A stretch of DNA of 64,000 bases from the human T2T-CHM13v2.0 reference genome, Homo sapiens (GCF_009914755.1 NC_060927.1), one strand, 5' to 3'. Positions 1-64,000 are shown, counted from the first letter of the stretch. Notes: generated by a model not told the origin, from the letters alone. Numbers and translations are program-made.

Positions 1-29
1 GACTGAAAATTAGTGATCTTAATACATGA

Positions 30-205
30 AACAGACTTGAAGGGGAGACGAAGGAGGGACAGAGGAGACTTTCAATTCTATTTTGGACATGTCCAGATTG
101 ACAAACCACACATTAAAAAATACATATCTTTGCTAGGAAACTGAAAATAGGGCGTATGAACTCAGGTTGGAGCCTGAGGCTGAAGATACAAATTTAAAAG
201 TCACC
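30..205 (-). mobile_element. Old L2-like remnant (probably continues ~1164-1260 past the Alus)
   Basis: TTTTGGACATGT...AACTCAGG..GGCTGAAGATACAAATTT..AGTCA resembles reverse L2 consensus; judged by eye. Confidence 0.45.
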
Positions 206-212
206 TATATGC

Positions 213-1173
<961 letters not shown>

Positions 1174-2918
1174 CTACAGAAAGAAATTGTGACTGGTACA
1201 GAGTATACAGGAAGAAGGCAAATAGCCGAAGGACAGAATCTTGGTAGGGGGACCTTTATTTAAAATTGGGAGTTAAAATATGGATTGAGCTACATATTAA
1301 CAAGATATTTCAGATCCAAGGATCTGCTCTTGAGAACAAAAACAAAAAAGGTAGGTTCAGTACTCAGAAAACCATCTAATATGAATGCATAGATTCATTG
1401 TTTTTTCAACTTTCTACTGCATTCCACATAAAGCTTCGATCACATAGCGTTTGTATCAATGGATGCTGAAAAAAATAACTCAGTCCTCAACACGTGTAAT
1501 GAATGCCTATATCCTTTTCAGAAATGTCTTTATTTTGGAGTTGTTCTGTCATTTGTGTTGCTATTGTCACCACTATCACATACCTAATACCTAATACAAA
1601 AGCACATGCAGTTATTCTTCATAGGAGGCTGAGCAACGTTCTCTCTGAAGTGGTGGGGAAAAGTTTATGCCTCCATCAGAGCGTTACCAGGACCTCCTAA
1701 CATCCTATTTTGTGATTCTAAGATTACAAATTGTGTTTTGTTTTCCCTAGAAAATATATTAGATACTTATTTGACTTTCACCAAAAGATATATCAGTATT
1801 AAGGTAATAAAATTAAGCACAATGTAATGCTAACTTCAGCTTGACTCTTATTTAACCCTCAATTTTCATTATTGTATATTCTTGTGTGAATCATGTTTAA
1901 TTTTTTAATGTGTTTTCTTGTATTTGTAATAAAGTCAAGTGTTTATTTGCTAGTTTATATTTTTCACATAGACACTTACCAATTACTTTAGTAACTATAA
2001 TCCAATTCACTATACAATTTATTCACGTTTTCTGAAATACTATCCAGAATTTTACATCCTCCTGAAGGGGCCACTGGTCATCACAAACAGAATGAAATAA
2101 TCTCTTTCTTTATCTTAATGCATTATCCCCACATCAAAATCAAAATCAAGTTAATCTTTCTGTTGCATAGAAAACTCCAGAATGTTTCCCCCTCTGTTCT
2201 GCAGTGTCCTGCTGGTACCAATATTGTTCACTGATTTTATTACCCCAACTTAATCCTGTATTGCTCAGCAAAAAGGAAAAAAAATGCAATTAAAGTGTGC
2301 CAGCAACAATAGGGATATCTTTTCCCAGAAACAAATACTTTGGAAAATAGATTTCAATAGCTTCTAGATTATGGCACTATCATACCATTAGTCAGAAAGA
2401 TCATTTTCAGTGAAACAGTGTCACAGACCGAGAGAGAGAGAGAGAGATGAAGAAAGCTGGTGACTCAGGAACACCAAAGCAAGATAACTGAAATCTTCAA
2501 TCCCCAAAAGATCACGAAAGCCCCAAATATAGCTGTTAATATAAATAACATCATTGTAGGTTGGTATTAAGAAGGCCAGGCCAATTCTCAGCCTAACAAA
2601 GAGGATGTTTTCAGGAAAGCATACCAATTATTTTTCCAAATTTCCAGCCCTCAAAAAGTAGCAACAAATTTAGATTATACGATGGAGATGTAGGCAAATA
2701 ACTGTCTACTAGACAAGAAGAAACAGCAAGCTATATACTCCAGATGGTTTCTGTTGGCTCATGAAAGTATTAGACTGCCAAAGCATCAAGATTATCAGCA
2801 TTTACTTATTTCAGTTAATAAATCATTTCCCCATAGCTACTATAAATCCCATAATATTTAAAACTTTTTACGTAGCCATAATTTGATCAAATATTATTTG
2901 CTCTCAAAATTTCCCTGG

Positions 2919-3119
2919 AGGAGTTTCAGACCAGCCTGGGAAAGATGATAAGACCCCATCTCCCCAAAAAACTAAAAATTAGCCAAGCGTGGTAATGCAC
3001 ACCTGTAGTCCTATCAGGAGGATTCCTTGAGCCCAGGAGTTCTAGGCAGCAGTGAGCTGTGATCATGCCACTTCCCTCCAACTTAGGCTACAGAGCATAA
3101 CTTTGTCCCTTTTAAAAAA
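2919..3119 (+). mobile_element. 5'-truncated, diverged Alu (AluJ-like)
   Basis: GGAGTTTCAGACCAGCCTGGG..AAAAATTAGCC..CCTTGAGCCCAGGAGTT..GCAGTGAGCTGTGATC with a short A tail; flanks AAAATTTCCCTGG / AAAATATCCCCTGG look TSD-like. Confidence 0.8.
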
Positions 3120-3228
3120 TATCCCCTGGGGAAAGGACATAATTTGAGGTTGTTATCTTTTTCAGTTTGAAAAGCAGAAGTAGGACCAATATGTTATTTT
3201 CTACAATATATACAAAGTCAATCATAAC

Positions 3229-3485
3229 AAAATTAGTTACAATGAACCTGGTGTTCGATAGATCGATAAGGTAACTATAATTAAGATTCATATATTGTAC
3301 GTTTTAAAGTAGCTAGAATATAATAACAATTTGAATATTCCAAAAATAAAGAAAAGACAAACATTTAAGGTGATGGACATCCCAATTACACTGATTTGAT
3401 TATATAAATGTATCAAATTATCATAGGTACTCCAAAATATGTAATATATATAATACATATCAATAAAAAAAAAAAACAAAACAAA
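3229..3485 (+). mobile_element. L1 (L1MA-type) 3' end fragment
   Basis: GGTAACTATAATTAA..AAAGTAGCTAGAA..AGGTGATGGACATCCCAATTACACTGATTTGAT..AATAAAAAAA is typical of an L1MA 3'UTR with poly(A). Confidence 0.75.
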
Positions 3486-4139
3486 AATGAGTTAAAATGA
3501 AATACAAGACAATCAAATTTTTTAGGTAACTGAAGAATATTTTGCTCCCTAAATAACATACAGACAAATAATATTGAACTACATATTTTAAGTTATGACT
3601 ACTAAGTTTATAATATTTGTATAAGTTACTGCATGCTACATTGTGCTGTCGAGTGTCTGCCTGTTGCATGGCTACTGTCCTCCAATCCCTACACACATGC
3701 ATATTCTGGCACAAATATTCTTTCCTTGGACTTCTAATATGCTCCTTTCATGTATGTGTCTATGTCATATCAATTATTTCAGCCTCAGGCCTGCAACTTT
3801 AAAGAACGCAAGGGCTGACAGCCTCTTTTTCTCTCAAATAAGAGATTATGAAAATAATATCTTCCCATATGGTATCTACTGCACCCTTATTCCAACACTT
3901 CCAGAATATAATAGGTGTCTGGTGAGGGATTTGGTCCTGCCTTCCTAAGGCAATGCAATCCACAATCAGGACTTCATATAATGATATTTTCATTGAGAGC
4001 TTTTTGTTCAAAGGCAAGCACAGGTGCGATAAAATTGTGAGAGGAATAGATTTGCCTTTCGAAGAGCTAACAGTCATCAATAATGTGTATAGTCCCGCAA
4101 ATAAAAGCTGGGTGGAGACCAGAAGACCTAGATGTCATC

Positions 4140-4230
4140 CTAGACTAGCTGCATTGATTTAGAGTCAGTTCATTTCCCTCGGCTTCATTTTCTTGATCTG
4201 TAAAACAAAGGATCTAAATGATATTTAGAT
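4140..4230 (+). mobile_element. MIR fragment
   Basis: ACTAGCTG..CCCTCGGCTTCATTTTCTTGATCTGTAAAA is the MIR core. Confidence 0.55.
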
Positions 4231-7200
4231 ATCCACCAGAGACAAGTCTCTCTCATACTGCATTCTACTCCCAAAGTTTTCTAGATTATGAGAAATCCTC
4301 TAGACTTTCATATTTTATTTTGGCTGGCCTTTGATGCCTATATTTCTCCCACTATACCTCTAAAGGTAAATGGGTCACCATAAAAAACCTACTAATTTTT
4401 GTTTAGGAAATGTTAATTTTATGAAAATTCTCTAAATGACTATTTTAATAGAATAAAATAATGGAAGTGTGTAATCCTCTCTGTGAGTGTAAAAACATTA
4501 TTTTGATTATATGTGTCAATAGACCTGCTCAGAACAATTCTGTATGTGAAATAATTATGTGTTTTTAACTCTCAACACCATAGAAAATCAGGAAGATACT
4601 AGTTCTTCTAGAACTAAAAGGGATCCAGTGTTCTTTCAGAGACTACACAGAAGAGGTTTCGCTGACAGATTCATCATGACTAGAAAAGGTGGTGAAGTCT
4701 CCACCTAAAAAACAAATGGACAGCTAATAAAAGGCTCCCTGCTCCCAGGAACCCAGTTGGGTCGGCTATGCCCTCAGTTTTGCAGCACAGCATTTCACTG
4801 AAGCTTGGCACATGTTCTAGGGTGTCAGCTCCACCTCCAAAATATAATGCATCCAGTGTGAAATAAATATATCCCTGTAGCCAATAAGAATAAACTGCTC
4901 TTGGTGGTTTCTATTTTTATTTCATAGTTGTGTTACACCAAAAATCATGTTGTTTTAAAGATCTACTGAGTTGATTAGGACAGGAAAATAGTTAAGATGT
5001 TGTTGAAAATGAGGTAATTGTGAATAAATGTTGCCCACATTTACAAAAACACAAATTTATAAAACATATTTCCAGGCAGCTGCAATGTAACACTATGTTT
5101 TAAAATAAATATTAACGTTAAGCATGTAACTCAACAAATATCTCAAATGAAACTCTCTTACAGAAATATAATAAGATAGCAGAATATCTAAAATTTGAAG
5201 TACAATACCATCATTAGATAATGTGGCGTATTATATAAATTTTATTCCTTAGCAAATACTCTATCATTTGTTAGTTCGGTTAAGTAAGAAATTTTTAAGA
5301 ATATGTTATTATAGGTATCTTTACTCTTGTATAAATAAACAACCTATAAAAAAGGTTTTAAATTACTATAAATTTGTTTTGATCTTGGGATATGTGTGTA
5401 TACCTATGTGTATGGGGGTATACGTAAATACATATATAAAGCTAATATGTAAAAACCATATAGATTATTAGATTATTTCAATATAATTAATATTCATACT
5501 TTATGATGTAAAATGATGAAAACTTTTTTCTTGTACATTAGTTGATTAAGATCACATACTCAAATTTACAAAATAAGATTTGTTGATATTTAAAACAACA
5601 AATAATTACAGATAAACTTTTCCTTTGCGGAAAAAATTTATAATTAACTCCTCATCCTCTTCCCTAAGCATACCAGGATACTAAAACTTGCCTGAAATAT
5701 TATTTGAGTCCACCAATTAAATAATTATGTGCAATTTTTACAATCTGACCAAACACAAATCAAAGCCCATACATATTTAGCAAACTTTATTATCTACATC
5801 ATTCTTATGCCAGTGACTGTACTATGATTTAGTCTTAAAATCTTCATGAGAAAGAGGATATCTGAGCAAAAAAAAAAAAGTATATTTAAGAAGTAGGGAA
5901 AAAACTAGTTTTATGGGTCTTTTTACTTATTATAAAGTCATCTACATAAATAATCAAATAACGGTTTACTCACTTGTTTGAATATATAACTGTAATAATA
6001 TAGGGAAAGAGGGAAAGTAGTTCAAGTATTAGACCATAAAGCAATTCAGACGTATTTAACTGATGGCAATAGAAAAAAATATTTAAAACATAGTATACTT
6101 CTAGGAATTAGGGCTTTTCTTTGAGATGAATATATCTTAATTTCATAAATGATGATCAAAGGTGGAATAAAACATTCATCAGGGTGAAGATTGTCAGCAA
6201 TTTCTCTTAAGAATTTGGAATGATTTGAGTAAACAGGAAAAGGAATACAGAGATATTTAGGGGACAGTGATGGGCAATCAATGCAAATGTTTTACTTTAT
6301 AGACTCAAACTATATAAGCAGCTCCTGCCAGTTTTTATAAAATCCTACATGTTAATTAAATGTGAGATTAGAACCATTTTTCCCATTTTAATTCTTACTC
6401 TAGAGGAAACACATATTATAGAGCCTTGTACTCACCTTTTGCAGATTTTACAAGTCCTGGGCACCTTGTCAGGGGCTACCCAAGGTTGCCTATGCCTTCA
6501 GCCAGGTGAGATTTTAAGAATTAACACTTTCTAAAATCACATACTCAGCTGATAGTTTATGTGGCCCTCATTTTCTCTGTTTCTATATATCTACCCTGTT
6601 CTTCCTACACTCCAATCTTTTTTCATATTTGTATTTATAATATATCTTTGGGGTATAATGTTGTTTGTCTATATGTCTGTATACACACAAGGGATTATCT
6701 GTATGCGTGCGTATAGGAAAATCGTCACTGAAAACCGCAGAGTTCACTTAATTGTGGGATTCATAATCCATTACTCAAAGCATCTTGACTATTTTCACTG
6801 AAACAAATGTGCTGATAAATAACTTTCCTGGAGAAAGAATGCCATTTAGGAACTTTGATCTCAGGAACTCACTTCAGAAGCATTTTACCTTTGCCAGCCC
6901 TTCACCCCATTTCTATCTCTGCTTCTAATACACTGGTTGCCTTCGGCTCCATGAATAAATAAATATATATAGGCCCTCTGGAGAAATGTTTGTGTACACC
7001 TTTAGCTAGTGTCCTGTGGAGTTTTTTAAGCCGGAGGGGATCAACTAATTGAATAGCAACGCATCTATTTTTTATAGAAAATATTTCTAACAATCTATAA
7101 GAACCTTCAGTTTTCTGTTCTAATACTAAATCCACTTCACCCTCAGCTCCTGTAAATTTCAAAGCCCATGTATTTTCTTCCAAAATTACTTAAATAGAAG

Positions 7201-7557
7201 GCTAGTATATTGTGAATTTTATCAATGTGAGAAAATATTTAAGAAGAGACTTAATGAGCCAATAGTGTGTTTTTCAATCATTTTATTACACAGCTTGCAT
7301 ATGAACTCTTGAGGTTTGAAGGTAATTACATTTTTTCCCAATAACATGATCCAAATATATGACTGCTGATCCTGAAAATACAATTTCAGTCCTAGGCAAA
7401 TTAAAACAAATGGAAATAAATCAAAATCAACTCTTTGATTTTGAATAGGGAATCTACCTGTGAGGAGAACATCATAAATAACTGTTGCTGGATGATCAGC
7501 AGAGTGGTCCTTAGCAAACTGGTAAGAGAGGACACTCTGGTTAAAATTCCTAGCTTG

Positions 7558-7611
<54 letters not shown>
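7558..7611. repeat. (CTTT)n tetranucleotide microsatellite
   Basis: ~13 perfect units. Confidence 0.97.
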
Positions 7612-10600
7612 GCTTACAAAATTACATACGAGATGAATTTAATTGAATCCTCATTTGGAAAATTAACCTAATTCTTCATTTAAGGATTATAGAGATCTTT
7701 ACATTTTCTCATTTATTCCCAAACTTTGAGAACCTGTTTGATTACGATGATTTACTGTAACACTATTGAAACACACAAATGGCATTAATTTTCCAAAACT
7801 TTCTGTCTCCTCAAGGCACCCCGATAGCAGCGGAAGCTTTTCCAAGCAATTCCCTGGGGACATCTCAAGTTTTTTGCCTGAAGTGCAAACGAGTCATAAC
7901 TATGAATCTTGGCAAAGTAACTTTGTTTCGACTCTTGGGGTTGTGGGGAACCCCTGTGTGTTCCTCTTTTCCCTCCCCCAACCCTTTCTTAAAATCTTGA
8001 CATCCACTGGGAGGAAAAGTAGGTTAATTAGGCAGGAGTCTCTGGCTCGGCCCCCAACGGCGGTTTTCAGGTGGCTGAGAGACCCGCCGCCTTCCGAGCG
8101 CGAGTGATGAAAAGGGGAGGGAGGCCGCGCCGGGCGGGCCGGCCGCTCACAATGGAGCAATTATTTGTCTAAAGTTCCATCCTCTGCGGAGCTCCTTGCA
8201 TAATTCAAACGTAATTAGGCAGACGGTGTTCCTTTTAAAGGCGTGACTTTGGGGGGTGGGAGGGATGCTTATTTACTTTGGGGCTTCTCTAGGATATCAG
8301 CTCCCGGTTGAGCTGAAAAATGATTACAGGCAGATTTGCACCATCTGCATGGAGAATTCAAAAAGTTTGTTCTCTTGCAAATCAAAACCTTTTCAACTTT
8401 TATCTCTCTTACCCGCTCCTTATCTGCAACCTGATGTCATAGACTCTCATTCAAAGACCGTTAGCTGAAAAAAAAAAAAAAAAAAAAAAATCCTCCCGGG
8501 ACTGTGCTCACGTGCCTAACAGTCCCAATGGTCGCCCTCGCCTTGATTTTTATTCCCCTCATTCAGCTACCATTATTTCCTGGTGGCCAGGACTAGGTCT
8601 GAGTCACGCCTTCTGCTCAGGTCTGGAGCTGGGTCGCAGAATCTCCGCCAATTTGGAGATTGGCCCTAAAAAGTCTCCATGCAGCGGGAAAGTTTGGGAG
8701 CAGAATCAAACTAAAAAAAGAAAAAACGAAACAAGCAAACAAACAAAAAAACAGCTTTGAGGTGAAGGGTTAGGCTTACCCGGTTGGGAGAAGGTTGGAG
8801 TGTTCTGTTTGTTTACCTATTTTATACGATTTTCTTATTTATATGGAGGTAGTGGAGGCGATGCCAGAGCGATGATCAAGAGAAGGGTTTAGAAATGGCA
8901 CTATTAAGAAGATGCTTGTTTTTGCCTCAGTCAGCTACGGATGGAGCTCAAAAGGTTTCACTCAGCATCGTCCAAAATCGATTGTAAATACACACTCTAA
9001 ATACATATACATATGTACCTCTAGATACATATTTAGCCTAGGACATATCACCTAATATACATTACACATCTGATATATTTATTGCCATACATTTGTATGT
9101 TCTTATAAATAGCATATACCACTTAATATTTATATATCATTTTATGTACTCTTTTAATACACAAAAATAAAATGAAAACTGTATCAACGTACTCCAAATA
9201 CGGAGATACATATTAGTTATGGGAATATGTTAGGCGATGAATATTAAATTTTAGGATCTGCTTGGATGCTGAATTTCATGCCCTTTCACAAGTTGTTTAA
9301 AAGCTGTGGCCTCTCACCGGGAACCCAGCATATACATTCATCTCTTTCTTCCTTAAAAGCTCTAGCACTACCTGTTACTTCCAGAGCAATGGAAAAAAAG
9401 TTCTTGTTCAAACTATAGCCCCTAAGCCAATAGATGAAACTCGTAGTTTGGAGGAAGACTGCGACAGCTTAGGCCACCGGAAAATGACCCAGAAGTTCAA
9501 CTTCTGCGCTCTCCGGGGAGGCTGGGTCAGAGCTCCAGCTCAAAAATGTCTTAAATCCGTTCGGGAAGATCATCTCGCACTGAGGCCATTTGACCTGGTG
9601 ATACCAGGTTGTTAGTAACGCTTGATGTTTGGGGAGTTCGGCATATTTGACTCTCCCTGCGGCTCCTCCTCCTAGCCCACCCCCAGCCCCCAGATCTGGG
9701 CCCCTTGGAAACACTCTGGCCTCCGCAGAAAATTTTGAAGAAAATGCAAAGGGAGAACTAATATTGTTTTCCTATTATTCGATTTGCGTTCTCTGGGTTC
9801 TTAATTCCAGCCTTTCCTAGGTGCTATTCTGCGCCAAGAAGAGTTAGGTTTTGCCAAGCACTCCCACATCCAGGATTCTTGACCACACAGAGGGATTTAG
9901 AAAACAGAAAACTCGTTAATTTTGAGCGATTTTTTGGAAAAAAAGTTGGGTGGGAAGGGGACGGGTGCTGCACTAGGAAGAATCAAGAATGGACCGGCCT
10001 TGCCCCGATGCAATCGGCTTCCTAGGATGGGATGGGGGGTAGGGGATTGCATTTCTTTAACCCAGATCCACGTGCCTCCCCACCTGCCCCGGCGCTGGGC
10101 GGTTAATATTGTGCGAGTTCCTGAGCTGTACTGAGAACATATCCTAATGTCTATAGAAACTTGGTGGAAAGAATCTGATGAATGTGTCTAATTGGTTTTA
10201 CTTGCCATCTATTCACAAGAAGTAAAGGTCCATCATTAGGCTTAATTGAGTTTTTTTTTTAAGTCGCTGCCTTTAATGATCATAGAAGCAGCTAAGTCCA
10301 ACACCAGCATTTGCGTCATTTTAATTACCCTGTTTATTTGTTGCAGATATGGCAAAGTTATCCAATATTTCCCCACATCCCTTCCAACTAAAAGGGGAGC
10401 TCAGCAAGCTGGGCAGTCCCGCTTCCAACCCAGAGAGGGCGAGGGTAGCGCTTGGAATTTTGAGATTGGGCTGTCTGGCGCGGCTTCCAATTCCAGTCTT
10501 TTCCGCCAGGCGCGGCTCCAGTTTAGACCGCGGCGGTGGTCTAAATTCTTCGCCTAAGGAACCACCGCCTAAGGAACGATTTGCCATCGGATTTGTCCTC

Positions 10601-10621
10601 GGCAAATGTCTCACCAAGCTG

Positions 10622-10696
10622 TAGATGGATGAATGGATAGATACATGATAGGTAGATCGATCGATAGATAGTTAGAGAGGTAGACAGACGGATAGA
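10622..10696. repeat. Degenerate (TAGA/TGGA)n repeat
   Basis: Interrupted GATA/GATG units. Confidence 0.7.
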
Positions 10697-13600
10697 TCCC
10701 CGAAGCTTGCGGATAAATGTTCTGGAAAAAGCTGCTGAAAAGCTTCTACACAACCTTGTTTGGGGGACCATGGTCCCCAGGTAACCTGCCCACGGGATTC
10801 TACACTCACCGACACAAATAACGCTCTTGCCAAGTTCCCTCCCCAGCTGGCCAAAACCTGAGGCTCCCCCATTCATTCAAGAGTTTCTTTTTAATAAACT
10901 TACTGGTAGGTAGTTGGTTCATAGTTGCCCAACCCACTCCCTGCAGCAAATCACACACAAGAGCAAGCAGGCAATTAGAACCACTGTCAGAGTGCTTGAA
11001 AATCATCCATTCTTCACATTAATTAAGCTTTGACAACTGAAGTTTCTATGGATTGGGACCTCAAAACTTTCTCTCACTTGAATAGCAGGAACTTAGTAGC
11101 GTCTGCTACTCAAAATGTTAGCCCTCACTTCACCCTGGCTATTCTGTTGTTTTTTAAAAAAATTAAAAATAATTCGACCTCTTGAGCATTTTTGCACAGG
11201 GGGCAGGAGCTTGAGTTTTGAAACCTTTGTCAGAATCAATTCTCTTATTCAGGTGGGATCTGTGGATTTACTTTTTTCAGCAGCAACACCCTGATAGCAT
11301 TTTAAATTTTTGGTATGATTTTTATCTCCCACCTTTCTAAATTTAGGAGTTCACTGCATAAGGCAAATCAGAGAGAAGCCACCTAAGCCAAATGACTGGT
11401 TTCATTCTTCAATGTTTGGCAGAGACTTGTAGATCAAAATGAAATCTTAAAAGTTTTTTTCTTTTTTCTTAAAAAAAGATAATAACAGAATTCATGCAAA
11501 TGCCAAGAGGAGAGCAGCAAACAAATTATCTTCCAGAGCAAGGAGACAAGTGGCTATTTGGCAGGTGCCATTAGCCACAGCTCTGTACTTGGACACAGAT
11601 CTGCACTGAAGCTGCTCAAGCTTGGCTCACTGAGGATGTGAAATGCCCTGTTGACTATGGGCTCAATGAGGGCCTAAATGGCCAGCCATAGGCAGCTGGT
11701 CCAAGCCTCCAACTTGGCTCCTTTAGCCATAATCCTGAGAAGTGTGCCCCAAAACCCCTATGAAGTGGGAGCCACAGAGTCTGAAGCATGTATTTGGGCG
11801 AGGAAGGGTCTGGAAGGTGTAAAAGGTCTCACCTCAGGAGCCACTTCAGTACCCCATAGCCTGCTAGCTACTCTGTATTTAAATTTCAGCTTATCCACAG
11901 AACTCCAGGATGCAAAAGTCATTTCTCCCCAGTGAGTCCTGGCTCTGCGGTACAGGTTGAACTTGCTGGTCATTCTGAAAGAGTCTGAATCAGACAAAAG
12001 TAGCCTGAAACTCGGGCCTCACCTTCCCCACAGCCCCTTCACATTGCTTCCAGTGCGCTAACCTTGCTGGGAGGGGAATGTGGGAGTGGAGGTAAGAGCG
12101 GTGTGGGAGGAGAGAATCGGCAACGAGAGTGTTTGAATTGCAAGTTTCATCCTTAGGAGAAATACCAGAAGTAAAGAGCCTCCCAGGTGGTTGAATCCTT
12201 GGGGGCGTTTCTATAGGGCCCCCTGAGTGAGCCATCAAGACCCAAGACTATGCCACCCCAACCCCTTGGCTCAGGAAAAGCATTGCCTCGTCCCTGTTCC
12301 TCCTTCTCTGTCATCGGACACACTCACTAACTTCTCCAAGACATACAATTTGGGACAAAAAAAATCTGGTTAACAAGATCATTCAATATCATTCTTGCTA
12401 TCAGTTTTATTTCGATTTCCAACCCTCCTGTTATTTTGTCCTGTGCTTCTGTTCTTTCCACCTCCACTGGGAAGGGAGGTCTTTTTCCCTTTCTCCTCCT
12501 CCCGCCAGGTGCTGGAGTTTTTACACCGGTGCTTTGTTACTTAAGGAGAAAAACTGCCTGCATGGTGCAGGATGCTGAAGGGGAGACAGAAAGAGAAGGT
12601 CTGGCGGCCTGGGGGCGGCCATGCGTGTAGCCCTCCCCGGTATGTTTTTGTGCACAGAGTTGGCGCCAGGGCAGCGCCCCAGACCCCAGTCCTGGCTGGA
12701 CAATAAATGACCGGACAGCTGCGGCCGCTACAAAGGAGCCCCTCGACCGCGTCGCTGTTTACTTAGTGTCGGGTCTGACCCCAGGGCTGCTTGCGGCCAG
12801 TACAGATGCTGATTCCACCCTGGGAACAGGCTTTCTGTCCTCCGTTCGCCGCGCTAGCCAGCACGTGTTTGCAAACAACTTAACTGACTTCTCGAATATT
12901 CATCTGCTGACGCTGGCTTTAGGGAAATTTGAGGGGAGACTCGCTGGGCAAAGACCCGAGGCCTCTGGAGGTTTGGCTCCCCACACGCAGGTCCCGTCCG
13001 CCTCGCTGATTATCTTTTCTTCTTTCCAGAGGAAGCGGATAGGCTTCAGCTTTAGAAAATTTATTGTTTTAATTTGCCAGCCGTAAGTACGGTCAGAAAG
13101 AAGCCGGACAACAGGCCCACAAGCCGCCCCGCAGACGCGCACGGGAACAAACACGAACACGTTGTGAGCCAGGCCAGAGAATTATCTTTGTGCACGTGGA
13201 GAAGACCTTCATCTGGGGCTGCTGCTGGTCTATTCCTTTCCGTGCACTTCTACTGACACACCCGAGCATCATGATACCTAACTCAACTCGACTTTAGGTT
13301 TAAAAAGAATTAAAATCACTAGGTAATCACATTACGAGTCAAAGGTCAATAAAACCCTCAACAGTTTAAAATAAGCTTTGCCCTCAAACTAGAAGTCACC
13401 TAGTCTTTCTTGTCAGTGTCTAAAACACATTTAGAGATGTATTGGTTTCTTAGATGTGCAAATTGAAAGGCTGTCTGGCAAGGAGATGTCTTACTTAACT
13501 AGACCACCGCCCCCCAACAGGAATGTCTCCCTCTTTGCGGCTTCTGTCTCAGAAGAGCTGCGAGGAACCCATGTCTGCAAAGACAGCTATTGGGGCTGAC

Positions 13601-14558
13601 CCGAATTCCCCTGACCTAGGGCACTCTGTCCCCCACTCCAGTCCCCATCTGGGCCTGAAGATCCTGCTCTCTCCTCCCCATCCCAGAACTGCCACACAGA
13701 GCCTTTGATATTGTCCCAAGTTTAATTTGGTAAGGCAAGAAAACAACCTAATACCACTTCTCATCCCCTGATTTCAGAGAATCTAATTTTTCCTAACTGC
13801 CCCTACAGACTTGAAGGTAGGGGTGGGCTTTTCCACAAGCTCCTTCTATGAGTGAGGCTTGGCTGACACCTGTGCTGAGAATGCTGGAGAAGGTGGTTGG
13901 AAAACCAACTAGGACAGAGGAAGCTGAGCTCTTGGTGCCCCCCACTCCCTCTTTTATCCTCTTTATGACATTGTTCGCAATGACTGTCTAGTTTAGATAT
14001 GACGAGACCAGCGCCTCCCTTGAAATGGAAACAGAGGACTGGATAAAGAAGAAAAAAGCACTTTGTAGTCTGCATCGTCCATCTTTAATTCAGAGACGCA
14101 TCTCTACTCCAGGGAGCTCTGCCTTTGATCTCTTTGATTTTTTTATGCCAGATCTGTTATGGACTAAAATTCCTAGGTTTTCCATAGAAACATCTCCATT
14201 CCTTTGGGATATTGATGTTTTCTTCTTCCTGGGGGTTATGATATGGTAAATCAGATTCAGAAAAGGGACAATGCCAGCATTCATGGGCCTGGAGTGGGGT
14301 TTCTCTTGGCCTTCTCCCTCCCTCTCTCTCATATTCTCTCTTAGTCCCTCTCATTCATACAAATATTTCCTCCCTCCCTCTCTCTCTTTTTCTCCTCTCC
14401 TACTTTCCCTCCCCCCTCCTTCCTCCTTTCCTCCTCCTTTCTTTCCCTGCCTCATTTTCTCTCCGTTGTTCTCGGGGGAACCAAAATAGGGGTTGAGATT
14501 CTGGTCTCTACAAGCCTTTCAAGCGCCTTCAACTTTGGCGGCGGCAGCAGCAGGTTGC

Positions 14559-14572
14559 GTTGCCATGGATAC
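14559..14572. promoter_or_regulatory. RFX X-box
   Basis: GTTGCCATGGATAC vs consensus GTTRCCATGGYAAC, inside a small CpG-rich block. Confidence 0.55.
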
Positions 14573-15214
14573 TGTACTGTATGGCTGTGGCGGCGGCCAC
14601 GGCGGCCGCAGCTCGAATCCCCTAAACAATGCCGAGCCAAGTGCAGGTTTCTCGCCCTTTTCCGTGCACTTTTCTCTTCTAATGGGGCTAGTGGCCTCAA
14701 ATGGGAGATGCATCTTGACACGAAAACAATCCCTACCCCTCCTCTTCTCCCCCCCACCCCCGCTTTTCCTTCCTCCCTCCACGTCTTTGATCTATTAAAA
14801 ATCAAAAGAACAAAGTCACAGAGGAAAGTTGAGTTTTGTTGTGACTGCCACTGCACAAAATGGAGCTCTTCAAACAGAGTGTGGTGGAACCGAGGTCTGA
14901 CAATGCTGATCCAGGATTGGTTGTAGCTACAGGTCAAACTGGACAGCTCTATACAAGAGGACACAAATTATAACCAGGCCCGCCAAGGAGCAGCAAGCCT
15001 CTCCATCCCAAACTAACTATAGCTGGGAAATTCTGATAGCCAGAAATGCCTCCAGTCAGGCTCCAAGTGCAACGTGAGTGAGGGCTCTGAAGAGGCCCCC
15101 AGGTGAGGAGCCACAAGGACCCAGAGCTAGAATATCTGCTCAGTCTTAAATCATTTTACAGAGCCTGTGCGTGGCATTAGACCCCACCCAGATCTAGACA
15201 AGCTACAGCTTCCT

Positions 15215-15255
15215 CCACAGTGCTTGGCGCACAGCAGGTGTTCAATAAATAATCG
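15215..15255 (+). mobile_element. L2/MIR 3' terminus
   Basis: CACAGTGCTTGGCGCACAGCAGGTGTTCAATAAAT matches the shared L2/MIR tail. Confidence 0.6.
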
Positions 15256-15272
15256 CTGGTGGTTGTTGCTTC

Positions 15273-15304
15273 TGCACTGCCAAACCCTCCGCTAGGGGGC
15301 GCGA
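15273..15304 (+). promoter_or_regulatory. CTCF-binding motif (core plus upstream-module-like sequence)
   Basis: Core CCTCCGCTAGGGGGCGCGA (15286-15304) closely fits CCASYAGRKGGCRS; TGCACTGCC at 15273-15281. Confidence 0.65.
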
Positions 15305-17006
15305 GAGGAGGTTTACCCAGAGAGAAGGGAGTGGGTAGACACTACAACTCCAGAAACAACAGCCACACTGTACCATAAAGGATGGTTAGATGGCTGGAAA
15401 AATAATGCCAAAGCAAACAGATACTGAATTCAACTTTTCTTTTCCAAAGGGACAGTAACATTAATATTATCATTATGGTCAGATGTCATTTGCCACAACT
15501 TATTGCTAGTGAGACCAACACTGAGCCGAAACATACATGAGCCATTTTCTCAGAACTAAGATCACTGTAAGATCCTCAACCTTCAGATGCTCAGAGCATT
15601 TCTTTAGATAATGTATTCAGCACCCACTACTTAAAAATAGTATCAATCATTATTGAACTGGTTGTGTCTGTGTCTACTATGCAGATCACATATTTATAGA
15701 TTCATTTTGTCACATTGAATATTCTATTTAGACAACAAAAAAAAACACAAGTAGATTTGAATTACATTCATTTTTATTTTAAGTCAATGGGAAATATAGA
15801 TACTGCATACTTCAAAAATTTACTCAGTTTGGATTCGACATTTAGTATCCAATTTTTCGGCTACTTTTTCTATATTAAAAATAACCTTGGCAAAAGCTTC
15901 TATTCGAAATAAAATAAAAAATACAAAAAGGGATTGTAAAGTAAGAGAAAGAAAAGCAAACTCAACTTGAAAACCTTTCAATTCTGAACAACTGGATTGT
16001 ATAGTGTAAAGCCTATCCCAACATTTTCTCAAGGAACTGGTGTGCTGATGATCCCCCAAACATTTTAATAATGTCCATAAACTTCAGAGGCTGAAGGACA
16101 GCAAGCAAAATGTGCTAACAAATGATAGACATTTGGCAAGATAAAATTTAAATATTTTTGTTTTTAAACCAGGAGAAAAACTATGAATTACCAGAAAATT
16201 CTAGTCATTTCTAAAACAAAATTGTAGAAGAGACATGTTAATGTAACTGTGTTTTTTTCTAAGCCATGTTTGAACAGTGTAATTATTTGTGATGTACAAA
16301 GAAAGGAGGAAAAAAATTAGAATGCAGAATTGTTGCTAGGGATTTGCAAACATCATGGAAAAAGTAGTACAAACCCTTGCCAAGATCCCAGAACTCTAAT
16401 CTCTGGATCCTGATCTCCAAAGGAAGGCTAGAAAATTCTGCCTTGGCCTAAAAGTCTTGAGAAAATGAGATTGAAAACTGTTGATAAAATCAGCTGGGAG
16501 AAAAATATATAAATGTTCTTGGCCCAAGTGACCAGGATTAGTATTTAAAATTTATGTTGTTAAGTAAATTCAAATACAAAATCAAAGAAAACTTTTGTCT
16601 AGCAACATGACTGCTTATGGTATGTGTTCTCTTACTGGTTAAATGTACCATAGACATATCCACACGCACACACACAAGAAAGTTCCAGTTTGAAGAACTT
16701 GACCTTTTCTCTCTTATGTATTTTTTCCTTCATTTATTTACCTTTGCAGTTCCAAATACATTTAGAAAACTACTCCCTAGACAATTGATAAGGCAGAATG
16801 TTAACTGGCCAAAAGTTTCTGGGGCACCTTTTAGCCCTCAGGGAGAATTGAAGGGAGATATCTGTGAGGTCTGGTCATAGGCACATTGAAAGGAAACAGG
16901 AAGTAACCATAGTAACCACTACCTAGGCTAGAAAAGGTGATTCTGTAGGGCCTGAGTGGTTCCATCCATTTTGAATGAAACTTAAATGCAAAGGCAGAGA
17001 GCAAGC

Positions 17007-17008
<2 letters not shown>

Positions 17009-17049
<41 letters not shown>
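17009..17049. repeat. (AC)20 microsatellite
   Basis: Perfect dinucleotide run. Confidence 0.97.
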
Positions 17050-17051
<2 letters not shown>

Positions 17052-17414
17052 TCCCGAGGCTCAAAAACAATAAACCTAAACAGAGTGACTAGCACTTTCA
17101 GTGACTCAAGACCCAGTCCCCTACAAATTCTAAACATCTTAGCTTCATTTTAAATGGTCAGCGAGAGCTTAGGAAAGGAGATGTCCTAGGCACAGTCTTC
17201 TTTCTTCCTCCCTTCCTCTCATAGAAAAAGCCCTAACCTTGTAGAATAAAACCTACTGTCAAAGTACCTTCTCATTTAGGACATTTTTAGGAAACTGTTC
17301 CCATCTATCCACTGAGTGTCATTCTCCTCTTGAACCTCTGAGTTCTATGGATCTCCCTGTGTCTTCTCACTGTACAAATAGAGTCACTTCCTCCTGCTGA
17401 ACATTGCTCAAATT

Positions 17415-17585
17415 GCCTCAAAATGTGGTCCCAGCATCACCTGGGAACTTATTAGAAATGTAAATTCACATAAACTGTTAAAATGGGGCCAAGCAATTTC
17501 TAGTTATGTTTTATTTTGTTTGTTTTTAAACAAACTTTGGGTGATTCTAAACCTTGATCAAATTGGAGAATCTCCAGTTTAAAGA
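17415..17585. mobile_element. MER5-like hAT-Charlie DNA transposon remnant
   Basis: CAAAATGTGGTCC..CAGCATCACCTGGGAACTTATTAGAAATG..GGTGATTCTA..TGGAGAATCTC. Confidence 0.55.
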
Positions 17586-17869
17586 ATCTTTCCTACCCAC
17601 TCACCCTGCTAATGGAAATGTTGAATGTAGGAGTTTGTATCCCTGAAGACTGAAAACAAATCTGGGAGGAAAGACAAGGACAAGCCCTCTGAAGCTGAGG
17701 GCTGAGAACAGAGCAGCCAATGAGCAGCCCTGGCTTCCCATCCACACGTAGCCCAGCACTGGATCTAGGGGACAACTGTTTAGGTTCCCAGTCCCACTTT
17801 GCTGTGACTACGAGCCCTGGTGAGTGAAAAAAGTGAAAGGGAGATAGCCATGTGCTCTTCTCCAAAGAG

Positions 17870-18570
17870 AACTCCAGAGAGGGATATGCTGACACTCTGG
17901 TAGGGAAGAAAGTTGTGGAAGGAAGAGTCAGAGGGGAAGACACTTGAGGCAAGGTTCTCCAACACAGACTGAGGAGTTCAGATACCACCCAGGAAAAGGC
18001 AGGGGGAGATGACTTGTGTGCCTGACTGGGAGTAGGAGTCTGAAGGTGAAGTATGTGTGGAAGGTATAGAGGATGTGAATATGGTGGGTGTAAGAGTTGG
18101 GGGGAAGGGATGCCTGGAGACACCTTGTGGGATATGAAGGCATGGGGAGGTGACTGATGTGAAAGAGTGAGTGAGGTTCTAATTGTGAGTGGGCAAGAAG
18201 AGTCTGGGGGCTTTGAGAGAATGTGTGGGAGTGTAGGCTGTGGAGATGAAGAGATTGGAGGTGGCAAATTGTCTGAGGGAAGTGAGGAGGATGAAGTAGA
18301 TGTGAGGGATTTGTGGGATTCTGTGGAAGTGGAGGATGAGGAGTAGTAGGGGTTTAGAGGGGGAGATGGGTAGAAGAGAATATGAGGGGCTATGAGTGTG
18401 AGAAGGTGAGGTTTAAGAAGGGTTGACGGAGTATGGAAAGGTGAGGTGGTGTGAGACAGTAAAAGAGGGTGGGGGAAGGTGAGAGGAGGGTGGAGTGGGA
18501 GAAAGCAAGAGGGCTCCACAGTCTTCCAAGCTACTGACAAAGGGAGTGAAGGGTAAGGGAAATGGGGATC
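17870..18570. repeat. Long G/A-rich low-complexity tract, followed by (AAAC)n at ~18597-18655
   Basis: Plus strand strongly C-depleted, with recurring GTGTGG/GAGG/GAAG words. Confidence 0.8.
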
Positions 18571-21500
18571 TGACATATGAATGAGGGTCAGGAGCTAAAA
18601 ACAAAACAAAACAAATGAAAAACAAAAACAAAACAAACAAACAAACAAACAAACAGCATACTTATGACCCCTTGTTCCCTCACCAGACAGCTTTAGCTAA
18701 ATCAGAGAATGAGCCCGAGTCCTGCTGAAGCACCTGGTACCTGCCAAATTCTCGCTCCCTGTGGGCATCAACTTCTGTGACTAAATTAAGGGGCTCCTGA
18801 AATGTCAGGTGCGAATGAAGTGTGGGAACTTTTCAGGTCTTCAGGCCCTGAACCCCTCTCTAAAGGCTGCAATGCCCCTTCCCCCTTCTTTAACTCTGAA
18901 TTCACAGTTTTTACACCAAAGAAGATTAAAATGGGGGCCCAGACTTCTCGAAATCCCAGATTTTCCAAGACTGCCCATAGGAAAGATTTCTAAGCATCAA
19001 GATCACAAATCTCACTTGCTTTCCAAAGCTTGGTGTGGCTTCTTCCAAATGCCCCTCTGGAATCCAGTCCCTGAACTATACTGCCTCAGCTTCTGCACTC
19101 TCTTTGTCAAGAGCAGGTGATTAGGGCAGGGTGGTGGTAGATGCAATAGGCATGGGAAATCAGAGCACAATTTATTGGTCAGAAGTTGTGAATCAAAACG
19201 GGGGATGAGAACTGTATTTCTCTGTACCAAGAAAGCCACCAGAGAATGACTGTTCTCTGAACCCCGACTCTAGCATGGCCTGCCTACTCATAGGCACAGA
19301 CAAAGGACCTGGAAGTGGAATCTCTGGGCTATTCCAATTAAGTTCAGTACTTGCTAGTTAAATACACATGACTCCAAAGCATCTCTAAATTTTTATTTAC
19401 AAAGTGGAGTTAAATTAATAGCAAATAATTGTTGAGGATTTTTAGAACAATACAAGCCTCATCTACATATATTAGGGGGAAATAACTACCTTGGAAGAAA
19501 TACAATGCAAACAGGGTACTTCCTCTTGGCTCTCTCGGATAGTTCCAAGTCCTATAATCTGACTTTACTTCTTCACTTTAATTTCAATGCATAGTAAAAA
19601 TGTAAAAACTTCACAGACTATAGTAGGTGTCATTTTATAATCCAGTCAGTAAGAATATTATTTATATAGAAGTTAATGTGTACTAGAGTCATCTAACAAA
19701 TTTTACAGTTATGGTGTCTTGTAAGTGCAATCATTTTACCTTTAAGAAATATTAATTTTATATGCAAACAATTTTTCAATAGACAACTGTCACATACTCA
19801 ACTCTTATAAGAATAAATCAATTACCTTAATTTTTCAATTATGAATATACTTATATTTTATAAAGTATAAAAATATTTTTTCCTCCTTTCTTCCTTATTT
19901 AATTTGTGTTATTTGTTTGAATAAGAACACTTCTGGCAATTGTGCTGTGTCTTTATTGATATCAATAAGTCACTATATGTTCTCTTGAACACTTCTAGGT
20001 AAAACCATTGACAGATTTCACAATATAAACATTTAATGGTATTTTTAGCTCTGGCCAAAAATATGCACAAACTCTATTAATAGATGTCTGTCAGCAAAAA
20101 ATGGAACTAACCAACTTTTATCTTCAATTGTAGTTACTATAATTAAATGAATGGAGTAAGTACTTGAATTTTTGATGGATAGAATATATGTGAGATACGT
20201 TTTATATAATATGCAGATTTTTTTCTAATGATTTTTAAAAATGTTTCTGTTTCAAATTGTGCAAATTTGGAAATTTATTGAATTCCTAAGCTGATTTTTG
20301 TAACAACTAGATTTAAATCTAAGTCCCTTGTATTCATCATCATGGATTGTAGATTCTAGGTCCCAATTTACTCATAACCCTGAATAAACTTAACCCATCA
20401 CAACCCCAGGTACAGGGAAGAAAAGGCTAGAAACATATTGCTGCCTTGCCTACACTATGTCACTGTAGGATATCCCAGAGAATAGAACCCTAATATTTGC
20501 CTTTCTATGTCTTTAATTCCTAAATTTTCTGAAGATTGTAGGATGTGGTACATAGCAAAGAGAAGAGAACATTTAGAATCATTTTATTTTAAAATAAAAC
20601 AACTTTGAAAAAGCAGTTGTGCATACACTTAATAAAACGGACAAATACCCTCTGAGAATTGAAATATGATTTTTATGTATATTTAGTTGCCCATATTGCT
20701 GAACCTAAAGCCAAAATGCACAGACATTTAAGGTAGACGTTTTGCATCTACCTTAAAAAAGTGTTTTGAAGTAGTTCATACTTATTACATTGTTAAGTAA
20801 GTAAGAAATAAGAATAACTTAACAAATTATTTCTGTTCGTTAAGAAATTATTATGGAGATTATTGAAAAATGGAGAGAGTCCCCTTAATTTTATTCTAGG
20901 TGCTTGTTCATAAACGTATTATTTTTTTCATTCTAAGATTGATGTTTTTACCTTTCTGCTACTTTTGTGCTGTACCTAAAGTCAATGTGGAACATGGCTT
21001 TTAAACAAACTTTCTCCTACCCTGAAAGTCTCCATAGCCCAACAGAGAGAAGGCAAATTTTGCCCAGGGATCAAGAGAAAGGATTTCCAAGGGAGAACTG
21101 GTGAACCCTCCCTCTTCTCCACCTGAATACAGTTCATGGAAATCTGAAAAATACCTTGCAAATGTTTGGAGAAATCACAGTGGCTTTCAGACATTCAAAT
21201 CTGCATTCCCAGACTGTGGCATGAGTTGGTGCTACCCTCGTCTACTGCATCCCTTGGACTGAAAGAAGTAAATACTCCTCTCTTTCAAGGGAATGAACCT
21301 CCCTGAAAGAATATTGAAAATAACCTCATTTTTCTTAATTTGCTCTCCCTGTCTTGGTAGTCCTGCCAACAGAATTGAGCCATGGAAATTGGTGAGGTTT
21401 TACCATGTTGCAGATAATGAAAGGAATGTGGAAAATTCTGATCTCAGCTAGAAACCACAGTTAAGGAAAGTTCATTTTGCTCCTATGTCAAAGTTCGGGA

Positions 21501-23718
21501 AAAGGCAGCCCAGTTATCTAAATAATTTCACATCTATAGTGAGAGGTTTAAAAGACTTAAACCAATTTTAGATTCTAAAAGGTGCTTTTCTCCTCCTGCT
21601 AAAGTATTTGGTTTTACTGAAGGAAGAGTTCAAAGCCATAAAGCTCAGTAATCGGGATAACTTCCCCCCAAGTTTCATGGGGTTTCCAGAGCACTGAGAG
21701 GCTGCTGGCTGGCCATGGCTCCTTTAGGAACAATAAATCCTCCAGAATCATATTCCAAACCTCCCCATTACCAGTTATCCTAATTATTAGTTTCTCACAG
21801 CTTTCTCCACTCTCCATCTCTCCTCTTCCTTCATCCACTCCCCATCTTTGTGGAAAAGCCATTTGTAAGAAAACTACATTCATGTGCCCTTTGATCAAAC
21901 AAGAACCTTTTGACTCCCACAAACATAAACTTTCCTTCGCTATCAGTTATCTTACCGACTTTTTTGGCAAGAAAAAAAATGCCAGAGAGATACATGTATT
22001 CCTCATCTAAATCATCTCTCTCCTATTTAACCAGCAACTAGCAATCATCCGACATTAATTTATACAGTTTGTGCAAATACCTAAGCTATTTAAAAGGCTG
22101 CTCTGGGTCGTGTGTGGCAGGGAACATCTATCTGGTGAATAGGCAGTGTCACACGGTAGCATGCTCTCTTGTCAAGACCGATTGTGTTTTAGGCAAACAT
22201 TTGCGCAAACATAAAGGCAAAGGTCAAGGACTGTTCAGTCCCAGTATGTGCTAATTCACCTAGCGAACCAATGGGGCAAAAGTTGCATTTTATATGCTCG
22301 CCCCCGCCAGACCCAAAGCAGGAGTCGCTCCTGCTAATGAACAAAATCGCCTCTGATCAGCTCCCTTGTCAATTTCTCTTCGGCTCTCTGATCCATTTCT
22401 CTGGGCTTCCTCAGAAATACAACTGGTAAAGACGTGTTTGCCAACATCTGGATCAGCTCCGCCCAATTTCTGGGGCAGCACATGTTTATTCCACGTTTCT
22501 GGTAGCAGAAAGCTAATAATAATAAATAAAATCTAGCTTGCTGCAGACGCTTGCAGGTACTCAAATGAAGGATTGCTCATTGCTGGCGTCTGAATATCCA
22601 TGCCATGCAGAAAAACAATATTATTTAAACCTCAGAATCGAATCTCAAAGCTGCAGGTTAGTGGCAGGAAAGTGCATTTGTAACACACGTTTGTGGAAAT
22701 GTGGTATGCGCGCGCACTGGGAGCCGCGTTTCTTTGGGACACTTCCCTACGTTCAGCGAATACAGGGCATCACTTTCCAGTGAAATATGCCTCCCCCACC
22801 AATATATCTACACCGTCTCCCACAGATAATGCCAGTTATTTTTCCAGCCCCTAAAAAAAAATACAAATGATTTCAAGTGGATGTCAACTTGAGCAACTCG
22901 GAAGTGGAATATTTTTAGGGTTAAACAAACGTGCGCACGCACCAACCGGTAGGGTTTACTCTGCATCAATAGTCATTTGGCAAGAACCAATGGCTGAGTT
23001 TTTGCAAATCGTCCATTTAAAGGAATAGTTTTTTTCCCTTGATAAACCCCAGAGTCGCAGCTGTGCGCATCCACAGGCAAGTAGTTTACACGTGCAAAAT
23101 TCATTCCTGAGTCAGGCGAGCCACAGGCTCAGCTGCGGCGCGGTGCGGCGCTTGCCTGGGGCTAGAGAGTCCACGACTTGTTGCCTCTGCGACCCGAAAG
23201 CGGCTCTCCAAACCCTGGCCACTCAGAATTTGAGGGCCTCTGGGTCTATGATGACAGGGCTCTAGGAGAAAGCGCCTCTCTGTAGAACACCCACAAAAAC
23301 AGAGCAAAGTCGCAGGAGGAAGTCATCCTAGGAGGGAGCTTGGAGTATTATTTCATTTCTTAAAAACAACAGAAAAACTCCCCACAGTGCATTTTCACTG
23401 CGTTCCAAAACCAAAGAGAAAACAGAAGAAAATATAACTTACCCCGACCTGCCACAATACTACATTTTGAGCGTCCTTTTAACACTTTGAGTCTTCCTTT
23501 AGTGTTGCAGCCTTTTCTTTCCTCTTGTCAGAAACCAACTTTCAAACTATCTGCGAAAAAATAATAAATTAAAAAAATAATAAAACCAGATCTTTTGTCA
23601 TATCTTGCCGGCTAGAGTCTGCCTCAAAGACTTCTTACTTCTTTCTCTACCAAAATTTCCTACACACCACCTGGGCAGCTTCACAAGGCTTAAAGTTTGT
23701 GTGGTTTGTGTGAGCAAA

Positions 23719-23760
23719 TGTGTGTGTGTGTGTGCTTGTGTGCGCGCGCGCGCGTGTGCG
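23719..23760. repeat. (TG)n-(CG)n alternating purine-pyrimidine tract
   Basis: TGTGTG..TGCGCGCGCGCGCGTGTGCG. Confidence 0.9.
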
Positions 23761-25439
23761 GATGTGGGCAGTTAGTTGCTTTTAAAAAGACATCGTTGTC
23801 CTTCAGAGTAATAAAAGTGTAGCCCCCATCTTTGGGTGTGGGGATTTTACATGCACTTCTCATTTCAGTTAACTTTTTTCGAGCTGAGAAAAGCTGCTAG
23901 CTTACTTTCGGGAGACTTTGCTCGTTATTCATCTGTTTAGTCGCCTCAGAGGCACAAAAGCGGATCTGCGGCGTTATGAAAAATGGCCTGGGCGCGGAGA
24001 ATGTCACAGTGGTCGGCGTATTATTTTAGCCCTTCTTAAAAAAAAAAAAAAAAAAAAAAACTCAGGGAAAGTTTGCTTTTGATGAATTCAATAAAAGCAA
24101 AGCTGCAACGGAAGAGATTTTCAGCTAAAATTATACAGCATGGGGCAGAGTTTAAAACAGCCAGATGGCCAAAGGTAGAGGGACCCTCTCGGTTTCAAAC
24201 CCCAGATATAGAATTCCACCGGCGAGCCTCTTAGTTTATTTAATCCCGCGTGTATCTTTTTTGTTTTCTTTCTTTCTTTTTTTTTTTTTTCAATTGATTT
24301 CCTAGCTCTTTTCTCCACCTCACTTTTGGTTTCCCACCCTAGAAGTTGCTGGTGAAACCCCATCTTGGGATTTGCAGAAGTCACTTTTCAATTTCCCCTT
24401 TGATAATAAAGTTAAACTTTCCAGCGCCAGCAGCCTGGAGTGAAGCGAACGCCTGAGGCGGTAGGCGGGTTCATTGCAGGCCACCATTCGGTTCCAGGTT
24501 CAAATCCCGCAGCCTTTGACCTCTCAGGCCACCTGTGGCTTTTGAATATAAGGACGAATATATTCATTCCAACCCCTCCCATTCCGTACCACAACTGGGG
24601 AAAACTAGAAGAGCCTGGTCACTCTCAACCTTGCCCCCTCATGGATCCTTCCCTCTCCTGTAATCGCAACTGCAGAGCCTTGTTATTCCCGGTAAATTCA
24701 TCAGCACTTCTCCCCATAATTTTCTTAGGAATGAGGAACACACAAACTGAGGTGATCACCGTGGCTTCCCAGACTTTGGAATGGGAACTATGAAGTTAAT
24801 CTGCATCCTATTTGAGCCATTTTCTTGGATTCGGATGTTGGCAAAGCAGAAAAAAGTGAGGAGGGGGGAGAGTGAGGTAAAGGAATTGGAAGCTTACTTC
24901 GAAAGTCTAAAGGAAGATCAAACTTATAGCCTGAGGCCCTTCCTTTGGAAAGGAAGGAAGGAGAAGAGGTTGGGTGGTGGGAGGGGTGGGGGGTGGGGGG
25001 TGGGCATTGGAAGCCACCCAGGATCCCACTTTTCAGCGCCAGCCCTGACGGGATTTAGTCTGGTGTGGGAGTTTGGCTACCACTTCCAGGAAGGCCTCCG
25101 AACGAACCCTACCCACATGTAAACACAGCTCTCCAGGCTAAGGAACAGTGTGGTAAGGGGCAAGTTTTCAAAAGGATTTGGCAATTTGAGGACCCTCAGC
25201 CCAGAAGACCACTCCTCCCCAATCACCCACTGGCAAGGATTTGGGGGTATGGTGGGAGCGGGGGCCAGAGAGATCCTGCAGGTTGAAGGCTAACATTGGG
25301 GTGATACTGGCTTCAAAGAACCTGCAGGAATGAAAGGGGAGGCAATCGCTCTGACCTGGATTTTCTGAGCCCCAGCCTTTCTACAGGGGACAGGCAGTCC
25401 AAAGAAAGAAAACAGTGGACCATTTGGCAGTGCACTACT

Positions 25440-25535
25440 CCAAGTGCCTGCTCTGCCACTTTCAGGCTGAGTGACCCCAGCAAAGTTTTTTAACCACTAC
25501 CTCAACCCTCCATTTTCTCGTCTGTAAAATAGTCA
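25440..25535 (+). mobile_element. MIR fragment
   Basis: CTCTGCCACTT..GCTGAGTGACC..CAAAGT..CCTCCATTTTCTCGTCTGTAAAATAG. Confidence 0.6.
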
Positions 25536-28011
25536 TGAAATAAAATCTGTTTCAAATCATTTTTTTGTTTGTTTTAAACAGGACTGTGAGTACAAAGCAT
25601 TTCCAGCAAATCCACAGTAAATACTCGTGTGTTGTGGATGTTGCCACTGTTGTTGTTTTGATTATAAATGCTGAAGTAGATTTTGCTGAGATAATACCAC
25701 AAAATATAGATTCCCAACGAGCGGTTCCTCGGACCCATGCCCTCACTCTTATTAGCTCTGAAGATTGAAAAGTGTCCAGGTTTGGACACCGAGAGCCCTT
25801 CCTGCACCTCTATCATTCTGGAATCAAATTCACAAGGTAAGAGCCTCTCCCCGACTGGGATCAAGCCCTCAAGCTGAGAGGCTCTCCCTGATCGTGTGAG
25901 ACGCGACCCAGTCGGGTCTGGGCAACTCCCTCCTTCCCTTGCGCTGGGCTGCAGAGCCCCCTGGAATACCTGAGGATATCCCCAACCTGGTCTCTCAAAG
26001 ATGCCCCGACACTGGAAGAAACCTTTAAAGATGGACTGGAGAAGCTCTTTTGGAAAAGACAAGGCGCTCACTTTTCCACTTTTGGGAAGTAAAATAAGAG
26101 AACCAGAGGAAGACGTCGCGGCGACTGAGGATCCCGCCAGCGCACCCAGCCTACTTCAAGTTCACATCTCAAGTCTTCCCACTCAAGTATTTTTTTTGCA
26201 GAGAATGCCGGGAAGAAACCTCTTCTCCCAGGAGGACTGCTGGGGGTCTGGGTAGGGAGAGTTTGGTTCCTGAGTGGGAGTCGCCACCTCCAGCTGCTCC
26301 CAGACCTGAGAAAAGGAGGCACAACTGCAGCTCGGAACCCAAGGCACACCTTTAAAATACACTGCCAAAATTAATGACCTCATATTGTAGGACAAAGGAG
26401 CTAAAAAAAAAAAAAACCCACTATATTTGGGGCCGGCTTACTTCAACCAGCATTTAGTGACACGTAGAGGAGAGGTTCTTTAACCTCTCCTCTTGGAGTT
26501 CCCCCACTTATTTGTAATGTTTGAAGTTCAGAATGGTTGATCCCGGTTTCTACCAGAACTGAGGAGTCAGTGAGGACTAAACTCTCTGTCAATATTTTCC
26601 CAATCTTGACTGCCACAACGACTCCCAGGGTATCTCATGCCTCAGACTCAAAATGGAGCCCTGCCTGGCACCCAAGTTAGAAATTGAGCAGGTACTCAGC
26701 GTCCTCAAGGGAAGGGACTATCAAGAGTCTAACGCCACTAGCCCTGGCTTTGGACTCTCTCACCTGCCAGGGAAGCTAGGGGCAAGAGCTGCTTGCTTAG
26801 GCTGCAGCAGTCCATCTGCTGGCCACCCCACCCTTGCTGCTAAGGCTCCTGACCTTGTAGATGACGGAATTCCCAGGAAAGTGTTATCGGAATATTCACA
26901 CCCTGAAGAATGGAGATAGGACAGAGAGAAATTCCTGGATAGAAATTCGTGTCTTGGTTGTTTGTAGATAAAGAAAATCCACTGGGTTTAAACTCGAAGG
27001 TTTCTGTAGTTTAAACTCAGAAAAACAATCTGTCTGTGCCCGACAGATATGTGTGGGAGTGGGGTGAAGCCGATTTAAATATCTGTGCTGTCAGATCCCT
27101 GAACTACTGAGCTGAAGATTTCTATGACTAATGAACTTTGCTTTGTGCTTTACAATTTTCATGAAACTATCAGAAACTATACCCACTTAAATACATGACC
27201 AGTTTCATAAATCACAAATTGTGGTATATCCAAAGCACTCATTTGCTTCACCTCACCTTTTGTGGCTCTCCATTTGGACAACTGCAGTGGCCCCAAAAGT
27301 TTGCACAAGACAAATCATGTTCCCACTCCCAACCCACCATCTCTCTCTTAATTCTCACTTGTTTGTGGCTTTTTATGTTGGGCAGTATCAATGGAAAGGA
27401 ACTTGGGCATTGGGTGGCTAACATTCCAGCCCACCAGAAGTGGGGTCTCAGCATTAATTGTCCCAATAAATTGAGATATACTGTGCATAATGCAATGGAG
27501 CAATATGGTTATAGTCCACATGTATGACTTAATTAAGCTATTTGCAACTTGATGTTGTAAGTCAATGGGTGTGCAAGTGGATTAACAATTGCTGGCTTCC
27601 TTATCCTCAGAATGGCACATAATTACTTTACTAGTGGTACATATCAATTTTTCATGATTGCGGAAGCCATGTCCCCTGCACCAGGAAGCCATTTATTAAC
27701 TCTCCATTGTGTATTAAAAAAAAAGTAGTGTTTGGAAATATTTTGAAGTCCCTCCCAACATTTGAATAGGTTCTTATTGTGGCTTTTAATGGGCTGTTGT
27801 TTTATTCCTGATGTGTTTTTTATAAAGGGGCAAAGGCTAAACTCTAAGTCCTTGCTCTGAGAGGGAATGGGAGTTCTCCTCTTGCCTTCCATGCAGAGAA
27901 TGCCTCTCCCCTATGCTCAATGCCAGGCTGGCAGAAGAGGATGTAGTGCACCAGAATAAAGGTATGCAGCTGAGCCACTGCCTCTAAAATTGTCTGGCCC
28001 CATCTCTCTCT

Positions 28012-28021
28012 ATAGATAGAT

Positions 28022-28073
<52 letters not shown>

Positions 28074-28110
28074 TAGATAGACAGGTAGATAGATAAATAT
28101 ATAGATAGAT
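28012..28110. repeat. (GATA)n tetranucleotide STR
   Basis: ~12 perfect GATA units (28022-28070) with degenerate flanks. Confidence 0.97.
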
Positions 28111-31100
28111 ACAAAGACACACACTTCCTTCCGCTTAAAGATAAGTGAGGACTGGAAGTGGTCTGCTCCTTCCAGCACCCCTTTCCCAATTTCACCAATG
28201 CTACAATATCCCAAATGCTACAAAACTCCTCATGGTTGAGGCTTAGGAAAGCAAGATGTCTGGCAGCCCCACAGGGTAGTGTGTACTAACACGGGTTGAT
28301 GAAATTTGCAAGAGAGCTAATAAAATTACCCAACCTGATGACAGAGACATTGACATTCCTACTTCCTGGGCTCCTTGCCCTTTGTTTAGAGTCAGATGGC
28401 TCCAAAACCCCAGCTCACTTCCACACTGTCTGGGGATGGGTGGCGACAATGTGCATTTGTTCCATGTGATTAGCTATTCAAATCTTAAGTCAAGGTTGAT
28501 CATTTGACCTCTCTGGATTGAACTAAATTCATCACCTATAATTTTATTAAAAAGCCCAGTGGCCATCAATCATAATGAGAGCATAGGGAGCCAACATTTT
28601 CCAGGAAAATGTGTCAACTTCATGGGCACATGGTGCTTCCACCATCCCTTTTCTATCTTGAGTTGAGCAGGCATGTACCTGGGGTTTCTTCTGAGGATAC
28701 AAGGTCAACGCAGCACCCAAAGTGTGGTGGCACTTGGGAGGAGGGTTTTTTTTATTGTTATTATTTTCCTTGACTGGATGAAATGGTGTCAGTTCTAAAC
28801 TAGTTCCCTACCTTTGGACTAGTGAGATAATTTGGCAACTGTGTGTCCCAGCCTTAATCCAAATGATATTTCATATAATTTCAAAAGGTGAAATCAGGAT
28901 CAGGGCTGCTCTTTACCATTTCTGATAATGCTGCTGTAAATCACTTTGAAATCACAGTATATCAGCTTGTACATATGCAGAAGTATTCATGTTATTGTCT
29001 GCTGGTGAAATAAATACAACAGCAGTTTCATTAAAAAATTTAAGAAGGGTAAAAATTTCCAGTGGTCTTTTAAACCCAACTTGGCATTAATTCTTTAAAA
29101 CTAAGGTTGCAGAGTCCCTGTTTTTAATGTTTCCTGGTCAAAGTCGATTTGTTCTTATACCTGAAGCAGGTGATGTTTCTGTAGAGACATCTGAATGACA
29201 GCGGGAGTGAAGGACAAATCTAATAAAGCCTAATAAAGCGTGAGCACCAAAATGTCATTAAACTTACAAAGATGAGACTCAAAATCACTAAAAAGGTAAA
29301 TGTCTTCATTAGTCTGATCTCTGAAGACTGTCGAACATTTCATTAATTTATAATTTATGATTGTTTGACAAATATTGAAAAGTATGTAAATATGAGCAGG
29401 ATAATGTATTTTCTGCGGGAGATGAGGAAATGACCCAAACTGTACATGCCTGCAAGATTACACACAGGACCTAGCTCTCTGTTATCAAACTGTGTCGCCC
29501 CTTTAGCCAACATATTGTGCAAGTGACAAGTGAAATAGTGCAGATAAACCAATGGTTTAAAACGTAATAAAGACAACAGCCATTTGCATTTTTTACATTT
29601 TATTACAAAGGTAATTTACTATGACACATTTCTGAATGTAATTTATGAAAACATGTTAAAGCAATTACATGGTGTATACAGCCCTCAGAGCTACAAAATT
29701 CAGATAAATAATAATATTATAGATCTTTAGAGACTTTCACTATTGAAAACATATCATAAAGGGAATCTTTTATTTAAAAAATGGTTTGTATAGAAGAAAA
29801 TAATGACATTAAAATTAAAACTTAAGATAAAATCTTGAAGAACAATAGTAAATGAATACTATGTTTTGCTGGAGTTGCAAAATTAAATCTTCTTGATGAC
29901 AATTTGCTTATTTCACAGGGTGTGTTATCAACAATTTTTTTTTCTTTTCTGGAATTGTTAGGTGCAAAGTATTAAAGGCTTCTTGGGAGGGAGATACACG
30001 ATGAATGTATGTTTCCTTTTTCAAATTTGTGAGGTAATTCCTTCTCTCCATTTCTCTTTTCTAAAGTACAGGGCTGTGCTAACTTTGAAAAGTAAAAGAT
30101 GTCATTATGATCAGTCCTGTGTGAACCAAACTTTCAAGCACACCAGCCTGTCAGGAGTTATCAAAATGGGAGAAAATTTCCTGGAGGAAGATGAAAGAAA
30201 AGTTGCATAATAAAGCATAAAATGAAAACTAGAAACATTTCATGTCTCCTCCCACTCCCCAGATCAAAATTTATATTGTAGTGGTTCCTTAATATGTTCT
30301 AAAACTGGTAGTGCATGATTAGATACTATAGATTCAGCCTCGAACTATTCTTAACAACTTTTTTTTTGAAAGGAGAGAATCTTTCTTTCTTCTGTGTTTA
30401 TAGGTACAATACTTTTCTTAAACATTTTAGCTTTAAAAATCAATCCTAATGCAAGCCTGAAATGGGAACTTTTCCTGCCTATGGGGCACTGCCCTGAGTT
30501 TGTTTCATAACCTTGAGATAATCTGCAGGGCCTTCTGTACCTTTATCTGAAATATCCCCTAGGGAACATTACCTGCTGTGACAGACTTAAAGCCACAACC
30601 CCCCTCCCACTTGTATTAAATCTCTTCAACCTAAGAAAACAGTCCCTAGACCCAACTTAGATCCAAATTGCAGTGGCATTGGAAGCGTGTGATAGTTGCA
30701 CTGGCTTCTTCTCTTTCAGTTGGCTATCCTAGCAGCCCACAGTAACTGGCCTCCAAAGTTTCACCTTCCTCTGCCGTTCAAACATTCAACATCCTCAAGT
30801 GTGGGTGTGGATGCAAAGGCACTGGGGCCTTTGAAGCATGTCCGTGCCCATAGAGCCCATTCAGCTGCGAAAGGTGGGCCATCGCTAAAGTTGGACCATC
30901 GCTATGTTCAGGTAGCCAACTCTTTCTTTGAAAGAGTGGGCAGATGAGTCCCAGATCTACTGAACCGGACTCCTGAAGTCCTTACCATAGAATCTTGCTC
31001 TAACTTGCCTCTTTCTGCTGGGTGTTTTGCGACCCAGCTGGCCACGCTGCTCACGCTCCTATCACCCTCAGGCAAAGCTAGCGCCCCTCTCCCGTCAAGG

Positions 31101-31654
31101 ATCAGGCAAGTCGGTATTGCTGGCGGACAGACAGGCAGCTTGAAGGGCTTGAGCTCCAAGATGCGATCACTGACCCCCTTTCTTGCCTTTCATTGGCGTG
31201 AGTCATCCTTCTATTTTGCATTAGAACCTATTCTCACATTACCACCAGGAATTGCCCCACCACCTATCCCTAGCCCAGGAGAGGCGGGGGCCTAAGTAAG
31301 TCTGAGAGCTCCTGACCCTAGGCGGGTCTCAAAGCCTCCCCCATTACCCTGCAAAGCTCTATCGGGCAAGGGGGTGGGCTGTGAGTTAGTTTCAACCAGG
31401 GTTAAAGTCAGTCCTCGGCTCCAGCCTTTGTCTCTCTTGGAATGTTTAGGGGCTGCATATGCTTTTGTGTTGCAAACAGCAAGCAGGATCCCCAGGAGTC
31501 CCTGACCCCGTGCCTTGGCTGGAGCGCCGTTTCCCTGGACGACTGTGGCTGGGATGGCCTCCCGGCAGTAATCTTGCGCAAACACCCTGCCACGCGCAAG
31601 GACGCCAGCTCAGACACGCAGCGCCCCGCGCATACAAAGGAATGTTCCCTCTTT

Positions 31655-31770
31655 AAAAAAATTAAAGAAAAAGAAAAGAAAGAAAGAGGAGGAGGAGGAG
31701 GATGGGGGAGAGGGAGAAGGAAGAGGAAAAAGGGGAAGGAGAAAAAGAAGGAGGGGCAAAAGAATAATAA
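31655..31770. repeat. Polypurine (A/G) tract including (GGA)n
   Basis: ~110 nt nearly pure purine. Confidence 0.85.
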
Positions 31771-34700
31771 TAGATATGAGAATGCATTTCTCAGATGGTA
31801 AACTACCCACGAAGGGGGAAATGTAGTGGGGAGGAGTGTTGAGTAAAAAGAGAAGAGGAGAGGGGAAAATGATAACTGCTGAGGTGTCAACACCAATAGA
31901 CAAATAATCTCCTAATAATAAACGAAACAATGAAATGGCTGCATTGTGTCCTATTAAGCTTTCCGTACATGACCCCATCTATACCTGCACCTCCATGCTT
32001 TGATGACTTATAGTATATGCAAAAGCAAACTTTCCCTCAGTGTTTTTTTTTTCTTCTTCCCCTCTACCTGTCAATCTTTTCCTTCCAAACAGTCAGATGG
32101 TTTTAAAAGAAGGAAAAAGAGAGGAAGAAAAAAACCCTTTACCATCATCACCACCCAAGAAATGATAAATAGCATCGCATAGCTAATCGCTGGAGGGCGC
32201 ATTTACCAATTCATAATCATTTATTCTTGGTGATGTATGGCTCTTACTCCTAAATCTGAAAAGCTTCTATCTGAAGGTGTAAATAGCTTTTTTTTTCTTT
32301 CCTGCAGTAAACCTTCCTGCGTTAGCAGTGATTGATCTCATGTACAATTCGTCCCAGAGTGCTATTTTACAGGGGGAACACTAGCTTTTGGAGATTAACT
32401 GGGGAGTCTGTTACATATTAATGAAGCCTGGAGATATACTAACGTTTTGGTAATTTAGTTATTTGTGTCTATAGCTATCGTCGTTATTTTCTTTTAGACC
32501 CCTGCGGTTGCTATCCATCGAATTAAAAAGTAGTCCTTAGAATTTTTTTTCCACTGGCAACTACATGCCATTTAATGTGAAAAACAAATGTTGACTTCTC
32601 TCTTGAAGGAAGTGTGTTTCTTGGCAAGACATCAAAGTGTTTTATACTGTATTAGTGGGTTATGTTAGTTTTCTTACCCAGAGCCTGATCTAAAGTAATA
32701 ACTAAGGAGGAAGAAAAAAGAAGGCTTAGACATCTCTATACTAGAAAAATTATTTGATCTTCTATGATAAAGGGAGGAAGTTAAAACGCTAGGAGAAAAG
32801 TGTTCTTGGCAAGAGGGTCCTTAAAACATGTGACAATCCAAACTGAATCAATGTTGGGAGTGGAGGTGAGGGAGGAGGAGCAGAGGTTGCTCATTGATTT
32901 GCAACCCGATAATTAATATCCCACCAAATGAGACATCAACGTCATTAATGCCTGTGTGTTCCTGGGGAGAGACTGTGAGTGAATTCCCATCAGGAATGAA
33001 AGCCAGATCCGACAGAGGTTGCTTCTCCGCCCAGTATAAAATGGTATTAATCCTTTGTTTTCCCGTAGGATTTTTATGGGGCGAGAGTTTTCCTAAAATA
33101 CTCTGCGGCCTCCCACAAAAGATCTGGGGCATTGTCTGTGGGCAGGAAGCCCCTCCATATGCCCCCACAACTCCCTTGGCTCTTTGGAGAATGCAGGACT
33201 ACAGCCAATTGAGGGCGTGGTGTGAAGTGGGAAGAAAAGTTTGCAAAACGCCATGATCAGAGTGCAGTGAGCGCCAGAACCTGCCTTGTGTAAGAAAGGT
33301 GGATCACTCCTTTCCACTTTCATGACATCCAGAAACTGCCTGATGAGTTCCAGTTAGTTCAGGGAATCTGCATCACATCTCTAAAAGACACATCCTCCCC
33401 TTGGTGCCTAGTATATGAGTCTTACCCCATTGCCCTTCTGACTGTCTACCTCCCCCACCCACTAAAAAGGGGGGCCCTCTGCATTCCCTTTTAAGGGGCC
33501 CTGTCGCCATCCTTCTCCCAGAAGCCCAGATCTGGAGCTCTGGAGAACTGGGGCCTTCTAGCCCAGTGTTTGCTTAGATGGAAGCCTCAAGAACCAACAG
33601 TCTTTCTGGAACCGTGAAACGCTGAAGCGTGATAGCGCCAGTTGGCCAGGACGCGCCCCTTTTGTTTTCGGGGGACGATTTATGTCCTTTATAAAAATGT
33701 GGTTTGGAAAAATAGAAAGGGCCTTGAAAACGTTGTTACAATGAAAAAGGGACAAATTAGAAGACATTTTCCGTGATCAAAGGAGAGCGGGAGAGAGCGC
33801 ATGGGCATTCACAAAGCTTGACTTATTCACTTCCCTCCTTTGCAAGCCAGGGCAACAAGCGTGTCCCCCATTGACAAGGAGCCCTATTCAGACTGCAGGT
33901 GCGAAGTGGGCCGGCGCGCCCGACCACATTATGTCAAGGTTGTTGGAGATTAGTGTTCAGCCCTAATAACTAAAGCGCTTGATTTACATTGGAAAAAAGC
34001 CCCCTCAGCCGTGAAAACAAAATCTTTGAACGCGTGATCATTGCGAGGGCGGCTGATATCCTAATACGTGCATTGTTCTCGGCCTGGCCCAGGCGCGCCC
34101 CGGCCTCCTTAGGAAGGGCAAGGCCTGGGCTGCTGGCCGTGGACCAGGTCCCCAATCACACACCCTGTCAGGGTCTGAGAAGAAAAGGTGATGGGTGGGG
34201 CCTGCTTTAGTGAGGCCTAAGGAAGGCAGAGTGTGGTCTTCCCTGAGAGTCCCGATCTGGGATCCGAACTGTGGCAAAGCCTGAGACAGGAGAACAGTGG
34301 GGGCTGCAGGGCCTCCACAGGTCTAACACAGTCAAGTGTTCCAAGGCTGAGGCAGCTCCAGCTTTACTATGGTGGAACAGCTGGGGAACTTGCCTTGAAG
34401 TATTGTGAGTAAGAACAATTTTACTCACAGGTGAAGAACACTTCGGGGTAACCAGGGAGCTGAAAAACTTACAAAGGACTAATGCACCCCCACTGGGATT
34501 GGCTGCCTCCAAAACCACTGTGGAGTGTTCAGGCCAAATTTATTTCCTGCAAGAAGAGCCCACTTCAGAAAAGCCCAGAACAACCTGCATCCCAGGACTT
34601 GGGTGTTTTTTTAGATTTGTTTTTGTTGTTGTTTTTTGTTGTTGTTTTGAATTTTTTTCTGTTTCATTTTCTCAGGAATGGAGGGGTGGGGGTGTTCATT

Positions 34701-37199
34701 TTGGTCTTGGGTCTGTGTGCCCCTGTATGCCTATTTCAGGGCAGATTTTATTCCCTCATCTACTTTCTGTGCCTCCTAGACACCACCCTCCCCCACCCAT
34801 GAGAAGGGATCCAGAGAACAAGAGATCTGTAGTTGGGACTGAAGAGCAGGCATTTCAGTATGGATATGTATCCATTCTATCCATTCTAACTGCAATATCT
34901 TTTGTGAAAGTGAAGCTATTAAGGCAATTTCCATAAGATCCGTCCTAGAAGAAAAGGTTCTGTGGGGACAAGGTGAGAAAGCTGTTAACTATTGTCTGGC
35001 CCTGAAAAGGTCGTAAGTCAGAGCCTCAGTAGCTGACCTGTCAGGGGAAGGTATAAAGGCTTTATTCATGCAGTTGCCGCAATGTTCTCAGCTCTCACAA
35101 AAGTGTTTTTATGATTCGATTTTCTTACCTCTTTTCTTAATTAAAAAGCTGAACCGTTAGAATAGCACCTGCATCGGTCCTGACAGTGCCTGCATACTAA
35201 TTCCAGAGTCTTTACAGCTTGCAATTATAACATAAAATCAGAGATTCAATAAAACAGAAGGATTTTGCTCCCAAAGCCCTGCTAATCCCCTTTTAAAAGG
35301 GTCTGGTGAAATAATTCACAACAGTTTCCGGAAGTTGGATTACCATTCCTTTTTTTTTTTTTTTTTTTTTTTACTTTTTACAATGAAATGATAATTCACA
35401 CTTTTAAAAAGGCTGTTTTTCTACAACAGGTTTTTATTTTATTTTTTTTTATAAAAGAAAGTTTGCCAGCCTTGGGGGCAATAGAAAACATTTCACTATA
35501 AATTTCTTACTCACTAAATGCAGTGGCAGGAAATGTAGGGAAAATTTTGTGGTATGTTTGAAACAATTTTCTCAGGTGAAAATGGCTAAAGTGTGATGAG
35601 GAACAGCTTATGTGCATCAGGCAACTCACTTCTCTCAGAGGAAATAAACAAGCAAATCTTTTGGGGGAAGATGCCTATTTTTCATGGCTTAGAAATATGA
35701 ACATTTTAGGAAAAACATTTTTCACCGAGATGCTGGGTGTACTCTTTAAAGGATTAATGAATACATTAATGAGTTCAAAAGCTAGAGGCCTCTGTTAAAC
35801 CCTAAGTAAGACCTTGCAATGACACAAATCAAGGACCTTGAGGTGTCAGTAGTTTCTCTTTAGTTTTTGGCAAAGAATACTATTCTCATGTGGCTAATCC
35901 TGTCTTACATGGGCCAGCCTTCAGTCATAGACAAGGGAAAACCAAATCATCCTTCTGATAGCCTATATACATCATCTAATGTTGTTATTGGTGGATTATT
36001 TTTTCTTATTTTTGCAATTCTACAACTACATGTCACAGCTATGATGATAGGTAATTTTTAAATTTTGCTTTATTCTCTCTGCAGACATTTCCCAAGGCTG
36101 TTCAAGTTCAGGATCATGTACAGCTTTGCTCACCTTGTTTTGAATTGCTTTCCCTGCATTTTGGCTCACGTAGTCTACACTGGCTCTAAATGAGGGGGGG
36201 GTGGGGAAGAAGGCAGGACAAGTTTCAAAGTGCATCCTCATGGTCACATTTACACTAGATTGACCTGTACCCATGCCCTAAGGTACTTTTTTTCTTTCTC
36301 TTCTTATCCATGCAGTTGCTTTGGATGTTTGCAAAGCCACTGGGCAATTTGGACAATTCAGGGACAAAACTCAAAACCTCCTCAAAATGTCTACTGAATT
36401 TCTGTTTTTCCTGAATGACTTTGGGTTCTGAGCTCCAAAACATTCCTAGGAATCTCCCGCTTGTTTTTCTCATTGGAGATATTTGGGTGAAAAGGCAAAC
36501 CTATCCTGATGCCTAGAAATGAAGTTGGTGAAGTACGTAATTTTGGGATCTTCAGTCACTTGTTGATCAAGATGTTATTAATTTTTCTGAAATGAGGATT
36601 TAGTAAGAAAAAAAATCATGATTGTGAAAAATGTCCTGATGCCTTCTTGGGAAAAATGTACTTTTTTGTGACTTTTGCCCAAACACCCTGTCCTCAGCCC
36701 CCTAGCTGCCTGCCCCCTCTCTCAACTCGCATTTTCCCACCTTACACACCCAAGACTTGAAAAGCCCAAACCGCAGAGGCTTATGATAAAATAAATTGAC
36801 ACAAGGCAGACTGAGCCATTGTGTTTACTGAAATGCCAGTCTTAACAAGTCATGGGGCGACATTAAGGCAATTGGTTTCTTCAGCTTCGTTCCTCACCAA
36901 AATAAACTCAATTCTCTCTAATTTTTCTTGTGCCTTTAAAAACTAATTTACGTTTTTGTCTCAGTGCCCGGGTGCCCTGGGCTCTGGAACTCTCAGAGAA
37001 TAAACTTCTCAGAGAGTTAGTCTCAGAGAACAAAGTGACATTGGGGCTCTCAGCTATTCTTCGGATTGCCTGAAGGAGGTGCACGCTGCTATGGAGTTTA
37101 GGGCTCCTGAGGGCGCCACAGTTTCTGCTAGGGACTGAAAATATTCACCTGATTCAGTGAGGAGCTAGGGGAATGTTTCTGAAAGACAGAATACCAAGA

Positions 37200-37375
37200 T
37201 AAGTAATAGTAATAACAACTAGCACTAGCAAGTACATTCTAAATGTTTAAAGGATTATCTTATTTAACACTCAAAACAAACTTGCAAAGGAGGTTCATTT
37301 TAATTTCATTTTACAGATGAAGGAACTGAAGCACAGAGACGTTTCATCATGTATCCAGGGGCACAGGGACAGTAG
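37200..37375 (-). mobile_element. MIR fragment
   Basis: ATTATCTTATTTAA..CATTTTACAGATGAAGGAACTGAAGCACAGAGA is the reverse MIR core. Confidence 0.65.
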
Positions 37376-39304
37376 GTGTACAAGAGGGCAGACTGCCTCC
37401 TCTTATCCAAGATCTTTTCACCAGGCCAGCACAGTTTCTACCTGGTGCTCTAATTAGGAATAGCGAATAAAAGAGCAGGATGAGGTGTAGGGATCATTAG
37501 CCGACTAAAGCGCCCCCAAGCTTCCCTGAGCATTGTCAGTTCAGGGTTGGAGGCGGGTAACTTCCCCAGAAAGCAAATGAGATAATTCTAGGGTGAGGCT
37601 AGCCAAGGGCACTTGGGGACCAGTAAATTCAACCCTCTGTCAAAGGTTACACTATTCAACTCTGCCAAACAATAATGACTCAAAGGAAATCTCACCTCTC
37701 CTAGTGGCTGGGGCACTGAGGTGTCTAAGAGCACTTTCTCTTTCCTCTTCTACTGCCTCGCAATTAGAACTTGGAAGGTTCAAAGACAGGCCTTTGCTTC
37801 TCCAAAACTCTTTCGCGGAATGTCAAGGACAGCGGAGTCTCCCGGGCACCCTGTCTTTTCTCTGCATTCTAGGGAATGATTTAGGCCTCAACTCCTGGGC
37901 GCCCTCTCGTGCAAGGCTTTCCTGGGGGAATGGGAAGGTGTCGGTAGAAGGGCTGGTATCCTCTCTGGAGCCATGGGCAGGCACAGCTGTGAAGACTCCA
38001 GGCAGCAGGATTGAGCGGAGAGCTCCGAGCCCCAGAAAAGCCTTGACTGGAAGTCTCGAGTTCATTCCTAATCCCCACCTGCTCCTCACCACAATGCTCA
38101 GTCGGTTAAAGAGCTTTAATGAGTGCTGTTTCTCAAAGAGGCCGGGTCGAGGAGAGGCCCCTCTAACCTGTCCGCGAGACGGAGGAAGGGGGCCCTTTCG
38201 CGAAATGAACGGGAGGGGGCGCTAACTCCAGTGTTAATGCCCAGGGACCTCCTTTCTCAGGGACATGTCTTGGTTTCCCCTCATGGCCTCCTTTATCACA
38301 CCTGCGCGTCTCTCGCGCGCCGGGATCCTTTCTCCCAACGTTTTACCCAGGACTGCAGCCCTTGCCCTACGAGTTGAGTCTCTAGTGTGTTATCTAAGGA
38401 GACCCAGCATTCCCACCCCAGGAGTCGTTGTCTTCCCACTCCATCCAGCCCCTTGCTCCAACCAAGCCCACGGGAACCAACTCCTCAGGAGTTAAAAAAA
38501 AAAAAAAGTGTCAGGCGAACTGCTCACTGAGGTGGCTCCTGAGCAGTAGGTGCAGAGGCAACAATGTATGCGGGTATCTAGAGGTCCAGTGACCACGCAG
38601 TGGAGGAGGGAAGATGGCTCTGGTGATTCATTTGAAATAAGTCTCCCAGTGGCTGGGCCAGATAAGAGTGTGCGTGCATCGGATGCTAAAACTCACCAGA
38701 TATCTCAATCGGGGCCCAGGGAAGTGTCATGTGGGCTGTAGCCTCCCAGTCTTCAGGCATAGGCCTTCGCGCAGGTATCTGAATGGAGCCTTGAGGTCTG
38801 AGCAATCACTTCTCCCAGAGGGGGCAGGGTCCAGCTAGGAAGATCTCTGCGGCCAACTGTGCCTCAGACACTCCACCAGCGCTTACTCAGGTCTTACAGC
38901 CGAACTGTCCTGTCTTTTTCTTTCCTTGTTTTGATTCCCACCAGCTATTGGACTTTTCTCTGGGAATTCAGGGGTGGTTATTTGACGTTGCTCTGAGCTG
39001 GAAATGTAGAAAGGTAGCCTTTCCTGGCAGACACTGAGAGGATCCTTTCAACTTTTTCCATTCTATAAAGTATTAATAAATTGGTTGATGATGTCAGTGC
39101 CATTAGGGTGAAATTGAGATGAGAGAAGTCTTTCTCACAATGGCTGCTTTAGGGGGTCCCTCCATTTTGCTGTCCTGAGACTAGGCCCCCAGAGATATTT
39201 GTGTGAAGCGGTGAAGAAAGACTGAGGAGAGAATTGGAGGCTTCTGGAGGGCCTCGAATCTCGTCCAGGATGAAGAAACAATAACAGGACACCAGGATTC
39301 AAAA

Positions 39305-42111
39305 GAGGAAGAGAAACATCACATTATTTATTTCCAAAGAAAATAGCCAAATGCAGCGCCATGTACACAAAAGCCTTTGGAGGGAAAAGGAATCACAGAT
39401 TTAATATCATTTACATTTATATATTTACAAGATCAAGCCATGGCTTTCAACTTTGTTGTTCATTCAACAATCACTTTCAGTCAAACAACTTTTATTTTCA
39501 AGTTAGTTCATAATTTAACTGACACTAAAGAGACAGATGATAAATCACAAACAGTGTGGGTAGAGAGGGTACAAATAGTCTAAAGATTTCAGCCAGGCTT
39601 TTGTGTATATGTGAATTATGATTACAAAATGTTTGCCTGTCTGTATAATTCACATTCATTGCAATTATTACATTTTCTCATAAATTAGCAATATAAACAA
39701 ACATATGGAGACCTTCAGTTAACAAATAAAATCAATATCAGGAAGAACATTTTGCAGCAACTATAATAACAGCATGGGTTACAGCTTGGAAAAACTTCTT
39801 TACAAGCCATTTATTCAGCACACACAGAGTAGGGGGACCAGCACATCCTTATTTATTTAAACCACCTTTAAAACCACCACAGGAGTTTTGGGGAAACCTG
39901 AACTGGGTGAAAGTTTCTTTGCTGGGCACAATATAAAATGAACAACTTCACACGTGAATGAAGGGAAGGATGGGCATTTACATGCATTTTCGATCACTGT
40001 GTTGTAGACCAAACCTTCTAAACTTCAATTGCCAAGATTCTGAAGGAAACAGGAAATTAATAAAATATCTCTCTCCTTCAGCTATTCTCCTTCTTATTAA
40101 CGGCAGAAAGGGCTTGTTGATTGCTGCTAGTGAGAAGAAACACACAATGGGTCTATTTTTAGCAGAGGTGGCTTTGAAGGAGCAGGAGATATTAACAATT
40201 GCTTGGCTGCATTCTTAAGTTCCAAGGATCCTGGGCAAGAATATTAGGAGCCTGAGGGGTACCCAAAGGAAACCCATCTATGTGACCCAACTTGGGCTGA
40301 TTGAATGCAAACCAGAGCAGAAAGAAGCAGAAACACAATTATGGACTTAGGGTATGTATTCTGCTTGCACCCTCTCTGCATTCTTTTCCTCATGTCCCAA
40401 AGCTTGTCCCGAGGGCCCCCCAACTTCTGCATACTTCACCAGACCAGGCCCTGACCCTGATGTCTAGGCATTGCTTTTGTTTATCCCTTAGCAAGACTTA
40501 GACCTAAAGTTATGTATTGATGCAGTGTGTGGATATTGTTTTAAAAGAAGTTTGATTTTTATCTCTTTAGAAACGGTTTGAAACTAACGGGGCAGAGGGA
40601 GTTTGACAGAGAGGAGAACAAATCGCTGACAAAGAACCTTTTACGTTTCATCAGCGTTGTTAGGACGACAAGCAGGAATGTCTCAGATAATAACTCCCAC
40701 TTCAAAGATTTCTCAGCTCAATAGAAAGCGGACCATCCTTTTTATTCAACCACAAGGACTGGCACTAAAGAAGACTCCACTGTTTGATTTTTTTTTTCAC
40801 TGTGTTTATTTTTCCCCTATTCACTGGGGTACTTGGATAAAATAAACAACAAGACAATTAAGGGAACATGGACTTCTAACTTTCCTGCCATCTTCCCCAC
40901 ATCCCCTTGGCCTTGGGCTCTTGAGTTTGCATCTAGGACTAGTCCAGGCCTAAGGGTACCACACACCCTGCCTTAGAAAGAAACAAGTTTCAGGGGCCGC
41001 AAGAGACTTTTGGGATGGAAAGGAAGAAGAGTGGCACGGAAAGCCAGAGTGGAAATTCCCAAGGGCACAGTCTGAACTCCTCAGACTCCCCCAGGGTGGC
41101 TCCCTTCCCCCCAAGTCGCCATTAAATTTAAGCCTCCATCCTACTCAAGAGTCAGAAAGGCGATTTGCACAAAACTGAGCTTGGAATGCTCATTTGTTAA
41201 GCTTCGGAGGCTGCTTTAAAATCTTTCACTCCTGATCCTGGAGCCTCTTTGGGGCGCAGTCAAGATGCACAGAGTCCTTGTGCTCCTCCCTTTCCTGAAA
41301 GTGTCCCCTGCGCCAAAGCCTCCCACATCAGGGTGCAGAGTGAACCCCTAAACGTGGGCAAGTCGGGTTCTAGAAAGGAAGTATATACTGGAGAGCGCAG
41401 TGACAGTATTAAATGGCGTGAAAGCAAAGGTCAGCGCAAATGTATCTTAATAGAGTGTCTGTAGTGAAGTGTGCCGCCTTTGAAGCGGCCGCTCCCCGCG
41501 CGTATTTCCATGGCGAGCCTAACGCGGCATGCTGATGCACCGTCAAACTCACACTTTCAACCCCAAAACCCGACTCTTTGAACAACCCGAGCTTGATTAG
41601 ACCTTTCTCCTTTTCTTTCCCCTCTTACAAACCATTTCCTCGCCTTTAGAAACTCGCCATCAAACCCAAACGCGCCCTCTGATCACCGCAGAAAGCAGAA
41701 ACAAAGGGGGCTGAGCGGCGATTCAAGCGGCTCTTTTCTTCCTTCACATTATTATCCATTTTTATTATGATCGGGTACAAGTGCCCATTCGCGTGGGTTT
41801 TGTTTACCGGAAATTAAATGAAAATGATTTAGTCCGCGTCAAACAAAAATATATACTTGTATACACAAGAAAAAAGGTCTGTTAGACGTAAATATTATGT
41901 CCTTAATGAAAAGCCTGGACGGGCTCCAGGCTTGGCCTTTCAGGATTTCAGTGCGACTTGCACATTGCCATAGAAATCCTAACTTACCATGAAGATGCAC
42001 CGTGGCGAAGAAACACTGCTTTGTGCGCGGGCCCTTTGATGTAGCAGGCGCGAGATGCGGGGCGCTCAGCTGCGCGGAGCGAGATTACCTTGCGAGCAAC
42101 GCGGTGGACAT
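39305..42111 (-). other. ZIC4: ZIC4 last exon (last base of the TGA stop plus ~2.8 kb 3'UTR)
   Basis: Acceptor TTTGCTTGTTACAG|A at 42111 completes TG+A. AU-rich distal region with AATAAA (plus-strand TTTATT 39327-39332). 3' end approximate. Confidence 0.85.
39327..39332 (-). terminator. ZIC4 polyadenylation signal AATAAA (distal; a more proximal candidate at 39491-39496)
   Basis: TTTATT on the plus strand at the end of the AU-rich UTR, followed on the minus strand by a GU/U-rich tract. Confidence 0.65.
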
Positions 42112-43949
42112 CTGTAACAAGCAAATGAAAAATTAAAGGCGATTAGTGGCCGACCAAACATTTTGTTTTATTTCATTATTTTAGATTGAGATAGAAAGCA
42201 AAATGGGGAGCTTAGAAACAGAAGACAAAGAAAAAAGTCCTACTTCAGGAAGGGGGACTTTTTAAACATTGGCAGAAGCAGCAAGTTCCGCAAATGCCCT
42301 CTGCACCTTAGTGGTGGGGTTGGTGTTTCACTATGGGAAGGAGTTGTTTGTTGCCGACTGCCCGCGCTGGGTCAGGCAGCCTCTGGGCCCTATTGTATTA
42401 GGTGTAGGCAGGAATTTCAGTCCCCCTTTCTCAAGGACGGATTCACTAAAGGTGTATTTGGAAGACTGCATTTTTTATTTGGAGTCATGAAAATAGTTCC
42501 ACTCCAGTTAGGATGTTATTTCATCTGATGAAAGTTGTGGGGGCTGCGGGCAGGAGTGCTAATTGTCTAATTGCGTCTGAAGAGGATAGAGCAGAAGAAA
42601 ATTCATCAGTGGCAGGGCCAGGAATTGTTTGCTGGGCTCAGATTTTAAAATTGAGGTCTTTTGTGGGGCCCTCCCCAGAGAGAAAACCTACCTCCCTCCC
42701 CAATACACACACACTGATTTTCAAATTCTTAGGGAACTGAGATGAGTCTGCCAAAGCTTTATTATTTTATTTTCCTTTACTTCTTCAAGTCTTAGCTAGG
42801 ATTTTGGGGCAGCCGCATTCTCCCTGCAGATGGGGGGAGGGGGGAAAAAGGACCTGATTTTTTTCCCTTTGGCCGCAATTGCAAAGGCCTTTCTCGCCCC
42901 CTCCTTCAACATCTGGTTCTTTTTTTCTGGGGACTTCATACGCAGCATATCAAATACACATTCAATCTAGACCCACTGGGTGTTTGCCTTTACAATATTT
43001 ATTATTGTGGATCATTTCTCTAGTTCCTCCTACACCTTTTTAAAAATAAGACGAACATTGTGCAATTACTAACAAAGACCATCACCGAATTGACGCAATT
43101 CACCCAGACACGGCCGCCTAGGTCAGGTCTCTCCACTTTAGAGGCTTCGACTCAGTGACGTCATCAGCTCGCTCTACACCCGGAGCCCAAGCACCTACAA
43201 GACTACACAGGCAACGCCTCTACAGGGGTTGGGGTGGGAAAAAGGCCCGGGGAGGCCTCACAGCATTGAATCCTGAAGCCTCTCTGGTGTTCCTTTGTCT
43301 GTATTTCTTGTTGTTTTGAATTCACTCCCTACTCCAAGTATACAATGTATATTGAGTCTGTGGACGACAGGCAGATGTTTATCTGTGTGCCCAGGCCACT
43401 CCATAGGGGTGGAAGCGTCTAACCACCACCCACCCACCCCCTGCTGAAAAGACGATGAATCTCCCTTACCTCCTTTATAGAGGAGGTTGGAAAAATTAGG
43501 ACTTGTGTGTTTTTTGTTTCAAAGGATACCTAGGGAAGGGGAAACCATAGGAAGGCAAAGAGGAAAGAAACTGGAGTCAAGAAAACGGCTCTGGAATTCC
43601 CTTTGCCCCCTTCCCTTGATCTGAACTTCTGAGGTTGGAATTAATGTGGGGGAGGGGAGGGTTAGAGTGGGGGTGGGAGCGGCCCAGTCCTCGAGAAAAA
43701 TATTTCCCATTCTGCGAAGCATGCGGGAAATCTGTGGCTTTACTTTTGTCATCTGCAGTTGACAGGATTGCACATAAATTCTCCAACTTTTTTTTCCATC
43801 TCCCTGTCTCTTTTCGCCCCTAACCCTGGTTTTATGATACCCAGTCATGAAGGCGCGTGTGGGGGTGATGGTGCTGATTGTGACTACAGAATAAATAGGG
43901 GGACCATATTTATCTTCTAAAATAATGGACATTATATTAGCGTATTCAG

Positions 43950-46900
43950 TGAGCTCCAGCAACTATTACAGGTGGCCGGCCGGCCTTCCTTCCTTCCGCC
44001 CTCGCCCTCTTCATGCCTCAGAAACGTGGCCTACTCTGCATTCGGTGTGTGCGGAAGCAGCAATCACAGAGGCAGCCCTAATACCGGAGGCGGCGGCGGC
44101 AGCAGCAGGGCCAGGTGGTAGCTCGGGGCTGAGGATCGCGGCGGGGGCAGCCGCTATGGGGCCCAAGCCCTGACACACGTACCATTCGCTCAAGTCGGCG
44201 GTACGCGCCGCCACCGCCGCCGAGGAGGCCACCTGGGACTTGTGGCCGCAGTCCGACGAGGGCGACACGAGGGCAGACGGTGTAGCCGAATCGTAGCCAG
44301 AGCTGGGCGGCGGCGAGCGCCCGTGCACCTTCATGTGCTTACGCAGCGAGCTGGGGTGCGTGTAGCACTTGTCGCAGCCCCGCACCTTGCACGTGTATGG
44401 CTTGTCGCTAGTGTGCACGTGCGAATGCTTCTTACGGTCGCTGCTGTTGGCGAAGCGCCGCTCGCAGCCCTCGAACTCGCATCTGAAGGGCTTCTCGCCT
44501 GGCGGAGGCAACGCAGAGACATTAGTGCTTGTGGGTCGTGTTCCCGTCAGGTGCTTGCCACCCTCCCCCATTCGTCTCTCATTTTCTGGAAAAGAACTAC
44601 AAAATATTTTCAGAAATCCCTTTCCACGGCGCCTCAGGTCGAGCACCCCTTTCCCTCGTGCAGAGAGCGCCCCCGGTGCCCTCTCTTGAACGCCTCCATC
44701 CCTCCCGCCTTCCTCCTCTGGGCTCATGGGGAGGGTATGGAGGAGGAGCGACAGTGACTCCATCTTAGTCGAGTTTCCATCCTCGAAAATCCTGATCCAC
44801 TCGGGTTGTTTCCTCCAAATTTTCTCCACTTGGAACCAGAAGCACCTCTGCTCGGAAATACATTAACGGAGGAGCTCACAATATAGTTAACGGGGAAGCT
44901 CACATCTGCTCGATTTAAAGTTGCTGTTTCAGACTAACTTCTCTGCCGCTACCCCGCCCAGCCGTTCATCCCCCCCACCCACCCCCATCCTGGCCCAAAT
45001 TGTTTCCTAAAGTAGGTTTTGCGCAAACGCCAAAGCGATGAAATAATTTAAGGATGCGCAGCCGATGCACATTGTGTGTGCATAAAGTGGATTCGTGCTG
45101 CAGGGAGAGGTATTCTGAGCAATGATTCACTTCAGAAGAGATTTTTACAGGAATGGAGCCCCCTCCCTCTTTCCTTCTACCCCCTGAGGGCAAACATTTA
45201 GCAGCATTCTTCAAATCTTGCCTAAACCTTCCGGGATCCCTCCAGATACGCTCGCCAGTAATAATATTTCATTACGCTGCTCCAGAGGCTTCCTGGAGAC
45301 CGTGCTGTGGGCAGCTGGCCCTCCCAGTCCGCACTGACTTGCGATGTCGACCGGTCTGCCCAGACCACCCCCACCTGGCTGTCGGGCCTCTCGGTCCTAA
45401 GACGAGGGGTTGGCGCGGTAGGGTCCGCACAGGCCAAATGGGATCCGAGGTGTCTACCGCAACCACGCCCTTGAGCGCTGCGGCTTCGGGAAGAAAACAG
45501 CTGCTGCTGTCAGGCCAGGCCTGGCTCCGCAGCCCGGAGGGCCACCAGGCGGCTGGCATAGGCCGGGGAGGGGCTGGGATCGGTGGCTGCGATGCCCTGT
45601 AGAGCCGAGGGAAGGCGCGAGTGCACGTTAGAGTGACAATATTGGCCGGACCGAGCCCCAATCGGGGAGCTCACGGCCAGCTGAATTCGCTGACGTGTAG
45701 GAGAGGAAAGGACCCCGAGAACCCGGAAGCCTAGATTCCTGCCGGAGCTGCAAGTGCTGCGGAAATGGGGGAAGAAGGTTTCTGGGCGCTTTAAACAAAT
45801 GGCTGCCTCCCAGCGCTCTGAGTTAAGGGACCGGCTACCTAGCGTCTAGCTGAGGAGGAAGACGCGCAGCTGGAGAACTGTTGCCTTTGTAGTTGCTTCT
45901 CCCGCCGCATCCAGGAAAAACAGGCGCTTTGGGGCTGGTTAGAACAAACAAAGCCCCAATTCCCGAGCCCTGTTGAGGCTCGGACAGAGAGGTTTGCGCA
46001 CAACCTGCGCTTCTGCGCAATCAGCGGCTCCTGAGCCCGGGTCTCCGGCACCACCTGGTCGCTGGATTCCCACCCTACAGGAGCACAGCTAGTACACTGA
46101 ACAGTCTGGAAGGTGTTGGCACCTGCCATTTCGCGGGACACTGGCACCATTTTATAAAACAGTGATAGAAAGATGCGGAATAAATCAGTGTTCCTATTTG
46201 CCCCCATTTTTATCTCCTCTGATTCCTGCCAGCATTTGCAAACCCAAAACTTTCTTCCTTCTTCTCTTTCAAAAAAAAAAAAAAAATTACAAAAAACATA
46301 CAATTCAGGGCCTGCAAAAGAACCAAGGTTATTTTGAGAAAACAGAGGTGAAATGGAATTAGAATTTGGTGCCCCTCCCCAACAACCCCCACCCCCAACA
46401 AAAATCCCGCCAAACGCTTATCCGATCTCGTGAGCGCCTCACTGGACATTCACGTAAAACAAAAACAATTATTTCGCTCCAGACGAGGAGCAGAGGAGAA
46501 AACAGCAGTGCACTGAGTGATACCGGCAGCCGGGAAGTTCGCAGGCCCCTAGGAGGCCAGGTGAGGCCGCGCCCCAGCTTGCTCCGGAGCTGCAGGAGGC
46601 GCCCTGGTCTCTGCGCTTGACATCACCCCCGCCCCCCGCCAACACCCGGCCTCCAGTCCTTCCCCCTCCCTCCAGCTCCCTGCACTGCGCCCTGGGTGGG
46701 TGGGTGAATGTGAAGAGGCGGCGTTGGGCTAGGCCCCTGCAGCCCGCTCGGAGCGTCCTAGGCCCGGGGCTGCGCTGTGAAAGACCCAGATTCTCATCCC
46801 AGAGGCCCAGCAGTCCTGAAAGGCCTCCTCTCCGACCCTGAGCCGGGTCCGCCGAACAAAGTTCGGAAGCTCGGGCTAGCTGGGCCAGCGCCATTTTCTC

Positions 46901-47200
46901 GCACTTGTGGCTGGATCTGGTTGTCCCGGCGACTGCGCCCCGGCGCGGTCTCTTTTCCTCTACCTCGGATCCCCAGCACTGACTCGCCCTCAGACGCCGG
47001 GGAAGGTGTGGTGAGCTCCCGGCCCCGGCCGAGGGGTCCCTGGAGAGGAGCTGGGTGGCGGTGGCCAGGCCGAGCGCGGTTGCTGGCCCGCGCCTCCCTC
47101 CCCGAGGCACCATTGTTCCGGGATCGCTGTGACCGCCACAAAGTGAATCCTTTCGGTGCGGACAGTCGCCTTCAAAGCCAGGCCCCGGATTCAGGTCAGG
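43950..47200. promoter_or_regulatory. Intragenic CpG islands over ZIC4 exon 4 / intron 3
   Basis: High GC and CpG density by inspection; boundaries approximate. Confidence 0.75.
44183..44498 (-). CDS. ZIC4: ZIC4 exon 4 (C2H2 fingers 4-5 and C-terminus)
   Basis: Acceptor CCGCCAG|GC, donor GAATG|GTACGT, 316 nt. Encodes [59 protein letters not shown]...TADLSE. Exon sum 70+618+316+1=1005 nt=334 aa+stop. Confidence 0.97.
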
Positions 47201-47363
47201 GAGAATCTCAGCTCCTGAGAAATTTGCTCCTGTTTGCCGCTTCTGCTACTCGAGGAAATGAAACGCCATTAATATTTGAAAAGGCAATTATTTTCCTGTT
47301 GAATCGAGAACTGTCTTCATGAATAATTTGTAGTGAGGTCTATTGCCATTTGAGAAATATTTT

Positions 47364-47369
<6 letters not shown>

Positions 47370-47400
<31 letters not shown>

Positions 47401-47408
47401 TCTCTCTT
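47370..47408. repeat. (CT)n microsatellite
   Basis: Dinucleotide run with one interruption. Confidence 0.9.
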
Positions 47409-49104
47409 CTTTTTATGACTAGGAGGGGGATTTGAGGGAAATGCCCGAGCAGGCCAGACTCTGTAGTTCGTTGTTGGTCGTGTTTGTTTGTTTGTTTGTT
47501 TTTGTTTGTTGTTTCCCCCACCCCCCACCGCTAATGAATCAGGACCGCGAACCGAAAGAACGCACAAAATTCTGTCCTGAAAACACGAAAACCTGAGCCA
47601 GCCGTGGCGCACTGAACTTGCTTCTCTGCTGTAGGTCGACTGTGCTAAGAATTTAACCATTTTCTGCTTCACAGAATTCAAACAGTGGGCCGGCAAAGAG
47701 CTGTAAAAGTTTGTTTGTTTAAAAAAAAAAAAAAAAAAAACCCTGTCATTAAAGATGAGTTCCTTCTCCAGCTCAGGACTGCGAGTCTACCTTCCGGGTG
47801 TCCGCCGCCAGCTCCCGGAGTAGCAGGCCTGGGGCCAGGATTCCAGTGTGACCTACCGCCCCTTCCCGAAGCTAAAACCTCTGGTGAGGGGGTGAGATCC
47901 ATGCGACATTGTGGGAAACCCTGAAAAGAACTCAGGGAAACCGTACACTTCCAGACAAGCTTTAGAAATAAAGTGCCAGGCTCCAAGTGGACTTTGGTCT
48001 GGTCTCCGCATGTGCCAGTGTCCGGGCCATGGACCTTCCCCGGGAAGGGAGAGTTTGGGGAGAAGATAGGCGTTAGAACAACTAGCCTTAGGAAGTTCTT
48101 TGACTCCAACAATTGTCGATGTTCCAGCAAGAATAGGGGCGAGTAAGGCAAGGCACCGGGCAGTAGGAGAAGTGGGGCACCAAGCTGGAATTCATTTTAT
48201 TTTCTCCTGTCCCCACCAGTCCCCTTCTCCCGCCCCCAAAATGGGGGAGGGGAGAAGATGTTGATTTCTTAAACTTCCAGGGAGGAGGAGCGAGAAAACC
48301 CTAACTAAGGAGAGTACAAACAATGGCTGCTAAACTAATTAATGTAACTTCACAGGCTGTTCTGGAAGTGTGAAAACTTTCTCCTTGCAGTTGTATTAAT
48401 TAGAGATGCTCTGGCCAGAGGAGTTCAATTTTGCAGGCTCTTGAACGATACTCCTTTTTTTCTGTTAACTAGAAGTAGCAGATGTAGTTGACACATGTCC
48501 CCATTTCCCTTAGCAGCTTGGTAAATGATATTTAAGGTGGATAGGTCTGTGCTAAAGCGAAAGTGAGGGTCCACCAAACATCCCTAGTGTCCGGCCACCA
48601 AGGCTCAAAAATACGTACAAAGTTAGCCCATTCGACCCCCAACTCCTAAAGAAGGCTCCAGGGCCTGGTAACCTCTCAGTCCAGGTGGGCCAGGTTATCA
48701 GGACTACAGGTGGAAGAGTTCTGCTGCGCAATTCCAAAGGGACAAGGAAAAAAGTTAGACAGCTGTTCTTATGTCTTTACGACTTTGGGGAACAATGCTG
48801 TTTTAAAATATCTTAAAATCAAACTCTTAAGCAGAGAGCACATGTTTGCACACACAGGGTCTTAGGCACGTTCACCCTTGTCCCCCCCAGAACAGAAATC
48901 CCGCACTATCCTCCCTACACACAGCCTCCGGAAACTTCTGTGATTCTAAGAATAGAAGCGCATAATTAATATTTTATGGCCTTGGCTCATGGAAACAACC
49001 CCAAAATATTTCCCCCTCCCCTCAGTTGGGACTTGAGGAAATCCAGACCCGAGGGCCTGCTTCCCCAGAGGGTCCGCACGCGACAGACAGCGCCGAATAC
49101 TGAC

Positions 49105-49722
49105 CTGTGTGAGTTCGTTTGTGTATTTTGAGATTTTCTGATCTAGCAAAGACCTTCCCACACCCCGGGAAAGGACAAGGGAAGGGCTTCTCGCCCGTGT
49201 GCACGCGGATGTGATTTACAAGTTTGTATTTGGCTTTGAAGGGCTTTCCCTGGCGCGGACACTCCTCCCAGAAGCAAATGTGGTTGGCCTGTTCCGGGCC
49301 GCCGACGTGCTCCACGGTGACGTGCGTGACCAGCTCGTGCATGGTGCTGAAAGTTTTGGAGCAGAGGCTCGGGGTCGCGGTGCCGTCGGCCGCCAGCCAC
49401 TTGCAGATGAGCTCCTGTTTGATGGGCTGGCGCATGTAGCGGAAGAAAGCGCCAGGACCGTGGGGCGCAGCGAGGTTCACCGTCAGGTTCATGCCCCCGT
49501 AGCCATGCAGGGCTGCGGCAGCTGCCAGGGCGTCGCTGCGGGCCGCAGGCCCTGGCGGGAAGGGCTCCGGCCGCGCGTACATGTCTCCAGGGAGCCCCAG
49601 ACGCAGGAGTCCATTCAAAGGACGGCTGGGGGAGGCCTGGGGAGGCTCCTCGTGGAGGCCCGGGAACACCGAGGGGCTGGAGGCGGCGGTGAGCTGGGGG
49701 CCATGGTGTCCAGAGCTGCTAC
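49105..49722 (-). CDS. ZIC4: ZIC4 exon 3 (ZF-NC motif and C2H2 fingers 1-3)
   Basis: Acceptor ACAACAG|GT, donor ACAG|GTCAGT, 618 nt. Encodes [19 protein letters not shown]...[59 protein letters not shown], diagnostic of Zic/opa. Confidence 0.98.
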
Positions 49723-50243
49723 CTGTTGTCGAAACAAATAGCGCGCATGAGAACGGGTGGCGTGGGCTGCGCGCTCTTCCCTGGGCCCCGGGGGGCAGGC
49801 CCAGCCCTGCCGCACTACGGCCTCTGCAGTCAGCCGTGGAACTCAGAGCCAGACAGCGCCAGCAGTGAACCCGGTGGACAGAGCAAGGCCAAACACCTCC
49901 GCCGCCATTGGGCCGAATTGCTGTTGGGCCAAGTCCCCCGCCGCGCCATGAGCTAGAGAGGGATGGTAGCGGCAGAGTAGATGTAAGGGGTAATGGAAGG
50001 CGCAGGGCTGAGTCTGTGGGTTGCTGGGGGTTCTGCTCCAGAGGGGTAGGAGCTGAGCCCCAAGCGCACTTTGGCGGCTAACACCCCGGGGCTCTCCGGG
50101 GCACGATGCCCTGCGGGGAGTGGAGGTGACAGAAATGATGATGTTGGAGGTGGTGGTGGTTCTGAAGCGCCCCAGCCATATATATTTTCAGTGCCCCGCT
50201 TGGCTAGGAGAGGGCGGCCGGCTGCTTGCCGACCCACGCTCCC
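49723..50243 (-). pseudogene. Decayed (frameshifted) ancestral Zic4 N-terminal coding sequence inside ZIC4 intron 2
   Basis: Switching frames on the minus strand gives GSVG..RPLLAKRG / LKIYMAGALQNHHHLQHHHFCHLHSPQGIV / [22 protein letters not shown] / HYP..QQFGP / [17 protein letters not shown]. The last segment is in frame with exon 3. The order matches my recollection of non-mammalian Zic4 N-termini. Confidence 0.6.
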
Positions 50244-52892
50244 CGGAGCTCCCTGTACCGGGCCGCTAACACCACTGCCACCTGACAGTGGGGAGGGGAA
50301 AGGAAAACCACACAAAAAAACTTCTGTAAAGTTTTTTTTTTCTTTCTTTCTTTCTCTTCTTCTTCCCAAGGTTTGGATTTGGGCGCGCCCACCCCCTTGG
50401 CTATTAATGCCTACGCGAAATCCTGCACACTACAGAAGTAGCAGCAGGGCGCGTTAGGAAGTCAATAGAGATTCAGGGCCGTGGCCTGGACCCACAGAGA
50501 GGAACAATCGCCTGGGTAGCCCATTGGCCCGCGGCCGGGTCCGACGTCAGTGATGACAGGTCCTGCCGCACGCGGTCGGTCTCTCTCTCTCTCTCTCACA
50601 CTTCCCTGCTCCAACCGCCACCCCCTCACACACCTCTCCCCCAAACATATACCCTCTTTCCCTCCCTCACCCCACCCCCACAGCATCTCAAGCTTCCACT
50701 GCTCATGCGCTCTGACCCGGGCACAAATCCTTTTCTCTCCCCTTGAGCCTCCTCCCCCTCCTCTCCGGAAAGCTGAGTGGATCAGCTTTGACTCAGGGCT
50801 CCTGGAAGTACTCGGGGCTGGGTTATGCCACCATTCACCACAACTTTGGGGAGGCAGCATTGCGGGACCTCAGTCGGGGCTGATGGGCAGCATCGTGTGC
50901 GCAGAGATGGCGGTCTCGTTGGGCAGTTTGTCCCTGCAGCCTGCAAGAGGAGGGGGTCGGGATCGAAGGACCGAAGGAGGTTGCTGACTCAGGAGCCAGG
51001 AGCTGAGAAACTCCTAGGCTAGCAGCCGTTGAGCCTAATTTTATTTTCTGGCTTTCTCCGAAATGTCTCGTTTCCCTCATCTTTCTGGTCCTTTTCGTCT
51101 CTCTTATTTTCCCCAAAACGTCTACCTCACTTCGTCTTCCTTTCTCCTCCCCTCCCCCTCTCTTTCCTCTATACTCTCTTCCCATTTAGCCTTGCAGGCC
51201 CCTCCTCCCCGGTGTTGGAGAGCTCAAAGACGCGCGAAACTCAAGGATCTGGCCCTGACCAGGGACGGGATTAGGCGGGAAGTGGTGACGGCCTGAAAAG
51301 GCTGGGCTCGAACCCGTGCCTTCCTGAAAGGACTCTCCCCGCCACAAGTCACACCCACCCGCAGGCCTGCTGGCCAAAGAAACAAAGGAGTCGGGCGTGG
51401 ATCCAGGAGAAACAGGTTTTCGCTCTCGGATCTCCCTGGGCAAATCAGGGATCCTGAGCGCTATACCCCGCAGTCGTACGGAGCCTCTGGGAAAGGGGAT
51501 TTAAGGGTGACTTCCACTTTCAGCTTCGGCTACTTGTTGCCTGCGGTCCAAGCCTTCTCTGCTTCCTCCTACCTCGTCTTAGGCCTCTGTAGAAAGTGCA
51601 CGCCGCGTTTCCCCTTCCAGGCTCTGAGAGGGCCTGCAGGCCCGTGGCCGCCTCCGACAAGATGCCTTCCAGTGCTAGGGGGGCCACTTTGGCGGGATGG
51701 GGGTCGGTTGGTTAAAAAAAACTTAAGTTCTGGCTCAGTCGAGTGTGGCAAAAGCCGAGGGTCGGGGGTTGGGGGGCTTTGGGGGCGAGCGGTAGTCCTT
51801 TGTCTGAGCCGACCGGCTAAGGTCAGCTGCGTCGTCCGGCGATTTAAAGGGCTGCTGGCCGGGACTCCTGCCTTGTCGCTGCAGCCGAAAATGCCAGTCT
51901 AAGTGCTTGGGCTTCCCTGGCGGCCATAAAAAGTGTCCCCCAAACAGAGAAAGGCTTGTATCTTTAAGAAAAGTTTTAAAGATTGAGTAAAATATCCCAT
52001 ACCCCTTAGCAGAGGCAAGAAATTTTGGCAGATACCAGCAATGCTGAATAGAAATTGACTGAACTGCCCCTCCTCCCATCCCCAGCACCAAGGACTATTC
52101 TTATACATTTCCTGGTCAGTAAATAAGGCCTTAAAAAATTTTTTTTTAAAATAATTAACTGATGTATAACAGTTGGCAGATTCTTTGAGACCTTCATTTA
52201 ATGCATTGTTCCTCCCTTGGGTGCACTTTAGGGAGGGATTAACTTCCACAACAATTTCTCTCTACTTAGACACGTCCAGGTCTTTCTGCTCCTCCTACAG
52301 GAAGAGCTTGGATAACTCTACCAATAGATACTCCTCAGTATTTAAAAAAAAAAAATTAGAGAAGAGTATTTGACTGCCAGACCCCCACTCCCTACTCTCA
52401 AAACCAAGGGCTTCCACACAGCAGTTTTGTGACTAGACTCTCAGGATATGTCTCCCTGGCTTTCACTTTCTCCCATGGTTTACTCCTCCACCAACAGGCA
52501 CCATCTCTCTGATCCTTCCCCTGCTCTGATCCTTCATCCAAGCAGTGGCATGGCCAGGTCTCCAGTGAAAGGTTTACACATCTCAATGAGTCATTTCACC
52601 TCCCAGGTGTATGTTGAATGATGCAATTGTCTAGGCAACTCTGGACTGAATCCATGAAGGACTCCAAAAAGCAAAACAAAAGCCAGAGTATGTTTTTACC
52701 TGAGACTCCTTGCCCAGTTGTTTTTACTATCCGCATCTTAACACCAAACTTGTTCAGCTTATGTGGTATTCAGGTTTAAGTGCAGGGGAACTTCTGCAAT
52801 ATTTCGGCAATTAAAATTTTTTTTCTCTGCTGGACCCTAGGTAATCTAAAACTAACAGTTCAGAATGTTTGTCAAACTCACTTTAGCTTTAA

Positions 52893-53240
<348 letters not shown>

Positions 53241-53289
53241 TGACCCCACCTCCATCAAAAGCTTTGAATAACAGTATGGACAGATAGGA

Positions 53290-53515
53290 GAAGAGGGGTT
53301 TTTAGTTGTTTCAGGCTGTGGAACCCTTAGGAAGCCTGGTGAGTCTGTTGAACTTCTAATAGTCCAGTATTTGCTGCACATATTCATCATAGAAGAAAAC
53401 ACTAACTTTCCAATAGAAGGTTGTGAAAATAAAGAGGCATTTTTTTCTCCTCCAAGTTTATGGGCCCTCTGGAATTCTAACCACTGACTCTCTGGACTCC
53501 AGGGTTAAGAAACAG
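53290..53515. mobile_element. Possible hAT-Charlie-type MITE remnant
   Basis: AGGGGTTTTTA..GGAACCCTTAGGAAGCCTGGTGA..CTCCAGGGTTAAGAAAC terminal-like motifs; judged by eye only. Confidence 0.35.
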
Positions 53516-55980
53516 AGGTTTTATACACATAGTCTGCTAGCATACTACACACTTTCTGTTAGTCACTTTGCCTTTGAAAAGCTTTGAACTTGTGTATGAC
53601 TTTTTTGTGCCAGCAGCAAAAGGGCAAACACATCTGATTCAGCCAAAATCCTGGAGAGTAGGCTGGCCCCATGGAGCTCCTTCCCAGATGCAGCCTTCTC
53701 TTGAAAGCTGAAAACATCTGGACCCATTTTAGGTAGCTTCTTCTTGCTTGAGTAGCCAGGGGTCAGTAGACCTGCAGGTCACTGAGGTTGCCTGATCTTT
53801 GCAAGTTCCTTAGAGCTATATGGTCTATATGTTGGTTGGCTAAACCCAGCAATGGGACCAGACATTCTCCTCGAAGGACATTTCCCCAGAGACAGCAATA
53901 AGGGATTACATAAGGATCTTCAAGGTATATCTTTGAAATAAGCCCCAAAGCAGTATCCAGTTCAAGGTGATGGGGCATCAACAACTGAGAGGTATATTTT
54001 AGTCTTTAGAGAGATCATTTTGAGTCTTCCAGAGCCTGGGAAGCAGGGAACCCAGGCTACAGAGATTATCAATTGGGCTGGCTAAGGAATGGTGTCTCCT
54101 CAGTGCTCTTCAGATTTTTTTTCCAGAAACATCTCACTATACCTGCCCCCAACACCAAATGCTTGACTGAAACATTCTATTCCTACCCATGCCTGGAGAT
54201 ATAACATTGTTAAGTCTACTTTTCTGCTTCATTTGTAGAGAAAAAGAGTATCTCACAACCCACAGATCTTTAGCACATGTCAAAATGAAACACTGGAAGC
54301 TTGTTTTCTTGGGGACCTATTTGGAGCATATTCCACCACTAGACCCCAAATATCTCTTGATCTTCAGAGCCTCTGCAAACCAGTGCCCAGAATCATGCCC
54401 TAAGCACTTTTGCTCACCTACCCAGACGAATGCAGTGGCATAAACAAGTGATTTCCTAGTTCTTTTCTAGAAATAGAACATTTGGTGGCCCTACCATCTG
54501 CCAGAGCTCCTTAAATCACTGGTTTGAATGTCTGATCTCACTGCCTTGGAAAGAAAAAAAAATGGAGGATATTTCAGATCAACAGCTGGGCTATTTTTCC
54601 ATTTTAATATTTTAAGCAATGCTAAATTAAATGATGATTGTTTATTGTAAGTTATGCCCAGATCAGGAGGTGGGCCTTACTCAGCTGAGGGCCACTGTAT
54701 AGAACCTGGCTAGAAACAAGTCTTGTCATCTGAATGTTCTGCACTAAATCAATAGTCACTTGTTCAGTTCTTTCTTCCCTGTTTCTGGCCAGGTTGCCAC
54801 CCTAAACAGAGGTAAATTTCTTTAGAGGCTAGTCACAAACAGACTTCAAGATTCCTACACAGGGAGTTTGCCTCTATTCTTATGCAAAGAAATAACATAA
54901 GCCCCAGGAGGCCATCCGTATTTCTAAGCCCAAATTGTGCAAAGGAGATGAGATCTGTTAGGATTTTGGCAATAAAAGAGGATATTCTTCTCCTCTGCTA
55001 TGGAAATTTGAGTTTTAAACATCATTAATGGAACTGAGTATGGAAGAAAATATACTTGGATATGCTTTAATTTCCAAGCAAGGATTCTACAAAACATCCT
55101 GTGACAAAAGCTTAGGAAACATTGCTTTTGGGTCTTCCAAAACAGTATTAAAGAATCAAAACAACTGAATTTACATAACAACTCATACCTCTCTTGAGAC
55201 TTTTGCCATTAAATCATCCCCAGATAATATAGAGAGCCATTTCCTGGGTTGTCTATTTGACTTTGGTTAGGAAGGTTCCTTTGTCTACCAATGAGGGAAC
55301 ATCTTTGGAGGCAACCATCAGCTAGTGATATAGTTGAAATGAGGAAAACTAGACGCCTGGAAGGGAAAATACCACCCTAAATCATATGCTTATTCTAAAT
55401 GGAATATTAAATTAAATTCTTCACAATGAAGGTATTCCTGACAGAGCAGCTGTCAGTCACTCCCTGTTCAGACACCACATTGTGGGAACCTCGTCACTAC
55501 CACATTGCAGAAGGCTGGTATCCCTGGTAAAGATGATGTATATCATGTAAACCCCATCATCCAGATCAAAGTCTGCTTCTTTCATGGAAGCCAATACATG
55601 TCAAACCTCATTCCAATCAAATTGTCTGGAAATGAATTCAAGATGAATATGTCACAGAATAACGTGACAGTGGAATTGCAGAAGGTCAGGGGTGGTTGTT
55701 TCAATGAGAGAATCGTCAAATATTAATTCTGGAACGTCCAGATGAGTAGGCATTGAGGGGGATTAGCTGGCTGCTGGTGGGACGTTGTGTCATTGATTTG
55801 TGTGCAAATGTATTGAACACTAAGGAGTTCTAAGTTTCATTTGAACTCAAGAAACTCCCCCCAAACTCTCAACCCAACATAAACAAAAGACAAAACAAAA
55901 CTTCCTACTTAAAAAAAAAAAAGAAGAAGAAGAAGAAAAGAAACCAGCAAACCAATATTCAAAGGAGGATTTTAACTTAC

Positions 55981-56050
55981 TTGACTCTTTAAGAGTGTTT
56001 CGGTAAAGCCGTAATCGTTTCCTCATCACCAAGGATGTCTTGTATCTCAT
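55981..56050 (-). CDS. ZIC4: ZIC4 exon 2 coding part (MRYKTSLVMRKRLRLYRNTLKES-); whole exon 55981-56065
   Basis: Acceptor TTTTCTTCCCAAACAG|GCT (exon starts 56065), ATG at 56050, donor TCAA|GTAAGT at 55981 (phase 1). Confidence 0.93.
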
Positions 56051-57216
56051 TTTCTGACTTTGAGCCTGTTTGGGAAGAAAAGAGTGACAGTCACTAGTTA
56101 AACAATTTTACACGTCTGTGTGGCAACATCCTGTGGTTTGAATGTATGAATGAAAGAAGGAGTTGATCTGAAGATCTTTCGGTCTTTCTTTGACCATTTT
56201 CAAATTTTGAAGCTAAAGAAAAGGATTTTGCCGGGAACAGCCCATATTGCAAAATGATATATCTTTGGTGATAAAAACATTGAAAAATTATAATTTCCCA
56301 GCTAGGCTTTTATTTGAAACTCCTTTGTTGTTTTTTGCAAGCAGAAGTAATCTCTCTTTTAGTCAGTGCTCAAAAATCTGTAGCTTCCCAAATTTGAATT
56401 AATTGCGTAAGAAACCTTATTATTTTTCAGAAGTTTATTAACTGAAATTTAGTGAGGTGTGGTGGGGAGAGCCTACTGAACTCTGAGAGGTTAGCAGCTA
56501 AAATTTGATTTATAACTGTTGGAACCAAGAGGAGAGGAATTTCTTTGCAGGTTTTCAAATCCTGTTCTGCCTGTGGTGGTGCAGAATTCCTTAGCCTCAC
56601 ATTTCCCATACCCCAGACCCATTTGGGATTCATCACCGGTTGACTTTTTAAAGTTAATATAAAATTTGTCAGGTTAAAAAGGTATAATTTTAATCGTTTG
56701 GTTCAAATCATCCACATTTCATAGTTGAGAAGGGTAGAAATAACACCTCCCATAAGATATACACATTACTCATCAGATTCACTTTGTGACTAAAGTTACC
56801 AAGCCATTGGCCGCCTTAAATACTTAAAGCCATCCTGAGGACCTCTGCATCTGTCAGGCAAGGCTGAGGCAGTTGAGCAGCCAGACAGAAGCATCTATCC
56901 GGCCCCCACCCTCAATTTGGCCTAGAAAGAAAAACAGTCATTGAAAAGGTCTCAGGCTGGACAAACACAGCAAGTCCTCTGTCAATGGGGATGTCTGCCC
57001 ACAGAACAAGCAGTTGTTTAACTTGTTGAACCACAGGCCAAATCCAAGTGGGACTCTGTTATCTTAAACGGTATCCAGTTCTCTATGCACAAAGATCTCT
57101 CTCTCTCTCTCTCCCCCTCAACGTCCAACCAGAATTCCAACTGGCTTGGCGGCTTTTACCCTTCCATCTCCCCTCTTTTCTAGGTCCAGGCCTAGGAGGC
57201 AGGGGGGTAGACTCAC

Positions 57217-57351
57217 TTTTTCCCAGAGGGTATTATTATTTTCAATTCTTTCTAACCAAAAGGCATTCTTCCCCAAAGGTAATAAGCTCCTTCCAGCACA
57301 AATCAGGAAAGAAAGGAGGCCTAACTTTGCATTCCTACAGAAGGGCGGCAT
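57217..57351 (-). CDS. ZIC4: ZIC4 alternative coding first exon (45 aa; gives a 384-aa isoform)
   Basis: MPPFCRNAKL...NNNTLWEK ends exactly at phase-0 donor AAA|GTGAGT. It is in frame with exon 2: 45+5+334=384 aa, a length I recall for a ZIC4 isoform. Confidence 0.7.
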
Positions 57352-58625
57352 GCTGGGCGTCCTCGCTCTGAAATTTCCTCATGGCAGGATGTCTGGCATG
57401 GAAAAGTCCTGGTTGGTTGGCAATAATAGAATTTACTCTTTTGCTTCTGGGGGAAATGGGTGTGAGGTTCCCTAGAGATCCCTGTCCACCCATAAGGCAG
57501 CCCCAACCCAACTTCTAAGAGGTCTGGATCACTTCTCTCCCAGGTCCTGTCAGCCTTTTGTGCACTACAGACCCATAGACATGCAAACAAATATTGCAGA
57601 GATTGGACTAGGGCAGGCAACAGGGACCTTAGGAGGCTCTCTGTAGCGTTTCCATCACACAGCCTACACAGGGAACTAGGGTAAACATCTCCTTTAGTTC
57701 AAACTCTGACACCACTTAGCAAACAAGCCAGTCATCTTGCTGAAAGAGAGGTGAGAGAATTTGGGAGCAATCCTGGGGCCCGTGGACCTGAGGTCCCAAA
57801 CAACCACGGAATGTAGAAACTCAGTTTCGTTTTCCCCAAATGCTTGCTCCCCACATCAACCACGGCCTCCTAATTACCAGTCCATAGCACATCCTGGAGA
57901 CTTTTTGGAATCTGCCCTCCTGGCCCCACCTTGAGAAGAGGAACGGGTGCCAGGGAGCTCCAGTGATTGATAGTGCCGGAGGAGAGCCAAGAAGGTGGGA
58001 CAGTGGGTAGGTGCAAAAAGCACCATTTTTATTTGGGGGAGCCTCGGAAGCTGCAAATTGTGGGGCCGACCTAGCCGGCGCAGGACTACCCAAGGTCAGA
58101 GGTCAGCTGCAGCTAGAGACTTCAGTTCCCGAGCTGCTCCTTACTGACTAGCCGGCAGGCGCGGGAAAGGCATGCCCACCTCTCCGCTGCAACTTGTCCC
58201 TGGCGGGCGCAGAGCAAAAACCCTGAAAGCTGGCAGGGAGCTCTGAGCCAGAGAGGAAACTGGCCCCGGCCTTTGCCCGCTGCCTGATTTACTCATCTGC
58301 ACCCTGCACCTTTCTGGCTCCCCTCCATTCGACCCTCAAGCGCCAGGAGTTTGCTGAGGCTGGGTTGTGCAGGGGCCTTTACTCATTCTCCTGTTCTCTA
58401 GAGGGAGAAGCTTGGGTTTCCCAGCTCGGGGCTGAAGTAAGTGTGGGCAGCATCCGGGTGCCCAGAATAGAGTTTGTATCAGTAGATCAGGCTGGGCATT
58501 TAGCCCTCCCTTTGAATCACCCCTCCCCCAACCTGCAGGCGGCTGAGACAGGAGAAAAAAGAGCAGCATGCAGTGGTGTGGGTCGCTGCGAGGACAATAC
58601 TGTCGGAAAGCGGGGAAAACATGAC

Positions 58626-58724
58626 CTTGGAATCCAAAGGGAGTTTCCTGAAGACGGTGACGGCCGAAGTGCAACCCTCCAAAAGCCCCTCCGCTTTCCT
58701 AAGACTTTGACATGGGCCATTCAT
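58626..58724 (-). CDS. ZIC4: ZIC4 alternative coding first exon (33 aa; gives a 372-aa isoform)
   Basis: MNGPCQSLRKAEGLLEGCTSAVTVFRKLPLDSK ends exactly at phase-0 donor AAG|GTCATG. It splices in frame to exon 2 (AQSQK-MRYK): 33+5+334=372 aa, a length I recall for a ZIC4 isoform. Confidence 0.65.
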
Positions 58725-59615
58725 CAACCCCAACTTTCAGATCCAACCTTTGAGCCAGTCCTAGCTTTCTTTCACAGCTCAGCTCTATTCCCTCCTCATT
58801 GGCCCCTAATTTCCAATGCCCCTGGGTCTAGGCTAGGGGCCAGAATCCTAGGAGCTGCGGCCTGCTCCCCAGAGAGCTAGTTGCTGCTCTTGTTCGCATT
58901 GGAGATAAAGAAAGCCAAGTCCCGAACCCACTGCTGGCCGCGCGCAGAGAGCAGATCCCAGCAGTCAGCTTCCTGAGGCAGGACCAGGGTGAGGGAGGGC
59001 AAGGAGCCGCCCTGAGGTGGACTCAGGCGGCATCTGCCGTCAGGTTGGGGCGGAGAAGTTCCATCGTCTTGCTGCCATCTGGGCTAACTTGGCGCTTTGA
59101 CCCTGGAGAGGGGAAGCAGAGACTCTCCTAGCCACCCCCTTGGGGGCAGAGCAGAGATACCTCCTGTAAAGGCCCCCTCCCGGCACCCGCCTTGCTCATT
59201 TTTCGCGAGGGAAGCTCTGGGCCACGACTTCCATTCTTGTGCCCACGGTGGGGCACCCAGGCAATTCACAAGGAGAGAAGGGAAGGCAGGCAGGCAACAA
59301 ACTGCTCCTGGTTCCTGTGCCAGTGGGAGCCCCATTTGTACCCCTTTTCCCTCCTCCTGGGAAGAAGGGATGGACTCATCCTCTGCGTTGCCCCTTTGCG
59401 GAAGGGCCCCCTCCTCCCCTTAGTGTCAGTGGGGTGGGGCCTTTATCCACGGTTGGGGGAGGGGGGTAGGATGAAGGAGGAGATGGGGCAGAAAGACTGG
59501 CTGGGCCTCTTCCCCCACTGGGGTTTGGGTGCCAGTGGTCCCCTTGAGGGTACTTGCTACCCGGTCGCTGGAGGTACAGTTCTCATCTGTCTGCCCCCTG
59601 GACTCACGCACTTAC

Positions 59616-59796
59616 CCCACTCCACCTGTTGCCAGGATCGCCTCATTTCTGCACATCATTTCGGGGTGGCTGAGAGGGGACCACAAACCCCTCCAAGCCT
59701 CTCTTTTGTGGTTCCAGCGAGGCGGTCATCCTTCACTTCTCCTTTTCCAGCTTTCAGGAAGCAGTTAGGGAATGTATGATGAAGCAGAAATGAGCC
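59616..59796 (-). other. ZIC4: ZIC4 non-coding first exon (5' end approximate)
   Basis: Strong minus-strand donor GGG|GTAAGT (exon ends 59616) in the CpG-rich region facing away from ZIC1. TSS is estimated. Confidence 0.65.
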
Positions 59797-61813
59797 GTCA
59801 GGATGATATTTTAATGGCTTATATGTCACGTTGGTGCATGTGGCTTTGAACTGGAGCCGTTCGCGTTTCCTGCAGAGAGCGCCGCAAATCCCACTTGATA
59901 ACTTCTACAACCCACAACTTTTTTTTTTCTCACATTCACTCTTACCCTGTATATTTGGATGTGTTTCCTAAAAATACCCTCTTGTCAACGTCCCCGTTGG
60001 ATTTTCCACGGACTGGAGAGGAGAAGACTGACTTTTCTTTTTTGAAGAATTATTTTCCCTCTCCCCCTCCCAACAGCTACCCTTCCCCCCTTAGGTCCCC
60101 TCCCTTGTTGTGTGTGTGTGTGTGCGCCCGCGTGTGTTTCCTGAAAGGCGGGCGAGGTGGGTTCAATATCTGTTCTCCCTAGTGAGAGGAATACAGCCTC
60201 TAGAGAAAACTTCTCCATACAGATGAGGTTTTCTAAACTCCAGGGGAAGCAGGATCCAACTTCCCCTTGTAGGTAAAAAGACTTAGTGCCTCCGATATAT
60301 CTTTTTTTTTTCCAACCAAGTGTACAATAATTTTTAAAGATACCTCGGCCCTTTCTTTACCTCCACTCCTCATTCCATTCCACTCAAAGTTGGTGGGAAA
60401 TGCTGGGCTGCTAGACTCAGACTTGTTGATGGGAACAGAACAATTAATTTTTTTTCCGAATTTATATTTCCCGGCACAAGCACAAATGCTCAGCCAGGTC
60501 CCTTCAGGCACCGGGAAATCATCCCGGATACCCAAGCCGACTTTTGAGCAAGCACAGCCCATGGAAAGGGCAGTCCCGCCGGCCAGCCCCAAGCGAGAAT
60601 CTAGTTGGTGAGAAGACCAGAAAACCAGAAAGGCGAGGAGCGGCGGACGCTGACCCTGCCTTCCTCCAGCCCGTGCAGTCAGCGCTGGCGTCAGGGCAAA
60701 AAATATATTCATTTTCATTTTCCTCTCGCTGGGGCACGGTGAGTTTCCTAACCGGGCCGCCTATGAAAGGATGAGTTGAGGTTTCTTTGTTTGGAAAAAG
60801 AGTTTAGGGCTTTGATTCAGCTGCAAAGAAGCCAAATGAAGTTAGAAACAAAGGGTAAATTGAAGGATTCCGACTCTTGGCTTTTTGTGTTTTCCTTACT
60901 AGAAAATAATTAGACCTAATGAATATGCAGACGCTTCAGCTAAAGCCTCGGCCAGGACTGCTGGGTTTTAAACAGAGCTGCGGAGAAATGCAACCTTCGT
61001 CCCCACAACCCCCCGCATCCGCGTGCATTTTTTGAAATGCATAAATGTTGCTCGGCTTAATTGATTGAGTCACAGGGATTTTTTTTTCCTGCTTTTAAGT
61101 ACCATACTCCCCTACCTTTCAACAATCATTTTAATATATAGTCAATGGCTCTTTGTGGAAGGGACAAAAAGAAACTACGCGCAGTTGTTGAATAGACTTT
61201 GCGCTAGGCAAAGACAGGTTAATCGAGGGCCGCATCGCGAAAACAAGCGAGTGTTGTATGTTTGCACTGAATCCAAATGTCTGCATTTTCCTAACTAAAT
61301 CAAAGGGAGTGTTATTTCTTTTTCTGCTCACTCATCTGAAGGTAAGTAAATTTTCTCTGGCGATCAAAAGCCTGGTCGGCAACAAAGACCGCGCCCGCTT
61401 TTTCCACCGTCCTGGTGTGGCGAGTTGCGGAATTTCAATAACTGTGACAAGGGTGACTGATTTGTGAACTAGAAAAGGTTTGAATGTCACAAAATTTACA
61501 TTGGTCCTATCTATTGGGGATTTAAATACCGAAAAAGTATTCGGGGATCTCTAGGGAGCTTTGGGCAGCCCAAGGGAACAATAGCGCGTTGGGAAATTTA
61601 CAGTTTTACCTGAATGAAAGGGGCCCAAGTAGGGAACAGGAGTGAGGAGAGACAGGGTTAGCGGGGGCAGTCGAAGGAGACAACGGAAAGGCAGAAAACA
61701 GAAAAATAACGCAAGAGAGAGAAAAAGTAAAGGAAACTGGCAACAACGTTTCAAATTTGCCATTAAAAAATTCAAACCTCAATAACCTGGGAACTTAAGC
61801 GCTTTCATCCACC

Positions 61814-61841
61814 TGTGTGTGTGAGTGTGTGTGTGTGTGTG
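61814..61841. repeat. (TG)n microsatellite in the ZIC4/ZIC1 intergenic region
   Basis: Direct inspection. Confidence 0.9.
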
Positions 61842-62399
61842 TTTTCGGGGAGGGGGGTGCGGTGGTGCCGGAAGTCTGATTAGATAAAAGCGAGAAATAC
61901 AGAGGCTACCGGTTACACTGAGAAATTACATTTTTTTGTAAAGAGAGCATAGTGCCCGTGTGCTCCCAAGATCTTAAATTATAAACAGGAGGGGGACAAA
62001 GCAAGAGGGAAACAAACTTCAAAAGGAGCAAATAACAAAAGCCTCTTTTGCTGCTCTTGAAGGGAGGGGGGAAGGGGGAAGAAAGAAAAGAAAGTTGCTG
62101 AATCGGGACATTCTGGAAGTGCCTTTGCTGTGTTTACTAGCCCCATCCCCGCCTGCTGCACCCGGAGACGTCTGAAGTCTCTAATCGCTCAGCGAAAAGT
62201 TGGTTTCGGGAAGGGCAGCGCCGGGGTGCGGGAGGGCAAAGGAGGAAGAGGAATGCATATGACTGTGAGAAGGAAAAGTAATCGTGGCAAAAAAAAAAAA
62301 AAAAAAAAAAAAAGAAAGAAAGAAAAGAAAAAAGAAAAAAAATTTCCGTGAGAAGAGGGAAAAAATTTGGCTAAAAAAAAAGTTGCTACTCCTGGCAGC

Positions 62400-62617
62400 C
62401 CTGGTTTGTCAAAAGGGGATGTCAAGCGCTTTACAATACCTGGGATTGATGAGGCGGGCGGGCCAATGAGCTGCGCGCGGCGCCTCGGCGCGCCCTCCGT
62501 TGGCGCGGCGGCTGAGGGCGGGGGGAATGCGGGCGCACCAATGGGCGCCAGCGTCGGCAGCACGTGACACCTCCCCCCTGCTCCCATTCATCAAGGGGGG
62601 GACGGTGTCGTCCTTTC

Positions 62618-62620
<3 letters not shown>
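62400..62620 (+). promoter_or_regulatory. ZIC1 proximal promoter (CpG island)
   Basis: CCAAT boxes at 62463 and 62538, GC boxes (GGGCGG), E-box CACGTGAC at 62561-62568, very high CpG density. Confidence 0.8.

Positions 62621-64000
<1,380 letters not shown>

What the first reader, a model, noticed from the sequence alone, without database searches (positions are those of the whole stretch)
49723..50243. Fossil of the ancestral His-rich Zic4 N-terminus in ZIC4 intron 2
Seen: the intron directly upstream of the exon-3 acceptor reads, across frameshifts, GSVGRQAAGRPLLAKRG | LKIYMAGALQNHHHLQHHHFCHLHSPQGIV | [26 protein letters not shown] | [15 protein letters not shown] | [17 protein letters not shown], which runs straight into exon 3 (SSSGHHG). 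From memory, fish/amphibian Zic4 begins MSVD..DP.FSKRN..LRLVDLAGAHHHHHH..TPQSVTG..HPGE..EPRLGPSPF..LKLSPAHHYP..AFGP..MFVSTTGSY, and ZIC5 has related PPLSKRN..LRLADLA and MFISASG motifs. The motifs occur in the same order, and GGG-AGC-GTG (50243) sits where ATG-AGC-GTG would be. ZIC1 in this window keeps its long N-terminus continuous with the same FPGLHE..GDMY region. Inference: this lineage intronised about 170 codons by using a cryptic acceptor (CAG|GT within codons T-G) and recruited new upstream exons.
Basis: partly seen in the sequence, partly recalled or inferred. Interest (0 to 1): 0.85.

Follow-up and report, generated by a model that had tools for sequence, protein, structure and literature searches.

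The report
Decayed ancestral ZIC4 N-terminus in intron
The DNA just upstream of human ZIC4 exon 3 is the broken remains of a longer protein start that opossum, birds, frogs and fish still use, so placental mammals appear to have lost one of two ancient versions of this brain-development gene.

Summary
On the minus strand, 49724-50224 aligns collinearly, across frame changes, with the N-terminal ~200 residues of non-eutherian Zic4. The opossum query scores 118 with 69 of 156 codons identical. None of 200 dinucleotide shuffles, 150 residue-shuffled proteins or 182 other window segments reaches that score. ZIC1 and ZIC5 queries score only 44-59.

The stretch is dead as coding DNA. It needs 4-6 frame changes, contains 1-3 in-frame stops, and has no ATG where the start should be.

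The exon-3 acceptor and the upstream MRYKT exon are not a new invention of this lineage. The same short N-terminus appears in echidna, bird, turtle and lizard gene models. Fifteen fish, frog and reptile models use the same acceptor to skip the ZOC block.

Opossum keeps the long form intact. None of 32 eutherian models has it. The best reading is loss of an ancient long isoform on the eutherian stem, together with faster change in the retained protein.

I found no description of the relic in the searchable literature. It is a new example of a known kind of event, of moderate interest.

The parts
49724..50224 (-). Whole relic of the ancestral Zic4 long-isoform N-terminal coding region (span aligned to opossum residues 12-207)
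   Evidence: Frameshift-aware alignment scores 118, with 69 of 156 aligned codons identical.
50235..50243 (-). GGG-AGC-GTG, the possible site of the former ATG-AGC-GTG start (weak)
   Evidence: The sequence is seen. It is in frame with the …AKRG piece, but it lies outside the significant alignment.
50132..50224 (-). Block 1: remnant of the subclass-B N-motif and the His tract (QPAALS, then TAG, then ALKIYMAGALQNHHHLQHHHF)
   Evidence: 13 of 31 codons are identical to opossum. An in-frame TAG sits at 50206-50204 where opossum has K. An alternative path with a frame change near 50189 is.
50001..50129 (-). Block 2: …[23 protein letters not shown]…ATHRLSPA, matching …GHPHSMAPSHPGEYAAESRLGPSPF…ALKLSPA
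   Evidence: 21 of 43 codons are identical. The frame changes at about 50130.
49876..49998 (-). Block 3: HYPLH…[19 protein letters not shown], matching the second His tract and …MAGGHAEVV…GAFGP
   Evidence: 13 of 41 codons are identical. The frame changes at about 49996-49999. About 24 opossum His/Pro-tract residues are absent.
49755..49874 (-). Block 4: remnant of the ZOC region (LSGSEFHG… for …TAGRDFLIRRDL…; [11 protein letters not shown] for APMMPGLSEQP)
   Evidence: 15 of 32 codons are identical. In-frame stops lie at TGA 49832-49830 and TAG 49817-49815. The frame changes at about 49875. The path is less certain here: with a higher frameshift penalty another frame is taken, with a stop at 49845-49843.
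49724..49752 (-). Blocks 5-6: SH, then ALFVSTT(G). This is the best-kept end of the relic. Its T-rich codons now form the pyrimidine tract and CAG of the exon-3 acceptor.
   Evidence: 7 of 9 codons are identical to opossum, with two frame changes at about 49753 and 49745. The piece …LFVSTTG is kept in the lemur, two bat and seal read-through models. The splice role is inferred from its position.
49723..49724 (-). AG of the exon-3 acceptor, falling inside the former T-G codons
   Evidence: Sequence plus the annotation given with the finding. The same junction is used in non-mammal models.
49105..49722 (-). ZIC4 exon 3 (SSSGHHG… through the ZF-NC region and the first zinc fingers). This is the surviving 3' part of the ancestral first coding exon.
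55981..56065 (-). ZIC4 exon 2, holding the short-isoform start [23 protein letters not shown] (ATG 56050-56048) and the donor A|gtaagt
   Evidence: Orthologous peptides occur in echidna, birds, turtle and lizards.

Best explanation
The ancestral amniote Zic4 gene made two kinds of protein from one locus. The long form had its start codon in the same exon as the first zinc fingers, as ZIC1 still does. Its N-terminus carried the LSKRNxALRLVDLA motif, two His tracts and a ZOC box (RDFLIRRD). The short form started in a distal exon (MR[YH]KTSLVMRKR…) and was spliced to an acceptor lying inside the long form's coding sequence (…FVSTTG|SYPGHHG).

On the eutherian stem the long-form reading frame was disabled and then decayed. 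The former coding stretch is now constitutive intron. Its last ~25-50 nt still serve as the pyrimidine tract and acceptor of exon 3.

Shown here:
- homology and collinearity of the relic;
- its lesions in human;
- an intact long form in opossum;
- the short form and the shared acceptor in non-mammal gene models.

Inferred:
- the timing on the eutherian stem;
- which lesion came first (start loss, promoter loss or a frameshift);
- neutral decay afterwards.
For: (1) The alignment is collinear over 49724-50224 with z = 7-11. For each of 5 queries, 0 of 200 DNA shuffles reach the score. For each of 2 queries, 0 of 150 shuffled proteins and 0 of 182 window segments reach it.

(2) Scores fall with phylogenetic distance: opossum 118, duck 93, turtle 92, coelacanth 87, gar 81, frog 76, catshark 61. 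They exceed the ZIC1 scores (44, 59) and the ZIC5 scores (45-58).

(3) The lesions are 4-6 frame changes and 1-3 in-frame stops, depending on the penalty used. There is no ATG at the expected start.

(4) A search with opossum residues 1-208 returned 89 proteins. The only mammal among them is the opossum cluster itself; the rest are fish, amphibian and sauropsid Zic4 and weaker ZIC5 hits.

(5) 0 of 32 eutherian models match the long motif or the ZOC pattern. These include elephant, manatee and anteater. 23 of 32 carry the MRYKT-type start.

(6) The short start is found in echidna and in 8 sauropsid models, plus 5 further bird models.

(7) 15 non-mammal models join …SAG to SYPGHHG, and 27 run straight through FVSTTG-SYPGHHG.

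(8) Lemur, two bat, cattle and seal models read through the relic in frames that are non-ancestral and shifted by 0-5 frame changes relative to human. The minimum nucleotide difference from human is 11-17% in the relic, against 1.3-3.4% in exon 3.

(9) The N-terminus is strongly conserved from catshark to opossum.
Against: All evidence from other species comes from predicted gene models (NCBI and Ensembl type). No DNA or RNA-seq from those species was available here, so the isoforms in birds, turtles and fish are not confirmed by transcripts.

The word-based protein searches list only the best hits. One search listed 120 of 1370 proteins, and one search examined 15 candidates. Absence of a long form in eutherians and monotremes, and absence of the short form in amphibians and fish, is therefore weak evidence.

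The echidna model is of the short type and no monotreme long form was found. The loss may therefore be older than eutherians with retention in marsupials, or it may have happened twice.

Composition inflates the scores somewhat (reversed proteins score 55-79).

The exact lesion map depends on the query and the frameshift penalty, especially in the ZOC block.

Shared lesions among eutherian orders could not be examined.
Confidence: 0.85

Rival explanations
1. The mammalian lineage newly turned about 170 codons into intron by adopting a previously unused (cryptic) acceptor inside the T-G codons, and recruited brand-new upstream exons.
For: The acceptor does lie inside former codons, and the frame runs straight through it. 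In eutherians the upstream exon supplies the only start.
Against: The same junction is used in 15 non-mammal models that skip the ZOC block. The exon-2 peptide is conserved in echidna, birds, turtle and lizards. Opossum, a mammal, keeps the long form.
Confidence: 0.07
2. Chance resemblance. A GC-rich stretch rich in His, Pro and Ala codons happens to mimic a low-complexity N-terminus.
For: The query is low in complexity. Reversed proteins score 55-79, above the DNA shuffles. Plain tblastn output is full of weak His/Pro matches elsewhere.
Against: The real scores exceed every control: 0 of 200, 0 of 150 and 0 of 182. Non-repetitive motifs match in order (PAALS, ALK/ALR, PG..AA..RLG, LSPA, FGP, LFVSTT). 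The scores follow phylogeny and are specific to the Zic4 paralogue.
Confidence: 0.02
3. This is an addition to the best explanation rather than an exclusive rival. The relic has stayed recognisable because parts of it are now under non-coding constraint, as the 3' splice-site region of exon 3 and perhaps as cis-regulatory or CpG-island DNA of the ZIC1/ZIC4 locus.
For: The last ~16 codons are nearly invariant in the human, lemur, bat and seal read-throughs. The minimum human-bat difference of 14-17% over the relic looks lower than my recalled neutral human-bat divergence of roughly 30%; that figure is recalled, not computed. GC stays at 63-65% across the relic and drops to 53-54% upstream of about 50300. 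A RefSeq enhancer feature (48982-49719) abuts the relic (annotation given with the finding). Dead exons kept as regulatory elements are a described phenomenon (PMC2831330; title and start of the abstract seen in the listing).
Against: The divergence figures are lower bounds taken from translated gene models, not from DNA. The species sampled are those whose relic happens to be read through by a gene model. The relic differs from human at least 4-9 times more than exon 3 does. No conservation scores or chromatin data were available.
Confidence: 0.3
4. The stretch is still a coding exon, or an exon extension, of an unannotated human ZIC4 isoform.
For: A stop-free frame continuous with exon 3 extends 118 codons upstream, to 50077. 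Some gene models in other mammals read through the region.
Against: That open frame has no ATG upstream of exon 3, and for most of its length it is not the ancestral frame. The read-through models differ from one another in frame. None of the 8 RefSeq transcripts has an exon here (annotation given with the finding).
Confidence: 0.02

Closest known systems
Long isoform of non-eutherian Zic4 (for example the opossum model P0045, duck P0044, catshark P0062)
   Same: The motifs occur in the same order: LSKRN-ALRLVDLA, His tract, PGE..RLGPSPF, ALKLSPAHH, a second His tract, GAFGP, ZOC, HHGMFVSTTG. The position is also the same, directly upstream of and in frame with SYPGHHG…FPGLHE.
   Different: The human copy has frame changes, stop codons, deletions of the His/Pro tracts and no start codon. 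It is intronic in all RefSeq transcripts.
ZIC1 exon 1 in the same window (63366-64347 +)
   Same: It is the paralogue whose long N-terminus, with its ZOC ([10 protein letters not shown]) and His tract, is continuous with FPGLHE…GDMY in one exon. This is the architecture Zic4 once had.
   Different: ZIC1 is intact and has no internal acceptor in use. Its N-terminus aligns poorly to the relic (score 44, z = 2.4).
Loss of an alternative first coding exon that leaves a pseudo-exon in an intron (general knowledge of exon death and unitary pseudogenisation; recalled, no specific paper read)
   Same: One of two alternative 5' coding ends decays while the gene itself survives.
   Different: Here the dead part is the 5' portion of an exon whose 3' portion is still used. 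The relic therefore abuts a live exon, and its end doubles as the splice acceptor.
Exonic remnants and regulatory coding exons (Dong et al., Nucleic Acids Res 2009, PMC2831330; only the title and start of the abstract were seen, in the listing)
   Same: A former coding sequence persists as non-coding DNA near developmental genes.
   Different: Those remnants survive the loss of the whole gene after a genome duplication and are defined by strong conservation. Here the host gene survives, and constraint on the relic is not shown.

Membership tests
Orthologous remnant (pseudo-exon) of the Zic4 long-isoform N-terminal coding region | Significant, collinear similarity to Zic4 N-termini across frame changes | tested here: met
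   scores of 76-118 against shuffle maxima of 52-67. 0 of 200 DNA shuffles, 0 of 150 shuffled proteins and 0 of 182 window segments reach the real scores.
Orthologous remnant (pseudo-exon) of the Zic4 long-isoform N-terminal coding region | Correct genomic position: same strand, immediately 5' of the part of the exon that survives, with the junction in frame | tested here: met
   the alignment ends at 49724, one base before the exon-3 boundary, and …LFVSTTG runs in frame into SSSGHHG.
Orthologous remnant (pseudo-exon) of the Zic4 long-isoform N-terminal coding region | Closer to Zic4 than to the paralogues ZIC1 and ZIC5 | tested here: met
   ZIC1 scores 44 and 59, ZIC5 scores 45-58, opossum Zic4 scores 118. 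One exception: catshark Zic4 scores only 61.
Orthologous remnant (pseudo-exon) of the Zic4 long-isoform N-terminal coding region | Disabling lesions (frameshifts, stops, lost start) | tested here: met
   4-6 frame changes, plus stops at 50206-04, 49832-30 and 49817-15 (or 49845-43 on the other path). Loss of the start codon is only inferred.
Orthologous remnant (pseudo-exon) of the Zic4 long-isoform N-terminal coding region | Synteny at the DNA level with the intact exon of marsupials and sauropsids | not testable with these tools
   No vertebrate genome DNA other than the window was available.
ZOC box (RDFL-(1-2 aa)-RR consensus, Layden et al. 2010, PMC2988786, passages read) | The consensus is present in the translated relic | tested here: not met
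   The human relic reads GSEFHG followed by a stop where opossum has GRDFLIRRD. By contrast, the pattern R[DE][FL][LF].{1,2}[RC][RD] matches 32 non-eutherian Zic4 models.
Functional coding exon | An open frame in the ancestral register with a start codon, conserved among species | tested here: not met
Lineage-specific intronisation through a new cryptic acceptor | The acceptor and upstream exon are absent outside the lineage | tested here: not met
   the same junction and the exon-2 peptide appear in sauropsid and echidna models, and the junction alone in fish and frog models. This is gene-model evidence only.

The most novel reading that the evidence does not exclude
Eutherian ZIC4 is not simply 'Zic4 without a ZOC box'. 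It is the sole survivor of an ancient two-isoform gene. On the eutherian stem the long isoform, with its N-motif, His tracts and ZOC, was lost, and at the same time the retained core changed quickly. Core identity is 92% between opossum and turtle but 78-80% between opossum and eutherians, while eutherian orders are 93-94% alike. The echidna model, which is also of the short type, is similarly divergent.

If this is right, results from Xenopus, zebrafish and chick Zic4 do not transfer to human or mouse ZIC4. The textbook 'Subclass B lacks ZOC' rule would be a eutherian-centred artefact for Zic4. The relic itself may be held above neutral as splice-site and regulatory DNA.
Probability: 0.5. Interest if true: 0.55.

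Novelty: new member of a known kind. Interest (0 to 1): 0.45.

Why it matters
ZIC4 is deleted together with ZIC1 in Dandy-Walker malformation (PMC4564895, passages read). It is treated as a 'Subclass B' Zic protein that lacks the ZOC box and the His tract (PMC7403390, passages read).

The relic shows that this description is a derived eutherian state. The ancestral gene encoded a ZOC box, His tracts and an N-terminal motif shared with ZIC5, and opossum still does.

This gives three things:
- a dated, testable case of isoform loss;
- a warning against transferring Zic4 function between non-mammalian models and mouse or human;
- a natural experiment (long versus short form) for asking what the Zic N-terminus does.

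It also explains why several automatic gene models in lemur, bats, cattle and seal carry odd N-termini: they read through the relic.

Tried and rejected
- Plain tblastn of 13 N-termini against 49000-51000 gave one long single-frame gapped hit per query plus dozens of weak His/Pro matches. It cannot follow frame changes, so I replaced it with my own frameshift-aware dynamic-programming aligner.
- The first control run hit the 300 s limit and printed nothing. I repeated it on a smaller scale: 5 queries with 200 shuffles, then 2 queries with 150 shuffled proteins and 182 window segments.
- Pfam has no family covering the Zic4 N-terminus. Only zinc-finger families matched, so no domain-level test of the relic was possible.
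- The search with the turtle exon-2 peptide examined only 15 candidates and did not even recover the mammalian short forms. It therefore says little about amphibians and fish.
- Literature searches found no paper describing the relic or the isoform loss. One search was badly posed, since it did not require the term Zic4, and was useless. The chick zic paper (PMC2908108, one passage) had nothing relevant.
- Aruga et al. 2006 (Genomics), Fujimi et al. 2006 (Dev Dyn) and the 2018 Zic book chapters are recalled only and could not be read. They may already mention the short mammalian N-terminus.
- No supplementary files were consulted.
- The script stopped with an error after 5 of 8 planned rows. 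The Pteropus exon-3 row and both cattle rows are missing.

Full report
**What is there.** The last piece (…ALFVSTTG) runs in frame through the acceptor into exon 3 (SSSGHHG…). GGG-AGC-GTG lies at 50243-50235. ZIC1, at the other end of the window, has a single continuous exon from Met1 through its ZOC box ([10 protein letters not shown]) and His tract to LLFPGLHEQ…GDMY.

**Comparison sequences.** I searched with the exon-3 translation among longer proteins. Of 1370 hits the best 120 were listed. They included Zic4 models from catshark, bichir, gar, teleosts, coelacanth, lungfish, amphibians, squamates, turtles, birds, opossum and echidna, plus 32 eutherian models (sequences). The non-eutherian long forms share a strongly conserved N-terminus. 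In an alignment of 15 species from catshark to opossum, the conserved elements run in this order:
- MSVDALG…MDPAFSKRNTALRLVDLAGA
- a His tract
- PQSMTGFPGF…HPHSMAHTHPGE…RLGPSPFGPEHMGH
- AALKLSPAHH
- a second His tract
- MAGH.EVVSSQTGAFGP
- …AQALSAG
- a ZOC box (RDFLIRRD)
- …SSHHGMFVSTTG, directly followed by SYPGHHG…

**Is the resemblance real?** Ordinary tblastn cannot follow frame changes and gave noisy output. I therefore wrote a local protein-to-DNA aligner with BLOSUM62 scoring, affine gaps, a frameshift penalty of 12 and a stop score of -6.

Against 49723-50400 (minus strand), the opossum N-terminus aligns collinearly from residue 12 to 207 over 50224-49724. The score is 118, with 69 of 156 aligned codons identical. 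Duck scores 93 (66 of 155) and catshark 61 (51 of 139).

The controls were:
- **200 dinucleotide-preserving shuffles of the target, for each of five queries.** Means were 35-44 and maxima 52-67, against real scores of 118, 92, 87, 81 and 76. That is z = 7.1-11.1, with 0 of 200 reaching the real score.
- **Reversed proteins.** These score 55-79, so composition helps but does not explain the result.
- **150 residue-shuffled proteins.** The maxima were 80 for opossum and 70 for coelacanth, with 0 reaching the real score.
- **All 182 other 678-nt segments of the window, both strands.** The maxima were 71 and 53, with 0 reaching the real score.

Paralogue queries score lower: human ZIC1 44, axolotl ZIC1 59, three ZIC5 proteins 45-58. 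Zic4 scores fall roughly with phylogenetic distance.

**State of the relic.** Using opossum as the guide, the alignment breaks into six frame blocks:

| Block (window, minus strand) | Codons identical to opossum | Notes |
|---|---|---|
| 50224-50132 | 13 of 31 | TAG at 50206-50204 where opossum has Lys |
| 50129-50001 | 21 of 43 | |
| 49998-49876 | 13 of 41 | |
| 49874-49755 | 15 of 32 | Stops at 49832-30 and 49817-15; this is the former ZOC region and reads GSEFHG-stop where opossum has GRDFLIRRD |
| 49752-49747 | 2 of 2 | |
| 49744-49724 | 5 of 7 | |

A 15-species profile gives the same chain, with 4 frame changes and 1 stop at a frameshift penalty of 12, and 6 frame changes and 2 stops at a penalty of 8. 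About nine codons (GFPGFSGHPHSM) and most of the second His/Pro tract are deleted.

The exact lesion list is therefore model-dependent, but every path needs several disabling changes. The idea that GGG 50243 replaces the old ATG fits in frame and spacing, two codons short. It lies outside the significant alignment and remains a guess.

Classifying 32 eutherian, 1 marsupial, 1 monotreme, 24 sauropsid, 11 amphibian and 27 fish or hagfish models by motif shows three N-terminal forms.

1. *Long with ZOC, continuous through FVSTTG-SYPGHHG.* This form occurs in 27 models from catshark to opossum.
2. *Long without ZOC.* Here …SAG is joined directly to SYPGHHG. It occurs in 15 models: coelacanth, two gars, six teleosts, tailed frog, two turtles, python and falcon. 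The missing block ends exactly where human exon 3 begins, so the acceptor is already in use there.
3. *Short.* This form occurs in 23 of 32 eutherian models, in echidna and in 8 sauropsid models (tortoise, chicken, two pigeon, emu, blackbird, gecko, anole). A search with the tortoise peptide added crow, jay, hoatzin, a second emu model and a second chicken model.

Human exon 2 encodes [23 protein letters not shown], with donor A|gtaagt. The tortoise form reads [22 protein letters not shown]. A 23-codon exon kept this similar between mammals and sauropsids, with its start codon, is itself evidence that it is an old coding exon.

None of the 38 amphibian and fish models shows this exon. That absence is weak evidence, because only the best hits were listed. 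One zebrafish model joins a different 5' exon at the same point.

So the acceptor and the distal start are ancestral alternatives, not new recruits.

**Who lost the long form.** None of the 32 eutherian models matches the long motif or the ZOC pattern, and they include elephant, manatee and anteater. A search with opossum residues 1-208 returned 89 proteins, of which the only mammal is the opossum cluster itself. The echidna model is of the short type, and no monotreme long form appeared. The simplest reading is loss on the eutherian stem. An independent or earlier loss involving monotremes cannot be excluded.

Five eutherian models (lemur, two bats, cattle, seal) read through the relic. Aligned to human DNA, they show that the relic exists in those orders. 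They use non-ancestral frames and differ from human by 0-5 frame changes. For example, the horseshoe-bat model is continuous across the point near 50125-50130 where human needs a frame change, so at least some lesions are lineage-specific.

The minimum nucleotide difference from human is 11.3% (lemur), 13.8% and 16.7% (bats) in the relic, against 1.3% and 3.4% in exon 3. The script stopped before the remaining rows. The relic is therefore far less constrained than the exon. Whether it is fully neutral cannot be decided here.

Its last ~16 codons (…[16 protein letters not shown]) are nearly invariant in these models. Since they supply the T-rich tract and the CAG of the acceptor, I infer splice-site constraint there.

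**Accompanying change.** Over the retained core (exon-3 start to …LSE), opossum is 91.6% identical to a turtle and 85.7% to a catshark, but only 78-80% to a primate, elephant and anteater. Those three are 93-94% identical to each other. Echidna is 75-79% identical to everything. This points to a burst of change on the eutherian stem, and in the echidna lineage, in step with reliance on the short form. It is a distance table, not a rate test.

**Literature.** A 2020 paper states that Subclass B proteins (ZIC4, ZIC5) lack the ZOC box and lists His tracts only for ZIC1-3 (PMC7403390, passages). Layden et al. 2010 noted a ZOC-like sequence in Xenopus Zic4 (PMC2988786, passages). Searches for Zic4 combined with ZOC/N-terminal, eutherian/exon, 'Xenopus Zic4', ZOC/intron, opossum, and shorter/N-terminal found no description of an intronic relic or of loss of a long isoform. 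Subscription-journal papers (Aruga 2006, Fujimi 2006, the 2018 Zic book) could not be read and may bear on this. Dead exons that persist near developmental genes are a known class (PMC2831330; title and start of the abstract seen in the listing).

**Verdict.** The relic is real. The claimed mechanism (a new cryptic acceptor plus new exons) is not right. The better account is eutherian loss of an ancient long isoform, whose coding DNA decayed into what is now constitutive intron, with its 3' end retained as the splice acceptor. This is a new example of a known kind of event. It is of moderate interest, chiefly because it revises how ZIC4 is classified and compared across model organisms.

Noticed in passing
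window 44011-44183 (minus strand): Reading through the exon-4 donor, the human frame stays open for 57 more codons, beginning (LSE)WYVCQ… This is the Zic C-terminal NEWYV-type tail that PMC4564895 (Fig. 2 legend) says ZIC4 lacks. The selected transcript splices it out one base before a stop. Elephant, whale, anteater and other models include it. Unlike the N-terminal relic it is not decayed, so an unselected human isoform may still encode it.
   Followed up: partly
window about 50056-50276 (minus strand), by alignment of protein P0008: A cattle-hybrid gene model inserts part of the relic as a cassette exon between the MRSKT exon and exon 3, read in a non-ancestral frame. This could be exonisation of the relic or a model artefact.
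   Followed up: no
proteins P0001, P0024, P0006, P0107, P0045, P0035 and others (retained ZIC4 core): The eutherian and echidna ZIC4 cores are much more divergent from all other vertebrates (73-80% identity) than opossum is (84-92%). Eutherian orders differ little among themselves (93-94%).
   Followed up: partly
protein P0077 (zebrafish isoform X2): A different, unrelated 5' peptide (MFCQKDAIF…) is joined just before SYPGHYG. This suggests that teleosts also splice an alternative upstream exon into the same acceptor.
   Followed up: no
window 50330-50365 (minus strand): A purine-rich run (agaagaagagaaagaaagaaagaaaaaaaaaac) lies just upstream of the relic. GC falls from 63-65% in the relic to 53-54% here. 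This may mark the edge of the former exon or 5'UTR.
   Followed up: no
protein P0013 (Fukomys model): Its N-terminus ends …LPKHPERVQLLEGSISGHHG instead of the MRYKT peptide. To my eye it looks like exon 2 read in another frame, which would suggest an annotation or sequence error in that model. I did not check this.
   Followed up: no
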